Made by a program: the position numbers and the translations under genes. The notes beneath the pieces were generated by a model that was given only the letters and a program-made list of their open reading frames with translations, did not search any database and was not told where the DNA came from. Below, piece by piece: positions 1 through 64,000 of a stretch of DNA of 64,000 bases; position 1 is the first letter of the stretch; each line of letters starts with the position of its first letter. This DNA is from Rubripirellula sp. (lineage in GTDB: Bacteria; Planctomycetota; Planctomycetia; Pirellulales; Pirellulaceae), in assembly GCA_965216875.1 (NCBI GenBank), contig OZ244207.1, positions 5,888,001 to 5,952,000 of the forward strand, given 5' to 3'.

Positions 1-19
1 GTGTGTTGACATACCGGCG

Positions 20-230
20 GCTACCGTCTTGCCGCTCACCTGTGAGCCGTGACCGCGCAAGCGGCCGGGCGCAACACATGTTGCGCACACCTGTCATGCG
101 GAACATGACCTACGCAGGGACGCCATCGTCGCCTTTTGCTCCGCAAAAGTTGCGTTTGCGGACGCTACTTTCGCGGAGCGAAAGGCGACATTCAAATGAT
201 CACAACGTAGGAACAAGGTAACGAGGTTGG
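20..230. repeat. Mosaic cluster of REP-like palindromic modules
   Basis: GTGAGCCGTGACCGCGCAAGCGGCCGGGC (near-copy at 29816). CTGTCATGCGGAACATGACCTACG (near-copies at 51067 and inverted at ~57062). Long hairpin TCGCCTTTTGCTCCGCAAAAGT...ACTTTCGCGGAGCGAAAGGCGA. Confidence 0.75.
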
Positions 231-264
231 TGCTGACACTGTCGGATTTCATCCTACCCGCGTC

Positions 265-2595
265 CTACATCACATTTCGCAGGTGATCGACGAAATCATC
301 GTCGTCACCTAGCTGTCCGATCTTCTCTGCACAGACTTCGCATGATTCGAGGTGCTGTTCCACAACCTCAGTGCGTTTGATTGAGAGCGCGCCGCCGATC
401 CATCGCCGCAGGTCATCTTCGCTCGGATGCTCTTGAATGCCGCCCGCAGTGCTATCGACCACACTCGCAGCTTTCGTCTCGTCCTGCTTCTCCGATTCGC
501 TTAGTTCGCGGTAATAGGGATGCTCTGCCCACCACTGCGTTGCCGATTCGTTAGTCCATGTTTCATCAAGTTCGATTGACGCCAACGTCTGACGTAATTC
601 TCCCGCGGTGGGTCGATCTGAAGGAGCTTTCGAAAGGCAACTTAGCACGATGTCATCCAACGACTGAGGTAACCCCTTGCGATAGTTGGAAGGTGGTTTG
701 GGGCGCTCTGATACATGTTTCATCAACAGCGGCATGACGCTCTTGGCATAAAACACATCTCCGCCGGTCAACAGAGAGAATGCAACGCAACCGAGTGAAT
801 AGATATCGGATGCAAAGGTCGCCGGATGCCCCTGCGCTGCTTCGGGCGAGATACATGAAGGCGTGCCCTTGATCATCCCCGTCGAATCGACGCTTTCATC
901 TGCCGTCTGATTCATACTGCCAGTGGTACGAACAATCCCAAAGTCGAGCAGTTTCAAGAAGTCGTCCTGAGTTCCCAATTCGCAAACGAACAAATTGGCC
1001 GGTTTCACATCTCGATGCACAAGCCCTGCACGATGAGCCTCCTCGAGCGACAAGCAAGCTTGATCAAGCAAATAGACTGCACGTGCCGGCGAAAGTGGAC
1101 CGTTCTCACGAATCAAGCGTTGCAGATCGATGCCCTTGAGGTATTCCATCACATAATAGAAATCACCCTCTTCGGTCATCCCAAAGTCATACAGTTCAAC
1201 CGTATGAGGTGAGCGAAGATTGGCCGTCGCCTTCGCTTCGCGCTGAAAACGTTCGCGAAGCATTTCTCGCGTGTCTGCATCTCCCGTGAGCGCACGCTGG
1301 CGAATGAGCTTTACCGCGGAAGGGCGAGCAAGGAGCGAATGCTGTGCGAGCCAAACCTCGCCCATTCCACCCTTGCCGATCTGTTTTTGAAGCGTGTACC
1401 CGCCAACTCGACGACCCTCGCGCAGTAGTTCCGCAGGGATCTCGACCTTTGTGCCCGATGACCACGCGACAGATCGCTCGATCACGCTGCGGAGCTCGCG
1501 TAGGTTCCCGGGCCACGTGTAGCGCCGCAGCATCTCGATTGCATCTTCGGTCAATCCTTCGAGTACTTTTCCGGACGAAGTCGCGCGAGCGGTCAATACG
1601 TGTTGCGCGATCTCAATGATGTCTTCACGTCGTTCCGCAAGGGAAGGAACTGACAGTCGAGTTTGCCCGACCAATCGCTCGAGCTGAGCCATGTCCACCT
1701 GCTCTGGCGTGCTGCCCGAAGTCAACGATGCGATCACGCGAATATCTGGATTTGGCTTCTCGCCCGCAGTGCGACACTGATCAGCCTCCTCAAGAAACCG
1801 GCAAAGGTTTTGGCAAGAGTCGTTGGTCAGTGTTTCAACGCCCTCGAGGTACAGCGTTCCACCATCCGCCAACGAAGCCTTGGCAAGTTGTGTCTGGCCG
1901 TCGTTGCCCTTGCCAACTTTGAAAATGGAATCGTCCGTGCTGGCTAGGTGCGCACAGGCGACATAAATGAAGGGTCGATCACGGCGCGCCGACTTTCGAT
2001 GGATCGACCGCGCGACAGCTTCTTGGCCAGCACCACTTGGTCCGGTAAGAAGTAGAGGTGTATCCGACGCCGCACACTGCTTGATGCCTTCACGTAGCAT
2101 GCGCACAGAAATGCTATTACCTAGCAGTGCTTCGCCGTGCTTGCGATGCTCGGCGTCCGCCAACTCGCGAGCCACGGCAAGCTCGTGATGCAAACGGCCG
2201 TTCGCCTCGCCGAGGTGTTGCTCCAGCTCGACAATCCGCTGCCCCGCGTTCAACCGGGCTCGCAGCTCGCCGCGGTCAAAGGGTTTCGAAACAAAGTCGT
2301 CCGCCCCTGCCTCGATCCCCGCGACCACATCCTTCTTTTCTGACTTGCCGGTCAACAGAATGACATAGACATAGCCTTCGTCCGATTGACCCGCGCGAAT
2401 CCGCTCGACCAATTCGACGCCACTCATCGCGGGCATTTCCCAATCGGAAATCACGATCGAGAACGCTTCCGCCTGAAACTGCTCCCAAGCCTCTTTGCCA
2501 TCGGCAGCCTCAACCACCTCATGCCCCATCTGCTCGAGCAATCGCCGCAACTTCGCTCGAGTGAGTCGTTCGTCTTCAGCAATGAGGATTCGCAT
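265..2595 (-). CDS. Fusion protein: receiver domain + degenerate sigma54-activator-type AAA+ domain + Ser/Thr protein kinase + C-terminal HxxxCxxC zinc finger
   Basis: REC: ILIAEDE, ISDWEMP, FVSKPF. AAA+: LLLTGPSGAGQE, ADGGTLYLEGV, YTWPGNLREL. Kinase: IGKGGMGEVW, AVKLI, HRDVKPAN, DFG, SPE. C-terminal HLESCEVC. Confidence 0.9.
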   Translation of the reverse strand: MRILIAEDERLTRAKLRRLLEQMGHEVVEAADGKEAWEQFQAEAFSIVISDWEMPAMSGVELVERIRAGQSDEGYVYVILLTGKSEKKDVVAGIEAGADDFVSKPFDRGELRARLNAGQRIVELEQHLGEANGRLHHELAVARELADAEHRKHGEALLGNSISVRMLREGIKQCAASDTPLLLTGPSGAGQEAVARSIHRKSARRDRPFIYVACAHLASTDDSIFKVGKGNDGQTQLAKASLADGGTLYLEGVETLTNDSCQNLCRFLEEADQCRTAGEKPNPDIRVIASLTSGSTPEQVDMAQLERLVGQTRLSVPSLAERREDIIEIAQHVLTARATSSGKVLEGLTEDAIEMLRRYTWPGNLRELRSVIERSVAWSSGTKVEIPAELLREGRRVGGYTLQKQIGKGGMGEVWLAQHSLLARPSAVKLIRQRALTGDADTREMLRERFQREAKATANLRSPHTVELYDFGMTEEGDFYYVMEYLKGIDLQRLIRENGPLSPARAVYLLDQACLSLEEAHRAGLVHRDVKPANLFVCELGTQDDFLKLLDFGIVRTTGSMNQTADESVDSTGMIKGTPSCISPEAAQGHPATFASDIYSLGCVAFSLLTGGDVFYAKSVMPLLMKHVSERPKPPSNYRKGLPQSLDDIVLSCLSKAPSDRPTAGELRQTLASIELDETWTNESATQWWAEHPYYRELSESEKQDETKAASVVDSTAGGIQEHPSEDDLRRWIGGALSIKRTEVVEQHLESCEVCAEKIGQLGDDDDFVDHLRNVM

Positions 2596-2621
2596 GGATC
2601 CAGAACATCAAAATGTGGCGA

Positions 2622-5243
2622 TCAGTTGGCGGTTTCGTCTTTGCGCGAAGTCTCCAACACTCGCTCGATTTCGGCAAAGAGCAACGATCGTTTGACAGGT
2701 TTCGAAACGTAACCGTCCATTCCTGCTTCCAAGCAACGTTCCTGGTCGCCCTTCATGGCGTTCGCGGTCATGGCAATGATCGGGACGTGCGTGGCGCCGG
2801 AATGATTCTTTTCGCGAACCAGGATTCTGGAAGTTGCTTCGAACCCATCCACCTCGGGCATTTGAACATCCATCAAGATCAGATCAAACGCTTCGCGACC
2901 TGACAACTCAACCGCTTCGCGTCCATTATTAGCCACAATCACCTCGTGGCCGGCTTTCTCGAGAACGCGAATTGCAAATTTTTGATTCGTCTTGTTGTCT
3001 TCGGCCAACAAAACGCGAAGCGAACCTTGGCGCTTGCTGTCAGCAGCCTGGCTAGCATTCACTGGCGCTGGTTGCTTGGAACGCTCGTCATCACCAACAA
3101 GCGTCGTCACGATCGCATTCATCAACAACGACTGTTTTACCGGCTTCAACAGGTGGGCGCTCACCCCTAGCTCTTTGCAACGCGGGATGTCTCCGGGTCG
3201 CGTTCCGCTGGTCAAGAAGATCACGGGCGTATGGTTGTCTCGGCTTCGTAGCTCTTGGAACAACCCAAACCCGTCCATCTCGGGCATGTTGACGTCCGAG
3301 ACGATCAAGTCGAACCGTTCATCGCCGTCCAACCGTTGACATTGATCGAGCGCGGCCGGTCCGCTGTCGACGGCAACCGCAACCATGCGCCAGTTCCTAA
3401 AAATCTCTTCCAAGATGCGCCGGTTCGTTGCGTTGTCATCGACCACCAACACGCGTGTTCCCTCGAGCACGGCGCCGTCGGTCGAATCTTCGATGCGTTG
3501 GTGATCGGTGCCAACGCCCGCAATGATGGTAAACAAGAAAGTCGAACCCTTGCCCGGTTCACTTTCCACCCAAATCCGTCCGCCCATCAACTCGATCAGT
3601 TGCACGCAGATGGCAAGTCCCAGTCCAGTGCCACCATATTTTCGCGTTGTCGAAACATCCGCTTGCTCGAACGGGCGAAAGATAGTGTCCGCTTGTTCTT
3701 TGCTGATACCAATCCCCGTATCCGCAACCGAAAAGAGTAGCTCGACCTGGTCGTCATCGCGTTTGTTTTCAGAAACGCTAACAACAATCTCGCCTGTCTC
3801 GGTGAATTTGATTGCGTTGCCAACCAAGTTAAGAACAACCTGTCGGATTCGGTGCACATCACTGACGATCCCGTCATGCACATCCGGCGCAACGTGGTAG
3901 ACCAATTCGAGACCTTTTTCGTGAGCTCGCGTTGCCAAGGTGTTCAACATGTCGGCAAGTGTGTCGCGAAGCCGAAACGGATGCGATTCGATTTCTAGGC
4001 GGCCCGCTTCAATCTTGGAAAAGTCGAGGATGTCATTGATCAGGGCGAGTAAGGCGGCTGCCGACGCGTTGACCGTTTGCATGTAGTCGCGTTGTTCGCT
4101 GGACAGATCGGTGTCCAATGCGAGATCGGTCATTCCGATGATCGCGTTCATCGGCGTTCGAATTTCGTGACTCATGTTTGCAAGGAAGTCACTCTTGGCG
4201 TGGTTTGCCGCTTCGGCATCCTGGCGTGCAACCTCCAGCTGCTCGGTGCGTTCGGCAACCATCTTTTCGAGATTGTCTCGATGGGTCTGCAACGCGATCT
4301 CAGCTTCGCGTCGGGTGGCAACTTCGGACTCGAGTGCCTGGTTCGTGCGAGCAATCGCGCGTGCCCGATCCGCAGCCGTCTGCGCGAACCACGCTGCTGA
4401 TGCCATCGCAATGGCCAGAAGCGAGCCGACGACGAGCATGATCGTGGCCACGTTCGAAAGCGACGAGACGTGGCCATACTCGTCAAAGATCCGTTGGTTA
4501 CCCGCGTTGAGCGCCTGCCACAGGCAAAGCGTCACCGTGAGAACTGCGATGCACAACGGGACCGGCATCCAAGCGGGCAGCCACGATTCTTCGCCCAAGT
4601 CCTGGCTCCAGACGAACATCAAGAACCCAGTGCTGACAAAGATGAAGCCCACCGACGTGTGAACCGCCATCCGAGTCAGGTTTCCCCATCCATACGCAGT
4701 CTCGAGTTGCGCCGCGTACCCAGAGAGAGCGACCACGCCGAGCCCGAGGGCCAACGAAGCAAGTACCACTCGAACGAGCGATCGGTGGCTGATCGACGGA
4801 AAGGCTGCGGCCAACCCGATCAAGGTGAAACAGACTGCGGTATTTGGCGCCATTCGTCCTGGCTGGGACGTTTCAACGGTGATGTCATGCTTCATCAACA
4901 GTTCGTCGATGCCAAAGTCGACGTGGGTGATGTACTCAAGCAGCGTCAGGCTACCGACCACCGCGGCAAAACCACCGGACCACACCGCCCACCGTTGGTG
5001 TCCAAAACCGACCAGTAAAAGACTCACGCCGCACAACACGAAACCCAATGCAGTGTTGTATTGCATGGGCACAAAGGTCGGCAGCACTTGAATGAGCGTC
5101 AAAGTGCGCGTGTGCCACCCATAGATCACGACGAGCCCAAGAGCCAACGTCAAGATCCCAGCGAGATTGCTACAGCGAGTAAGAAAAGGTCTCAAATTCA
5201 AAACTGACCTGGCAGATCCAGGTGTTATTCGAGGTGACTTCAT
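2622..5243 (-). CDS. Membrane-bound hybrid sensor histidine kinase with two receiver domains
   Basis: Multiple N-terminal TM segments; H-box [15 protein letters not shown]-box [11 protein letters not shown]-boxes DTGIG and GGTGLGL; REC1 SDVNMP and REC2 MDVQMP. No HPt domain visible. Confidence 0.95.
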
Positions 5244-5331
5244 TGACTAACTTCATCCGACCCACAATTCCTCATAACGGGCCGCCGCATTCTATTCGCT
5301 CTCGACGCGATCGGCACGCCGACCAGCGCAC

Positions 5332-5360
5332 AAAAAAACGCGGCCGAGGGGCCGCGTTTT
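5332..5360 (-). terminator. Intrinsic terminator downstream of the HdeD-family gene
   Basis: AAAACGCGGCC-GAGG-GGCCGCGTTTT stem-loop with an A7 tract on the left, which is a U-tract on the minus strand. Confidence 0.75.
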
Positions 5361-5383
5361 GGATTCGATCGTTTTGGATCGTT

Positions 5384-6016
5384 CTATTCGGTGGCCTTCG
5401 CAACCTTGCGAGCGGCCATGGCGATGACGATTCGTGCGACGCCGGCTGTGATCAGATTCACGCCGACCAAGATGCCAATCACGAGGAACGATGCTTGGGG
5501 AAGTGCGGTCATCACAAGGATGCTCAACGCGATACCTGCGACGCCGCCAGCCATCGTCCATCCCCAACCAGGAATGTCGCGTGCCTGGATCGCCAAGACC
5601 ACTCGAAGGATTCCGTCAACCAACATCAACGCGGCAATCAAGAAGGTGAGCGACATCAAAGTGGCAAAGGGATAGAACGCCATCACAGCGGCCAACAGGA
5701 TCTGGACGGTACCCGTCAGAAAGGCCTCCAGCTTCAGGCCCTTCTCGGCAAAGCAAACGCCGGCAAGGTTGAAGCAACCGACAACAAACAAGGTCACCGC
5801 GATGAACATTCCGACGATGCCCGTGGCCAAGACGGGTGACAGCAGAGCTGCCGTGCCGCCAACTACCGAGATGATGCCGGCGGCCAACACCCATCCCCAA
5901 TCTTTGGCAATCTCGTGAACCAGCTTTTTGAGGTCGCCAAACTGGGCGGCTGCCTGTGCGTTGGTCTGTTCTTGGGTACTGGCTTGATTTGTCTGAGGTG
6001 CGTGTGCGATGGACAT
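5384..6016 (-). CDS. HdeD/DUF308 family membrane protein
   Basis: WGWVLAAGIISVVGG and GWGWTMAGG half-repeats, about 6 TM helices. ATG at 6016 has a GGAGA SD-like motif. Confidence 0.85.
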   Translation of the reverse strand: MSIAHAPQTNQASTQEQTNAQAAAQFGDLKKLVHEIAKDWGWVLAAGIISVVGGTAALLSPVLATGIVGMFIAVTLFVVGCFNLAGVCFAEKGLKLEAFLTGTVQILLAAVMAFYPFATLMSLTFLIAALMLVDGILRVVLAIQARDIPGWGWTMAGGVAGIALSILVMTALPQASFLVIGILVGVNLITAGVARIVIAMAARKVAKATE

Positions 6017-6192
6017 TTTCGTCTCTCCAGAATCGAGGTTTTTTACTTGTGTTGCCTTGTTTCCGGCGGCCGTTTCACCCGCCTGACACCAGTAAATGGC
6101 CCCAATCGCCCAGCGATTACACCGCCCCGGGAAAAACACGAGATTTCTCATTCACTCCTCAGGCCTGAATACTCGCTGCTCGGTCGGTGGGG

Positions 6193-6602
6193 AGATGAGT
6201 TGGCCACAAAAAGCACGAGAAGGCCCAAAAATAAGGCAAGCTGAGAGCGGTAAGAGCTTGAGCCAGGCTCCATCGATTCGTGCACCTGTGCAAACCACCC
6301 TCCACCGAGTTTCTTGTTCCTTTTCGCGCTTCTAGTGGCAATCCCAGTGCGTCTCCCTGGGGCAGATAAGCTGGCCACGAAAAACACGAGAAGACACAAA
6401 AAGAAGACGAGCCAACAAGCGACGAGAGTTCAAGCAGGCACCGTCGATTCGTTCTTCTGGGCAAATCGCACTCCGCAGAGCTTCTTGTGCCTTTTTGTGC
6501 TTCTTGTGGCTATCCCAATGAGCCTCTCTGAGGAAGATGACCCTTCTTGGCAAACCTATCCCCGAGTTTTTTGTGTCTTTTCGTGCTTCTTGTGGCTATT
6601 CC
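6193..6602. repeat. Left repeat block: two ~170-bp units with ~30-bp terminal inverted arms plus an extra right arm
   Basis: Left arms GGCCAC(A/G)AAAA(G/A)CACGAGAAG at ~6202 and ~6373. Inverted arms (TT)CTTGTGC..TTTT(C/T)GTGCTTCTTGTGGCTATCC, with variants, at ~6310, ~6481 and ~6567. Confidence 0.9.
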
Positions 6603-6659
6603 GCGCAACTGGCCAAAGACGACAAGCATGCCTCCACTCACGCTCAGGTGCGAGGCGTC

Positions 6660-7046
6660 TTAGTCGCGCCGATTCATCAGGTATTTCTTAACGTAAATCT
6701 TCGGGGCACCGAAGTTGATGAGTAACCCCGTCTCAATACGCGAGGATGTTAAGTACCCCAGCAACTGAGCGATGTGCTCATCTTTAATTGCTCTGCATGC
6801 TTTGAGCTCAACGATGAGGCAGTTTTCTACGAATAGGTCTGCAAAATACTCTCCAAGTATCGCTCCATCTTCATCGTAGACCCTCAGCGGACACTGCTGC
6901 TCTGCGTCCAGCCCCAGTTTTCGGAGTCGATGCACGAGCGCGTTCTCGTAGATCTTTTCGAGATGCCCATGCCGATGATACTTGTGAATCTCAAAAGAGG
7001 TTTGCCTTACGACATCGCAGAGTTCGTTGATGTTGTTCCATATCAT
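6660..7046 (-). CDS. GxxExxY family protein (PD-(D/E)XK nuclease-like fold)
   Basis: 128 aa; motif GHLEKIY; ADLFVE...IVELKA (D...ExK); AQLLGYL; GLLINFG. Confidence 0.92.
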   Translation of the reverse strand: MIWNNINELCDVVRQTSFEIHKYHRHGHLEKIYENALVHRLRKLGLDAEQQCPLRVYDEDGAILGEYFADLFVENCLIVELKACRAIKDEHIAQLLGYLTSSRIETGLLINFGAPKIYVKKYLMNRRD

Positions 7047-7175
7047 CGTTGTGCCCCATGGAATTCGGTTTCAGTGACTGCCCATCACCCCGCGCAACCT
7101 ACCGTGAATCGAGAATCCATCGCTGTACTTTATATGCGTCTTGTCGTATTCCAGCCCGTCTCGTTGAGGAGAATT

Positions 7176-7482
7176 GAGTTGGCCACGAAAAACACAAGAA
7201 GACACGACAAGATGGCAGCAAAGAGCGATGAGAGCTTGAGCCAGGCTCCATCGATTCGTTCATATGGGCAAACCACACTCCAGAGTTTCTTGTGCTTTTT
7301 CGTGCTTCTTGTGGCTATCCCAATGCGCCTCCCTGGACAGATGAGTTGGCCACAAAAAACACGAGAAGACACAAAAAGTGAAGACGTGCCTACAAGCGAC
7401 GAGAGCTCAAGCAGGCACTTCGATTCGTTCTTCCGTGAAAGCCACATTTCACAGAGTTTCTTGTGTTTCTTGTGGCTATCCC
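7176..7482. repeat. Right repeat block: two ~167-bp units, direct repeat of 6193-6516
   Basis: Left arms at ~7181 and ~7348; right arms at ~7286 and ~7457. Internal segments AGAGCTTGAGCCAGGCTCCATCGATTCGT and CAAGCGACGAGAG(C/T)TCAAGCAGGCAC match the left block in the same order. Confidence 0.9.
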
Positions 7483-7573
7483 GATGCTCCTAGGTGAGCC
7501 ATTGACTGATGGTGGCGGCTGCGATACGGTGGCTTAGCCACCGTACCAAACTCCCCTGCCCTCTCTGCTTGCC

Positions 7574-8362
7574 ATGCAGACCCAATTGCAACGCAATCCC
7601 GTTTATCAGCAGCTCAACGATTTGCTGCGTTCGACGCTTGCCAGTGAATACGCGTCGGGCGACCGCTTCATGACTGAGCGTGAAATCGCCAAACGCTTCG
7701 AAGTGAGCCGCGCGACGGCCAACAAGGCACTCGCTAGCCTCGTCTCGGAAGGTGTGCTGGAGTTTCGCCGCGGCATCGGAACCTTCGTTCGCCGCGATGT
7801 CATCGACTATGACCTTCAATCGCTTGTCAGCTTTACCGAAAAGGCGCTCTCTGCTGGCCGAAAGCCGTCGACGAAACTCATCGTGTTCCGTTCCGTTGCC
7901 TCAGACGACGTCGATGACGAGATTCGATCCGCCATGAATCTCAAAGCGGGCCAACCACTTTGGGAATTGGAACGATTGCGTCTAGCCGATGGCATTCCAG
8001 TGATCTTGGAGCATCGTTATGTGATGAAGCAACACTGCGAAAAACTCACCAGGGCCCAGGCCTCCGGTTCACTCTACAAAGCTTGGACTCAAAAACATGC
8101 GTTGAAGATCTCGGGTGCTGACGAAGTGATCCGTGCGGTCGTGTTGAAATCCCGCGAAGCCAAACACTTGCAGGTCGCGTCTCGCACGGCGGCTTTGGAA
8201 GTCACCGCCGTCGGCTGCCTCGATGACAACTCGCCTTTGTGGTGGGAACGAACCCTTTATCGAAGTGATCAATACGAATTCCACAGCCGACTCGGTCCCA
8301 TCCAAACGGCGACGCCCGCTCGCGGGCAACTCCGTGGACCGGCCAACGAAGGATCGAAGTGA
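7574..8362 (+). CDS. GntR family (HutC/UTRA) transcriptional regulator
   Basis: N-terminal wHTH (TEREIAKRFEVSRATANKAL, GIGTFV) and C-terminal UTRA-like domain (LERLRLADGIPVILE). Confidence 0.92.
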   Translation: MQTQLQRNPVYQQLNDLLRSTLASEYASGDRFMTEREIAKRFEVSRATANKALASLVSEGVLEFRRGIGTFVRRDVIDYDLQSLVSFTEKALSAGRKPSTKLIVFRSVASDDVDDEIRSAMNLKAGQPLWELERLRLADGIPVILEHRYVMKQHCEKLTRAQASGSLYKAWTQKHALKISGADEVIRAVVLKSREAKHLQVASRTAALEVTAVGCLDDNSPLWWERTLYRSDQYEFHSRLGPIQTATPARGQLRGPANEGSK

Positions 8363-9324
8363 TGTATGCAGGTATCGACCTCGGCGGAACATCGATCAAA
8401 GCAGCGATTGCAGACGACGTTGGCGAACTACTGCTGAGTCGAACGATCGCGACGGATTCGAATCGTGGTCCCGATGATGTCGTGCAACGGATAGGCGCGC
8501 TTGTTCAAGAGCTTCTTGCCGAGCACGGTGGTGATCAATCACTGGCTGGTCTCGGTATTGGCGTGCCCGGTTTGGTCGACATTGAAAAGGGTGAGACAAA
8601 GTTCCTGCCCAATCTGGCTACACAGTGGCGTGATATTCCGGTTGCCGCAATGCTCGCCAACCAACTTTCTTGCCCGGTTCGATTGCTCAACGACGTTCGC
8701 ACAGCGACCCTCGGCGAGTTGCGGTGGGGCCACGGCAAGGACGATCCGAAAGTCACCATGGCCTTCTTTTCGATCGGCACTGGTATCGGGGGCGGTATCG
8801 CAATTGACGGCCAGTTGCGGCTTGGTCCACTCGGCGCTGCAGGGGAACTTGGCCACCAAACCATCGATCCCAACGGACCACGCTGCGGTTGTGGTAACCG
8901 TGGCTGCCTTGAGGCGTTTGCCAGTGGTCCGGCGATCGCTGGCGCAGGGGTTCGATTGATGCGATCAGGATTGGCGCCGACGCTTCACGATTTGGTTGAC
9001 GGATCAAGCGATCGGGTGACACCGCGTGAAGTCGTCATTGCTGCCGAGCATGACCCGTACGTTCGCGGTGTTCTTGTCGATGCTGGAAAGGCGATTGGGA
9101 TCGCCGCTGCCAACGTTGTAGCGATTCTTCATCCACAGTTGATCGTTCTCGGTGGTGGCGTCGCCGAAGTCGGCCCTTTGCTTAGTGAAACGGTTGCGAA
9201 CGAAATCCACGAACGCATCGGAATGTTTCCTACGGATGATGTTCGCGTTGAACATTCCTTGCTGGGCGAACAAGCCGGCCTAAGAGGCGCGATCGCGCTG
9301 GCGATGCAAGCGGCTCAAAGCTGA
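8362..9324 (+). CDS. ROK family sugar kinase
   Basis: GIDLGGT; GIGVPG; GTGIGGG; GELGH; CGCGNRGCLE. Start overlaps the GntR stop. Confidence 0.93.
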   Translation: MYAGIDLGGTSIKAAIADDVGELLLSRTIATDSNRGPDDVVQRIGALVQELLAEHGGDQSLAGLGIGVPGLVDIEKGETKFLPNLATQWRDIPVAAMLANQLSCPVRLLNDVRTATLGELRWGHGKDDPKVTMAFFSIGTGIGGGIAIDGQLRLGPLGAAGELGHQTIDPNGPRCGCGNRGCLEAFASGPAIAGAGVRLMRSGLAPTLHDLVDGSSDRVTPREVVIAAEHDPYVRGVLVDAGKAIGIAAANVVAILHPQLIVLGGGVAEVGPLLSETVANEIHERIGMFPTDDVRVEHSLLGEQAGLRGAIALAMQAAQS

Positions 9325-9372
9325 AAACATGATTCTACCCCACTCCTTCTCACGTCCCATCGGAGAAACAAG

Positions 9373-10158
9373 GTGAAATACACGTACGAAGAACTGGCAA
9401 ACATGATCGACCACTCGCTGCTGCATCCGACGATGACAGACGCCGATCTTGAAGCGGGTTGCAAACTTGCGGCTCAGTACGATGTCGCCTCGGTCTGCAT
9501 CAAACCCTACGCTGTCAAACAGGCCGTCAAGTGGCTTGCCGGAAGCAGTGTGAAAGTGGGCGCAGTGATTGGCTTTCCGCACGGAAACTCGTGCACGGAA
9601 TCGAAGCGGTATGAAACTGAATTGGCCTGCCGTGATGGCGCAGTCGAAATCGACATGGTGATCAATATTGGCAAAGCGCTCGGCGGCGATTGGGCCTATG
9701 TTGAACAGGACGTCGCAGCGGTGGTCACCGAGGCTCACAAACACGGCGCGAAAGTCAAAGTCATCTTTGAAAACGACTATTTGACCGAAGGCGGCGCGGG
9801 GCTTTCGAGTGACGACTTCAAGCGTCGCCTGTGCGAGATCTGTGAGCGCGCCGGCGTCGATTGGGTGAAGACCTCGTCAGGTTACGGGTTCGTCAAACAA
9901 GCTGACGGAAGCTACTCGTACAAAGGCGCAACGGAACACGATCTGAAACTGATGCGAGCCAGTTGCAGCGAAAAGGTTCAAGTCAAAGCGGCTGGCGGAG
10001 TGCGGGATCTTGACGGACTGATCCACGTCCGCGATCTGGGCGGATCGCGGTGCGGCGCGACAGCGACCGCAGCAATGCTCGATGAATATCGCAAGCGGGA
10101 ATCGGCTGGCGATGATTCCAACGAAGCCGCCGGTCAGATCGGCCAAGGGGGTTACTGA
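9373..10158 (+). CDS. deoC: Deoxyribose-phosphate aldolase
   Basis: IDHSLL; VIGFPHG; EIDMVINIG; VKVIFE; VKTSSG (Schiff-base Lys); VKAAGGVR. Confidence 0.9.
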   Translation: MKYTYEELANMIDHSLLHPTMTDADLEAGCKLAAQYDVASVCIKPYAVKQAVKWLAGSSVKVGAVIGFPHGNSCTESKRYETELACRDGAVEIDMVINIGKALGGDWAYVEQDVAAVVTEAHKHGAKVKVIFENDYLTEGGAGLSSDDFKRRLCEICERAGVDWVKTSSGYGFVKQADGSYSYKGATEHDLKLMRASCSEKVQVKAAGGVRDLDGLIHVRDLGGSRCGATATAAMLDEYRKRESAGDDSNEAAGQIGQGGY

Positions 10159-10254
10159 GCGCCGAGCTTTTCTCACGCTCCAGTCCCAACCCAGAGTTCA
10201 GGTCGTAAACCATCGTGTTCACAGACTTGTGGGCTCGAAAGCTTCAGCACGGTT

Positions 10255-10345
10255 GTTGGGCCGAAGGTCCTGGCATTTGCCTAGCCGAGTCCGTAGGACT
10301 GGGTTGTCAATCTCAACGATGACCGAGGGCCGAAGGCCCGACCAT
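10255..10345. repeat. Degenerate palindromic REP-like element
   Basis: GGGCCGAAGGTCC and GAGGGCCGAAGGCCCG hairpins about 70 bp apart. Confidence 0.5.
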
Positions 10346-10456
10346 TTGTCTGCTGGCAATTCGTTGTCACGGCATCTTGCCTAAAATGGGCCGGTCGTTG
10401 ACGTGATGGCTGCCTCCAACACCAGCCATCGGGCTACGCGAAAAGGAAAATCAAGC

Positions 10457-10722
10457 ATGCCACCCCTGATGCGTTTAAACGTTGTTGCGCTATTCGCGAT
10501 GGCTACCTTGTTGCAATTTTCGAATGCCGATGATGGCATCGTTGCGGCAAGATCAACTTAACACTCGCCGACGGCAAGGAACGCACATTCACGGCCGATG
10601 AAATCGAAGACTACTGGGCATCGCCCAATTCATTGATGCCCAGTGGTCTCGAGTCAACAATGACGACCGAAGAGTTCCGTGACCTGTTAGCCTTTCTACA
10701 GTCAAACACCGGCGTTGAATAA
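10457..10722 (+). pseudogene. Internally deleted gene: signal peptide joined out of frame to the C-terminus of a PVC-type putative heme-binding domain protein
   Basis: AAGGA SD, then MPPLMRLNVVALFAMATLLQFSNADDG...stop. A second frame reads GKINLTLADGKERTFTADEIEDYWASPNSLMPSGLESTMTTEEFRDLLAFLQS*, comparable to VMPDGLL...DLIAFL in the 59833 protein. Confidence 0.7.
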
Positions 10723-10921
10723 AACTCTGCAACGATGACGCTTACGCCGCTGGCGGCCGAGTGATCGCTGTCTTTCCAAGTATGAATTGGGTGTTCGCAG
10801 CATCGATGAGAGCCGTTTGCAGAGCGGATCCGAAATGGCCAGCAAGAACGATGACTTGCCGTGCGTCTACTCTTCTGACGGCTCAACGCTTTCCCCTTTC
10901 TACACTCCCAGAGGATTGATC

Positions 10922-11131
10922 ATGTCATCCGCCGATACCCAAACATGGCCCGAACTCGCCATCGGTCTTTACGACAAGCTTACCGGTCGCAACGCGGAAA
11001 TCAGCTATGCGTTTGACGATTTTCAAGTCAACATTCCCAGCTCAACATCCAACCAAGCCGAACAGGCGACTTGGCGGATGAACGGAACGTTGCGAATTTC
11101 GACGCGTAACGCCGAAAACCAAAATGATTGA
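10922..11131 (+). CDS. Small hypothetical protein (69 aa)
   Basis: GAGGA SD before ATG 10922; TWPELAIGLYDKLTGRNAEISY...WRMNGTLRIST; overlaps the next start. Confidence 0.7.
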   Translation: MSSADTQTWPELAIGLYDKLTGRNAEISYAFDDFQVNIPSSTSNQAEQATWRMNGTLRISTRNAENQND

Positions 11132-11438
11132 TCAAAAAGCGATCTTCATCGTTGCGGATTTGGATTGCATGCTTAACAACAAGCCGGTTCGAATCCGCAA
11201 CAACGGTGATGATCAAATCAGCATCGAATTCTCTGACTTCCGATCGCTGCTGGTTGCGTGGCGAATCATGAGGCCCGCGGGTCGAGACAAGTCCATGAGT
11301 CTATTGAGTGTTCTGGATCAGATGGTGGACGTGAAAGTCCGTGGCCGGACGCTTTGCCAATTCAACGCACCACCAAATTGGCTTGCTCGATTGTTGCGAC
11401 TATCGAAAGCGCGCGTTCATCTTTTTGCTCACACTTGA
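11124..11438 (+). CDS. Hypothetical protein (104 aa)
   Basis: ORF overlapping the stop of the upstream small gene, suggesting translational coupling. Confidence 0.6.
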   Translation: MIDQKAIFIVADLDCMLNNKPVRIRNNGDDQISIEFSDFRSLLVAWRIMRPAGRDKSMSLLSVLDQMVDVKVRGRTLCQFNAPPNWLARLLRLSKARVHLFAHT

Positions 11439-11450
11439 TCACTCACTGTC

Positions 11451-11490
11451 GTAGGCCGCATCAGGGAGCGACAGCGACACAGATCCGGCA
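11451..11490. repeat. Single GTAG-REP-like element
   Basis: GTAGGCCGCATCAGGGAGCGACAGCGACACAGATCCGGCA is a near-copy of 29681-29720 and lies between convergent genes. Confidence 0.65.
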
Positions 11491-11584
11491 CAGTGGAAGG
11501 ATCCGTCACAAGCCGCAAGGCGATCATTCACGACTATCCCAGTCCAGCACACGGGGTAATGCCGCGTGTTGCCTCTCGTCACCT

Positions 11585-13081
11585 TCAATCGCTTCGTCGT
11601 TCTGCGACTCTTTTTATCCCATTGATCATTCGGGGAAAGACGAAAAAGTGGAGCGGAAGTACGGCGTACCAATAAAGCAAGCCAAGCAAGCCGCGCGGAC
11701 GAAACCGAGCTGTCTGGGTCACTCTTGATCGCGATGGTCCACAGTCTTCCACGACGAACTCAAGTTCCGCTTCACCTGGGAGTTTCATTTCAGCGTGCAA
11801 GCGGAGCAACTGATTCGGCTCGTATCCGTTGACCCGCCAGAAGTCGATGACTTCGCCGTAGGAAACATTTTCGGGGTCACGTCGACCACGCCTGAGTCCG
11901 GGACCACCAATGACTTTGTCCATCAACCCGCGCAGCCACCAAAGCCAATCGGCTCCCCAGTAACCGTGTTTGCCGCCGATCCGACAAAGTGCGTTGAATG
12001 TAGCCTCGGCGCTTGCATCAACATCTCGGCTGCGTTCGTCTTGAAAAACGGTTCCGCCCGACCACTGTGGATCGCCCGGCATTTCACCTGCGGTCGACCA
12101 ACGCGTTTCAACATCACCGCTCTGCAAGCGACCGAGCGCCGCGTCGATCGCTTCTTCGACGGTAAACAGCGGACCGGGCATCAATTCCTGCGCCATGTTG
12201 TCCCGGCACACCGTCCGGTTTCGCAATCCTTCGGCCAGCGGGCGGGCGATACTCGAGTTCACCGGCGTGACGAGCGAGATCCAGAGCGAACTGAGCCGAG
12301 GCGTGAGAACAGGTACGGGAACGATCAACCGCCGCGGCAGCCCGATCGACTTTGCCATCTGTACCATCAACGCCTGGTACGTCTTCACTTCTGCGCCGCC
12401 AATGTCGATTACCTTTCCAGCTGTTTGCTCAACCTCGAGACACTGAACCATGTATCGCAGAACGTCTCGAATCGCGATGGGCTGAGTCTCGGTTTTGACC
12501 CACTTGGGTGTGATCATGATTGGCAAACGCTCAACCAAGTACCTTAGGATCTCGAACGAGGCTGAACCCGAACCGATGATCATCGCAGCACGAAAAACAG
12601 TCGACGGGATTTCGCTTTGCTGCAAGATCTCTGCCACCTCACGTCGACTGCGAAGGTGAGCGCTCAGGTTTGGACCAAGTTCGCCCAGACCGCCAAGGTA
12701 GATGATTCGCTTGCATGAACAGTCTTTAGCGGCCGCAAGAAAATTCGACGCGAGTTCGCGATCACGATCGGCGTAGTCGGAACCGGCGCTGATCATCGCG
12801 TGAACGAGATAGTAAACGACGTCAATGTTTTCAACAGCGCGGCGAATCGAATCGACATCACCCAAATCGCCTGAAACGACTTCAAGCCTTTCATTCTCGC
12901 ACCAGGGAAAGGCTTTCGTCTTTTCGGGGCTGCGAACCATGCAGCGTACGAGATGCCCCTCATCCAAAAGCCGGGGTACCAGTCGCCCGCCGACATATCC
13001 AGTCGCGCCGCAAACGAGAATTCGACGCGAGCCTCCCGCCAGTCCCTCATCAATCGTTGATCGGCCCAGTGCGTCGGTCAC
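11585..13081 (-). CDS. NAD(P)-binding SDR-like oxidoreductase with C-terminal DUF2867 (YbjT-like)
   Basis: GATGYVGG Rossmann motif; YYLVH; IIGSGSASFE; C-terminal LRLHAEMKLPGEAEL, FRPRGLLGLLYWY. Confidence 0.88.
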   Translation of the reverse strand: MTDALGRSTIDEGLAGGSRRILVCGATGYVGGRLVPRLLDEGHLVRCMVRSPEKTKAFPWCENERLEVVSGDLGDVDSIRRAVENIDVVYYLVHAMISAGSDYADRDRELASNFLAAAKDCSCKRIIYLGGLGELGPNLSAHLRSRREVAEILQQSEIPSTVFRAAMIIGSGSASFEILRYLVERLPIMITPKWVKTETQPIAIRDVLRYMVQCLEVEQTAGKVIDIGGAEVKTYQALMVQMAKSIGLPRRLIVPVPVLTPRLSSLWISLVTPVNSSIARPLAEGLRNRTVCRDNMAQELMPGPLFTVEEAIDAALGRLQSGDVETRWSTAGEMPGDPQWSGGTVFQDERSRDVDASAEATFNALCRIGGKHGYWGADWLWWLRGLMDKVIGGPGLRRGRRDPENVSYGEVIDFWRVNGYEPNQLLRLHAEMKLPGEAELEFVVEDCGPSRSRVTQTARFRPRGLLGLLYWYAVLPLHFFVFPRMINGIKRVAERRSD

Positions 13082-13152
13082 AATTTCTCCAATGAAACTC
13101 TGCGATGTTACCGGTCAGTGTAGATGTTTGCACAGACCAGCAAGGCAAAAGT

Positions 13153-13660
13153 CGCTCGTATTCCGGAGGCTCACGCCACCGGCATGAAATATGTCGGCCT
13201 CCGGCCTAAAGCGCTAAACACATCCCGCCTAGCCCGGAGGGCGACACAAGAACTGACGGGGTCGTTAGACCCCGGTGATGAAAACGAAAACTGACCAAGC
13301 CCGAAGGGCGACACAATTCCAATGTATCGCCCTCCGGGCTGAGATTTGCTTCGCTCGTTTTCCGGTGGCTCACGCCACCGGCAAGGAATATGTCGGCCTT
13401 CGGCCTAAGCAGTATTGGACTGAGCGCTAAACGCGTCCGCTTAGCCCGGAGGGCGGAACAAGAATTGCCGGGGTCGTAAGACCCCGGTGATGAAAACGAG
13501 AAGTGTCCAAGCCCGGAGGGCGACACAAGTCCAATGTATCGCCCTCCGGGCTGAGATTCGCTTCGCTCGTTTTCCGGTGGCTCACGCCACCGGCATGAAA
13601 TATGTCGGCCTCCGGCCTAAGCGCAAAACGCGTCCCGCCTAGCCCGGAGGGCGACACAAG
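13153..13660. repeat. Tandem array of ~2.5 palindromic units (period ~199-212 bp)
   Basis: CGCTCGT(A/T)TTCCGG(A/T)GGCTCACGCCACCGGCA at 13153, 13352 and 13564. Repeated AGCCCG(G/A)AGGGCGACACA with inverted TGTATCGCCCTCCGGGCT. Confidence 0.9.
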
Positions 13661-13758
13661 CCACCCTTTGACCGCTCAACGACAATTGTTCCGTACATCT
13701 TGCAGTGTGGCTAAACTGCATCTGAGTAGCGACAATTGATCGATCTTGTTGAGGAATT

Positions 13759-14847
13759 TTGGCTTTGAGCGTTTGCATTCTGGGAATCGGTACGGCTGTA
13801 CCCGAATACACGATGAGCCAGGATGAGGCGATGGAGATGTCGGCCGACCTCATCTGTCGCGACCGCCGCGAAGAGCGGTTGATGCGGGCGATCTTGAAGC
13901 GTTCGCAGGTAAAGAACCGCCACACCTGTCTGCCCTACGAGACCGCGTACCGTTGGATCGACAAAGTGTGTGACCGGGGTGCGTCGCCTGGAATCACGAC
14001 AAAAGAACGAATGGCGATCTACGCTGACCACGCCGGTCCGCTGTCTGTCGCATCGGCGACTCAGGCACTTTCCGTGTCACAAGTGGACGCCGACGAAATC
14101 ACCCATCTAGTCACAGTCACTTGCACAGGTTTTGAAGCTCCCGGTGTCGATATTCACTTGATCGAATCACTCGGTCTTCCCCGCAACACTCAGCGTATCC
14201 AAGTCGGATACATGGGTTGCCACGGAGCAATCAACGCAATGCGCGTCGCGGACGCGATCGGTCGCTCGGATCCTTCAAGCAAAACGTTGGTTTGTGCGAC
14301 TGAGTTATGTAGTCTGCATTATCGCACGCAGTGGGACGATGAGCGGATGCTTGGAAACGCACTCTTTGCGGACGGATCGGCTGCATTTGTCAGCGGCCAA
14401 GCCAAACCGGAGCAACTTCCGGTCGCTTCCATCAAGTCGACGGCATCCTACCTTGCGCCCGATTCCAGAGAGTTGATGTCTTGGACAATTTCCAACCACG
14501 GGTTCGAGATGACGTTGTCGAACCTTGTCCCCGATGCCATCCAACAGACCCTTCGACCGTGGCTCAATGGCTGGCTCGATTCCCAAGGACTCACGCTGAA
14601 TGGCATTGGCTCATGGGCGGTTCATCCGGGAGGCCCACGCATCCTACGTGCGGTTGAAGAATCGCTTCAATTGCAGCCAGATGCCTTGGATGTTTCTCGG
14701 GGAGTTTTGCGTGAATACGGAAACATGTCTTCGCCGACCGTCTTGTTCGTTCTCGATCGGCTAACAACACAAGCGGCAGCGAAACCTTGCGTCGCCTTGT
14801 CGTTCGGCCCAGGCTTGATGATCGAAGCCGCCTTGCTTGACGGTTGA
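13759..14847 (+). CDS. Type III polyketide synthase (chalcone-synthase-like)
   Basis: Catalytic triad motifs YMGCHG (Cys), AVHPGG (His), GNMSS (Asn); ELCSLH; LFADG; FGPG. Confidence 0.93.
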   Translation: MALSVCILGIGTAVPEYTMSQDEAMEMSADLICRDRREERLMRAILKRSQVKNRHTCLPYETAYRWIDKVCDRGASPGITTKERMAIYADHAGPLSVASATQALSVSQVDADEITHLVTVTCTGFEAPGVDIHLIESLGLPRNTQRIQVGYMGCHGAINAMRVADAIGRSDPSSKTLVCATELCSLHYRTQWDDERMLGNALFADGSAAFVSGQAKPEQLPVASIKSTASYLAPDSRELMSWTISNHGFEMTLSNLVPDAIQQTLRPWLNGWLDSQGLTLNGIGSWAVHPGGPRILRAVEESLQLQPDALDVSRGVLREYGNMSSPTVLFVLDRLTTQAAAKPCVALSFGPGLMIEAALLDG

Positions 14848-14871
14848 GAGCAAGCTCGAGGGTTGCGACCA

Positions 14872-16056
14872 CTAGCGAGTGAAAGGACGGTTGAGTGATT
14901 TGACCAAGGGTCGCGCCAACATTGGGAAATAGGAAAGTCCCCAAGCAGCCGAACGCACCAAGCGAGGGTATCGCAGCAGTCGACTCACGACACGACACTT
15001 GCTCATGCGACCTCCCAACAACCGCTTCCTTTCCATAGCCCACTGCGGGCCGGTGTGAACCGTCCCTGCGTCGAGCGACTTCAGCGCAAGCGGCGCAACG
15101 GCTATCCCTGACGCCAAAGCCCAAGCCATTCCTTCTCCGGTAAAAGGCTCGACGTACCCGGCAGCGTCTCCAACGACAAAAAACCGATCGCCGAAGACCA
15201 TCGGCCTCGTTTGCGAGAGCTTCGCCGTTCCGCGCCAGTGAGCCGATTCAACCAGTTCGTGCATCGGGAGCCCTGCCGATTGGGTAATCCGGCTTGTCAA
15301 ACTTCCGATGCCGCCAGCTTGCTTCACTTCGTCAGCGTCCAACGCAGCCGCCATATCGAGGCGTCCATCCTCAAGCCGAACGAAACCGACATAGCCACTC
15401 GGATCGCACGCCATGTAAATCGTATGGGGCGCGTATCCTTCGAACGCGTGATCCAGAATCGCACCAGCACCAATCCTTGAACCGGGATCTGTTGCCCGTG
15501 GGTCGTCGACTTGGTCGCTAAACATTCGCCGCCCAAGCCCCGCAGCAACAATCACGATCCGAGCGTTTGCTTGTTCTTGCACCGACGACTGTTTCAGTCG
15601 CACGGTGCATGAACGCTCATCGCTTTGGCTGATGCTCGCTCGGGTGTCAACCAACAACGCTGCTCCCGCTCGAACCGCGGCGTTGGTCAATTCCAGATCC
15701 AAGCGTTCCCTCGACAGCGACACACCTCCATCGAGCACGATCGGAACGTGCCTCCGTCCGCTCGCCAATACGAATCGCTCCAAGCGCGGCGCACGACATT
15801 GGGCAGCCAAGTCTCCGAGGCCAATTCGATCGAGTTCTTGAAGTGCAGCACCGTTGAGACAACAACCACACACCTTTCCGCGCGGCAGTTGGTGCTCGTT
15901 GACCAACAGCACTCGCGCACCCGCCAAAGCACATTGCCTAGCAGCGATCGCACCCGAAGGTCCAGCGCCAATGACCAACACATCCCACTCACTCTGGGTC
16001 GCCTCGGTCATCGTGATCGTTTCTGGCTGCGGCATGCTCGATCCCGAAAATGCCAT
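14872..16056 (-). CDS. FAD-dependent oxidoreductase (geranylgeranyl-reductase/halogenase-like fold)
   Basis: DVLVIGAGPSG; RGKVCGCCL; VGDAAGYVEPFTGEGMAWAL. Start uncertain (16035-16077). Confidence 0.88.
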   Translation of the reverse strand: MAFSGSSMPQPETITMTEATQSEWDVLVIGAGPSGAIAARQCALAGARVLLVNEHQLPRGKVCGCCLNGAALQELDRIGLGDLAAQCRAPRLERFVLASGRRHVPIVLDGGVSLSRERLDLELTNAAVRAGAALLVDTRASISQSDERSCTVRLKQSSVQEQANARIVIVAAGLGRRMFSDQVDDPRATDPGSRIGAGAILDHAFEGYAPHTIYMACDPSGYVGFVRLEDGRLDMAAALDADEVKQAGGIGSLTSRITQSAGLPMHELVESAHWRGTAKLSQTRPMVFGDRFFVVGDAAGYVEPFTGEGMAWALASGIAVAPLALKSLDAGTVHTGPQWAMERKRLLGGRMSKCRVVSRLLRYPRLVRSAAWGLSYFPMLARPLVKSLNRPFTR

Positions 16057-16181
16057 TTCGTCTTTCACCCTGTCCACGCGAACCCGATCGGCCGCCTTGT
16101 CGGGTCCAATCTAAACTACACTACAAGTCCCCGCGCATCATCGCGATTGCCACGTCAATATCGAAATGCCAAAGCCCCACC

Positions 16182-17531
16182 ATGAAGACACTCACGATTC
16201 TCACTTTCATCGGGTTGTGCCTGGTCCTCCACCCGTCCAACGCCGATGTCGGCGCCGCTGAAACGCCTTCCAAACCCAACATTGTCCTGATCTTTGTTGA
16301 CGACTTGGGGTATGGCGACCTCGGCTGTTACGGGCAACAGCAGATCAAGACTCCCAACATCGACCAACTTGCTCGCGATGGCCAACGATGGACCAGTTTT
16401 TACGCTGCGGGAAACTTTTGCGTCCCCAGTCGCAAGGGATTGATGAGCGGTCGGCACCCCGCGCTTCTGAAGCGTCAACCTTTAGCGAGCGATCGCGATG
16501 CTCTGCTTCCGGCGATGCTGAAACGAAATGGGTACGCAACCGCCATCCTTGGTAAGTGGCACTTGGCTGGCTACCCAAAAGATTTCACCCAGTCGCCAAT
16601 GCACCCGCTTGAGTGTGGATTCGATGATCACTTTGGCACACCCGGTAGTAACGATGCGCCTGGTCCACCTCTCCAAACGCGCGAAGCATTCGACAAGGCG
16701 ACTCCATCGACGTGGAAGATCCCACTCATTCGCGGTCGTGAAGTGGTCGAAGTTCCTGCAAAACAAGACTTGTTCACCAAACGCTATACCGAAGAAGCAG
16801 TTCGCTGGATTGCGCGAAAGAAGGACCAGCCGTTCTTTCTCTACTTGGCGCACAACATGCCTCATGCCCCCGTCTTCGCGTCGGATTCATTCCAAGGACG
16901 CAGCCAAGGCGGACGCTTCGGCGACGTTGTGGAAGAAATCGACTGGTCCGTCGGCACAGTACGTCAAGCGATTCGAGATGCTGGAATTGAGGAACAGACC
17001 TTAATCATCTTTACCAGCGACAATGGTCCTTGGACCGTGTTTGGTCCGCATGGCGGAACCGCTCATCCGCTCCGCGGCGAAAAAAGCACCACATGGGAAG
17101 GCGGCAGCCGAGTGCCGGCGATCTTCGCGTGGCCCGGCACGATTCAGCCGTCGGTGGTTGATGGGATTGGTGTGAACCTCGACCTTTACGCCACGTTTGC
17201 AGCGTTGATCGGCGACGACGACCTGCCAACGAACAAGCCTGGTTGGATGTCGACCGACCTGAGCGGGACGCTCCTGTCCGGCCAGCCCAGTGCGCGCAAA
17301 TCGTGGTACTACGGGCCCGCTGCATACCGATCTGGAAAATACAAAATCATCCGTCGAACCAATCCACCGACCGATCCCATCACTCGAAAGAAACGCAAGG
17401 GAACGTTTCACGACCCGCCGTTGTTGTTTGATCTTGAATCCGACATCGGCGAACAAAACAATCTCGCCGAGCAACATCCCGACGTCGTCAAACGACTGAC
17501 CGACGATGCCGACGCAATCGCAAATCGGTAA
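16182..17531 (+). CDS. Sulfatase (formylglycine-dependent), secreted
   Basis: Signal peptide; PNIVLIFVDDLGYGD; CVPSR; GKWHL; FTSDNG. Confidence 0.93.
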   Translation: MKTLTILTFIGLCLVLHPSNADVGAAETPSKPNIVLIFVDDLGYGDLGCYGQQQIKTPNIDQLARDGQRWTSFYAAGNFCVPSRKGLMSGRHPALLKRQPLASDRDALLPAMLKRNGYATAILGKWHLAGYPKDFTQSPMHPLECGFDDHFGTPGSNDAPGPPLQTREAFDKATPSTWKIPLIRGREVVEVPAKQDLFTKRYTEEAVRWIARKKDQPFFLYLAHNMPHAPVFASDSFQGRSQGGRFGDVVEEIDWSVGTVRQAIRDAGIEEQTLIIFTSDNGPWTVFGPHGGTAHPLRGEKSTTWEGGSRVPAIFAWPGTIQPSVVDGIGVNLDLYATFAALIGDDDLPTNKPGWMSTDLSGTLLSGQPSARKSWYYGPAAYRSGKYKIIRRTNPPTDPITRKKRKGTFHDPPLLFDLESDIGEQNNLAEQHPDVVKRLTDDADAIANR

Positions 17532-17681
17532 GCATCAATCTCATTCTTGCCCCCTTCCTTTCCCATTCCTTTCCAGAGGGTGCCCGTAGCGACCGCATGC
17601 CCACCCAACCAGACTCGAGCCCTCATACAACTGCAATGACAATGTACATTTGCAATAGAAAACACCGAGGGTCTTTGTTCG

Positions 17682-18410
17682 ATGCTTTCGCACAAAGCGC
17701 ACAGCACCAAAACGGTCGCTCATCAAAAGTCATTCCATCGTGTTCGTGTGATCCCCCCGTCGCACTCGCCGGCAGCGGAATACGAAGCGCTTCGTGAAGA
17801 ACTTCTCGTTGGAAAGAAGTATGTCTTTGAAAGGCCACTCTTGATCATCACGATCAGTGTTGCAGCTGCAAACTTCACCAACGAAGCTCACTTGGCTTAT
17901 CTTCCACCGATCGTCATCGGACTGATGGTTTTCAATCTTTGGTTCACCGTAAACCGAATGCACAGCATTGCGCGTATCGTCGCCTACGTGCAAATCGAGC
18001 TTGAAGAGAGGAAATGGGAGCCGTGGCTGGGTTGGGAAACGTGCCTTAGACACTTTCGACTCTGGATCAACCGCAATCATTCGACGCGCCACAGCCTTAT
18101 GAAGGCTCGATTTGACAACAACGCCGTCCCCGACGCGATTGGCTACTACCCGATGATCTTCTACATGCACATTGCCGTGGTTGCGTTACTCTTTCTCGTC
18201 AGCGTCCGCAGTGTTTTCGCTGATTCGAGTTTTGCCAACATCGCACTCTTGCTCGTCACCTTTGCAATCTCGGTCGTTTTCACCTACACGGCTTGCCGAT
18301 GGCGTCCCCGAAGTTGCAAGAATCTGATCGAGCAAAACCGAGTTTGCTGGGAATACGTTTTCGAAGGACTCGAGCGTGATGGGATTCGAAAATCACGACA
18401 AATCAGATAA
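17682..18410 (+). CDS. Hypothetical membrane protein (about 4 TM)
   Basis: 242-aa ORF with EYEALREEL followed by hydrophobic pairs. Start uncertain. Confidence 0.65.
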   Translation: MLSHKAHSTKTVAHQKSFHRVRVIPPSHSPAAEYEALREELLVGKKYVFERPLLIITISVAAANFTNEAHLAYLPPIVIGLMVFNLWFTVNRMHSIARIVAYVQIELEERKWEPWLGWETCLRHFRLWINRNHSTRHSLMKARFDNNAVPDAIGYYPMIFYMHIAVVALLFLVSVRSVFADSSFANIALLLVTFAISVVFTYTACRWRPRSCKNLIEQNRVCWEYVFEGLERDGIRKSRQIR

Positions 18411-18434
18411 CCAACACGAATGCGCACGGCCGCC

Positions 18435-19538
18435 CTACGCACTCAGCGCAGCGTCCGAACGCGCCACATACCAGCTGTTTTGTATGTCGTGCTCCAAGTT
18501 TTGAATCGTCACGTTATTGAACCCTGCTTCGTTGAGCATCCTTTCCGCAAGCTGCTCACCCCAGACCGTTCCCAACCCGGCGCCGTCCTGTGCGAGCGAG
18601 ACTGTCATGCAATGCATCGTGGAGATCATATAGAGGAACGGACAGAGCAGATGTCCGATATTCTCCTCCAACTTCGATGATGCCTTCAAGTCTTGCATCA
18701 GAAAGGTTCCGCCGGGACGCAGCATCGAGTTCACGTTCTTGAGCACGGTGTCGGGCGCGCGTTGGTCATGAATCACGTCGAACGCGGTGATCAGATCAAA
18801 CTTGTCGTCGGATGCCACGGCGATGTCCGCAACTTCGAATCGAATGTTCTTCAAACCAAGCCGATCCGCTTCGCTACGAGCTGATTCGATTGGCGCCTCG
18901 CAGAGATCACGACCGACGAAACGGCTATTTGGAAAACGCTCTGCCAGCGCGCACAGGGCCCGACCGCTTCCACAACCGATGTCTAGAACATCGATTCCCT
19001 CTTCGAGCTTCTCTTGGGCATCGGGGACCAGCGGCAAGATTTGTGTGAAGAGCCCCTCGACAACAGTCCCCATCGACTCTTCTGCCATGACCGTATGAAA
19101 CCGCGAAAAGGCTTCGTAGGGTACACCGCCGCCGTTGTGAAAACAGTCGACGATTTGCGATTCAACTTCGCCCATCATCTGCAGGAACTGGAAGGTTGCC
19201 GCGATGTTCCCGCTGCCCGAAGCTCGCGTCAACAGCGCCGCGTGGTGCTTTGGCAGAAAATAGGTTTCGTTGTCACTGTCGTATGCGACGATTCCGCCCG
19301 TGACCATCGCTCCCAACCACTCGCGCACATAGCGTTCCTGGCACGAAGCCTTTTTCGCCAACGCTTCGCTCGATACCCAATCGTCGATTTCCGCCATCGC
19401 GTCAAACAGACCGGTGCGGTGGCCGAGTGAAACGCCAAACGCCAACGTCGCGCGATTCAAGGTCTCGATCATTTCACCGGCAAACGCTTCAGACGCGGCA
19501 TCGACATTTTCAACGTTGACCTTACAAGCTTGACACAT
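18435..19538 (-). CDS. Class I SAM-dependent methyltransferase with N-terminal winged helix (Rv2258c-like)
   Basis: GHRTGLFD; ERYVREWL; VLDIGCGSG; FDVIHD; LRPGGTFLM; GLGTVWG. Confidence 0.9.
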   Translation of the reverse strand: MCQACKVNVENVDAASEAFAGEMIETLNRATLAFGVSLGHRTGLFDAMAEIDDWVSSEALAKKASCQERYVREWLGAMVTGGIVAYDSDNETYFLPKHHAALLTRASGSGNIAATFQFLQMMGEVESQIVDCFHNGGGVPYEAFSRFHTVMAEESMGTVVEGLFTQILPLVPDAQEKLEEGIDVLDIGCGSGRALCALAERFPNSRFVGRDLCEAPIESARSEADRLGLKNIRFEVADIAVASDDKFDLITAFDVIHDQRAPDTVLKNVNSMLRPGGTFLMQDLKASSKLEENIGHLLCPFLYMISTMHCMTVSLAQDGAGLGTVWGEQLAERMLNEAGFNNVTIQNLEHDIQNSWYVARSDAALSA

Positions 19539-19684
19539 TTCCTGGGCTCCGTCGGTTAAAGGCTTTTTCGATGCGAGCAGTGTACCGGAAAGCGATCGAA
19601 ATTCGCATCTTTGCCAGCTTGCTTTTCGTTGGCTGCTTCGTTTCGTCTAAAATCCGACCCTGCCGCCAACAAGGAAACACGTTC

Positions 19685-20419
19685 ATGCTGACAAGACTTC
19701 TCTCAATCATCACACTCCTCCTGCTGACCTTGCCAGCGTTTTGCGAGGAGCAGGATGCGGATGACACATTCGAGCAGTTCCGCTGCGATATCATGTCGAT
19801 TCAGTTGCCGAGAAGCGAATACTCGACCGCCTACTTCTTTGAAAACTATGCCGTCGAGTTCAAATCGGCAAATCAAAAAGAGATTGTCGCGTTTTACGAC
19901 CTCGACAAACACACATTCACTCGAGTCGACCCCACCGCCACCTTGACGCTCGAAGAATGCGAAGAGTGGAAAAAGCAAGCGACCAAGGTCTACCTATCCC
20001 AGGTCGACGAAGAACGTCGACCCGAGTGGGCGCGATACTACAAACGCACGCTCCACCCCGAATACGAAGTATCCAAGGAAAAGGCAGGACTCACGATCAA
20101 AGGCGAGATCCGCCGGTTTCAGATTGAGGGCCAACTCGAGTTGAGTGACAAGCAAATCGAACGCTTTCTCGCCTTCCACGAACTACGCGCCTACCACCGA
20201 AGAATGACGGAGCGGATGATTCCGCCCGCGCCGATGCTCGAAGTCAACAAGGCACTCAAAGAGCACAGCTTCGTCCCTGAACTGATTCAAGTCACAGTCA
20301 AACATGGGGAAGGCAACCAGTCGCAAGAACGGACGGCGTTTCGAATCTACAAAGCAAGTGATCAAGAGATTTCCCAAGCACGAAAAGCAATGCTCGCCGT
20401 CCCGCCCGAAGAGGATTGA
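19685..20419 (+). CDS. Hypothetical secreted protein
   Basis: AAGGA SD and signal-peptide-like MLTRLLSIITLLLLTLPAFC. Confidence 0.7.
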   Translation: MLTRLLSIITLLLLTLPAFCEEQDADDTFEQFRCDIMSIQLPRSEYSTAYFFENYAVEFKSANQKEIVAFYDLDKHTFTRVDPTATLTLEECEEWKKQATKVYLSQVDEERRPEWARYYKRTLHPEYEVSKEKAGLTIKGEIRRFQIEGQLELSDKQIERFLAFHELRAYHRRMTERMIPPAPMLEVNKALKEHSFVPELIQVTVKHGEGNQSQERTAFRIYKASDQEISQARKAMLAVPPEED

Positions 20420-20425
20420 TGAGGC

Positions 20426-21835
20426 ATGAACCGAATTGTTTTTTTGGCAGCCTGTTTCTTGGCAATCATGGCTCCGCCTTCGCGAGCAGACGAAAGCCGC
20501 TTGAGCATCGTGCTTTTTCTGATCGATGACCTTGGCTGGATGGATTTGGGTTGCCAGGGAAGCACCTATTACAAAACACCCAATATCGACCGACTCGCAG
20601 CGGAAGGCGTCCGCTTTACTGATGCCTATGCTGCGTGTGCCGTTTGCTCTCCCACCCGCGCCTCGATTCTCACCGGCAAGTACCCGGCTCGCCTGTTGCT
20701 GACCGATTGGTTGCCCTCCGGTCGGTGGGATCCGAAAGCCAAACTGATCGAAGGCCGAAAGATCCGAGGGCTGCCGGTCGAAGAAATCACTCTCGCCGAA
20801 GTGCTCCGCGAGCATGGTTATCAAACGGTCCATCTTGGCAAGTGGCACTTAGGAAGCGAACCGTTTTGTTTGCCCGAGCATCATGGGTTCGACATCAACA
20901 TCGGTGGAAACGCTCACGGTGCGCCCGGTCAGTATTTTTTTCCGTACCAAGGCAACTGGTCCATTCCGACGACATCTCACCGCGCGAAGTGGAACGTCTT
21001 TCGCGATGGAACAAAGGGCGAATACCTCACGGACCGACTCACCGACGAAGCCGTGAAGGTGATCCGAGCATCGGGTGACAAACCCTTCCTGCTCTACTTT
21101 CCCCACTACGGTGTGCATTCTCCTCTTCAAGCACCAAAAGACCTCATCAAGAAATACGAGCGAATCCCCGAGGCAGAACGTCAGGGCAAGCCGGTTTACG
21201 CCGCAATGGTCGAGAGCATCGACAATAGTGTTGGACGCGTCGTGGATGCATTGCGCGAAGCAGGCAAACACAACAACACTGTGATCATTTTCACGTCCGA
21301 CAATGGTGGCTTCTTCAAGGCTACCAACAACGCTCCATTGCGGGCGAACAAGGGAGCCTACTACGAAGGCGGGATCCGCGTTCCACTGATCATTCGCTGG
21401 CCAGGGGTCTCAAAACCAGGGCGAGTGATTGACGAACCGGTCATCAGCAACGATCTGTATCCAACCTGTTTATCGGCCGCTGGTGTTGCGTCGATGCCCA
21501 ACCAACACCTCGATGGTGTCGACTTGAAACCATTGCTTTCAGACGCGGAAACACTTTCCCGGGAATCACTTTTTTGGCATTTCCCGCATTACAACAATCA
21601 TCCCTCCAGCTACCCGTCGAGTGTGATTCGCAAGGGCGATTGGAAGCTGATCGAATCATTCGACCCCGCCAAAATCGAGCTTTACCACTTGAAAGTCGAC
21701 ATAGGGGAAACGACCAATCTTGCCGAAACCGATCCAGCGCGCCGAGATGCTCTTCTCGACGAGCTCAACGCCTGGAAAGCCACCGTCCGCGCCGAACCGA
21801 TGCGTCCCAATCCTAATCACGCGCCAATGGACTGA
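20426..21835 (+). CDS. Sulfatase
   Basis: DDLGWMD; CSPTRASILTG; GKWHLG; TSDNGG; YEGGIRVP. Confidence 0.95.
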   Translation: MNRIVFLAACFLAIMAPPSRADESRLSIVLFLIDDLGWMDLGCQGSTYYKTPNIDRLAAEGVRFTDAYAACAVCSPTRASILTGKYPARLLLTDWLPSGRWDPKAKLIEGRKIRGLPVEEITLAEVLREHGYQTVHLGKWHLGSEPFCLPEHHGFDINIGGNAHGAPGQYFFPYQGNWSIPTTSHRAKWNVFRDGTKGEYLTDRLTDEAVKVIRASGDKPFLLYFPHYGVHSPLQAPKDLIKKYERIPEAERQGKPVYAAMVESIDNSVGRVVDALREAGKHNNTVIIFTSDNGGFFKATNNAPLRANKGAYYEGGIRVPLIIRWPGVSKPGRVIDEPVISNDLYPTCLSAAGVASMPNQHLDGVDLKPLLSDAETLSRESLFWHFPHYNNHPSSYPSSVIRKGDWKLIESFDPAKIELYHLKVDIGETTNLAETDPARRDALLDELNAWKATVRAEPMRPNPNHAPMD

Positions 21836-21942
21836 GTTGCAGCGGCCTCCACATCCAGATTCTCGTAGTGGACGAGGCCACGAGTCCCCCTGTCAATCCT
21901 CGCCTACTAACAAGAAACGAGGGTTCGCAACAATCGGAGCGG

Positions 21943-22566
21943 CTATGGCAGTTCAAGAATAGCGATGTCTTTGAACTCAACGTGCATGTCAGTTCCCCCA
22001 TGCAGCTGCAACGCGATGTGCCCATTCTTCAAACAAGCTTTGTCGCCGATCAATTCCGTCACCATCACGCCATTGATCGAGACCGTGATGTCATCTTTGA
22101 TCGCTGTGACTGTCATATCGATCCAATCGTCACGGGAAACGATTTGTTCAATGAGTTGAGGATCCGGCTTCCTCACCCAGCCTCGCAACGACGTTTCGTA
22201 GAGACCGCCGACGGCAGTGCTGGCATCAACTTCTGCTTGAAACCCCTTTACGGCGACGTTCGTGGTGGTCTTTTGAGCTCGAAAGTAGAGTCCCGAGTTA
22301 CCTTGATGAACGCGAAACTTGACGCGAAGTACAAAGTTGCCAAATTGCTCGTCTGTCACAAGCAGTCCGTGCCGTGGCTCTGACTTCGGACTCGTTCCGA
22401 CAATCACCCCGTCGACCACCTCCCACTTGCCGCCTGGCTGAGTGTGCCAGCCTGTTAAGTCTTGGCCGTTGAAGAGCGGCTTCCATGTTTGAGCGGTCGC
22501 GTTTTTTGAAAACGCCGCGACGGCAAAAAGGAAGGTCAAGGAGGGCACAACCAATCGAAACATCAT
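21943..22566 (-). CDS. DUF1080 / 3-keto-disaccharide hydrolase family protein
   Basis: LFNGQDLTGW; WEVVDG; GNSGLYFR; GHIALQLH; VEFKDI. Confidence 0.9.
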   Translation of the reverse strand: MMFRLVVPSLTFLFAVAAFSKNATAQTWKPLFNGQDLTGWHTQPGGKWEVVDGVIVGTSPKSEPRHGLLVTDEQFGNFVLRVKFRVHQGNSGLYFRAQKTTTNVAVKGFQAEVDASTAVGGLYETSLRGWVRKPDPQLIEQIVSRDDWIDMTVTAIKDDITVSINGVMVTELIGDKACLKNGHIALQLHGGTDMHVEFKDIAILELP

Positions 22567-22578
22567 TTCTCTTCGCAA

Positions 22579-23175
22579 CTAGTTTGAGGCGATAAAGTTC
22601 GCGGCCAAGTGTTCGCGGAATCGAGTGAAGTCACTCTCGATCTGCGGATTCTTCATGACGTCATAACACGCAAACGTCTCCAACGGCTGCATGTCAAAGA
22701 ACCGAAAATTCAAATGCATCGGCCAAAACAATTCATCAGCTGACTTGCCCTCAAAGAACGTCTGTGACACATCATTGAACGAGTTGCCCGGCGCGTTGAA
22801 GGTCAGCGAAAGCATGTAGCGTTTACCACTGAGTGTGCCTCCTGTTCCGTATTGCTTGGTTGGATCGGACCTTGTTCTGCCGTCGCCGTCACAAAGACGC
22901 CCGTCCATGCCAAAGGAATAGACATGGTCCATGTATTTCTTGAAGCTCCACGGAACGCCCATCCAGTTCACTGGAGTTTGAAGGAGAATGGCGTCAGCCC
23001 ACCGATGCTTTTCGATTTCTGCATCGACTTGCCAGTCATCTTTCATCGTTGTCAGCTGAGTTTCGCACCCCGCAGCCGCAAAGTGCTCGAGAGCAATATC
23101 AACCATCGATTGGTTGAGCTGCCCTTTTGAAAACTCGTATTCCTGATGAGCGTTGATAACGAATATCTTTTTCAT
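22579..23175 (-). CDS. NAD(P)H dehydrogenase (quinone), flavodoxin-2 / MdaB-like
   Basis: [56 protein letters not shown]. Confidence 0.88.
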
Positions 23176-23323
23176 GAGTCTTTTGGCTCTGGACGTTCGG
23201 ATTTTGGAACTTGGTGCAGGAGTTTTCGGCAACAAACGAGCTTATCGCAATCACCATGGCAGTTGGTAGTACCGACCTTTCTTCGGGATCAATACAGATA
23301 CCGCCGGAAGGCAGTGCCGGAAC

Positions 23324-25945
23324 TCACTCCTCGATCAATCTCTTGTACACCTTAAGAGCGTGTCCATAGGCTTCGCGAGCATCGTTTTGCTCAGCCTCTG
23401 CGTACGTGTTTTGCTTTGTTTTCCAACATTGCTCGACGCCCGCCAAACACCACCTCGCACTGTCAACCGAGCCTCGCACCGGTTCGTCCCCGACAACGAT
23501 GAAGATCGGATTGGTGTGCGAATGAGGGAACACCCGAATGGCTGCCCAACTGCTCTTTCGGAACTCATGTTTGAATCTCAGTTTTTGCCGCTCACCGTTC
23601 GCCTTGATCGCTTGGCTCGCGACCGGATATCCGTTGACGACCAACTCGGCTTCGACGCTGTCTTTGCCTTGAACCAATCCGGCCGCCTCGACTTCAAGCG
23701 TCACCGCTTCGGCTTCTGAGAGCTTTAGCTCACTTCCATCGACACCGACTTGCACTGGCTCACTCGTCGATGTGGTCGCCGAGAAATCAAGCAGGTGGCA
23801 GAAACCGTCGCTGAGATAGCTGCGACCGTCAGCAATCGCTTGAACCCATTTTTCGAAGGTCAGCTTTCCGTCAACCTTTGCGTAGACTCGGCCGATCCCA
23901 ACGCGCTCGCCACTCATGCATGGAAAGTCGGTCTCGCCGCTTGCCGCCACTCGGAAACCGCAATTCAAGACGTGGTACCACATGTTCCATTCCGCCACGC
24001 GTGGTGTGTTCATCGTGGAGATAAAGTCGACGGCGGGCACGGGACTGCCGTCCGGGCCGGGGACTTCGTGCGTGACGTCGACAATGAACTCGTTGGCACC
24101 AATTCCGTCAAACGCAGGAATGTTGAAATTCGGTAACCCATTGGGACCATCTTTTCCATCCGTGTTGGGGACACGGCCAACAAAAGCGGTAAGCCCGGCC
24201 GCCGAGTGAGCTGGTCCACAGACGGCCCCCTGACGCTTTGCCCAACGAAGCGTATTGAGCCCGAGCGTTGGCCAATGATCTTTTGATTCGCCACCCGGAT
24301 AGATCTGCTGCTTGAGATTCAACAAGTTCAAGTGCCCTGACATGTGCGATCCGAAACCGGAGACTTCGACGTCGTATCGCAGTGTGTAGGGATAGCGTGA
24401 TTGTTCAGCAACCTCGCCACTGAAGAATCGCTTTTGATAATCGAAACAGGGCCCCCAAGTCAGACAACATCCCACCTTAAGGTCTTCGCCCATGATGTGG
24501 CGAATCATGTCTTGCGGTTTTACGCCTTGCGTTGGATTGTCGTAGTGCAGACACCCGGCCGCGTGGATGTGATGATCGCCAGACCACCATCCGGACAAAG
24601 CGGGATCGACCCATCGTTTCACTCGATACATCAATTCGGTCGGCTGGGTACCTACCGTCAACTGCTTGGTTTCCGGAATCGACTCAGGGCCGCGTGAACA
24701 AGTGATCGAGTACTGTCCTGGAGGCAGTGAAATCGTCTCACCATCACCTCGATAGATATGGCGTTGAAAGAAAAAATCGGGCGCCAGACGCTTTGACTGG
24801 GCAGGGTAGATCCTGCCTCCGCTGTCCCGAACCTCGAACTTCGCAAATGCCGGCAAGCCTTCGTCCTCGACACGCAACGTCACGGACGTTGCCGCGTTGC
24901 AATCAAAGTCGATGGGAAGTGGTGCCCAATTCTTACTCCGCTGAGCCGAATACAAGTCAATCCAATCGATTCGCATCTGCCCAGGTTTGATAAGAGGGTC
25001 GATCCGAATTCCCGCCAACTCTCCATCAACATGAAAGGGAATCTCATAGAGCTGTTCCTTATTCGGCTCCAAGATGAAATTCGTTTGTCGGTCGCCGGTT
25101 GCATTCGGAATGTCTTTCGTCCACCAGAACACTTGTCCGATTCCGGCCACTGGTGTCTTGGCCCAGAACCTGAGCATCATCGGTCCACCGCGCGACTCGA
25201 CCACCGCTCCCATGAACGGATCTTCTCCCGTCGATTCGACCTGTAGCGAGCCGTTACTCGCCTTGATCGAAATCTGATTCATTTCATTCCACCCGTCCGT
25301 ATCCTTGTCGAATCGCCATTCGCGTATCAGATCACGATCACCGTGGGGATCCCCGCTGACGTTGAACTCAAGCGTCGCCGACTTTTGCCCTTCATCGCGG
25401 CTGTAGATCTGAACGATGCGATATTCAAGTGCGAGCCCGCTGAGGTTCGCCCGCATCGGCTGGCCTTCAAATGACGAGATCTGCATCCACCGTGACGCCA
25501 CTTCATCGAGCGGTGCCTGCGGCAGCGGGCGAGCATTTGGGCTTTCAATAAACAATCGCCCGGTGCGCTGGTGTCGATTGATCACTTTGACAAGAAACGT
25601 GCGCCAACCCTGCTCCAACAACTCGGGCCTGGCGGCCGCTTGCGTGACTTTCGGCGGCCCCGATTCTTGAACGTCAACAACCGCGAGACAGAGCGGATCG
25701 AAAATTCGCTGCACCGCGTCGGTAACACGCTCAGCCGAATCGAGTTGTTTTGCTTGCTCGAGTTGAACAAGTGCATCCTCGTTCAATGGCCTGCCAACCA
25801 CATCGAGCGCTTCGGACAACCGATGAACCTGTGCCAGGAGCGGTTGTGCGGGCACATCCAAATCAACCACTCGTTCATCAGCCGGACATCGAGGGGCAAT
25901 GACAACCGTCAGCCACGCAATGCAGATTGAGATGCGTTTCATCAT
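23324..25945 (-). CDS. CehA/McbA family (PHP-like) metallohydrolase, secreted
   Basis: Signal peptide; WWSGDHHIH; SGETDFPC; GRVYAK; GRSYLSDG; HSHTNPIF. Confidence 0.8.
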   Translation of the reverse strand: MMKRISICIAWLTVVIAPRCPADERVVDLDVPAQPLLAQVHRLSEALDVVGRPLNEDALVQLEQAKQLDSAERVTDAVQRIFDPLCLAVVDVQESGPPKVTQAAARPELLEQGWRTFLVKVINRHQRTGRLFIESPNARPLPQAPLDEVASRWMQISSFEGQPMRANLSGLALEYRIVQIYSRDEGQKSATLEFNVSGDPHGDRDLIREWRFDKDTDGWNEMNQISIKASNGSLQVESTGEDPFMGAVVESRGGPMMLRFWAKTPVAGIGQVFWWTKDIPNATGDRQTNFILEPNKEQLYEIPFHVDGELAGIRIDPLIKPGQMRIDWIDLYSAQRSKNWAPLPIDFDCNAATSVTLRVEDEGLPAFAKFEVRDSGGRIYPAQSKRLAPDFFFQRHIYRGDGETISLPPGQYSITCSRGPESIPETKQLTVGTQPTELMYRVKRWVDPALSGWWSGDHHIHAAGCLHYDNPTQGVKPQDMIRHIMGEDLKVGCCLTWGPCFDYQKRFFSGEVAEQSRYPYTLRYDVEVSGFGSHMSGHLNLLNLKQQIYPGGESKDHWPTLGLNTLRWAKRQGAVCGPAHSAAGLTAFVGRVPNTDGKDGPNGLPNFNIPAFDGIGANEFIVDVTHEVPGPDGSPVPAVDFISTMNTPRVAEWNMWYHVLNCGFRVAASGETDFPCMSGERVGIGRVYAKVDGKLTFEKWVQAIADGRSYLSDGFCHLLDFSATTSTSEPVQVGVDGSELKLSEAEAVTLEVEAAGLVQGKDSVEAELVVNGYPVASQAIKANGERQKLRFKHEFRKSSWAAIRVFPHSHTNPIFIVVGDEPVRGSVDSARWCLAGVEQCWKTKQNTYAEAEQNDAREAYGHALKVYKRLIEE

Positions 25946-25952
25946 GTATTCC

Positions 25953-28034
25953 TTAGCGAGCGTCGACGTCGGGGCTTGTTGACGCCTCGAGTAGTACATC
26001 GGTCGTTGCGCGAAAACCGAGATCTTGAGTCCCCTGTCCAGCGTCTCCCACGATGCGAACTTCTCTTAGCCCAGCAAACTGCGGAGTGACGCACATCACT
26101 TTGAATTCGGACGTCGCGCCGGAAAAGTACGGCGAGGTAAAGGAGCCGTCGACAACTTCGATCGAGCACCAGCTCGCAGTACCCGGAGGACTGGTGGAGA
26201 CATCGATCGCCGTCAAGTTTAGCGGCGCCGTGATTCCAGCTGCATTGTCGACCCTGATCAACCAATACTGTGGCCGGCGCTGTTCGAGCTTGAGCTTCGG
26301 TTGAAGACTGCGGACTTTCACGCGTGACTCGGGGTTGATCGATACTTCCAAAGCGACCAATGGTGCCAACGCCTCGTCCAATTCACGCCGCGAGGTGGCG
26401 TTGCCCAGGTTGTTTAACACGGCTTGGGTCGTTTCGGATTTGTTGAAGCGAAGCAACGCGTTGCGCAAACGACTGCGTGACTGCTGCCACGTTTCATCGC
26501 GAGCGAACGTGTGGTCGGCATTCGCGTCTCTGTGTCGTTTTTGCCAAAACTCGCGTGCCTGGTGGTGCCAACGCAAAACGGATGCACGCGCCGTCAAGTC
26601 CGGAACGTTTCGAATCACGCGTTCGATTCGTTCGTCGATCCAATCCAAAAAGAACTGCGCCGACTTGCGACTGACCCAAGGACTTCCGTCGGGTCGCGGG
26701 ACATACCAGGGTGCAGTGGATGCAAACCGAAAAGTATGATCCACGTCGGCGACGGCTCGCACCAGAAACCATCCGGGTTCGGGCAGCATCACGGTCGTTC
26801 GAATCGTTTGATGCGGCTCCTGCGAACATGGCACACGCTTGATGACATTCCCGTTGTGGATGACTTCAATCTGCGACACCGGGTCGTTGGAATCAAGTTC
26901 GACTTCCAACGCGACTTCCTTTCCGATCTCGAATGGAATCCCCGCTCCGGGCAACTGCCCATTCGACTTGACTCGTACTAGCGGGCCATTGGTCACAAAG
27001 CATCGCCCTTCCTTTAGCGCGCTGAACCAGCTTTGACACGTCAATGGCATCTCGCTCAAGTGAACGTAAACACGGTTGTAGCCGACAGGGTTTGGAAGAA
27101 CGCCCGATGCGCTGCCGGCTGAGGGCGGGATCCGGATTCCGCAGTTGAGGATGTGATAGTAGATCTGTTGCGTCCAAAGACCATTGCCATGCGGGCCGGG
27201 ATACTGCTGGAGGTCGCGAGCGCGCCCCCATGCTTCGTTACCCAAGACGCCGCCGCGATGCATGTGGTTGTGTGCAATCCCAATCGAGTCGGGTTCGGCG
27301 ATCGCAATCCAAAGCGGCACATCCCACCAAAACGGCTTTTCAATATCGATCCAAACGTTTGGATTCTGCTGTCGCGCCTGTGCGACAAACACCATCGGCG
27401 AAGGAAACTCGCGCGACTTCACCGTGAGGTCCAGGGCCCTGCTGAGACCAAAGTACAACAACGCGCCACCTTCGCGTTCGTCTTCGCCGGCGCCAATGCT
27501 GTAGACGCGACCATCTCCCATCGAGAAGTCCGTTTTCGACAACGATCGAGCATTCGGAGCCGGTTGATTCCACCATCCAATCACAGGAGCAAAATCGAGG
27601 TCCTCGGCCGACATCAGCAGTTCGACATCCGAAACTGGTCGATGCACATGCAGATCACCGCTGTACCAACCCGATTCGCGCATTGAAGTCAGACGAGAGA
27701 GTTGAGAGACAACTTTGGTCGTCTTACCGCGTTCCGCTGTCACACTGCCCGACAATCGACCGAACTCAGGCCCGCGTTCAATTTCCCACGTGTATTCTCC
27801 TGGTAGCAAATCGATCGAGGCTTTTCCAGGACAGACGAAGTGATCCTTCCAAGTCGGCAAGTTCGGTGGCTTGTGGGACGATCCCGCGGCATCACGAAGA
27901 TGAATCCGGCATGGAACCTGTTTGCCGCCGGAGTCCGTCACCTGAAACTCCAAGCGGGTGGTTTCCTGCGCCACGCAGACAGCCGCGTTCAGAAACAACA
28001 GAACTGGCAAAGCGATCACAAACGCGGATTTCAC
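25953..28034 (-). CDS. CehA/McbA family (PHP-like) metallohydrolase, secreted
   Basis: GWYSGDLHVHR; SAGSASGV; GYNRVYV; GRCFVTNGP; FASTAPWY. Confidence 0.8.
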   Translation of the reverse strand: MKSAFVIALPVLLFLNAAVCVAQETTRLEFQVTDSGGKQVPCRIHLRDAAGSSHKPPNLPTWKDHFVCPGKASIDLLPGEYTWEIERGPEFGRLSGSVTAERGKTTKVVSQLSRLTSMRESGWYSGDLHVHRPVSDVELLMSAEDLDFAPVIGWWNQPAPNARSLSKTDFSMGDGRVYSIGAGEDEREGGALLYFGLSRALDLTVKSREFPSPMVFVAQARQQNPNVWIDIEKPFWWDVPLWIAIAEPDSIGIAHNHMHRGGVLGNEAWGRARDLQQYPGPHGNGLWTQQIYYHILNCGIRIPPSAGSASGVLPNPVGYNRVYVHLSEMPLTCQSWFSALKEGRCFVTNGPLVRVKSNGQLPGAGIPFEIGKEVALEVELDSNDPVSQIEVIHNGNVIKRVPCSQEPHQTIRTTVMLPEPGWFLVRAVADVDHTFRFASTAPWYVPRPDGSPWVSRKSAQFFLDWIDERIERVIRNVPDLTARASVLRWHHQAREFWQKRHRDANADHTFARDETWQQSRSRLRNALLRFNKSETTQAVLNNLGNATSRRELDEALAPLVALEVSINPESRVKVRSLQPKLKLEQRRPQYWLIRVDNAAGITAPLNLTAIDVSTSPPGTASWCSIEVVDGSFTSPYFSGATSEFKVMCVTPQFAGLREVRIVGDAGQGTQDLGFRATTDVLLEASTSPDVDAR

Positions 28035-28311
28035 AAGCGTCCTCTTCGTAGGAACCTCCCGGCAATCGGATATTGTTGTTGGTCGCCGATTGCGATGGTA
28101 GTTCTTTTTGCAGCGTTCGGGGTAAACGCCGGCAGCGCAACAAAAAGCGAACGGGACTATTTCCCGTTCGCTTCATCCTGCGCTACGGCTCGGTCTAGGG
28201 CAAGCAACCATGCGAGCGTGACGCCAACGGCCGCAATGCGAACGAACTGCTTGAGCCCTGCCGCAGCCGCTAACACCAACCCGCAGCGTGCACCATGGCT
28301 GTACCCATTGA

Positions 28312-29433
28312 TCACGCCAGGATAGCTGCGTCAGCTTCCGGCTGACTGCGATGCGGATTCGATCCAGAGTAGTACAACGTTGCTCCGACTCCGCCGAACT
28401 CGTGCAGCTTTTCGGCAGCCTTGCCGTACACAAACTCGATCTCCGCGCCCGTTCGAGTGGCTTGGACAATGAGCGAATCGAATTCGCTCGCATCCATCGG
28501 ATAGGGCACGACCACCGTCTTTGCCAAACCTTTGGATAGAGCGGTTTGAACACCTTGGTACTCGACGACGGCCGAACCGTCGCGGTTGTACGCTGCAACC
28601 AGATCGTCGACCACACCTAGGTCATGCTCCAATTCGAAGCGATCGGAAATGCCTCGCACCGTTTCGGCAACGTCATTCTCGGACGTCGTGAAATCGATGC
28701 GTTCAACGGCGACCAAATTCGTTCGGACGAGTGGATGCAACGCATTCTTGATCGCGTGCGCCGACTTGAGATTTCCACCAAGGACCAATCGCTCGACGTC
28801 GGGATCGGACAAGAAGTAGCGATTGAGTTCGGTCGCCACCTCTTTCGTGAACTTCCGCTCGTATTCTTCGGCGCGACTCACATGTTTGTGCGTGTGCCCG
28901 CTTCGTCCGAAGCGACCTGCCAAATCATGATTGGTCTTTAGCACAAGTTCCTCAGTGGCCCGAGCGACAAAGACCTCAATCACCCGTACGTCCGATCCTG
29001 AGGTCAGGACGACGAGGTACTTTTTGTATTGATCGAGATTGAACAGCATCTCTTTCAACTGGGGCAGTCCATAGTAGAGCCTCGTTTTGGTGGGCAACGG
29101 CATGTCAACGGCAACAACTTCGTTGTGATCCGTAAAGAGAACGGCCGAGCGGCCCGAGACGGGATGTTGACTGAGATAGTCGGCGACCATGTCTTCGGTG
29201 TTGGCCCACTTGTTCTGTGCGGCGCGCCGCTTGAGCTTTTCCTGGTCCAACTCTTCTTCGAGTTCCTTCGCCGCGTTCTTCAGCTCAATCAGCCAAGCCG
29301 GGCGATCCTTGCGGTTATCGGGATCCGTTGGATCCAGATTCACATAGGCGGTCAGGACGGGCCGGTTCTCAGAATCGTCCGAACGTACAAAGTCTCGAAA
29401 CCGCTGGAGTACATCGTTGATTCGCGTTTTCAT
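28312..29433 (-). CDS. Bacterial archaeo-eukaryotic release factor (baeRF)-like protein
   Basis: eRF1-like three-part layout: N-terminal VLTAYVNLDPT; middle YLVVL...RLVLGG; C-terminal GAEIEFV...GGVGATLYY. No GGQ motif. Confidence 0.65.
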   Translation of the reverse strand: MKTRINDVLQRFRDFVRSDDSENRPVLTAYVNLDPTDPDNRKDRPAWLIELKNAAKELEEELDQEKLKRRAAQNKWANTEDMVADYLSQHPVSGRSAVLFTDHNEVVAVDMPLPTKTRLYYGLPQLKEMLFNLDQYKKYLVVLTSGSDVRVIEVFVARATEELVLKTNHDLAGRFGRSGHTHKHVSRAEEYERKFTKEVATELNRYFLSDPDVERLVLGGNLKSAHAIKNALHPLVRTNLVAVERIDFTTSENDVAETVRGISDRFELEHDLGVVDDLVAAYNRDGSAVVEYQGVQTALSKGLAKTVVVPYPMDASEFDSLIVQATRTGAEIEFVYGKAAEKLHEFGGVGATLYYSGSNPHRSQPEADAAILA

Positions 29434-29592
29434 CTATCCAAATCCTTCTTCGTTGAGGACGCATGGGACTTACTGTTGCGTTGAGCCGTTTGAGTGCTCG
29501 TTAGATAGATGGTTTCAAGTCGCTGGAGATTACAGCAAACGAAAAAGAACTGCCGTTTTTTCGACGCCGCAATCCCCTGTGATTCCCGCCGT

Positions 29593-30056
29593 TCGTAGTA
29601 CCGAGCTTTAGCCGGAATCTTCTGGCTCCATGAGCCGTATGCGCTAGCATCGGGCCTCTCGCGTTTGGTTCACCGTAAGAGTAGGCCGGATCAAGGAGCC
29701 ACAGCGACGCAGATCCGGCAGCGGCGCTCGCCTGAGCGTCGGAAACCGGAAGGCGGCATGCGATCTGGCGAAGGTAGCTACGAAGACCACCGGCGGTGAG
29801 TGGCCGTGATTCACAGTGAGCCGTGATCGCGTAAGCGGCCGGGCATTGCACACAGCGTTTGGTCCGCCGTTCGCAGTACCGTCTTTTGGCGGCGTGCGCG
29901 AAGATTCCGGCTAAAGCTCGGTACTACAAACTGATCAGCCGAATGCGCTAGCATCGGGCCTCTCGCGCTTGGTTCACCGTGGCGACGGTCGCCAGAGCGG
30001 CGGGAACCGGCCAGCGGCATACTATCGCCAACCACCTTCTGGCGAAGGTAGCTACG
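29593..30056. repeat. Mosaic cluster of several GTAG-REP families
   Basis: GTAGTACCGAGCTTTAGCCGGAATCTT (29595) with inverted copy at 29901-29927. CTGGCGAAGGTAGCTACG twice. TGCGCTAGCATCGGGCCTCTCGCG(T/C)TTGGTTCACCGT twice. GTAGGCCGGATC at 29681. Confidence 0.85.
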
Positions 30057-30076
30057 AGGACATCAATACGCCGCAT

Positions 30077-30889
30077 CTACCGTTCGTCGCGGGGCGGACT
30101 GGACCGATACTCAGGCGTTTCGCAGAAATAGGCTCCGTGACTTTGAGCATACTGCCCGATTGGTACTGACCAGACTTCCGCTCCGTCCAATTTCGCACTC
30201 AACGACAAATCCGACATGCGCGCAAATGCGTAGCGCCAGTTGATCGAGTCATCGGCGTTCCTGGTTGATTCCAGCAACACCACCGATTCGAGGTCGGTCC
30301 CTTCGACATATCCGAAGATGGCTCCATAAGACTTCGAGTGAGACTGGTCACTGTAGACATAGAGCGGACGAGGGAGGACGCGCAACTCGTTCGTTTTGTT
30401 TTCCCGATCGGTGCTGGTCAACGCGAATCGTCGGGCCAGGTTACGGGCCTGCAGACTTTGTCTCTGCGACGAGGTCGCTGCGGGTACGTCATCGAGCCGA
30501 TGCCACTTAATGCCACCCTCAGGGCAATTCCAAACACGCGTTCCCTGTGTGCCACGGATCGCCGAATCGCTGAGCGATTGCAGTTCGTGGCAGACCCCAA
30601 ACTGATCTCCCCTGGGCCAGATAAAGAGTGTGCCAATCACGGCGGGTCGCTGACCGTCGGTCCACAGATAAACCGCGCCCTGACTGCCGCCGCGAACCGG
30701 CTGACTCCAATTGGTGATTGGCTCCGGACGCAAGCGAAGCGGCTTCGGTTGGGCCGACGTGCCACTGGACAGTTCGTAAGACTTCGCGAGTTTTTCGAAG
30801 TACGGATACCACGACTCTTCCTCGCACTGACCAACCAAAGCAAATCCGAGCAGACAAGCGAGCATCAAGACAAAACGGATCGCAGTCAT
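30077..30889 (-). CDS. Hypothetical secreted planctomycete protein
   Basis: GAGGAGG SD before ATG 30889; signal peptide; LRVLPRPLYVY, GAIFGYVEGTDLE, WRYAFARM. Confidence 0.8.
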   Translation of the reverse strand: MTAIRFVLMLACLLGFALVGQCEEESWYPYFEKLAKSYELSSGTSAQPKPLRLRPEPITNWSQPVRGGSQGAVYLWTDGQRPAVIGTLFIWPRGDQFGVCHELQSLSDSAIRGTQGTRVWNCPEGGIKWHRLDDVPAATSSQRQSLQARNLARRFALTSTDRENKTNELRVLPRPLYVYSDQSHSKSYGAIFGYVEGTDLESVVLLESTRNADDSINWRYAFARMSDLSLSAKLDGAEVWSVPIGQYAQSHGAYFCETPEYRSSPPRDER

Positions 30890-31254
30890 CAACCATCCTC
30901 CTCGGCAGCAAACATTAGACATATCGTCTATTTATAGAAGACGAATCTCCCCACGTCAAAACCCACCACTTTACGCGCAGCGAAAGCTGCGTCATTCAAA
31001 TCACCGATCGGGCGTGCCAACTTTAGCGAGAGTGCCTAGACTCAATCTTAGCCACTACCAGTCTCTTGACATGATCGTGCTGTTGGTTGGAACGAGCAGT
31101 TGATTCGCAACTCTCTAGTGGAGACGACGCTGAAACCGTCTTGGCTGATCGACACTCTTGCCATAGAACCGTCGTACCCCGGAACCTACCGTCGAGGCAC
31201 CTGCAGAACGTGCAGCTGCAGTAAACGCCCGTTTCCGCAATCACACGCGCACAT

Positions 31255-31294
31255 AAAAAAGGCCACGCTGCCGGAAGTGGATTGACCGCGTGGC
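31255..31294 (-). terminator. Candidate intrinsic terminator
   Basis: Minus strand GCCACGC...GCGTGGCCTTTTTT; the loop is large. Confidence 0.4.
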
Positions 31295-31469
31295 AAGATC
31301 GAGGCCGCGAGACCTCTATCCAGGATTGGTGACGCCGGTGACGTTCATGCCCCGCGTACGTAGCAAGCGACTACCGGTCCGCTCCGTTCTAAGCGGGACA
31401 GCTGCACTTAAGCAACACTAAACACGTCAACTTTTCCGAGAAGCGAAAGAGGTAGGACGTTTGCGAATG

Positions 31470-31506
31470 AAAGAAAACGCCGCCCAGAGTGTAGGCACCG
31501 GGCGGC
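31470..31506 (-). terminator. Candidate intrinsic terminator
   Basis: Minus strand GCCGCCCGG...CTGGGCGGCGTTTTCTTT. Confidence 0.45.
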
Positions 31507-31640
31507 AGAGCAACGACACGGCGCAGGCCAGCCTCATGCCTTTCGTAGGATCGACAGCCACGTCAGCGATCGTGTATTAAGAATTGAAAGTTCCTGCAAC
31601 CAGAGTAGAACGGCCGACGACCTTCGTCGAATATAACTGC

Positions 31641-31742
31641 ATGACGATTCGAGATGCTGCGTTCTTTTTGATCGCGTTGGCTGTGTTTGTGATAACGGCT
31701 TTTGTAGCTCGAGTCATCTTTGCGGCACTCGGTGCTAGTTGA
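31641..31742 (+). CDS. Small hydrophobic peptide (33 aa), single TM
   Basis: Translated by hand: MTIRDAAFFLIALAVFVITAFVARVIFAALGAS*. Below the ORF-track cut-off; no SD seen. Confidence 0.4.
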   Translation: MTIRDAAFFLIALAVFVITAFVARVIFAALGAS

Positions 31743-31993
31743 TTGTCGCGAGCTCGGCAAGAACCAGAAAGACTGCGAACTCCCGACCAAGCCTGAAAGT
31801 CTTCTGCATTGAGACGAGTGCTTATTTGATAGCTGGTCGGTAGCCTTCTCGATTACGAAAACCTAACGACAATGTATGAGTGCATACAAAAACCCATCCA
31901 CTCAAGCGATTGGACGGACTACACAACACATTCGCACGTGGGCGTAACGTGACAATGACTTTACACATCGGCAACGCTGGCCGAGAGATCCGT

Positions 31994-32131
31994 TGAGTCG
32001 TCCACAATCCGATGTCTAACCATCTCGGTCTGTGTTTCGCAGAAGAGAAAGGCGTTTCTCAGCGGCGATGCGGGAAAACGCACAACCGGAAATCAGAAGG
32101 GCTCTAACATGCCACCAAGCGGGCGTGCCGA
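31994..32131 (+). repeat. Left copy of ~140-bp imperfect inverted repeat
   Basis: CAATCCGAT...TGTGTTTCGCAGAAGAGAAAG...ACAACCGGAAATCAGAAGGGC...CCAAGCGGGCGTGCCGA aligns with the reverse complement of 32825-32962. Confidence 0.75.
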
Positions 32132-32289
32132 TAGGCAAACTACTGGAGGACCATTGCTCACCTTCAGTAGTCCGCCCAGGTACGACTGTGCCCTGGGCGG
32201 ACGCTTTTGGTCTTTGCCTGCTCGCCACCAAGGCTGAGGTTCTATTGGCCTACCCTCTCGTCGGCCGCAGCGAAACCTTTGCCCAGGCG

Positions 32290-32781
32290 CTATTTGGGTG
32301 CTAGCAGAAGAAAAGCCGAGACTCGCGAACAAGCCTGTTCGTGAGACCAGCCTTGATCGCGTAATGCGACATAGCCGGCACAGTGTCTTTTGAAACTCTC
32401 GCCTCCACCCGCAGGAATTACTTCGTCAAGTCCTTCCACAATCTCAGCGAGGCTCACTTCGATTTGGCTTCGTGCCAATATTTTTTTGGCTATGAGTGAA
32501 GATCCAACGATGCTCTCTTTCGACTCGAAACACTTGATTTCTAGTCTTGTCAGGATGGCTTCACATTCCTCAGTGCTTGCGGTCAACGACTGAGCGGCAA
32601 GCACTTGAGCTGGTGTTAGCTCTGTTGGCGAGCTTTCAATGACGCGCTCCTTTTCAGGTAGAAGTGAGCCCACGAGCCATAGCAGCACAGCGCCGCCAAG
32701 AATGACGAGACATCCGGCACGCGCTTGCTTTTCTGACCGCTTCTCTTCTGGTGTGGGAATCTTGCCAAACAGTTTGCTCAT
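32290..32781 (-). CDS. Hypothetical single-TM protein
   Basis: GAGGA SD; basic N-terminus then GCLVILGGAVLLWLVG TM segment. Confidence 0.75.
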   Translation of the reverse strand: MSKLFGKIPTPEEKRSEKQARAGCLVILGGAVLLWLVGSLLPEKERVIESSPTELTPAQVLAAQSLTASTEECEAILTRLEIKCFESKESIVGSSLIAKKILARSQIEVSLAEIVEGLDEVIPAGGGESFKRHCAGYVALRDQGWSHEQACSRVSAFLLLAPK

Positions 32782-32824
32782 AGCTCGTCCTCAATAAGGA
32801 GACCGTGCGCTAACACGGTCGCGG

Positions 32825-32962
32825 TCGGCCCGTCCACTTGGCAGCGCGTGAGTGCCCTTCTGGTTTTCTGGTTGTACGGCTGCCCCATCGTCACCGAGCA
32901 ATATCTTTCTCTTTTGCGAAAACACAAACTCGACTGGTCACAATATCGGATTGCGATCCTCA
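32825..32962 (-). repeat. Right copy of ~140-bp imperfect inverted repeat
   Basis: Reverse complement reads CAATCCGAT...TGTGTTTTCGCAAAAGAGAAAG...ACAACCAGAAAACCAGAAGGGC...CCAAGTGGACGGGCCGA. Confidence 0.75.
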
Positions 32963-33544
32963 CTATGGGACCGCTGCGTTGGCCACTGACTTGAGAATCA
33001 ACCACAGCCCAACCAGGCAGAGCATGCCGCCAGCAAATTGATCGAATAGCTTGCGTTGTTTCGGGGTCGTCTTGCGTTTGCTGAGCAACGCTCCCATTGC
33101 CGCATAAGCTAACAGGCTGATCGTGCCCACTACCGAAATCGCTAGCGCAACCAACAGCGCTGGTTCATGGCTGCGTTCTGCATAGACGGTCATGACAACG
33201 CCCGGGTATTTGGGATTCAAGCACTGCAACGCTGCGCCCTCGAACAATGTTGGTCTTCGTTCTTGCGTTTGCCGCCTTTCGCGGAGCATCAGCTGAATGC
33301 CTAGGAAAATGATGAAAGTACCACCCAAGGTCGCGAGAATACCGGATGCACGAGGTGCTATCACAAAGAGCTGCTTTGAAAACACACCCGTGGCAAATGC
33401 AATGGTGACATAGACAGACACTATGCCGAGCACGAACGGAATCACTTTGGAGATTCCATGCCGAGCTGCGAGTACGAATGACGCCAAGTTTGCAGGACCT
33501 GGGCTCACCATTAGCGGAAGAACGATGACGAGGGTTTCAATCAC
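32963..33544 (-). CDS. LysE/RhtB family exporter
   Basis: SPGPAN motif; LQCLNPK; about 6 TM helices. Confidence 0.85.
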   Translation of the reverse strand: MIETLVIVLPLMVSPGPANLASFVLAARHGISKVIPFVLGIVSVYVTIAFATGVFSKQLFVIAPRASGILATLGGTFIIFLGIQLMLRERRQTQERRPTLFEGAALQCLNPKYPGVVMTVYAERSHEPALLVALAISVVGTISLLAYAAMGALLSKRKTTPKQRKLFDQFAGGMLCLVGLWLILKSVANAAVP

Positions 33545-34070
33545 GGGAAAACCTGTTCCGTAAGACGTACAAGAGTTGGAAGGCTCGGTTTGTGTCGCTG
33601 GAATCCTTGACCATAACCGCCAATTTAGGTTCTGGTTCCGAATCGCCTAACGTACCGAATTCTGTGCGATGCCCCATACCATGACCTGGTGAATGCTGAA
33701 CGATCCCGTTCGAGGTTGACCGCCATTTAACGACCAATGGAGCCATAGGCCGGTAGTTTCACGCATCTTGTAGGACGTTGCGAACGAGTGAATTCGAGGA
33801 TTCACCTCTCCTTCGGTAGAGCACTTGCCAAGCGAAAGACTAATCTGGGTTTCCCGTGCGTGGCTTTACACACGTGCGACCGATCCCAATGATCCCGTTT
33901 CAGGACAGATTGCCATGCACGACCGACGTGAGTTTCTCCAAAATACCGTGACCCCCGAACTTCTGAGGCGCCGCCTACCGAAGGTCCGCAATGTGCGGGG
34001 CGCATGAGAGATGGAAGCCCGGCCGCTAACGCGAATCGCGGCTCACAAACCATCACGTACCGAAAGAAAG

Positions 34071-34115
34071 AGCACACCCCGGCAGGATTCGAACCTGCAA
34101 CCCTCGGTTCCGAAG
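34071..34115 (-). repeat. Duplicated 3' half of tRNA-Arg (att site of island)
   Basis: AGCACACCCCGGCAGGATTCGAACCTGCAACCCTCGGTTCCGAAG equals 42256-42299 except for one extra C. Confidence 0.92.
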
Positions 34116-34432
34116 GTCAACCCTCGATCCGCAATCAACGCGTTCTACATTGTCGCAAGTCGTTTGCTTCCGGGACTTTCCGGCGACGCAATTGAAGCCC
34201 GTAAGCTCGCTCGATTTCTAGCTTTTTAAGCGTTTTCTGTTCCTTTGCAATGAATTCTGTACCACGCCGATGACTTGGTGAATGCTGATACCGCGTGATT
34301 CAGTTCAAGATTCAAACGCCAATGGAACGAGAGACCGGAAGACTCGCGCAGATGGTGTAGACCAAATCTCTTCGCATTTGCAGTCACAACCGCGCACATT
34401 GGCGATGGAACCTGATGTGCTACGGGAGCTGG

Positions 34433-36853
34433 TCAGTCTGGCTTGGCACCGGCCGAGATCGTTTCGATCTTTGGAAGTTGCGAAAGGCGGAAATCTACGC
34501 TGGATACTAATTCAGGCAGTTCCGCGATATCGATCTGGAACGGGTTTTGAACGTACGCAGATCCGGTCTCTTGAAAATGTTGCTGCCAAAGTTCAAAGTC
34601 TGGATCGCCTTCGCCTTCGAGAAATTCGTCTTCGGAAGATTCAAACAAACTACCCGCAAAAACGTTTCCCTCGCCGACCCATCGGATCAGTCGGGCCAAT
34701 CGTTCGTCCTCATCGTGATCCACCCCGTCCTCTTCTCGCTCAACGACGAGTTGAGCCCCGCTACATAGAAAAAGCGATCGCCTTGAATCGATGCTCAACG
34801 AACCTATATGATCCTCATGCTCACTGTAGACGCTGAGGACGTGGGAACATGCAAAGGTGCAGTCGGTGATGTTGATGTCATGACCCTGTTCCTGAAAAAC
34901 CTCAATGCCGGTCTCTCCCGATACCCAACAGTTATGGAGGTTCGTGCGGGCCCTCTCCTGTGGGTCAAGACCCAAGACCAATGATTGAGGAGCGTGGAGC
35001 CGACAATTCTCCATCGATAGATTGGATTGGCTGTCTACACAAACGCCGACGGCGGCGACCAAAGTACAGTCGATCATTTTGACGTTGCCTGACGGTTCGA
35101 CACTAATCAGGGCAAAATCGTCCTCCTCGGAACTTTCCGGCAAGTAGAGTTCGATTCCCCTTAGCGTGAGGTTGCCCTCGACATGCAGCATGGCTTCGAG
35201 CTCCGCGTCTTCACCAGGCTCGGATACAAGAATCGGCTCGTAGCCCTTACCCGCTGCAATTGTGGTGGCCGACCCGACAATGGAACATGGCCTCATCTCA
35301 ACCATGCCGTTGGTGTGTATTTCAATTCGACCTCGGTTGTATTGGCTGTTGATCGCCTCCTCAAGTGATCCAAACCTTTCGAATCGATTTCCGTTTTCGT
35401 TTACGCAGATGAATGGGTTTGCTTCGTCGTCCACTTTAGCGAACCTTCTGCCTCGCGTCGCAGTGGTGTCGGTGCGTTTGCCGATCGCAGCCATTTCAGT
35501 CGAGGTAGCGGCGTTACCTGAGGTAGATGGGCCAAAGGCCACGACACATAACGCCGCGATCAGTACCGCGGCGGCGGAAAGACCAGCGTATATCCATAGT
35601 GTCCGTGACTGCCGGTTTCTGCGTTTCGCGTTGTCCCCTCGCGACGTCGAGGAAGTGTCGACTGTGACATGTGGCATCGAAGGCGTATCTTCGACGGCGG
35701 TTTCTGCTGTCACTTCCTTGACCCGCGCGGTGGCACGCTGCGACTCGATCCCCTGCGCAAGAGCGTGACGGACTTCGACGGCCGACTGAAAGCGGTCATT
35801 CGGTTTCTTTTCGAGCAGACGCATCACGATTTCGGATAGCCAGTCGGGTACGCCTGCAACCCTCTCGGCGAGCGGTTCCGGCTGCCCATTTGACAAACGG
35901 TGAAGCGTCCCCAGCAGCGAGTCGGCTTGAAATGGAGAGTCTCCACTGCACATCGCGTACAGCACGACACCGAGACTGAATAGATCCGCGCGATGATCGG
36001 CCGATTCCGGATTCTCGAGGACTTCCGGCGCGACGTAGGCGGGTGTCCCAACGAGCGTCCCTGTGCCGGTTAGTCGAGAATGATCGGCGGCGCGAGCCAG
36101 ACCAAAATCTCCCAACAGCACCTTGCCGGTCTGAGCGCTCAGCAGCGTGTTTCCCGGCTTGATGTCGCGATGCACGACACCTTTGCCATGAGCCGCCGAC
36201 AAACCCGATGCCATCTGACGGCCGATGCGAACCACGTTCTCGATGCTTATCCTCGCTCCCGAGTCGAGCTGTTGTTGCACGGAGCAGCCTTCCACGAATT
36301 CCATCACGATATAAGGTACAGGTGGTCTCGCGGAAACCGAGTGAATCGTGATCACGTTGGGATGAACGACCGCAGCGGCCGCACGCGCCTCTCGAAGGAA
36401 ACGTTCCCGCGAGGAAGCATCGCCGGCCAGCGACGGCGATAGTACCTTCACGGCAACCACGCGATCCAATGATTCCTCTCGAGCCTTGTAGACAACACCC
36501 ATACCACCACGACCGATCATCCCCAGCAGCTCGTATCCATCCTTCGTCAATGTGGTTAGGTGCTGCTGATCTTCGTGGAATTCCGCATTGGTCGAGGGAG
36601 GCTCACGTGGTGGTGACGCACGCAGCGACTTGGCCTTCTCAATCGCGTCCTGCAAATGTGGCGAGCTTGATCGCTTTTTCTTCAACTCTGGGAGTTGTGG
36701 ACCAAGACCGGACACCGCTTCCGCCAGCCGTTGTTGGCACGAAGGGCACTGACCAATGTGATTCGTCAAACGATCGGACTCCTCCTCCGCGAGCAGCTCG
36801 GAAACGAGATTCCTGAGCGTCGACTCCGAGGGGCACGCGCTACTGGCTTTCAT
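34433..36853 (-). CDS. Membrane Ser/Thr protein kinase with N-terminal zinc finger and extracellular beta-helix-like domain
   Basis: HIGQCPSC; IGRGGMGVVY; VAVKVL; HRDIKPGN; DFGLA; GTPAYVAPE; TM helix; repeated LxMENCRL/INITDCTF-type strands. Confidence 0.93.
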   Translation of the reverse strand: MKASSACPSESTLRNLVSELLAEEESDRLTNHIGQCPSCQQRLAEAVSGLGPQLPELKKKRSSSPHLQDAIEKAKSLRASPPREPPSTNAEFHEDQQHLTTLTKDGYELLGMIGRGGMGVVYKAREESLDRVVAVKVLSPSLAGDASSRERFLREARAAAAVVHPNVITIHSVSARPPVPYIVMEFVEGCSVQQQLDSGARISIENVVRIGRQMASGLSAAHGKGVVHRDIKPGNTLLSAQTGKVLLGDFGLARAADHSRLTGTGTLVGTPAYVAPEVLENPESADHRADLFSLGVVLYAMCSGDSPFQADSLLGTLHRLSNGQPEPLAERVAGVPDWLSEIVMRLLEKKPNDRFQSAVEVRHALAQGIESQRATARVKEVTAETAVEDTPSMPHVTVDTSSTSRGDNAKRRNRQSRTLWIYAGLSAAAVLIAALCVVAFGPSTSGNAATSTEMAAIGKRTDTTATRGRRFAKVDDEANPFICVNENGNRFERFGSLEEAINSQYNRGRIEIHTNGMVEMRPCSIVGSATTIAAGKGYEPILVSEPGEDAELEAMLHVEGNLTLRGIELYLPESSEEDDFALISVEPSGNVKMIDCTLVAAVGVCVDSQSNLSMENCRLHAPQSLVLGLDPQERARTNLHNCWVSGETGIEVFQEQGHDINITDCTFACSHVLSVYSEHEDHIGSLSIDSRRSLFLCSGAQLVVEREEDGVDHDEDERLARLIRWVGEGNVFAGSLFESSEDEFLEGEGDPDFELWQQHFQETGSAYVQNPFQIDIAELPELVSSVDFRLSQLPKIETISAGAKPD

Positions 36854-37439
36854 CAATCTCTCGAATCTTCTCGGCAAGCCGTTTCATAACACGGCTCTTG
36901 GCAACGTAGACCGAGCCGACGCTGAGACCGAGTGCCTCGGCAACTTCCTGAGGCGGCTGTTCTTCCACCGCAGTCAACCAAAACGCTCGCCACGTCTCTT
37001 CCCGAAACTGGTCGCGAACCTGTGTGGACGCCCAATCGATCAACTGTTGCTGGTACTCGCGGTCCCATAACCGTTGAAGATCATCGTACTGATCGGGATG
37101 GTTATTTAAAAGTTGTAGCGACTGGCTATCGCCTGTGCCCTTGGGTTGCCGTAACTGCTTTTGCTGAATTCGGGAACTGGTCCGTTTGGCAATCTTGTAC
37201 AGCCAGCTGCGGAACTTGCCGACTCGAGGGTCATACTCAAATCGCGAGATCGATTTAGCGACCTCGCCCATTACTTCCTGCACCAGATCAGCGGCATCCG
37301 ATTCCTGGAGGCTACAGCGGCGGGCAAAGCTGAAGATGAGCGGGCTGTAAATATCGACGAACTGCGACCAAGCTTCAGCATCCGCGTTATCTCGCAGCCG
37401 AATCAATAGGCTCATGCGCGTCGAAATTGCCTCGGTCAC
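36840..37439 (-). CDS. ECF sigma factor of the planctomycete kinase-associated type
   Basis: STRMSLLIRLR; AWSQFVDIYSPLI; DAADLVQEV; GKFRSWL; TWRAFWLT; SVYVAKSRV. Overlaps the kinase start. Confidence 0.93.
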   Translation of the reverse strand: MTEAISTRMSLLIRLRDNADAEAWSQFVDIYSPLIFSFARRCSLQESDAADLVQEVMGEVAKSISRFEYDPRVGKFRSWLYKIAKRTSSRIQQKQLRQPKGTGDSQSLQLLNNHPDQYDDLQRLWDREYQQQLIDWASTQVRDQFREETWRAFWLTAVEEQPPQEVAEALGLSVGSVYVAKSRVMKRLAEKIREIDESQ

Positions 37440-37600
37440 CGAAGATCTCCGAAGAGGAACAAGCAGGGATGAGAATTCAGTATAGGAGAAGCCAAGTTTT
37501 TTTCGAGATTCCGTGTAAGCAATCGGAAGATGCCCGGCAATAAGTAGGCAGGAATATTTCCGCTCTCAAATGTAACGCGCCGCACATGGAGCCAGGATTC

Positions 37601-38173
37601 ATGAGTTTCCAAACAAAGATCAGACTTGTCTTCACGCTAATCCTGTTGGCGATCGTCCCGTTATCGCTCACCGCCTTGGCACATACGGACGGTTTGGCAA
37701 ATCGTTCGCTGGCAATCGCCCGCTTCAGCGATCCGATTGATGAGACGGATGTGACTGATGCCCGCGAACCGGGTGTCGAAAACGAGCTTGCGCTGAAATT
37801 GCAAGAGAGTGACGGACCAGAGGAACCGGTGCAGGACGAATTGGATGAAGACTCCTGGGACGAAGAAGCCTGGGATGAGGAGGCAGAAGAGCACGAGGGC
37901 GACGAGGACGAATTTCAGGATTTCGAGCAACTGAACCTTGCCAGAGAGATGGCAGCGCTAGCGGACAGCAAAGCTGCCACCGTGGCCTACGCTTTGCAAC
38001 TGCTAGTCGATTCCACCGATGAGGAGTATGCCGCGAATTCACTGGAGCAGATTCTCAAAGGCACAGACGACGAGTTGACCCGGCGATTGATCACCATTCG
38101 TCTTGCAGAGACGTATGTCGAACTTGAGCAGACGGCGAAGCTTCAGCCTCTGCTCGAAGAACTTTGCCGATAG
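37601..38173 (+). CDS. Hypothetical secreted acidic protein
   Basis: Signal peptide; D/E-rich tract (DEDSWDEEAWDEE); helical C-terminus. Start 37586 or 37601. Confidence 0.75.
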   Translation: MSFQTKIRLVFTLILLAIVPLSLTALAHTDGLANRSLAIARFSDPIDETDVTDAREPGVENELALKLQESDGPEEPVQDELDEDSWDEEAWDEEAEEHEGDEDEFQDFEQLNLAREMAALADSKAATVAYALQLLVDSTDEEYAANSLEQILKGTDDELTRRLITIRLAETYVELEQTAKLQPLLEELCR

Positions 38174-38413
38174 TTTTCGACGCTAATGAGATCCCATCGC
38201 CGCACCCAGGCTACTTGCTTGGGCGCGGCGATTTCTTTTGACGTCGTCGGTCATCGCAACTTTTTTCGCAAGACTTCAGAGATTCGTGTAAGAACTCGCC
38301 GAACGCTCGCAAGGAATACGCGGGCGAGGTGGCTTGGCCTCCTTGACCAATCTCTTCGCCAACGTCTTTTCGCTTTTCGCCGCTGCTGGGCGGCATGCAA
38401 TAGGAGAATCCTG

Positions 38414-41400
38414 ATGTCTAACAGTTGGATCCGTCGAGTTCTTGGTCGCCAGGCAAAAATCAATCGCAATCGTACGTTTCGTAGGCGCGTCAGTCGGCGT
38501 TTGCTGCTTCAGGGTCTGGAGACTCGGCAGCTGTTGGCCGGGGACACGATCTTAGCTCCGGAGGTAGCCGCGGTGACTTCGGAGATCTCGAGTGCACCGA
38601 CGGATCCGAGCCCCGAGCAAATTAAGAACCATGCTGCGACGAGCCAATCGCATCACCAGGCAGCTCACCCCGCTGCAATGGATTTGATCTCTTTGGACCT
38701 GGCAACGCACACGGTTGTTGGTTCCGGAAACTGGTCAGACCCGTCGGTCTGGGAGAACGGGACGCTGCCAGTCGAGGGCGCCCGCATCATCATTCCGCAA
38801 GGGATGACGTTAACGGTCGATTCGGTGATTCTGACGGAATTCAAGACAATCGGGATTCACGGGGCATTGCGGTTCGCCACTGACGTGAATACCGAACTGC
38901 GCGTCGATACGATCGTCAGTGCCCCACACGGTCGTTTCGAAATGGGAACGGTCGCCGACCCGGTTGCTCAAGACGTGACTGCGAAGGTTGTCTTTGCCGA
39001 TGACGGGGCAATCGACACCACTTGGGATCCGCAGCAGCTGAGTCGTGGCGCGGTACTTCAGGGGCCGACTGAGATTCACGGTGCCGAGACGACGCATCGT
39101 GTCACGCTCGACAGTTTCCCCTCGGCTGGTGCCACGTCCATTCAGCTCAGCAGTGTTCCGGTGAACTGGAGCGCGGGTGACGAGATCGTGATCACGGGAA
39201 CTCAGGGTTCGACCAGCGATGAAGTCCGCACAATTCAGTCGATCAACGGAACATCGGTTGCCTTTGGTGATCCGCTGGAGCTGGATCATGTTCCCCCCAA
39301 CTCGGATCTGAATGTTTATGTTGCGAATAAGACCCGCAACGTGCGGTTCTCATCCGAGAATCCCGAAGTGGCTCGGCGCGGTCACATCATGATCATCCAT
39401 ACCTTGGATGCGGACATTCACAACACAGAATTCAACGATTTGGGGCGCACGGACAAGAATCGCGAGCTGGATGATCTGATCTTTGAATTCCCCGATGCCG
39501 TCGGCAACTTTACCAGCGCCCCAACCGTCTACACGGTGACCAGTGGTGAACGAACGAATGTCCGTGGTCGCTACGCAGTCCACTTCCACCGTGGCGGAGT
39601 GGATCCGGGCAGCGCGCCAGCCACAATCGCCGGCAGCGTTGTTGACGGCAGCCCCGGATGGGGATTCGTCAATCATTCGGCCAACGTCAATATGATCAAC
39701 AACGTCGCTTACGGCGTTCAGGGCGCATCCTTTTACACCGAAGTCGGCGATGAGATTGGATCGATGGAGGGCAATATCGCCATCCGCACCGTTAGCCCCA
39801 CGTTCAGGCTCGGCGACGAAGGTGCAATCGATCCTGATCTTCGGCTCGATCGAATGGACTTTGGAGTCGATGGCGATGGCTACTGGCTGTCCGGTCACAT
39901 GGTCAGCGTGCGAGACAATGTATCGGCCGGTGCTTCTGGACATGGCATCATCATCTGGAGCGACGGTGTGATTGAGCCGGATCTTGCTCGAGGCCGATCC
40001 AGCGTGCTCGTCTCCAACGTGGAGAACGGACACCTGATCACAGGCCGTGAGACGATTCCGACCTGGTGGGCCCCGTTGGCAGAGATCAGTAATAACGAGT
40101 CGTATGGTGCGACCATCGGATTCCGATCGCGTTACGTCCACTCGCAAGGATACCTTGGTGAGATCGGCAGCGATTTCCACACCCCGCCAGACCAGGCCTA
40201 CATCGACACGCTCAACCCGACCATCGACGGCTTGACCGTTTGGGGTTCGCGAGACGGCGTTCTGATGAACTACAACGAGCGCATGTCAATCAAAAACGCG
40301 AGGCTCATCGGCGTCGCAGATCCGTACGTTCAGAACGCCGGTACGGCAGATACGGGCGTTGGCATTGATATGTACAACGAAGTCACCCGCGGCCCAGGCG
40401 TGATCGAGAATGTTTCAATCGAAGGCTTCAATATGGGGCTGTTAGCCCCGCGTCAAGACGATTGGCGATTGACCAACGTCCAGCTAAGCAACACGACGGA
40501 CATGTTGATCACCGAGATGATCGAAGGTCCACGAACGCTGGAGATGACTGACGTCACGTTCGGCTCGCTCGATGGCACCGCCGTGGCAGGTCAGGCGGCC
40601 AATCGCCAGAACATTGTGATGCGCGCCAACTTCGACGCGAATCCCTTTCAACCGTTCAACTTCCTAATGTCAGATCGCGTCACTTTGAATGGGCAACAAC
40701 TCTACTTCAATGAGCAGGCCGCTGACTTCGCGCCCACGGCTGGCGAAATTGCGGAGTCTCCCGGGCAAGTCCCACCCAGCATGATCCGTCTGACGAACCA
40801 GCAGTTGGTCGATCGCTTCGGCACGTCATTCGGTGGCGCGATCATTCCGGACGACGCAACAACCGCTGAATATCTAACCGGCGGTGTTGTGGGCAGTCTG
40901 GCCGCCCCAGCGGCGACCTCGCCGCCGCTTTATCATCCAGCTGGCGAAAGTGCGGGTCCCAACGGACTGATCATCGATCCAGGCACACTCACGAACTTCG
41001 ATGGGCCAGTCACCAATCCCGAAGATGATGACGAGGAACTGGATGACGATACCGGTGACGAAGATGAAACCGACGACGAGGAAGGTGGCGAAGGAGACGG
41101 AGAAGCCGATGATCATGGCGGCGATGATGATCACGACGAACACTGTGTAGACCCCGATGAGGAGTCAGATGAATCGGAAACCGGTGAAGGTGGCCAGAAC
41201 GAAGGCGAAGACGAGGGAGACGGCGATGAATCTGATCAAGACGATGAGGAGTCAGATGCAACCGACGAAGAGGAATCGGAGACCGGCGAAGGTGACCAGG
41301 ACGAAGGCGAAGAGGACGACGACGTTCACTGTGTAGACCCCGATGAGGAGTCAGATGAATCGGAAACCGATGAAGGTGGCCAGGACGAAGGCGAAGACGA

Positions 41401-41992
41401 GGGAGACGGCGATGAATCTGATCAAGACGATGAGGAGTCAGATGCAACCGACGAAGAGGAATCGGAGACCGACGAAGGTGACCAGGACGAAGGCGAAGAG
41501 GACGACGACGTTCACTGCACCGAAAACGATGAGGAGTCGGACGAGGTTGACGATGAAGAATCAGACGCCGAAACCGGTGACTCACGCGATGATGAAGACG
41601 AGAGCGATCCAGAGAACGGCGACGCCGAGGAGTCAGACGAAGCGGATGACGATGAGATCGACCTTCACAACGACCTTGCACCCACCGACGTCAACAATGA
41701 TGGTCAAACGACCGCGCTCGATGCCCTGCTGGTTATCAACTTCTTAAGTAGCCAGGGGTCTGATTTCCTACAAACGCTTACGACGGCGCTGCAGCACTAT
41801 GTGGATGTGAATGGCGATCGAACAGCCACGGCCCTCGATGCACTACAGATCATCAACGCCCTCAGCAGCGGCGCTGTAGGCAATGTCCCGATTCAAGCGA
41901 TTGATACTGCCTTTGGTCTTGACGAACTTGGCGACGATGAAGACGACGACGTTTTGGACCTTCTTTCGGAGTCTCAGGCGACCATCGGCTAA
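38414..41992 (+). CDS. Large extracellular protein: planctomycete extracellular motif, G8 domain, beta-helix region, acidic repeats, dockerin-type C-terminus
   Basis: RRLLLQGLETRQLLAGD; SGNWSDPSVW...LPVEGARIII (G8-like); GRYAVHFH; DVNNDGQTTALDALLVIN and DVNGDRTATALDALQIIN. Confidence 0.88.
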   Translation: MSNSWIRRVLGRQAKINRNRTFRRRVSRRLLLQGLETRQLLAGDTILAPEVAAVTSEISSAPTDPSPEQIKNHAATSQSHHQAAHPAAMDLISLDLATHTVVGSGNWSDPSVWENGTLPVEGARIIIPQGMTLTVDSVILTEFKTIGIHGALRFATDVNTELRVDTIVSAPHGRFEMGTVADPVAQDVTAKVVFADDGAIDTTWDPQQLSRGAVLQGPTEIHGAETTHRVTLDSFPSAGATSIQLSSVPVNWSAGDEIVITGTQGSTSDEVRTIQSINGTSVAFGDPLELDHVPPNSDLNVYVANKTRNVRFSSENPEVARRGHIMIIHTLDADIHNTEFNDLGRTDKNRELDDLIFEFPDAVGNFTSAPTVYTVTSGERTNVRGRYAVHFHRGGVDPGSAPATIAGSVVDGSPGWGFVNHSANVNMINNVAYGVQGASFYTEVGDEIGSMEGNIAIRTVSPTFRLGDEGAIDPDLRLDRMDFGVDGDGYWLSGHMVSVRDNVSAGASGHGIIIWSDGVIEPDLARGRSSVLVSNVENGHLITGRETIPTWWAPLAEISNNESYGATIGFRSRYVHSQGYLGEIGSDFHTPPDQAYIDTLNPTIDGLTVWGSRDGVLMNYNERMSIKNARLIGVADPYVQNAGTADTGVGIDMYNEVTRGPGVIENVSIEGFNMGLLAPRQDDWRLTNVQLSNTTDMLITEMIEGPRTLEMTDVTFGSLDGTAVAGQAANRQNIVMRANFDANPFQPFNFLMSDRVTLNGQQLYFNEQAADFAPTAGEIAESPGQVPPSMIRLTNQQLVDRFGTSFGGAIIPDDATTAEYLTGGVVGSLAAPAATSPPLYHPAGESAGPNGLIIDPGTLTNFDGPVTNPEDDDEELDDDTGDEDETDDEEGGEGDGEADDHGGDDDHDEHCVDPDEESDESETGEGGQNEGEDEGDGDESDQDDEESDATDEEESETGEGDQDEGEEDDDVHCVDPDEESDESETDEGGQDEGEDEGDGDESDQDDEESDATDEEESETDEGDQDEGEEDDDVHCTENDEESDEVDDEESDAETGDSRDDEDESDPENGDAEESDEADDDEIDLHNDLAPTDVNNDGQTTALDALLVINFLSSQGSDFLQTLTTALQHYVDVNGDRTATALDALQIINALSSGAVGNVPIQAIDTAFGLDELGDDEDDDVLDLLSESQATIG
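41141..41520 (+). repeat. In-frame 186-bp (62-aa) tandem repeat, two near-identical copies plus the start of a third
   Basis: CACTGTGTAGACCCCGATGAGGAGTCAG at 41141 and 41327; CACTGC at 41513. Confidence 0.92.
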
Positions 41993-42257
41993 AGAAGCTG
42001 GCCCGTTGAACCACCACGCAGGCGTCAACGCGCCAGCGAATTGGTAGACCAACATTTCGGCAAAATTGACGACAATCAACCATCCGTTTGCGAGACCGAA
42101 ACCCGGGTAACCAAACGGATGCAAAAACGCAGCCTTTATGTGCCAAGATTTGAGATCAAAGAGAAGATTCTGTACCCGGTACAGAATTCTTGGCTGTAAA
42201 ACGTCGACGCAAATCAAACGGTTGACGCAACTCGTTGTCTAGCAAGAACTTCAGAAG

Positions 42258-42331
42258 CACACCCGGCAGGATTCGAACCTGCAACCCTCGGTTCCGAAGA
42301 CCGATGCGCTATCCAATTGTGCCACGGGTGC
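42258..42331 (-). tRNA. tRNA-Arg (anticodon TCG)
   Basis: GCACCCG/CGGGTGT acceptor stem; D-loop TTGGATAG; anticodon arm TCGGT-CTTCGGA-ACCGA; T-arm GCAGGTTCGAATCCTGC. CCA not encoded. Confidence 0.95.
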
Positions 42332-42506
42332 GTTCGTGGAAAGTGACACCGTCACTTTCCACGGGTTCAGTATTTTAACGCTTCTGCGCCGTTCTTCCAG
42401 GGCTCGTTTCCCTCGGTTTTTGCCGCTTCGCTTCGTTTTCGCCGCTGCGTCCCCGTTTTGTCGGGGCTCGCGAGCTCAAACGCCCGGAGAGGTTTGTATA
42501 CATCGT

Positions 42507-42737
42507 TCCCTCCCCGGACTTTGCGTCCGACCCTCCCGCAAGCGGAAGGGTGATTGCTGCTTGGGCAAGCACTTCGGCCTATGGCACCGCGCGGCGCGTT
42601 CAAGCACGAGTCTTTGGGGTCTCTTACTCGGTGGTCTCCGTGCCCTCTGTGGCTCATCCGGTTTATCTGCCAAAGTCCAGCCATGCCCTCCCCGGACTTT
42701 GCGTCCGACCCTCCCGCAAGCGGGAGGGTGATTGCTC
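42507..42737. repeat. Two direct copies of a ~50-bp element
   Basis: CCCTCCCCGGACTTTGCGTCCGACCCTCCCGCAAGCGG(A/G)AGGGTGATTGCT at ~42508 and ~42686. Confidence 0.85.
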
Positions 42738-42752
42738 ATGGCGGCGCGTTTC

Positions 42753-44225
42753 CTACAGGTCCTTTTCGGTCGGCGGAAAACGTTTTCGTGAATCGCTGTC
42801 GATCGGCTTGCCGGTTCGCATACTCCACCACTCCCCTTCCCTCTCGGGATCATGGTTCGGGTTCGGAATGGGCATCCGGGCGAGCGTCTCGGTGCGGAAG
42901 GCGGCGAGCTTTCGCTTCAAGTCGGCGACACGTCCTTTCTTCTCATCGGCAAGGTTCTTGGTTTCGCCAATGTCACCGGCAAGATGGTACAGCTCGATGT
43001 CGCCCGATCCGTCGAGGTATTCAATCAGCTTCCAGTCGCGCTCGCGAATACTGCTTGCTGGTCGATCGTGGTGGTAGTGTGGGTAGTGCCAATGCAATGC
43101 CTCGCGATCAAGCTTGGCCGATGGTTTGGTGAAAAGTGGCCGCAAACTCTCGCCGTCGATCGTTTGGTTTCGTGGCAACGCTCCACCCGCGAGCTCGGTG
43201 AACGTCGGGTAAAAGTCATAACTGATCGCCGGTTCCGAGCTGACGCTGCCCGCCGCAATTTCGCTCGGGTACTTGATGATCAGCGGCACGCGCACGCCGC
43301 CCTCATGAAGTGATCCCTTCTCACCCTTCAAAGGTGCCAAACTCGAAACGTTGTCGTCAGCATGCTCGCGGTAGTCGTAACGCCGATAGAGTCCACCATT
43401 GTCGGAGGTGAAGACAATCATCGTCTTCTCAGTCAGCCCCGCATCATCAACGGCGTCCACGATACGACCGACCATGTCGTCGCAGTGCTCGATCATCGCG
43501 GCGTAAACCGGGTGCGGCAAGTCTCGTGATTGAGCTTTCGCCTTTTCGCGATACTTTTCAACCTTATCCGACATGGCACCGAGCGGAATGTGGACCGCGA
43601 AGGGCGACAGCATGAGGAAGAAGGGCTGGTCTTTGTTGCTGCGTATGAAGTCGATTGAAAGGTCGGCTTCGAAGTCGGTTCGGTATTGGCCTTGCTTCGG
43701 CTTCAAGTCATTGCGCTGCGCAACGCGATAACGACCAGGCAAGTGGGGCCCGCCAATCACGGCCGCAAACTCATAACCTTGCCGGTCCGGTTGGTGGATA
43801 CGATTGGTTCCCAAGTGCCACTTGCCGATGTAGCCGGTCGAGTATCCGGCGTCGCGCAACGATTCGGCGACCGTGACGGTATCAAGCGGGAGCGCCATCG
43901 TTGTCAGCGGCGTCGTCACGGGTGCAAAGGGACGCCAGTGACCAGGGATGTGGGCGGTGATCCCGATGCGAGCTTGGTTTTGGCCCGATTGGACCGCGCA
44001 ACGTGTCGGCGAACAAACTGCACCGGCGGCGTAAAAGTCGGTGAACTTCAACCCGTCTTTGGCAAGTTGGTTGATGTGCGGCGTTTCGACGAAATCGTTG
44101 CCGTAGCAACCCACGTCTTTCCAGCCGAGGTCATCGATGAAGATCAGAATGATGTTTGGCTTCTCTGCACTGGCGAGGGGCACCGACGCGAGAAGCGCGA
44201 ACAAGGCGATCAGTAGGCGGGGCAT
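42753..44225 (-). CDS. Sulfatase
   Basis: Signal peptide; PNIILIFIDDLGWKD; CSPTR; GKWHLG; TSDNGG; HEGGVRVP. Confidence 0.95.
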   Translation of the reverse strand: MPRLLIALFALLASVPLASAEKPNIILIFIDDLGWKDVGCYGNDFVETPHINQLAKDGLKFTDFYAAGAVCSPTRCAVQSGQNQARIGITAHIPGHWRPFAPVTTPLTTMALPLDTVTVAESLRDAGYSTGYIGKWHLGTNRIHQPDRQGYEFAAVIGGPHLPGRYRVAQRNDLKPKQGQYRTDFEADLSIDFIRSNKDQPFFLMLSPFAVHIPLGAMSDKVEKYREKAKAQSRDLPHPVYAAMIEHCDDMVGRIVDAVDDAGLTEKTMIVFTSDNGGLYRRYDYREHADDNVSSLAPLKGEKGSLHEGGVRVPLIIKYPSEIAAGSVSSEPAISYDFYPTFTELAGGALPRNQTIDGESLRPLFTKPSAKLDREALHWHYPHYHHDRPASSIRERDWKLIEYLDGSGDIELYHLAGDIGETKNLADEKKGRVADLKRKLAAFRTETLARMPIPNPNHDPEREGEWWSMRTGKPIDSDSRKRFPPTEKDL

Positions 44226-44421
44226 GTGTGGTGGGCTCCGTGGTGGGTGGGGTCGGTATTGTAGTTCAGAGCGCGTTGAAATGGTGGTTGGGAAAGATGG
44301 AACCACGGATTGCTTGAATCACACGAATAGGGGCCGCGTTGGAATGGGATGAGATGGAATGGCTCGAGGAGTGAATATGAGGAGGAGAACCACGAATTAG
44401 TCGAATTGCACGAATGGGGTG

Positions 44422-45588
44422 CTACCAGTTTTGCCACGATGAGTCGTTGTCGTTGCTAGCCAAGCAGCGAGTCATGAAACGGACTCCGTCGTGACCATCT
44501 TGGACCTTGGGGTAGAGTGAAGTTGGTTCTTGCGTTTGGCCTGCGTTGACTCGGCGCATGTCGGCAAATGCATCGCGGTAAACGTTGGCAAACGCTTCAA
44601 AGAAAGCTTCAGGATGCCCACCGGGCAATCGACAGGCTGCGACAGCGTCGGCCGACGAATAGGGTGCGTTGGGGTTTCGCTCGTAGATCTTTGTTGGTTC
44701 GCCCAGCGACCGTACAAACAATTGATTGGGTTCCTCTTGTCGCCAAGTCAGCGCTGCTTTTGTGCCATCGATTTCAATTGACAGGTCGTTCAAACGACCG
44801 TGCGTCACTTGGCTCCAAGTCACCATTCCGGTCGTGCCACTTTGGTACTTCAGCATCGCGTGCCCGTAGTCATCCAACTCGTGATGCGGCGAGTAGGACT
44901 TCATGCGACAGAGTAACGAATCAGGCGTTTGACCTGAGACAAAACTTGCGAGGTGAAACGCGTGCGTGCCGACATCGCCCAGTGAACCGGCGCGACCGTT
45001 CATGTTCGGGTCTGACTTCCACGCACCGCGCGCTGGAGTAGCGGCTGGGTCCATTCCGTGCATCCAGCCTTGAACGTAGGTCGTGCGGACCGCGATCAAG
45101 TCGCCAAGCTCACCGGCCGCGATCATCTCGCGTGCTTGTCGCATCATCGGATAGCCGCTGTAGTTGTGCGTGAGCGCGAAGACGCGTCCTGTCTGGGCTG
45201 CGGCGTCGACCATTCGGTCGGCGTCTTCCAGATTCGTTGTCATTGGTTTGTCACAGACAACGTGAAAACCAGCCTTCATTGCCGCGACCGCGATTTCGCA
45301 GTGAGTGTGGTTGGGCGTCGCTACCGACACAAAATCGACGCGTTGGTCCGCAGGCAACGACGACTCTTTTTCGAACAATTCTTGGTACGAGGTGTAGGCA
45401 CGGTTTGCAGCAATCCCAAACTCCGTCGCGGATGACTTGGCGCGATCGGGATTCGACGAGAGTGCACCGGCGACCAAGTCAGCTTGACGATCAAGTGTTG
45501 CCGCGGTCGCATGCACTTTCCCGATGAATCCGGCGCCGCCGCCACCGACAAGTGCCATGCGAAGTGGTCGTTGGGATTGGTCCGTCAT
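44422..45588 (-). CDS. Gfo/Idh/MocA family oxidoreductase
   Basis: VGGGGAGFIG; ATPNHTH; VCDKPM; GDVGTH; GGHPEAF. Confidence 0.92.
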   Translation of the reverse strand: MTDQSQRPLRMALVGGGGAGFIGKVHATAATLDRQADLVAGALSSNPDRAKSSATEFGIAANRAYTSYQELFEKESSLPADQRVDFVSVATPNHTHCEIAVAAMKAGFHVVCDKPMTTNLEDADRMVDAAAQTGRVFALTHNYSGYPMMRQAREMIAAGELGDLIAVRTTYVQGWMHGMDPAATPARGAWKSDPNMNGRAGSLGDVGTHAFHLASFVSGQTPDSLLCRMKSYSPHHELDDYGHAMLKYQSGTTGMVTWSQVTHGRLNDLSIEIDGTKAALTWRQEEPNQLFVRSLGEPTKIYERNPNAPYSSADAVAACRLPGGHPEAFFEAFANVYRDAFADMRRVNAGQTQEPTSLYPKVQDGHDGVRFMTRCLASNDNDSSWQNW

Positions 45589-45642
45589 GATGCAGAGATT
45601 CCTAATTCTTTGCGGGTGGCAGCCGTCGGAAGCTACGCTCGG

Positions 45643-47139
45643 TCAAGCGATGATGTCGTCGATGACGTGTCCGTGCACATCAGTCAAACGGCGATCGATA
45701 CCGTTGTGACGCACGGTCAGACGCTTGTGATCGATCCCGAGCAGATGCAGGATCGTCGCATGGATGTCATACACCTGGGTTGGATGATCCCGATCGAGCG
45801 GCTTATAGCCCCACTCGTCCGACTCGCCAAACGTGACACCAGGCTTGATTCCACCACCGGAAAGCCAGTTCGTAAAGACGTAGGGATTGTGATCGCGGCC
45901 CTTACTTCCCTGAGTACTCGGCATGCGACCAAACTCGGTGGTCCAAAGCACGATCGTGTCTTTGAGCAATCCGCGTTGTTTGAGATCTTTCAACAGCGCC
46001 GCGGTGCCGACGGCCATCCCGCGCGCAAGCGGTCCATGATCGCGTTCGATATTCTCGTGGCTGTCCCAATTGCGACGTGGAAAGCTATTGTCGTTGCCCG
46101 ACCAAATCTGGACGAAGCGGACGCCCCGTTCGAGTAGGCGACGCGCGATCAAACACTTGCGTCCAAAGTACTCGGCTTCCTCGGCCGGGTTGATCGTCTC
46201 GGGATACTTGGCTCCCGCGCGATCGAGCCCGTACATTTTCATGATGTGTTGCGGTTCGTCCGAAAGATCAAGCGCCTCGGGCGCGCTCAGTTGCATCTTC
46301 GCGGCGAGTTCGTATGAGCGAATCCGTGCCTGCAAACGCGAGTCGCCGGGCCGTTCCCTTTCGTAACGCCGGTTGAGCCGATTGAGCAGCTCGATCCCGT
46401 CGCGATCTCCTGCCTTTGTCACATAGTCGGCATGCGGCAACAGATCTTCAATCGGATTGGCGCGTTGTGGAAAGATTGCCGTGCCTTGGGAACTTGCAGG
46501 CAAGAATGCAGAGCCCCAGTTCTTTGGCCCGTTGCTCGCAAACCCACGATGGTCCGGCAACACAACAAACGTCGGCAAGTTCTCGTTGATCGATCCGAGA
46601 CCATACGAAATCCACGACCCCATCCCGGGAAAACCTGGACGTTGAAAACCGGTCGCTTGCAAGTAGGTCGCCTGGGAATGCACGCCTGTTTTGCCGACCA
46701 AGTTATGGACAAACGCGATGTCATCCACGCACGCACCAAGCGGCTCGACCACTTCGCTGATCTGCTTGCCCGTTTCTCCATGCGGCGAAAACCTGAAAGG
46801 TGACTTCATCCATGGACCGAGACCGTTTTGAAATGCTTCGACGTGTTCGCCAAAATCAGACTTTTCGCCGTGATGTTTCTCGAGCATCGGCTTGTGATCC
46901 CACAAGTCGATATGGCTGGCCGCACCCGCCATGAAAAGCTGGATGACGCGGCGCGCCTTGGGAGGATGATGGAGCACTTGGACGGCGCCCCCACCAAGCG
47001 CAAGATCCGCTGAGTTTTGATTGCGGGGCAAACGCTCGTCGCCGACGGCTTCGTCGCGCAACATCATCGCGAGTGCCATCGCACCAAATCCGCCAGCAGC
47101 ATCCGCGAGGAGGTCACGACGATGAATGGTCTTGCTCAT
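45643..47139 (-). CDS. DUF1501 domain protein (Tat-like N-terminus)
   Basis: HRRDLL; KARRVIQLFMAGAASH; CLIARRLLERGVRFVQ; WDSH; EFGRMP; GRDH; RLTDVHG. Confidence 0.93.
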   Translation of the reverse strand: MSKTIHRRDLLADAAGGFGAMALAMMLRDEAVGDERLPRNQNSADLALGGGAVQVLHHPPKARRVIQLFMAGAASHIDLWDHKPMLEKHHGEKSDFGEHVEAFQNGLGPWMKSPFRFSPHGETGKQISEVVEPLGACVDDIAFVHNLVGKTGVHSQATYLQATGFQRPGFPGMGSWISYGLGSINENLPTFVVLPDHRGFASNGPKNWGSAFLPASSQGTAIFPQRANPIEDLLPHADYVTKAGDRDGIELLNRLNRRYERERPGDSRLQARIRSYELAAKMQLSAPEALDLSDEPQHIMKMYGLDRAGAKYPETINPAEEAEYFGRKCLIARRLLERGVRFVQIWSGNDNSFPRRNWDSHENIERDHGPLARGMAVGTAALLKDLKQRGLLKDTIVLWTTEFGRMPSTQGSKGRDHNPYVFTNWLSGGGIKPGVTFGESDEWGYKPLDRDHPTQVYDIHATILHLLGIDHKRLTVRHNGIDRRLTDVHGHVIDDIIA

Positions 47140-47158
47140 GAGTGGGCCCCGATCAACA

Positions 47159-50134
47159 TCAATCGATGAAAACGAATTCGGAAAGGTTGAACAGCATCCG
47201 GCAAAGGTTTTGCATTCCATGACGCTTGGCATAGTCAACCAATTCGCCGCGTTCATCGTCCTCAGGCAATCGTCCGGCGACCCGTAGCATCGCGTGATCA
47301 ATCTGTTCTGCGAGCGATAGGCGATCGCGCGTTAAGTCTGCGGCGAAACGCTCAGCCATCACGAGGTTGAAGCGGTTGTTTAACAGCGAAAGCGCTTGCA
47401 ACGATGTGAGCGTTTCATTGCGGCGCGGCGTGCTCTGTGACGAATCAGCGCAATCGAGCGTTGTCATGAACGGGTCGGGTTGCGAGCGAACCACAAATCG
47501 ATAAATCGACCGCCGGTGGCTCGCTTCATCGCGTGGATCAAACTTGTGGTACTCGTAGTGAGGCGAGTGTTCGGTCCGTTCCAATTCGAACAGATAGAAA
47601 CCCGGCCCACCCATCTGTTCGTTTAAGCTGCCGCTGACAGTCAAAATTGAGTCGCGAATCTCTTCGGCCGTCAGTCGGCGTCGGTTCATACGCCACAGGA
47701 ATTGGTTGCCAGCGTCGATCTTCGCATGATGTGAGTGACTCGCGGATGATTGTTTGTAGGTTTTGCTGGTGACGATCAAACGATGTAACGACTTGAGTGA
47801 TTGACCATTGTCGCGAAACTCGACCGCCAGCCAATCGAGCAGTTCGGGGTGCGTCGGTAACGATCCCATCCGCCCAAAGTCATTGGGCGTGTCGACGATA
47901 CCCGACCCGAAATGATTTTGCCAAACGCGATTAACAATCGAGCGCCAAACAAGCGGGTTCGCATCGTCGGTCAACCAACGCGCGAGTGCCGCGCGACGTT
48001 CGCTTTCGGTATCAACCGAAGCGAGTCGCCAATCGTTCTCGGCGTCTGTCGGTAAAACGCCGGCAGTCACTTCGTCCAACGGTTGAGTGATGTTGCCGCG
48101 GTGGAGAATTCGTACCGTTCGCGGTTTGCCGCCGGTCGGTTTGAAGTTACCTTGAGGTTTGAAGCTGGTTGCAGCAGCGTAAACCATTTTTCCGGCTGGC
48201 AGTCCGCTGAGCTCTTCTTCATGTTTTCGGATCTTTGCCTCGATGGCATCACGACGGCGGACCCAATCTTCGGTCTCGATGCGGGCCACAAGTGCACCGC
48301 GCTCGCGTTGCACACTGACCAGCGTCGTGGCGGCACCATGATCTTTGGGACGCGCAAAAAGGCCATCAACGAGGTTATTTCGGTGCCAACGCACGGGAGC
48401 TTGTATCGAATCGAGCGATGTCACCTTGGCGTTCTCGGCAGCGTTGCGACCGCCAGCATCAAGCACATGCAATTCAGCAAGTGCGAAGATAAAATCGTTG
48501 CTACGTGGCGCCAACTTGGTCGCGGTCACTCGAACGAAACGCGCCGTGGTCTCGTTCGTCTCAATCGTGACCGGCAGGTACCCAGGATTGGGCTGGTCGG
48601 AATCGGTTCGATCCTCGAGGATCGTCCACGTGGCCGTAGGCGTGGAAGGGTCGTCCGAAGTGGTTTCGATTTTGTAACGAACGGGGAACCCGAACCCGGC
48701 GCCGATGCCCGCGTATTCATCGTGGCAGGGAAAAAGAACGACCCTCGCGACATCGACCTGGCGGCCTAGATCGACCTGAACCCATTTTGTTGCGGCTTGC
48801 TCTTTGACGATTTCGCTGTGGTATCCGAAGGCCGGTTTCTTCTCGATGCCAACTTTCGGTTTCAGCTCTTTGATTTGTTCGTCTAGTTTGACCAATCTCT
48901 CGCCTGCCGCGTCACTTCGTTCCTTTTCAACCGCCTTCTTTTGCGTTCTCAAGTCGGTGAGTTGACTTTCCAGCTTCGCTTTTTGTTTGACGATTTTAGG
49001 ATCGAGATCATAAACGCGTTCGGCCCGATCGACGGCGGCGAAGATGGCTTGCAAACTGTAGTAGTGTTCCTGGGTGAAAGGATCGAACTTGTGATTGTGG
49101 CATCGAGCGCATTGAATGGTCACGCTGCAAAACGTATTGAGTGTGTTGGTCACCATTTCGTCGCGATCGAGATTGCGAGCCACTTTCCCGTCAATCTTTG
49201 ACTCGGGAACCTCGACATGACCAATGAAATCCCAAGGCCCCGCAGCGATGAAACCAAGTCCGATGATCCCGTCTCGCTCACCGGGAAACAGAACGTCACC
49301 TGCGATCTGTTCTTGGACAAACCTCGCGTACGGTTTGTCTTCGTTCAGCGAGCGAATCACATAATCACGATAGGGCCAAGCGTTTGGCCGAAGCTTGTCT
49401 TTGTCATAACCGCACGTGTCCGCGTACTTGACGACGTCCAACCAATGCCTGGCCCATCGCTCACCGTAACGGGGCGACTCAAGCAACCGATCGACCAACT
49501 TGTCGTAGGCGGCGTCACTTGAATCGTTAACAAAGGCATCAATCTCTGCTGGAGTTGGCGGCAGACCGGTCAAGTCGTAGGTCAATCGTCGTATCAGAGT
49601 ACGACGATCGGCTGGTCGCGAAGGGGCAAGGCCTTTCTCACGAAGCGTGGCCTGTATGAACGCGTCGATCGGATGATCTTCGCTGCCCGGGATCGCTGGT
49701 CGATTCATCGGCTTGAACGACCACCAGTCAAAGTCGCTTACGGTGGCTTCAATGCGAACGCCACTCGGCCATTCAGCGCCGGCGGCAATCCACTTTTCGA
49801 TGGCCGCCAACTGCGTCTGCGTTAGCGGAGTGCCCTCCTTTGGCATCGACGGTGGTTGATCGCCGTCGGATCGCAAGACATCCATGAGCGACGAATCCGA
49901 CTGACGCGGTTCAACGTGCCCGCTGTCAAAGAACGCTGCTTTCGCTTCGAGTGAAAACCCGCCTTCTTGATCGATCTCGTTGTGGCAGGCAACACAATGC
50001 TTCGAAAAGATCTCGGCGACCGGCGCAAACAGGTCGCTGTTGTTTTCGCTATTGTTTTCGTCGCCATAACCGGTCGCAGAACACACCGTCAGCGCAAAGA
50101 GGCACGTCAAAAGGCTGGCGTAAGCGAACTTCAT
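47159..50134 (-). CDS. DUF1549/DUF1553 (PSCyt2/PSD1) protein with planctomycete cytochrome c and discoidin-like insert
   Basis: CVACH; HPIDAFI; LIRRLTYDLTGLPP; GERWARHWLD; CARCHNHKFD; WVQVDLG; PTHPELLDWLA. Confidence 0.93.
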   Translation of the reverse strand: MKFAYASLLTCLFALTVCSATGYGDENNSENNSDLFAPVAEIFSKHCVACHNEIDQEGGFSLEAKAAFFDSGHVEPRQSDSSLMDVLRSDGDQPPSMPKEGTPLTQTQLAAIEKWIAAGAEWPSGVRIEATVSDFDWWSFKPMNRPAIPGSEDHPIDAFIQATLREKGLAPSRPADRRTLIRRLTYDLTGLPPTPAEIDAFVNDSSDAAYDKLVDRLLESPRYGERWARHWLDVVKYADTCGYDKDKLRPNAWPYRDYVIRSLNEDKPYARFVQEQIAGDVLFPGERDGIIGLGFIAAGPWDFIGHVEVPESKIDGKVARNLDRDEMVTNTLNTFCSVTIQCARCHNHKFDPFTQEHYYSLQAIFAAVDRAERVYDLDPKIVKQKAKLESQLTDLRTQKKAVEKERSDAAGERLVKLDEQIKELKPKVGIEKKPAFGYHSEIVKEQAATKWVQVDLGRQVDVARVVLFPCHDEYAGIGAGFGFPVRYKIETTSDDPSTPTATWTILEDRTDSDQPNPGYLPVTIETNETTARFVRVTATKLAPRSNDFIFALAELHVLDAGGRNAAENAKVTSLDSIQAPVRWHRNNLVDGLFARPKDHGAATTLVSVQRERGALVARIETEDWVRRRDAIEAKIRKHEEELSGLPAGKMVYAAATSFKPQGNFKPTGGKPRTVRILHRGNITQPLDEVTAGVLPTDAENDWRLASVDTESERRAALARWLTDDANPLVWRSIVNRVWQNHFGSGIVDTPNDFGRMGSLPTHPELLDWLAVEFRDNGQSLKSLHRLIVTSKTYKQSSASHSHHAKIDAGNQFLWRMNRRRLTAEEIRDSILTVSGSLNEQMGGPGFYLFELERTEHSPHYEYHKFDPRDEASHRRSIYRFVVRSQPDPFMTTLDCADSSQSTPRRNETLTSLQALSLLNNRFNLVMAERFAADLTRDRLSLAEQIDHAMLRVAGRLPEDDERGELVDYAKRHGMQNLCRMLFNLSEFVFID

Positions 50135-50258
50135 GGTGCTTGCGGAAGGAGGGGGAATTGCCCGCATGCAGGCTGGGTGGGAGATTACCGATTGTAGTAG
50201 GTCACGATGACGAAGTGGGCTCGTTCCACGCCATTCCTTTTCGAAAAGCTCACCCGAA

Positions 50259-50969
50259 ATGAGAATCCGCATTTTGCAGCATTCGGCCGCCGATGGCCCA
50301 GCGGCCGCCACCGATACCCTCGAGCGGATCGACGCGGAAGTGATCACGACTCGCGTCGACAAAGGCGATCCGATTCCCAAAGAGCCAGACGCCGACATGC
50401 TGATGCTGTTTGGTGGCGCGTGCTCGTTGACCGCGAGTGAACTTCCCGAGTGGGTCGCTCCTGAGCAGGAACTGATCCGCAAGTACGCCGATTCGGATCG
50501 CAAGGTATTTGGGATCTGCTTTGGCGCTCAGTTGGTCGCGTCCGCACTTGGCGCAGCGGTGCGTCGCAACGAACAACCCGAGATTGGTTGGCATCGCATT
50601 GAAAAAGTAGCCGGTTCCGCTTCTCCACTCATCGACGAAACGTTTGACGAGTCGACGACCGTGTTGCAATGGCACCAAGACACGTTTTCGATTCCCGACG
50701 GCGCGTCGCATCTTTTCCAATCGGATGCCTGTGTCCATCAAGCCTACGGAATCGATGACCGTGTGATTGGATTTCAGTTTCACCTCGAAGCCAACGAGCG
50801 CACCGTACGCCTGTTCCTCGCCGCATCAGAGAAGTGGAAACTCGAAGGCGAGCATGTTCAAACGCCCGATGAAATCATCGCGGGAATCGAAAAGCATTTG
50901 CAGAACCAGAACATGGTGTTGGAACGGTTCCTGGAGCGTTGGATTGGGCCCGTGAGCCGAACGCACTAG
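50259..50969 (+). CDS. Class I glutamine amidotransferase-like protein
   Basis: FGICFGAQL; EIGW; QWHQDTF; GFQFHLE (Cys-His-Glu triad). Confidence 0.9.
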   Translation: MRIRILQHSAADGPAAATDTLERIDAEVITTRVDKGDPIPKEPDADMLMLFGGACSLTASELPEWVAPEQELIRKYADSDRKVFGICFGAQLVASALGAAVRRNEQPEIGWHRIEKVAGSASPLIDETFDESTTVLQWHQDTFSIPDGASHLFQSDACVHQAYGIDDRVIGFQFHLEANERTVRLFLAASEKWKLEGEHVQTPDEIIAGIEKHLQNQNMVLERFLERWIGPVSRTH

Positions 50970-51200
50970 CGCGGGCAAGCAAAGATTCCGGCTAAAGCTC
51001 GGTACTACGAACCCCGTGAGCCGAACGCGCTAGCGTCGGGCCTTGCGATCTTCGACGCGTATGCGGCTGTCATGCGGAGCATGACCTACGAAGAGGACGC
51101 GGAGCGTCCGAAGAGGGCGTTACCACGCGGAGCGGGGTAACGAGGTGTGAGAGGGCGTTACCACGCGGAGCGGGGTAACGAGGTGCGATCACGGCTCACA
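50952..51200. repeat. Mosaic REP cluster between convergent genes
   Basis: GTGAGCCGAACGC(A/G)CTAGC twice; AAGATTCCGGCTAAAGCTCGGTACTACG; GTCATGCGGAGCATGACCTACG; tandem GAGGGCGTTACCACGCGGAGCGGGGTAACGAGGTG twice. Confidence 0.85.
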
Positions 51201-52370
51201 AATCTGGCTGCAGACCCACTGCATTCTCGGCAAATGAAATGGTCCTTTCCAAAGGTTGCCTTTGAGTCGACTACTGACGGAGCCGTCGCGATGAAGGTAA
51301 CCAAACCATTCGCCATGATGGGGGTCGGGGAAATGAGCGTAGGTCCAATCGTGAATTTGCTTGTGCCAATCGGCGTACTTTGAATCACCCGTCAATTCAT
51401 GAGCCAACAGGGTTGCGATGATCGTTTCGTTTTGAGGCCACCAAAACTTCATGTCATGCCAATACTCTTGCACCGGCCCGCCATGCAAATCGACAAAGTA
51501 GAGCATTCCGCCATGTTGTTTGTCCCATCCACGATGCCACATCCAGTCGAGCATTCGGCAGCCTAACTGAATCAGTTCCCGATCCTCGCGTCGCTTGCCT
51601 TCGTGCATGATGAACCACGCCCCTTCGATCGCGTGCCCCGGATTGAGCGTCCGACCGTCAAAGTGGTTGATCACTTGCCCATCGATGCCAACCGTTTCCA
51701 TCACACACTTCAGATCTGGCTTGATGTGAAACCTGCGAATCGCGTCGATGCTTTGATCGATCCAGTGATCGGCATCTTCGAGTCCGATCGATTGCCGCAA
51801 TTCTTGGGCTGTCACGATCGTGATCATCGGAAAGCCGATCCCACGTGTTGGTCTCACGTCGGTGAACTTGGGGCTGGGGTCTACGTCGTGAAGGTTGTGG
51901 TCGATGAATTGCTGAAAACAGCGTTTGGCAAGTTTGGCGTAGTGATCGTAACGCGCCGGATCGTCTTTCGAAGCAAGTGCCAACTCACCGAACGCGATCG
52001 CCGCAAAACTCTCGCTGAACGCGTACCTTCGCTTGCGAATCGGACGACCATCACGAGTCACGTGAAACCACATCCGGCCATCACTGGAATCGAAACAATG
52101 CTTTTCCAGAAAGTCGGCACCGTGACGCGCGAGCTCGAGCCATTGGTCGTTGGGATCGAGTTGGTTGTACAGCTCCGCCAAGAGCCAAGTGAATCTGCCC
52201 TGTTGCCAAACACCTTTGTCGGTGTCAACGACTGTCCCATCCTGGTCCAGAGCCATCATGAACCCGCCCTGCTGGCGATCGACACAATGAGAAATCCAGA
52301 AGGGCAACGTGTCTTGCAGAAGACCGCCACGATAGATCTCAAATAGCTCTTTGCGTCGCGCGGCGTCCAT
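51189..52370 (-). CDS. AGE family N-acylglucosamine 2-epimerase
   Basis: DKGVWQQGR; FSESFAAIA; NPGHAIEGAWF; KFWWPQNE; GEWFGYL; KGPFHLPR. Confidence 0.9.
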   Translation of the reverse strand: MDAARRKELFEIYRGGLLQDTLPFWISHCVDRQQGGFMMALDQDGTVVDTDKGVWQQGRFTWLLAELYNQLDPNDQWLELARHGADFLEKHCFDSSDGRMWFHVTRDGRPIRKRRYAFSESFAAIAFGELALASKDDPARYDHYAKLAKRCFQQFIDHNLHDVDPSPKFTDVRPTRGIGFPMITIVTAQELRQSIGLEDADHWIDQSIDAIRRFHIKPDLKCVMETVGIDGQVINHFDGRTLNPGHAIEGAWFIMHEGKRREDRELIQLGCRMLDWMWHRGWDKQHGGMLYFVDLHGGPVQEYWHDMKFWWPQNETIIATLLAHELTGDSKYADWHKQIHDWTYAHFPDPHHGEWFGYLHRDGSVSSRLKGNLWKGPFHLPRMQWVCSQICEP

Positions 52371-52373
52371 CGT

Positions 52374-54947
52374 TCACTTCATCGTGTAGATCGTCAGCCC
52401 GTCGAGGTCGCGTTGCGACGCAGGCAGCAGGTAACTGGCAACGTACCCAACCAAGAAACAGGTTGTGATACCGATGGTGGTGAACAGGTATCCCGAAACC
52501 ACTCGCGAGTACCAAAGTGCGATCATGATCGCCGCACCTGCAAGCGCCCCAACGAGCGCGCCGGGTCCACTGGCGTGCTTTGTCAAAGCGCCAAGCACAA
52601 ACAACCCGCCGAGCACACCCATAAAGACTCCGATCACCATCAAGAATTCGTCAAACAACGACTTGATGTTGTCGTTCAAAAAAAGCAGCGCGATCAGCGT
52701 CCCGGCCACGCCTATCGAAAAGGTGATCCAGCGTGCCGCCGAAAGGTAACCTGCTTCCGTACGACAAAGCTCAAGCGGTCGAAAAAAGTCCGTCACGATG
52801 GTCGTTGCCGTCGAGTTCATGCTTGTCGAAACGGTCGACTGGGCCGCGGCGAACACGCCTGCAACGATCAACCCTGCCAGCCCGATCGGCATTTCTCTAG
52901 CGATGAACAACGGAAAGACTTGGTCGGTCGTCATCGTTGGGTCGAGCCGTTCAGGATGCGACTTGTAAAACGCAAACAATCCCGCACCAATGCCGAAAAA
53001 CAGGATCGTTGCGGGAATGGTCAGGGCAGCGTTGGTCCAAATCGAACGGGCCGCGAGTTTTTGCGACGGCGTGGTCATGTATCGTTGCACGACCGCTTGG
53101 TCACCGGTGTAGGACGACAAGTTTTGCCCAATCCCCCCGATGATGATCACCCAAAGAGCAACTTGAGTGCTGGTGGCATCCCACCCAAAGTTTGCAATGC
53201 GAAACTTGTCGGCTTCGGATGCTGTCGCAACAAATCCGCTCGCCCCACCGTCGATTCCGGCGACCAAGACATAGATCGCCACACAGGCACCTCCCATCAA
53301 CACGAACGTTTGAATGGTGTCGGTCCAGATCACCGCTTCGATGCCGCCCATCGTGCAATAGACAATGCTCAGCACGCCCATCAACAAAACCGATTGCGTC
53401 GGCGTTAACGGCGTTGCGACCGCGATGGCAAGTCCTGTAAGTGACATCACGACTGCCATGCGAAAGATATGGAACAGCGTGAAGCTGACACTGCCAAACC
53501 AACGCACCATGCGATTGAAGCGCTTTTCGAGGTATTCGTAGGCGCTCGTCGCATCGATCCTTCGGTAGAACGGCAACGCGACATAAACCGCGACGATCGC
53601 GACAACGGGAATCATGAAGTTGCCAACGGCGTAAACACAATCTTGGGCGTACGATTTTGAGGGGACTCCGGTGTAGGTCAGTGAACTGAGCATCGTCGCG
53701 AAAATGCTGCATCCGGCAGCCCACCATGGGATCGCTTTGCCGCCCCGAAAGTAATCGTTCGTGTCTTTGTTCTTGCCGGCGAAGTAGATTCCGACGGCAA
53801 CGATGGCCAATAGGTAGACGACCAACACCACGTAGTTGACCGTTCCAAACTCGGACTTGGTTGACCGCGGAGTGACTTTCCAAACCTTGGGCGATCGGAC
53901 GCGCGGACAGACTTCGCCACTCGGAATGATGATCGAATCGCCCCAGTCAACGGCAACGGTGGTGACGTGATTCCGCGGCGTCGGTCCAGCGTCGATCCAA
54001 GTATCAGTGATCGTGTGGTAGGAATATGCTCGCTTTGGAAAGCCGGGATGGTCATCGAGAAGGTCGTTTTCCTTTCCCCAAAACGAACCATCAGCGCCGC
54101 CGAGCACAAACAAATGACTTTGCCCGAAACCGATTCCGGTTCCTGCCATCACGCAGTGAGGGATCGCGGTTCGCTCGCGCCAAGACCTGGTTGCAGGGCA
54201 GTATTCCCAAACGTCCTTCAGAAACTCAGTCGCCTCACCCTCCTGTCGGCGCCCACTGATCACATAAAGACAGTCGTGAAAACCGTTGTGCTGCGCCGCC
54301 GCAATATGCAGCGCACGCGTCGGAGCCGGCATCGGGTCATGAACTTTCCATCCAAAATCCGATTCGCCTTCGGCTGAAAGATCAAGCGACCAAAGGTCCG
54401 AGGTCGCTGTATCGAGACCGTTTCCCGATTGCCCCGCGACCACGTAAAGGGTTGATCCAACAACGGCGGCCGACGTGAACGCGCACGGTTTTGGTAGGGG
54501 CGGTAATTGCTCGGTCGATACCTTGCCCGCGCCGTCATATTGCAGTCGATAGACGTCCTCGAAAGTGGTGGTCGAATCGTTGCCGCCAAGGCAGATCACG
54601 CCGCTCGGTGTCGAGACTGCGGCGCCATAGGCCGTTGGCCTGGGCAGCCTACCGACTTCACTCCACTCAAGCTCGCCTTGATCCCCGAGCGGCAAGACGT
54701 AGATGGCATCGTGCCACGCTTTGTCGTTTTCCCAAACCGGTTTGGCAAAGTTCGCACCACCGGCAACGATCAGCGCGTCGTTATGGATTCCCGCAAACGG
54801 ACCTGCAACTCCGAGTTCGCCCGGGATCGACGGCAACTCGCTCCATTCGAGCAAGTCGTCGGCCGAAGCGTTGTGTGATCTTGCGACACCGAGGAAACTC
54901 GCGAGCGCAACGCTGCAGAGCACAAGCCATTTACGAATACCAATCAT
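52374..54947 (-). CDS. Kelch/mutarotase-like beta-propeller fused to a sodium:solute symporter (SiaT-like)
   Basis: N-terminal GGANF, CLGGND, VLGG and [11 protein letters not shown]elch region. SSS motifs [51 protein letters not shown]. Confidence 0.9.
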
Positions 54948-55924
54948 CCGGTCGCCTCCGGACGTTTGTGGCCGCACCAGTCAAAGAATCCAATCGCGTC
55001 AAGTCTTTTCGCAAGCTCGTCGACTTGAGTCACCGACATCGATGGCAGCGGCTTGCGACACGGTCCGACCTGCATTCCTAGCCACTGCATCACCTGCTTG
55101 AGCGCCGCGTGGAATCCGAACGGCTTCATTTCTTCGATCATGCGGACCGACTTGAGCTGAAACTCGCGAGCGGTTTCCAGTTCACCTTGATCAAAGGCGG
55201 TCATCACACGGTGATAGAGTGGCGCGGCGATGTTGTAGGTGCTTCCAACCGCGCCCCGAGCTCCCGTCGCCAACGCGCCCAACAGCATTTCGTCGCACCC
55301 CCAAAGAATGTCGAACCTACCACCGTCGACTTGTTGGCAACTTTGGAATTCGTGCAACAACGTCGTCGTGTATTTCATTCCGACCAAGTTGCCGATCGTT
55401 TCACCGCCGCGATGGAGAAAGTCTTGCACATCGACTTGAGAACCGGTCAGCGCCGGGATGTGGTAGTAGTAAAACGGCAGTTCGGGTGCGCCACCGGCGA
55501 CATCGGCCATGCAGGCAACGAGCGACTCGGAGTCTGAGATTTTGAAGTATGACGGGCATGTCGCCGAAATCACGTCGGCACCCACTTGCGCGGCGTGTGC
55601 AGCCAACCCACGCGCTTCGGCAAGGCTGTTGTGCCCGACTTGAACGATCACCGGCACGCGACCAGCAACGACATCGACCGTCTCGTTGACGACGTCGCGC
55701 CGCTCCGCGATTGTCAACGAAACACCTTCACCCGTGCTGCCACAGACATAAAGTCCCCGAACGCCTGAGCCAAGCAACTGGTCGACCATCGGACCAATCG
55801 CCTCGAGGTTGGCGGCTCCGTCATCGCCCAGCGGAGTCGCCATCGCTGCGATCAAACCGGTCAAGGGAGGGCTCGTCAGAGGAGGAGCGGCCTGGGCCGC
55901 GCCGGACGTTGGAGGGTGATTCAT
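54944..55924 (-). CDS. nanA: N-acetylneuraminate lyase (DHDPS family)
   Basis: [31 protein letters not shown]. Adjacent to SSS transporter and AGE epimerase genes. Confidence 0.82.
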
Positions 55925-56066
55925 GGAGTCGAAAAGGTGGGCGGCGGTTGGGGAGGGACAGCGCGAACGCTGCGTTTTACCGTTCAAATCGAGCAGACTC
56001 TTGGTGAGTTCGTCTCGGTATCGTACAACATTGCTTACTCGCAAACTGACGCCGGAGACAAAGCGG

Positions 56067-56990
56067 ATGGCAAAAAGCCTGGAAGAACGACTGGGAAAGA
56101 TTCACCAGGGAGATTGCATCAAGGGTCTAAAAAAACTGCCTGATGCATCGGTCCAGCTTGCCTTTGCTGACCCGCCATTCAACATCGGTTACGAGTACGA
56201 CGAATACGACGATCGCCTCGAGTCGGAAAAGTACCTTGAGTGGTCGCGCAAGTGGATGGAACAGATTCACCGCGTGCTCGAACCAACCGGATCCTTTTGG
56301 TTGGCGATCGGCGACGAGTATGCCGCCGAACTGAAGATCGAAGCTCAGAAGCTTGGTTTCCATACGCGCAATTGGGTCGTTTGGTACTACACCTTTGGTG
56401 TCCACTGCAAATCAAAATTCACGCGGTCTCACGCACACCTTTTCTACTTCGTCAAAGACCCCAAGACCTTTACCTTCAACGCCCAAGCGGTCGCTGTGCC
56501 ATCGGCTCGGCAACTTGTGTACGGTGACAGTCGAGCCAATCCGAATGGCCGCACACCCGACGACACTTGGATCTTGCGGCCTCAAGACTGCGAAGGCTTC
56601 TCGTCCGAAGAGGACACGTGGTACTTCCCGCGTGTGGCTGGAACCTTTAAAGAGCGCGCCGGTTTCCACGGTTGCCAAATGCCCGAACAACTGTTGGGAC
56701 GCATCATTCGCGCGTGCTCGAATGAAGACGACATCGTGATCGACCCGTTCTCGGGAAGCTCGACGACCGTGACGGTTGCCAAGAAACTTGGACGCCGATT
56801 CTTGGCGTACGAGTTGTCGAAGGAGTACGCTAAACTCGGCCGAAAACGATTGGCGGCCGCCGAGGTTGGCGACCGACTCGAAGGGGCTGAGGAACCCAAG
56901 GTCAGCGCCCCCGCGACCAAGAAAGGACGGACGCGAAAACCGAAGCCAAAGTCAAACAAAGACCAAGCCAAGTTTGACTTCGCAGGTTAA
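56067..56990 (+). CDS. Orphan N4/N6 DNA methyltransferase (beta class)
   Basis: Motif IV FADPPFN precedes motif [16 protein letters not shown]. No adjacent endonuclease gene. Confidence 0.9.
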
Positions 56991-57002
56991 AGCGAAGTGG
57001 AT

Positions 57003-57236
57003 CCAACCTCGTTACCACGCTCCGCGTGGTAACGCAATCTTCGGACGCTCCGCGTCCTCTTCGTAGGTCATGCTCCGCATGACAGACGCTCGCACACACG
57101 CAAAAAACCGTAAGGCCCGACGCGAGCGCGTGCCGCTCACACGTTTGTAGTACCGCCTTTAGGCGGAAGAGCCCGAAGATTCCGGCTAAAGCTCGGTACT
57201 ACGAACAGGCCCCGACGCTAGCGTGTGCGGCTCACA
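57003..57236. repeat. Mosaic REP cluster between convergent genes
   Basis: 57006-57084 is an inverted near-copy of 51067-51147. AAGATTCCGGCTAAAGCTCGGTACTACGAA at 57176. Two inverted GTGAGC(C/G)G-type modules. Confidence 0.85.
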
Positions 57237-59800
57237 CCTCGCTCCAGTCGCTTGATCTCTGTTTCAACATCCTCGCCTTCATAAAACCAAAGGCCTCCGG
57301 TGACTTCGACGGTTTCTCCTGGTGGGCAATCGGGAAAGATCGGATCGGCGTGAATGCAGGGAACCGGCGGGTTGGCCCAAGCTCGATTGAGAGGACTCCA
57401 GGAGGTGATCAACCAACGCGGTGATTCGTCCGCTTTGACGGCGATGAACGAGTCGCGTGCGAATTGAGCTCGCGGACTCTGTGACTGAAAACCAACCAGC
57501 CCTTTCATCATCACACAGACTTGTGATCGCAGTCCGGTGAGCTTTTCGTCGGTTCCATTGCGCAACCACATTCGCATCTCGACACCATCGTTGCCGTTGG
57601 GTTCGACTTCGCTTCCAAAGGTGATTCCGTTTGGAAGTTCGCGTTCAAACGAATACCGATCTCCGTTTCGCTTCCATTCGACTTTGTCGAGTTCAATCCC
57701 CTGCTCCGTCCAGATCGTCGGGATGTGTTCATGAGCCAGGTAGGTCAAACCGAGATTTGAAAAGATCGCTTCAGGAGTATCAACGACGACATAGCCGCCC
57801 TCTCGCCAGGGTGGAAAGATGCTGATTTTGGTGTCGCGTTGCGGGTCGATTGCTCCATCCAAGAAACCACGGCGGGGATGCCGGCCGCCTGGATACGGCA
57901 TCAGACGCAGCTTCGGTGGATCCTCTTTTGCGAATCCTCGCAACGTCATTTTGTTGACCAGATCGCGAGCTTCCTCAATAGGCATGCCTGTCGCCGCGCG
58001 TAGCTCGTGTGCCGTGAAGCGATGATGCATCACCATGTTCTCAAGCCATTGTTTGCGTCCCAGGATTCCGGTGAGCGGTCGCGATTGACGCTCGACTGCT
58101 TCTTCGTCCTCCAGTTCAGGAATGCTGCGATAGAACTCGAGTGCATCCTGGTACTCGGCCATCGCCGCTTCCGACACCACTCCGCGGCTGCGCAACATTT
58201 CGTCCCGCATCCGATTGACTAAATACTCTTTTTCTTCCGGTCGTATCTTCACCGGTTGATCATCGACTTGAACGTACCAGGGTGCAGTGTGTGCGAATCG
58301 CGGTCGCACCGCCGCCGACACTTCCTTGGCAGGCTCCTGTTCCCAAAAACGAATCGCAAACCAGCCGCTTCGATTCGGCACGTGGTACGTTTCCACTTCG
58401 CTGCGATAGGCTCCCGACTTGGTGCGATTGTTTTGAACGCGCAACAGCTTTTCAGGGCGACCATTGACAATGAGCTCGCCAAACCCAAGCGGTCGCTCGG
58501 ACATCGTTTCAATCTTGATCGGAATCGCAGCTTCTTTCTTCGAATCAATGAAAAAGCGTGTTCCAGGATCGTGCTCTGCTGCCTTCGCGAAGACCATTGG
58601 TCCCGTCGTCACGAACGAGCGTCCTTGTTGCAATCCTTCGCGCCAGGATTGGTAGTTGAACCCGTCAGGAAGATGGACGTAGACGCGGCCGAAACCGGCT
58701 GGGACGGGATGCACGCCGTTTGCAGTCCCTGCCGTTGGCGGCATCTTCAATCCGCAATTCAACAGCGAGTAATACATCCCCCAGGTAAACTCGATCCACT
58801 GGCGTTCGTTCCCCTCCGAACCACCGAAGGGAGGCTGAATAAAATTCGGCGCTGGCGTGTACCAACGTCGAAAACCGAACTCGGTGCGCCACATATGGTT
58901 GTTCGCCAACTCATAGGTCGCATCAGGCGCGATCGTTGGCAACAGCATTGCAAAGGGCCACGCGTTCTTGTCCATGTCAAACAAGACGTCGGGATCAGCG
59001 CGTCGAGATGCATCGACGACGGGTCGCCAGGGCGGAACGGTTAACTTGAGCGGACCCTTGTGACCCAAAACAAAGAGCGCACCAAGCGTGTGACGTTTCC
59101 CACCGACCGAAAAGATCTCGTACTCGGTATTGCGCGGCCAAACGACGTGGTGGTCGTCAATCACATGAAGCTCATCAGGAATTTCACCCACAACATTCTT
59201 GTTGCCTGCTGCGGGGGGCGTTTCCGCGATCGTCACCCAGTTTGTTAGCGGGAAAGCGACGTTGAGATCTTCAGCCATGACAACGTTGTCAATCTCGTCG
59301 AGCGTTCGATGAAGATGCGTGTCACCCGAATACCAACCGCGATCAGCCATGTTGATCCAACGATGAATCGGTGCCGTCAGAGCAACGTCGGCGTCATCTA
59401 CGATGAACGATTGCCGCAAGGTTTGGTATTCCTTGCCACGCCGAACGACCAACGTGTATTCACCGGGCGGAACCAGCGCGAAACTGGGGTGCGCCGAAAC
59501 GGTCGTGTGGTGCTCGATCGAGTTTTTATTGTTCCAGTTTTGTTTCTCGTACCGAGCGGCCGAACCAATGTCACTGGTTGACTCGAAAGAGTAATGTTTG
59601 CCCGAGTCATCAAAGAGGTAGACGCGCGCCGGAAGCGGCTCTTTCGTTTCGGCATCGAGAATCGTGAGCGAGACTCTGCGCTGCGGAAGCTCACTCCGTT
59701 GAAGCTTCCTCTCTTGCCCCGAATTCTCCTGCCCAGTCTTCTCTTGGGCAGATACGGGAACCGCGAACAAACCAACCAACAGAAATAGAAGAGTTCTCAT
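57218..59800 (-). CDS. CehA/McbA family (PHP-like) metallohydrolase with C-terminal extension
   Basis: GWYSGDTHLHR; AEDLNV; TAGTANGV; FGRVYV; GRSFVTTGP; FAHTAPWY. Confidence 0.82.
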   Translation of the reverse strand: MRTLLFLLVGLFAVPVSAQEKTGQENSGQERKLQRSELPQRRVSLTILDAETKEPLPARVYLFDDSGKHYSFESTSDIGSAARYEKQNWNNKNSIEHHTTVSAHPSFALVPPGEYTLVVRRGKEYQTLRQSFIVDDADVALTAPIHRWINMADRGWYSGDTHLHRTLDEIDNVVMAEDLNVAFPLTNWVTIAETPPAAGNKNVVGEIPDELHVIDDHHVVWPRNTEYEIFSVGGKRHTLGALFVLGHKGPLKLTVPPWRPVVDASRRADPDVLFDMDKNAWPFAMLLPTIAPDATYELANNHMWRTEFGFRRWYTPAPNFIQPPFGGSEGNERQWIEFTWGMYYSLLNCGLKMPPTAGTANGVHPVPAGFGRVYVHLPDGFNYQSWREGLQQGRSFVTTGPMVFAKAAEHDPGTRFFIDSKKEAAIPIKIETMSERPLGFGELIVNGRPEKLLRVQNNRTKSGAYRSEVETYHVPNRSGWFAIRFWEQEPAKEVSAAVRPRFAHTAPWYVQVDDQPVKIRPEEKEYLVNRMRDEMLRSRGVVSEAAMAEYQDALEFYRSIPELEDEEAVERQSRPLTGILGRKQWLENMVMHHRFTAHELRAATGMPIEEARDLVNKMTLRGFAKEDPPKLRLMPYPGGRHPRRGFLDGAIDPQRDTKISIFPPWREGGYVVVDTPEAIFSNLGLTYLAHEHIPTIWTEQGIELDKVEWKRNGDRYSFERELPNGITFGSEVEPNGNDGVEMRMWLRNGTDEKLTGLRSQVCVMMKGLVGFQSQSPRAQFARDSFIAVKADESPRWLITSWSPLNRAWANPPVPCIHADPIFPDCPPGETVEVTGGLWFYEGEDVETEIKRLERGVSRTR

Positions 59801-59832
59801 GAGCCAGCCCGTTTCGTCTTTTTCATTCGAGG

Positions 59833-62800
59833 CTAAGGTTCGACCACCATCGTGCCGTTCATCACCATCCAGTGTCCTGGAAACGTACACAGGAAGGGAT
59901 ACTTGCCCGGTTGTTTGGGTGCGGAAAAGTAGATCGTGAACTTGGCATAGGGCGCGACGACATCGGTAAACGCAAGCACGTCGTCGGTCTTGGGAATGTA
60001 GTGATTCGCTGCAGCTTCGGGATCGGCGATCAACTTGTTGGTCAACTCACCGACACTCTTGAGTGTCCCCGGTTTGAGCAGCGCCCAGTTGTGTGGGACC
60101 GCATCGGGATTCTCGAACGTCAACCGAATCGGCTCGCCCGCTTTGACTTTGAATTCGGTCCGGTCGAACATCAAGTTCTTTGCAGCCTTGATCGTAATCG
60201 GCCGGGCATTTTGACGTGCCTTGCGATGAGGGTTTCGCTTAGCAACCAAGGGCCGCGCCAAGTCGGCCAGGATCGGGTGCGGAAGAACGATTTTGTCTTG
60301 GGGTTGGTAGCCATCAAAGTCAACGAAAGGCTCGTCGAGTCGATGGACGGTCATGAAGAGGTCATGCGCGTCTTTGGATGAGGTTTGAAGGAGCAGGTGC
60401 AATTGATTGACGGGCTGTAGGTCAGGAATTTCGACAAAGACGGTTCGGCCATTTTCGACGACGTGTGCCGAAGTGATCTCCAACACATCATGCCCGCGCA
60501 GACCAAGTTGCCGCGTCGAGTACTCGGGCGAACCATACGCGCCGCTGTATCGGTAGTTCCATGCTTGAGCGAGATGAAGCTTCGTCCTTTGAACCGTTTC
60601 CTCATCTACGTCCGACGAGAACTCGACCTTGATTCCGTTTTCGTGAATGTGAAAACCGATCGGAATGGGCTTTGCGTCGCCGGTGAAACGCACACGCTCG
60701 AAGCTACCGTCGTCGGTGGTGTAGGTTCCCCAGCCCCCCATACCTGAAACGTAAAGCTGGCCATCAATGGGATTGAATCGCCCCCGGTGAGCGCCCGATG
60801 CAAACTCGCCCGCGATCGGCACGACGGCACCCTGAACCCAGCCATCGAATTCATCTCGCAGCAACAGAAACGCTCGGCCCGCACCAAAGGAAAGATGCAC
60901 CATGTTGTCCTTCGCTGCGCCCCATCGGTCGCTCTTCACAAAGACTTGGCCGCCGGAAGAATTGTCCAAACCGCGAGGCAGGTACAACATCGGAAGTTCA
61001 GGCGGGTGCTTTCGACCAAGCCCGGGACGTCCAAAGAAAGGCACGCCTCGATCGTCGTTTTGCGAAGCGATTTGGATTCGATTCAGCACGGGACCATCAG
61101 GCCGAACGGCGGCGATCATTGATGCCGGCATCCAATCCCCTTCACTACTCGGGATCGTCAACATCCCGTCGGGATGCCGACCGATTCCATCGGAATTGCG
61201 AAGCCCTGTTGCAACCACCGCGGCCGATTGTCCATCCGATGCAATCCGCATCACACCCTGTTTTCCCGACGCGGTGTAGAAGCGACCGTTGGGATCACGA
61301 GCGAGTCCACAAGTGAAGTCGTGGCCGCCTGCTGAGGTCGCCAACGCATCGGAATAGTTTTCGTAAAAGTCGATTTCGCCGTCGCCATCGAGATCGTGCA
61401 AACGGGTCAACCGGTCTCGTCCGATCACAAAAATCTGGTCGTTCTCGACGACGACTCCCAGTGGCTGTTGCAATCCCGAAGCGATCCGCCGCCAAGTGAC
61501 GCTTTTCAATTGGGCGTCGATGCCGGAGGCGCGCCAAACGTCGCCCTGCATCGTGGTAATGATCGCCGAACCATCGGACAGGAAGTCGTGGCCGGCACAA
61601 TACAGAAGTGCTTTCCAGGGGTTATCGACAGGCAATTCAATTTTGTCGACCGCGTACGGACCGCCTTGGCCGAGTTTTCCCGCCGTGACAAACGTTTGAT
61701 CCCACTGAGCTCCACCGCCGTCGGTGAGTGACGCCATCGAATGTTGGTCCCGCGGCGCGATCTCACGTTTCAGTTTTCCATCGACAAGGCTGACGCAATC
61801 AAGGTACTCGGCTCCGTCAACGCGGTAGCTGAAGATCACCTTTCGTCCATGACGATACATTCCGATGAACTTCGTATCCTGTGAATTGGCATCGACGGGA
61901 GACTTTGCAGCGGGCACATCAATCGTTCGGCCATCTTGGTTCAATCCTTGCATGAACCCGGCGCGAACGTCGGTGAATTTGACGAAACCATCTTTCCAAA
62001 ACCGCACATAGCGAAGTCGGTCGGGATCGAAACAGGCGGCGACCGCATCTTTGCCTGTGCCAATTCGGACGCAGATCCCACGAGCAACGGTGACGCCCGG
62101 CCCGCGAAACACACCACAGAGCAGGCTGCCCAGATCGCTCTCGTTCCAGCGTCCGTCGGCCCAAACCGGATCGGATTGATTGCCCCAGTGCCCGTAGCTG
62201 CCACCATCGAGCCCAGGGAATTCGGCAAGCAACGACGGCCGAGGCTCTACATCGCGAAAGTGCCGAGCCTGTTTGCGATAGAAATCGTAAACGCGGTCGC
62301 GATTGACATGCTCTTTCCAACTTGGCCATCGCTCGGGTTCAAGCGGATCGCGCGTAACTTCAAAGGTCGCAGGGTGGTGTCCGTGGGAATGCCCGAGCAG
62401 TGAATCGATTGCTTCAGCGCTCACCTGTTTGTGATGTCCCAATTCGCCGAGAAACGCGATCAGGTCAAGTTTGTCTTGTTCGGAATAGGTGGCCAACAAA
62501 CCGTCGGGCATCACGGTGCCGATCTTCCGAAGCACTTCGATATCTTCTTGAGCAATCTCGATGTCTTTTCCGGTCGTGCTGTCACGAATCGTCAAGACGT
62601 CGTCGGTCTTTGACACGATGTAGCCACTCTTGATTTCGCCATCAAAAGTCAAGATCGAGACCGCTTCATACTTTTCGTCGACCACCTTCTTGGGATAGAC
62701 GATTGATTCGGCAATGTGAAAGAGCTTTTGTTTCTTTCCGACCTCGGTCAGATCGGGACCGATCCTTCCGCCATGCTTTCCCACCTTGTGACACGACAAA

Positions 62801-62973
62801 CATGCACTCGTTGGCGACGCATACAAAACGGCACCGCGAGCCGGGTTGCCACTGCGTTTCGCCGAATCGACCAAGTCGGCGACGACCTTGGCGTCGTACG
62901 GTTGTTGTGCTGAGACCGATCCGACGGCAGCAATAAGAAATGCGACCGAGAATTGTCGCAAGAAACAATGCAT
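59833..62973 (-). CDS. PVC-type c-type heme-binding protein with propeller-like region and C-terminal blue-copper (azurin/auracyanin-like) domain
   Basis: CLSCH; IGPDL; VMPDGLL; DLDGDGEID; ATGLRN; C-terminal PHNW...CTFPGHWMVM copper ligands. Confidence 0.85.
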   Translation of the reverse strand: MHCFLRQFSVAFLIAAVGSVSAQQPYDAKVVADLVDSAKRSGNPARGAVLYASPTSACLSCHKVGKHGGRIGPDLTEVGKKQKLFHIAESIVYPKKVVDEKYEAVSILTFDGEIKSGYIVSKTDDVLTIRDSTTGKDIEIAQEDIEVLRKIGTVMPDGLLATYSEQDKLDLIAFLGELGHHKQVSAEAIDSLLGHSHGHHPATFEVTRDPLEPERWPSWKEHVNRDRVYDFYRKQARHFRDVEPRPSLLAEFPGLDGGSYGHWGNQSDPVWADGRWNESDLGSLLCGVFRGPGVTVARGICVRIGTGKDAVAACFDPDRLRYVRFWKDGFVKFTDVRAGFMQGLNQDGRTIDVPAAKSPVDANSQDTKFIGMYRHGRKVIFSYRVDGAEYLDCVSLVDGKLKREIAPRDQHSMASLTDGGGAQWDQTFVTAGKLGQGGPYAVDKIELPVDNPWKALLYCAGHDFLSDGSAIITTMQGDVWRASGIDAQLKSVTWRRIASGLQQPLGVVVENDQIFVIGRDRLTRLHDLDGDGEIDFYENYSDALATSAGGHDFTCGLARDPNGRFYTASGKQGVMRIASDGQSAAVVATGLRNSDGIGRHPDGMLTIPSSEGDWMPASMIAAVRPDGPVLNRIQIASQNDDRGVPFFGRPGLGRKHPPELPMLYLPRGLDNSSGGQVFVKSDRWGAAKDNMVHLSFGAGRAFLLLRDEFDGWVQGAVVPIAGEFASGAHRGRFNPIDGQLYVSGMGGWGTYTTDDGSFERVRFTGDAKPIPIGFHIHENGIKVEFSSDVDEETVQRTKLHLAQAWNYRYSGAYGSPEYSTRQLGLRGHDVLEITSAHVVENGRTVFVEIPDLQPVNQLHLLLQTSSKDAHDLFMTVHRLDEPFVDFDGYQPQDKIVLPHPILADLARPLVAKRNPHRKARQNARPITIKAAKNLMFDRTEFKVKAGEPIRLTFENPDAVPHNWALLKPGTLKSVGELTNKLIADPEAAANHYIPKTDDVLAFTDVVAPYAKFTIYFSAPKQPGKYPFLCTFPGHWMVMNGTMVVEP

Positions 62974-63045
62974 GGCAAAGTTGTCTGGCAAAGAGGAAGG
63001 TGACTTGCGGCGGGACTCGCAAGTATACACCGACCAGAACGTGGC

Positions 63046-63933
63046 TCACGACTCGAGTTCGTCGAGTGTCTTGGGCCAGTCGTCTTTCAACAATCGAGCG
63101 AGCGAGCGGTCAGACAGAATCCTGCCCTCGGTTTGGCATCCTGGACAATAATTGCATTCGTTATCGGCGTATCGGATGCGTTGCACCGGTGCCTGGCAGA
63201 CGGGACATTCTTCTTTGAATTTCCCGTGGACAGCCATTTCCGGGCGGAACGCAGTCACCTTTTCGGGAAACGCCTCGCCGGTTTGTTCACGCAGTCGATC
63301 GATCCAGGTCGTCAATGTCGTGACCGCAGCAGCGTGCAACCTGGCCGTCTCGTCATCGGACAACTGCGACGTCCGTTTGAGTGGTGACAGTCTTGCTGCG
63401 TGCAGAATCTCGTCTCCGTAGGCGTTGCCGATGCCATCGAATCGTTTTGGATCGGACAACGCTCGTTTGAGCGTGTTGTTCCCAACGAGTAACTGAGTCT
63501 TGAAGTCATCGACCGTGCAACTCAAGACATCGATGCCGCCTGGGTCGAGTGCGTCGACGTCTTGAATCGTCGACAACACCCAAACGCCGGCCCGTTTCTT
63601 TTTCGCAACTTCGGTCAACACCATCACGCCGTCGTCAAAGTCCAGCGCCAACAGATCGCTCTTCCCTCGCGCGCCGTAGCCAACCTTCTTCCAGTGAAAA
63701 CGGCCGGCAATCATCGGATGAACGACGACAAACGGCCCTTCACCAAAATGCCACACGATCCGCTTGCCACGTCGCGAAAACTCCGTGACCGCTTTGCCGA
63801 CGACCGATTCGATCGGTGGATCAAACGTCCTCAATACGAAGGGGCTGCGGACACGGACATCACGCACCACTTGGCCACCAAGCAGTCTTTCAAGCGACTC
63901 GACATACAAGGTCACATCAGGAAGTTCCGGCAT
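63046..63933 (-). CDS. Fpg/Nei family DNA glycosylase
   Basis: N-terminal MPELPDV; RRGK; GIGNAYGDEIL (H2TH); zinc finger CPVC...YCPGCQ. Confidence 0.92.
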   Translation of the reverse strand: MPELPDVTLYVESLERLLGGQVVRDVRVRSPFVLRTFDPPIESVVGKAVTEFSRRGKRIVWHFGEGPFVVVHPMIAGRFHWKKVGYGARGKSDLLALDFDDGVMVLTEVAKKKRAGVWVLSTIQDVDALDPGGIDVLSCTVDDFKTQLLVGNNTLKRALSDPKRFDGIGNAYGDEILHAARLSPLKRTSQLSDDETARLHAAAVTTLTTWIDRLREQTGEAFPEKVTAFRPEMAVHGKFKEECPVCQAPVQRIRYADNECNYCPGCQTEGRILSDRSLARLLKDDWPKTLDELES

Positions 63934-64000
63934 GGCGTCCCGAGTACCAAGGGTAAAGGCATGCGCCAAACAGAATGGTCACGACACCCACAATCGCTTG

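Follow-up and report, generated by a model that had tools for sequence, protein, structure and literature searches.

A GxxExxY gene framed by paired three-word arms in Rubripirellula sp.: a candidate nickase and the repeats that it may recognise

Three described systems in which a repeat family is tied to a single enzyme gene come closest to the locus presented here. The Ssn nucleases, which are GIY-YIG enzymes, cut their own flanking NTS/SRM repeats as single-stranded DNA, an activity documented in the main text of Chenal et al. (2025, PMC11893778). REPIN-RAYT systems consist, in the account given by Bertels and Rainey (10.1101/2021.07.10.451892), of extragenic units of about 100-150 nt with two inverted conserved ends and a variable spacer, and of one single-copy chromosomal gene per repeat family, near-absent from phages and plasmids and described as non-jumping. 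In the TIRtrons (TIRYTs), as presented by Di Nocera et al. (2013, PMC3733652), a tyrosine (HUH) transposase gene lies within terminal inverted repeats, which give rise to dispersed families as well; the hosts include PVC bacteria and Acidobacteria. The GxxExxY proteins (PDDEXK_3/TIGR04256), of which the protein studied here is a plain member, are listed by Steczkiewicz et al. (2012, PMC3424549) as being of unknown function with multiple transfers, and the entry gives neither flanking repeats nor a substrate.

The GxxExxY system combines such a gene with arms of about 30 nt, each composed of three direct 7-nt words. With Ssn-NTS/SRM, as far as the main text of PMC11893778 describes it, this system shares: (i) a small single-domain nuclease gene; (ii) its own flanking repeats (20-50 nt for Ssn) in a repeat-gene-repeat layout; (iii) many gene-less copies; (iv) clade-specific repeat variants; and (v) a wide taxonomic spread. 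However, the enzyme folds differ (GIY-YIG against PD-(D/E)XK), the activity of the GxxExxY protein is predicted, and the NTS is itself a short hairpin, whereas the arm needs a second, inverted arm to pair. That main text makes no mention of GxxExxY or PDDEXK. Apart from the non-jumping gene, the features of REPIN-RAYT systems named above recur here as well, and the repeats are of the REPIN type, with arm copies in the tens, not hundreds. In contrast to those systems, no HUH/Y1 transposase is present, the arms are not internal palindromes, so that stems form only between arms, and the gene is present or absent at many unrelated sites with a tree that does not follow the host. The TIRtrons share the inverted repeats around the gene, the dispersed families and part of the host range, but their enzyme is of another type, and PMC3733652 in its description of them reports no three-word phased arms. 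Because enzyme and repeat shape disagree in each case, the GxxExxY system is a member of neither Ssn-NTS, REPIN-RAYT nor the TIRtrons. In its working it rather probably resembles the first two, with an unrelated enzyme. The preliminary description of this locus, made from its letters, had proposed a REP/RAYT-like system with a PD-(D/E)XK enzyme; this stands as an analogy and fails as a classification, since neither an HUH/RAYT enzyme nor self-palindromic REPs were found. In the literature consulted on GxxExxY and PDDEXK_3/TIGR04256/PF13366, where the name occurs in passing, no link between gene and arms is described; the supplements of PMC11893778 and PMC3733652 could list such repeats.

The window, i.e. 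the whole analysed stretch of 64,000 nt from Rubripirellula sp. (contig OZ244207.1), contains an array at 6201-7478 made of four hairpin units and one remnant around a 128-codon minus-strand frame (Table 1). Its words have the form CAC(A/G)(A/G)A(A/G) and lie 9-10 nt apart. The gene within arm repeats, the four left and five right arms, the units of about 170 bp (period 167-171 nt) and the setting between divergent genes were all recovered as first described. The true start of the DUF308/HdeD-like gene is probably near 6016.

Table 1. Features of the GxxExxY locus and its flanks, in window positions
Feature	Position	Strand	Details
Flanking host gene, DUF308/HdeD-like, outside the cassette	5384-6151	-	profile matches
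Hairpin unit 1	6201-6341		purine-rich left arm 6203-6232, core, pyrimidine-rich right arm 6310-6339
Inter-unit linker, about 30 nt	6342-6371		recurs at 7318-7346
Hairpin unit 2	6372-6512		left arm 6374-6403, core, right arm 6481-6510
Fifth-unit remnant	6513-6598		linker start, core end, lone right arm 6567-6596
GxxExxY gene, 128 aa, predicted PD-(D/E)XK fold	6660-7046	-	G27-E30-Y33, D70, E80, K82, Q94, Y98 intact
Hairpin unit 3	7180-7317		left arm 7182-7211, core, right arm 7286-7315
Hairpin unit 4	7347-7478		left arm 7349-7378, core, shortened two-word right arm 7457-7476
Flanking host gene, GntR-UTRA regulator, outside the cassette	7574-8362	+	profile matches

The units had been described as a two-unit block duplicated across the gene, unit 1 matching unit 3 and unit 2 matching unit 4. 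These pairs do have the closest cores (83% and 81% identity in the alignment, 67-77% for the other pairs), but whole units 2 and 3 (83%) are as similar as units 1 and 3 (82%) or 2 and 4 (81%), which argues for a single tandem array of at least five units in place of a clean duplication. In the alignment a core end precedes the lone right arm, and in a related strain (contigs of run X5) a left arm lies 71 letters before the counterpart of that arm, so the lone arm is taken for what is left of a fifth unit. In X5 the right arm of unit 4 is 10 letters longer and forms a full three-word arm. X5 carries the GxxExxY gene at the same site, and among the differences listed from the window, beyond which 31 further rows exist, four fall inside the gene, all synonymous. 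The same gene at the same site with differing repeats indicates vertical inheritance of a locus whose repeats are still changing. Contigs from four runs of one study cover 5900-7800 with zero differing letters; these runs are probably the source samples, and this support of the assembly is thus not independent.

Outside the locus the genome contains further copies of the arm alone, with BLAST matches of at most 67 nt, and the core is confined to the locus. By the strict pattern, 38 arms in 21 clusters, gene-less copies included, were counted in the 8.26-Mb genome and none in either of two block shuffles, while by a looser pattern an arm occurs in 196 of 20000 random 1.3-kb windows. Scans for sigma-70 promoters and terminators remained at chance level. 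The contigs of this organism show no excision or circle joint, and the related strain also has the site filled. An empty allele between the HdeD-like and GntR genes, a search for which had been suggested, was found neither in 40 relatives, in which the flanking genes mostly escaped the DNA search, nor in runs X1-X8; empty and deleted alleles do occur in relatives at other sites (see below). Apparent rearrangements were rejected: a joint that "skips 76" is a gene-less hairpin at C1:1816606, and the X5 joints 6408-7401 and 6442-7251, explained by contig breaks within repeats, are not counted as deletions. Among the samples that contain the locus none is recorded as RNA, and run X7, perhaps RNA, was set aside, its coverage being limited to the HdeD-like gene.

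The window protein matches the families TIGR04256 (115 bits, cut-off 35) and PF13366 (104 bits, cut-off 22) only, with no HUH/Y1 transposase or GIY-YIG (cd10448) domain. Across an alignment of 81 relatives D70 never varies, and at least 90% of the sequences keep G27, E30, Y33, E80, K82, Q94 and Y98. The predicted structure (pLDDT 94.7) has Cas4 SSO0001 (4ic1) as its best Foldseek match (E 3.5e-4, TM 0.56), several restriction-type domains match at Z 7-8 (VIA Z up to 8.0), and tRNA-splicing endonucleases appear low in the lists. According to this model, the protein is a bare PD-(D/E)XK core with no clear closest relative. A restriction-endonuclease-like fold with D...(D/E)xK is present in both sequence and model, and nuclease activity is predicted on this ground; D-ExK together with QxxxY is the motif of metal-dependent DNases. 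The core is common to Cas4 SSO0001, RecB-type enzymes and Hjc/T7 endonuclease I, a sharing of fold that shows no function, and the window protein differs from Cas4 in having no Fe-S cysteine cluster region or CRISPR context. Kinship with T7 endonuclease I was rejected (E 0.28, not significant), as was a role in defence, for which there were weak partial PADLOC matches only (PDC-M36A, E 4.5e-4) and no defence context. The median dN/dS of about 0.05 (34 of 192 pairs above 80% identity with usable dS) points to strong purifying selection on the gene. The family is large, with 42,615 clusters at 50% identity matching the profile at E<=0.001 (20,955 at 1e-10), and a match is present in 65 of 121 sampled genomes of the host's phylum.

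Among the best 150 profile hits, 47 proteins contain two full GxxExxY domains. The D-E-K residues are found in the first domain only in 44 of them, in the second only in two, in neither in one and in both in none, so that 46 of the 47 have exactly one intact active site. These natural fusions suggest a fold that works in pairs with one active site being sufficient, which is compatible with nicking, for a subfamily that may differ from the single-domain form. The tandem subfamily has 240-295 aa (P0002-P0047 and similar hits; L098:1423-2238). The long paralogue of the present genome (272 aa) gives a very weak second-domain match and has its own GGCAAAAAAAT-type arms.

The linkage of gene and arms, as first proposed for this locus, extends to other genomes. 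In the best 80 of 257 related loci, whose titles name Planctomycetota, Verrucomicrobiota, Kiritimatiellae, Acidobacteriota and others, a CCAC arm lies within 400 nt of the gene in 67 and on both sides in 40, as against 0 of 1600 shuffles; in many cases the left arm stops immediately upstream of the ATG. A family set of 116 loci, comprising the six own paralogues, 30 loci from the phylum sample and 80 among the 150 matches listed (93 more exist) and thus leaning to high scores and multi-copy genomes, has a three-word arm in 97, compared with 15 of 99 distal windows and 7 of 392 shuffles. The purine-rich strand lies upstream and its inverse downstream in 62 of these 97. The refuting outcome set out in the preliminary description, repeats no commoner near GxxExxY genes than elsewhere, was not obtained. 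By the patterns used, 13 of the close and 19 of the family loci have no arm. In the commonest layout a single arm flanks the gene on either side (31/80 and 37/116), and a double-hairpin array such as that in the window is a minority layout. Clear three-word arms are present in two of five records from outside the PVC group, Bacteroides (behind radA) and Sphingomonas (fabD-fabG), and the other three have weak or different arms.

Within the host's taxonomic family the arm pattern is present in 11 of 81 genomes. Six of these have a 27-nt window-type arm. A close orthologue is intact in three of the six and broken in two, in one by a frameshift and in the other by an internal deletion flanked by intact arms; broken orthologues were sought among the arm-bearing genomes. 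The sixth, G194, has 20 arms and no homologue above 35% identity. At G194:C8:218258-219693 seven window-type hairpin units form a tandem array with a 215-nt period. In three loci (L084:1294-3375, L090:1264-3375, L087:1402-3375) the GxxExxY frame continues through the pyrimidine-rich right arm, which is translated as a hydrophobic run, and on into an enzyme-like gene; the arm may there supply a signal-peptide-like segment. In L252 and L257 the downstream gene contains arm remnants at its 5' end.

The present genome encodes six GxxExxY paralogues, the other five being 29-33% identical to the window protein, and each has its own word: CACAAAA-type (window), CGCAGAT, CGCA(A/G)AG, CACT(A/G)AT, ACGAAT and GGCAAAAAAAT-type (beside the long form). 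Strict patterns for these words give 38, 37, 1, 4, 23 and 3 arms genome-wide and none in shuffles. That each word adjoins its own paralogue follows by construction; that it adjoins none of the other five does not. A seventh arm family, CACAGAG (7 arms), adjoins none of the paralogues. The gene-less window-type arms are mostly intergenic, with 31 of 38 arms outside and 7 within long ORFs, which cover 82% of the genome. Some stand alone and others form hairpins around unrelated cores, and they are often interspersed with further palindromic repeats. BIME-like mosaics of gene-less arms, other arm families and REP-like palindromes are located at C1:962360-963186, 3542548-3543200, 4456792-4457704, 5843217-5843715 and 6345788-6346157 of this genome (G000).

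The expected co-variation of repeat and protein was observed on a protein tree from which one short row had been dropped; of its 115 members, 96 have a word. The last word letter requires 14 changes, compared with a shuffled mean of 38.5 (minimum 32 of 300), and the whole word 58 against 75, while the host-genome label requires 96 against 100; word position 2 (A/G) carries no tree signal (26 against 29.6). The nearest protein from another genome shares the last letter in 77 of 96 cases (40% expected). Word distance is the same for paralogues of one genome (2.22) and for cross-genome pairs (2.23), and drops from 2.57 to 1.0 with rising protein identity. Residues that distinguish clades with G-ending words from those with T-ending words lie at the end of helix 1, in helix 3 and in the last strand. 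Taken as sequence comparisons, these results show that the word tracks the protein and not the host genome, by long co-inheritance and co-divergence. Gene and arms are inherited as a single piece, so that such matching by clade would arise even if the protein did not bind.

Presence and absence at the same site could be followed at several junctions. Among 29 loci behind a ruvB-like gene of one family, five are filled and four are empty with overlapping stop/start; two retain both arms around gene remnants, three have arms but lack the gene, and the rest include short spacers and a different small gene. This different gene, of about 120 codons (L230, L234, L236, L237, L238, L242; once behind an arm stub), marks the site as an insertion hot spot. 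At a second site in Pirellulales, filled alleles and empty spacers alternate with a gene-less hairpin that has the same word and with remnants of a different word. The topoisomerase B-A junction is empty in 23 of 24 relatives (ATGA overlap) and filled in one more distant genome. Cassettes occur at overlapping stop/start junctions and within conserved operons, among them groEL-dnaJ, hsdS-hsdR and fabD-fabG, with intact host genes at their sites. Orthologues lie among unrelated neighbours, the same site being kept only between two close strains. As to target duplication, a TAAT repeat at one site is confounded with the outer letters of the arm, and none was seen in a second, more distant comparison. 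Terminal inverted repeats, empty sites and internally deleted derivatives recall IS elements and MITEs, but the cassettes differ from those with a DDE transposase in having no transposase gene and no near-identical copies of the full element; the window clade has one gene copy in the genome. Neither a transposase or recombinase family nor a recurring partner gene was detected among 69 ORFs in the neighbourhood of 35 loci; 34 of these ORFs had no match. The GxxExxY gene is found in 6 of 72,556 plasmid records and in none of 50,697 phage records, and a phage-cargo reading was therefore rejected.

An own word for each clade, together with presence and absence at the same site, suggests that the protein recognises, nicks and spreads its own repeats. 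On balance it is likely, as far as comparative data can tell, that the GxxExxY protein binds its own paired three-word arms and nicks one strand, driving a slow spread; the cutting of flanking repeats as single-stranded DNA by Ssn, described in the main text of PMC11893778, is a precedent for nicking. The protein would bind paired arms in single-stranded, hairpin or cruciform form, the 7-nt words being candidate binding sites and the arms pairing in register, and would act as a dimer needing one active site. After nicking, host repair would copy, delete or move arms and whole cassettes, which would give rise to duplicated units and arrays of the window type, to internal deletions and gene-less hairpins, and on rare occasions to cassettes at new sites. 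The window locus would then, with the same measured confidence, be a cassette whose arms grew into a tandem hairpin array that is now inherited vertically. A bolder version, advanced tentatively, sees the cassettes as autonomous mobile elements with a PD-(D/E)XK nickase of about 125 aa as sole enzyme: a dimer with one active site would read the paired three-word arm, nick it, and drive the element and gene-less arms into operon junctions. We know of no PD-(D/E)XK domain that joins strands.

Should the nicking mechanism be correct, a large family without known function would gain a predicted substrate that can be read from each member's own flanks, and the six protein-word pairs of one genome would be built-in specificity controls. 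It would be the third independent enzyme fold tied to bacterial palindromic repeats, after the HUH RAYTs and the GIY-YIG Ssn, would account for a type of intergenic repeat that is common in PVC and other bacteria, and would offer a source of small sequence-specific cutters of single-stranded DNA or hairpins. Under the mobile-element version, tens of thousands of sequence clusters would form a natural library of word-specific hairpin nickases.

The form in which the arms are read is addressed by their letters and spacers. Placing the two arms in register does not improve the agreement of their variable letters over off-register placement, so that compensatory changes give no sign of pairing. 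Spacer lengths agree in register in 117 of 126 cases, compared with 69 of 126 off register; both spacers match within the cassette in 56 of 63, compared with 40 of 63 for the arm of the nearest protein relative, and letters likewise agree more within the cassette (637/756 against 537/756). The words thus behave as sequence-read sites on two arms kept geometrically matched, which would reflect the need of a paired stem with tolerated mismatches or of a symmetric protein-DNA complex. The best surviving alternative, which we consider unlikely, is one in which the protein would bind three words on double-stranded DNA, bring both ends into contact, and cut or mark them, no hairpin being needed. Triple transposase sites are found at the ends of Mu or Tn7 and provide a model. 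Words conserved as sequence and spaced 8-10 nt apart, the equal matching of letters in and off register, and double-stranded DNA restriction domains among the closest folds all agree with it, but one whole clade has a spacing of 8-9 nt, off the helical period, spacing is matched more between the two arms of a cassette than between near relatives, and many gene-less copies are close inverted pairs.

It is less probable again that the arms are moved in trans by another enzyme, e.g. a RAYT-type transposase, the GxxExxY gene being a passenger or a host-useful nuclease regulated by the arms. The mixing of arms with other REP-like palindromes, the arms without a cognate gene (G194, the CACAGAG family), the frequent overlap of the left arm with the ribosome-binding region and the purifying selection, which also fits a host function, speak for it. 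However, six unrelated words at six paralogues, with the same pairing of word and clade across genomes, need a gene-specific tie, and a recurring partner gene is missing.

Of marginally lower probability still is an action of the arms in mRNA, where the protein or RNase III would clip the cassette in the manner of an intervening sequence, or control read-through, and so make insertion into operons harmless. The junctions and operons occupied by cassettes would suit it, as would the presence of tRNA-splicing endonucleases in the fold lists and the folding of the units, with z scores on the plus and minus strands of -1.9/-3.8 (unit 1), -1.8/-2.2 (unit 2), -2.6/-1.5 (unit 3) and -4.2/-4.9 (unit 4). 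Both strands, however, fold alike, wobble-pair differences in 69 simple cassettes show no strand bias (91 against 72, p=0.16), the motif named above is that of metal-dependent DNases, and an Rfam search of the locus gave no family at gathering score, with sub-threshold hairpin matches only at E<=5. The processed structured RNA that had been offered as a second possibility thus lacks a strand-specific fold, compensatory changes and an Rfam family, and its core is local only.

Elsewhere in the window, a generic pattern flagged a second, unrelated phased triple of CACAGAG/CACGGAG type at 42651 (minus strand). The region 265-5243 contains what we take to be a hybrid histidine kinase and, behind it, a response regulator in fusion with sigma-54-type AAA and Ser/Thr kinase domains.
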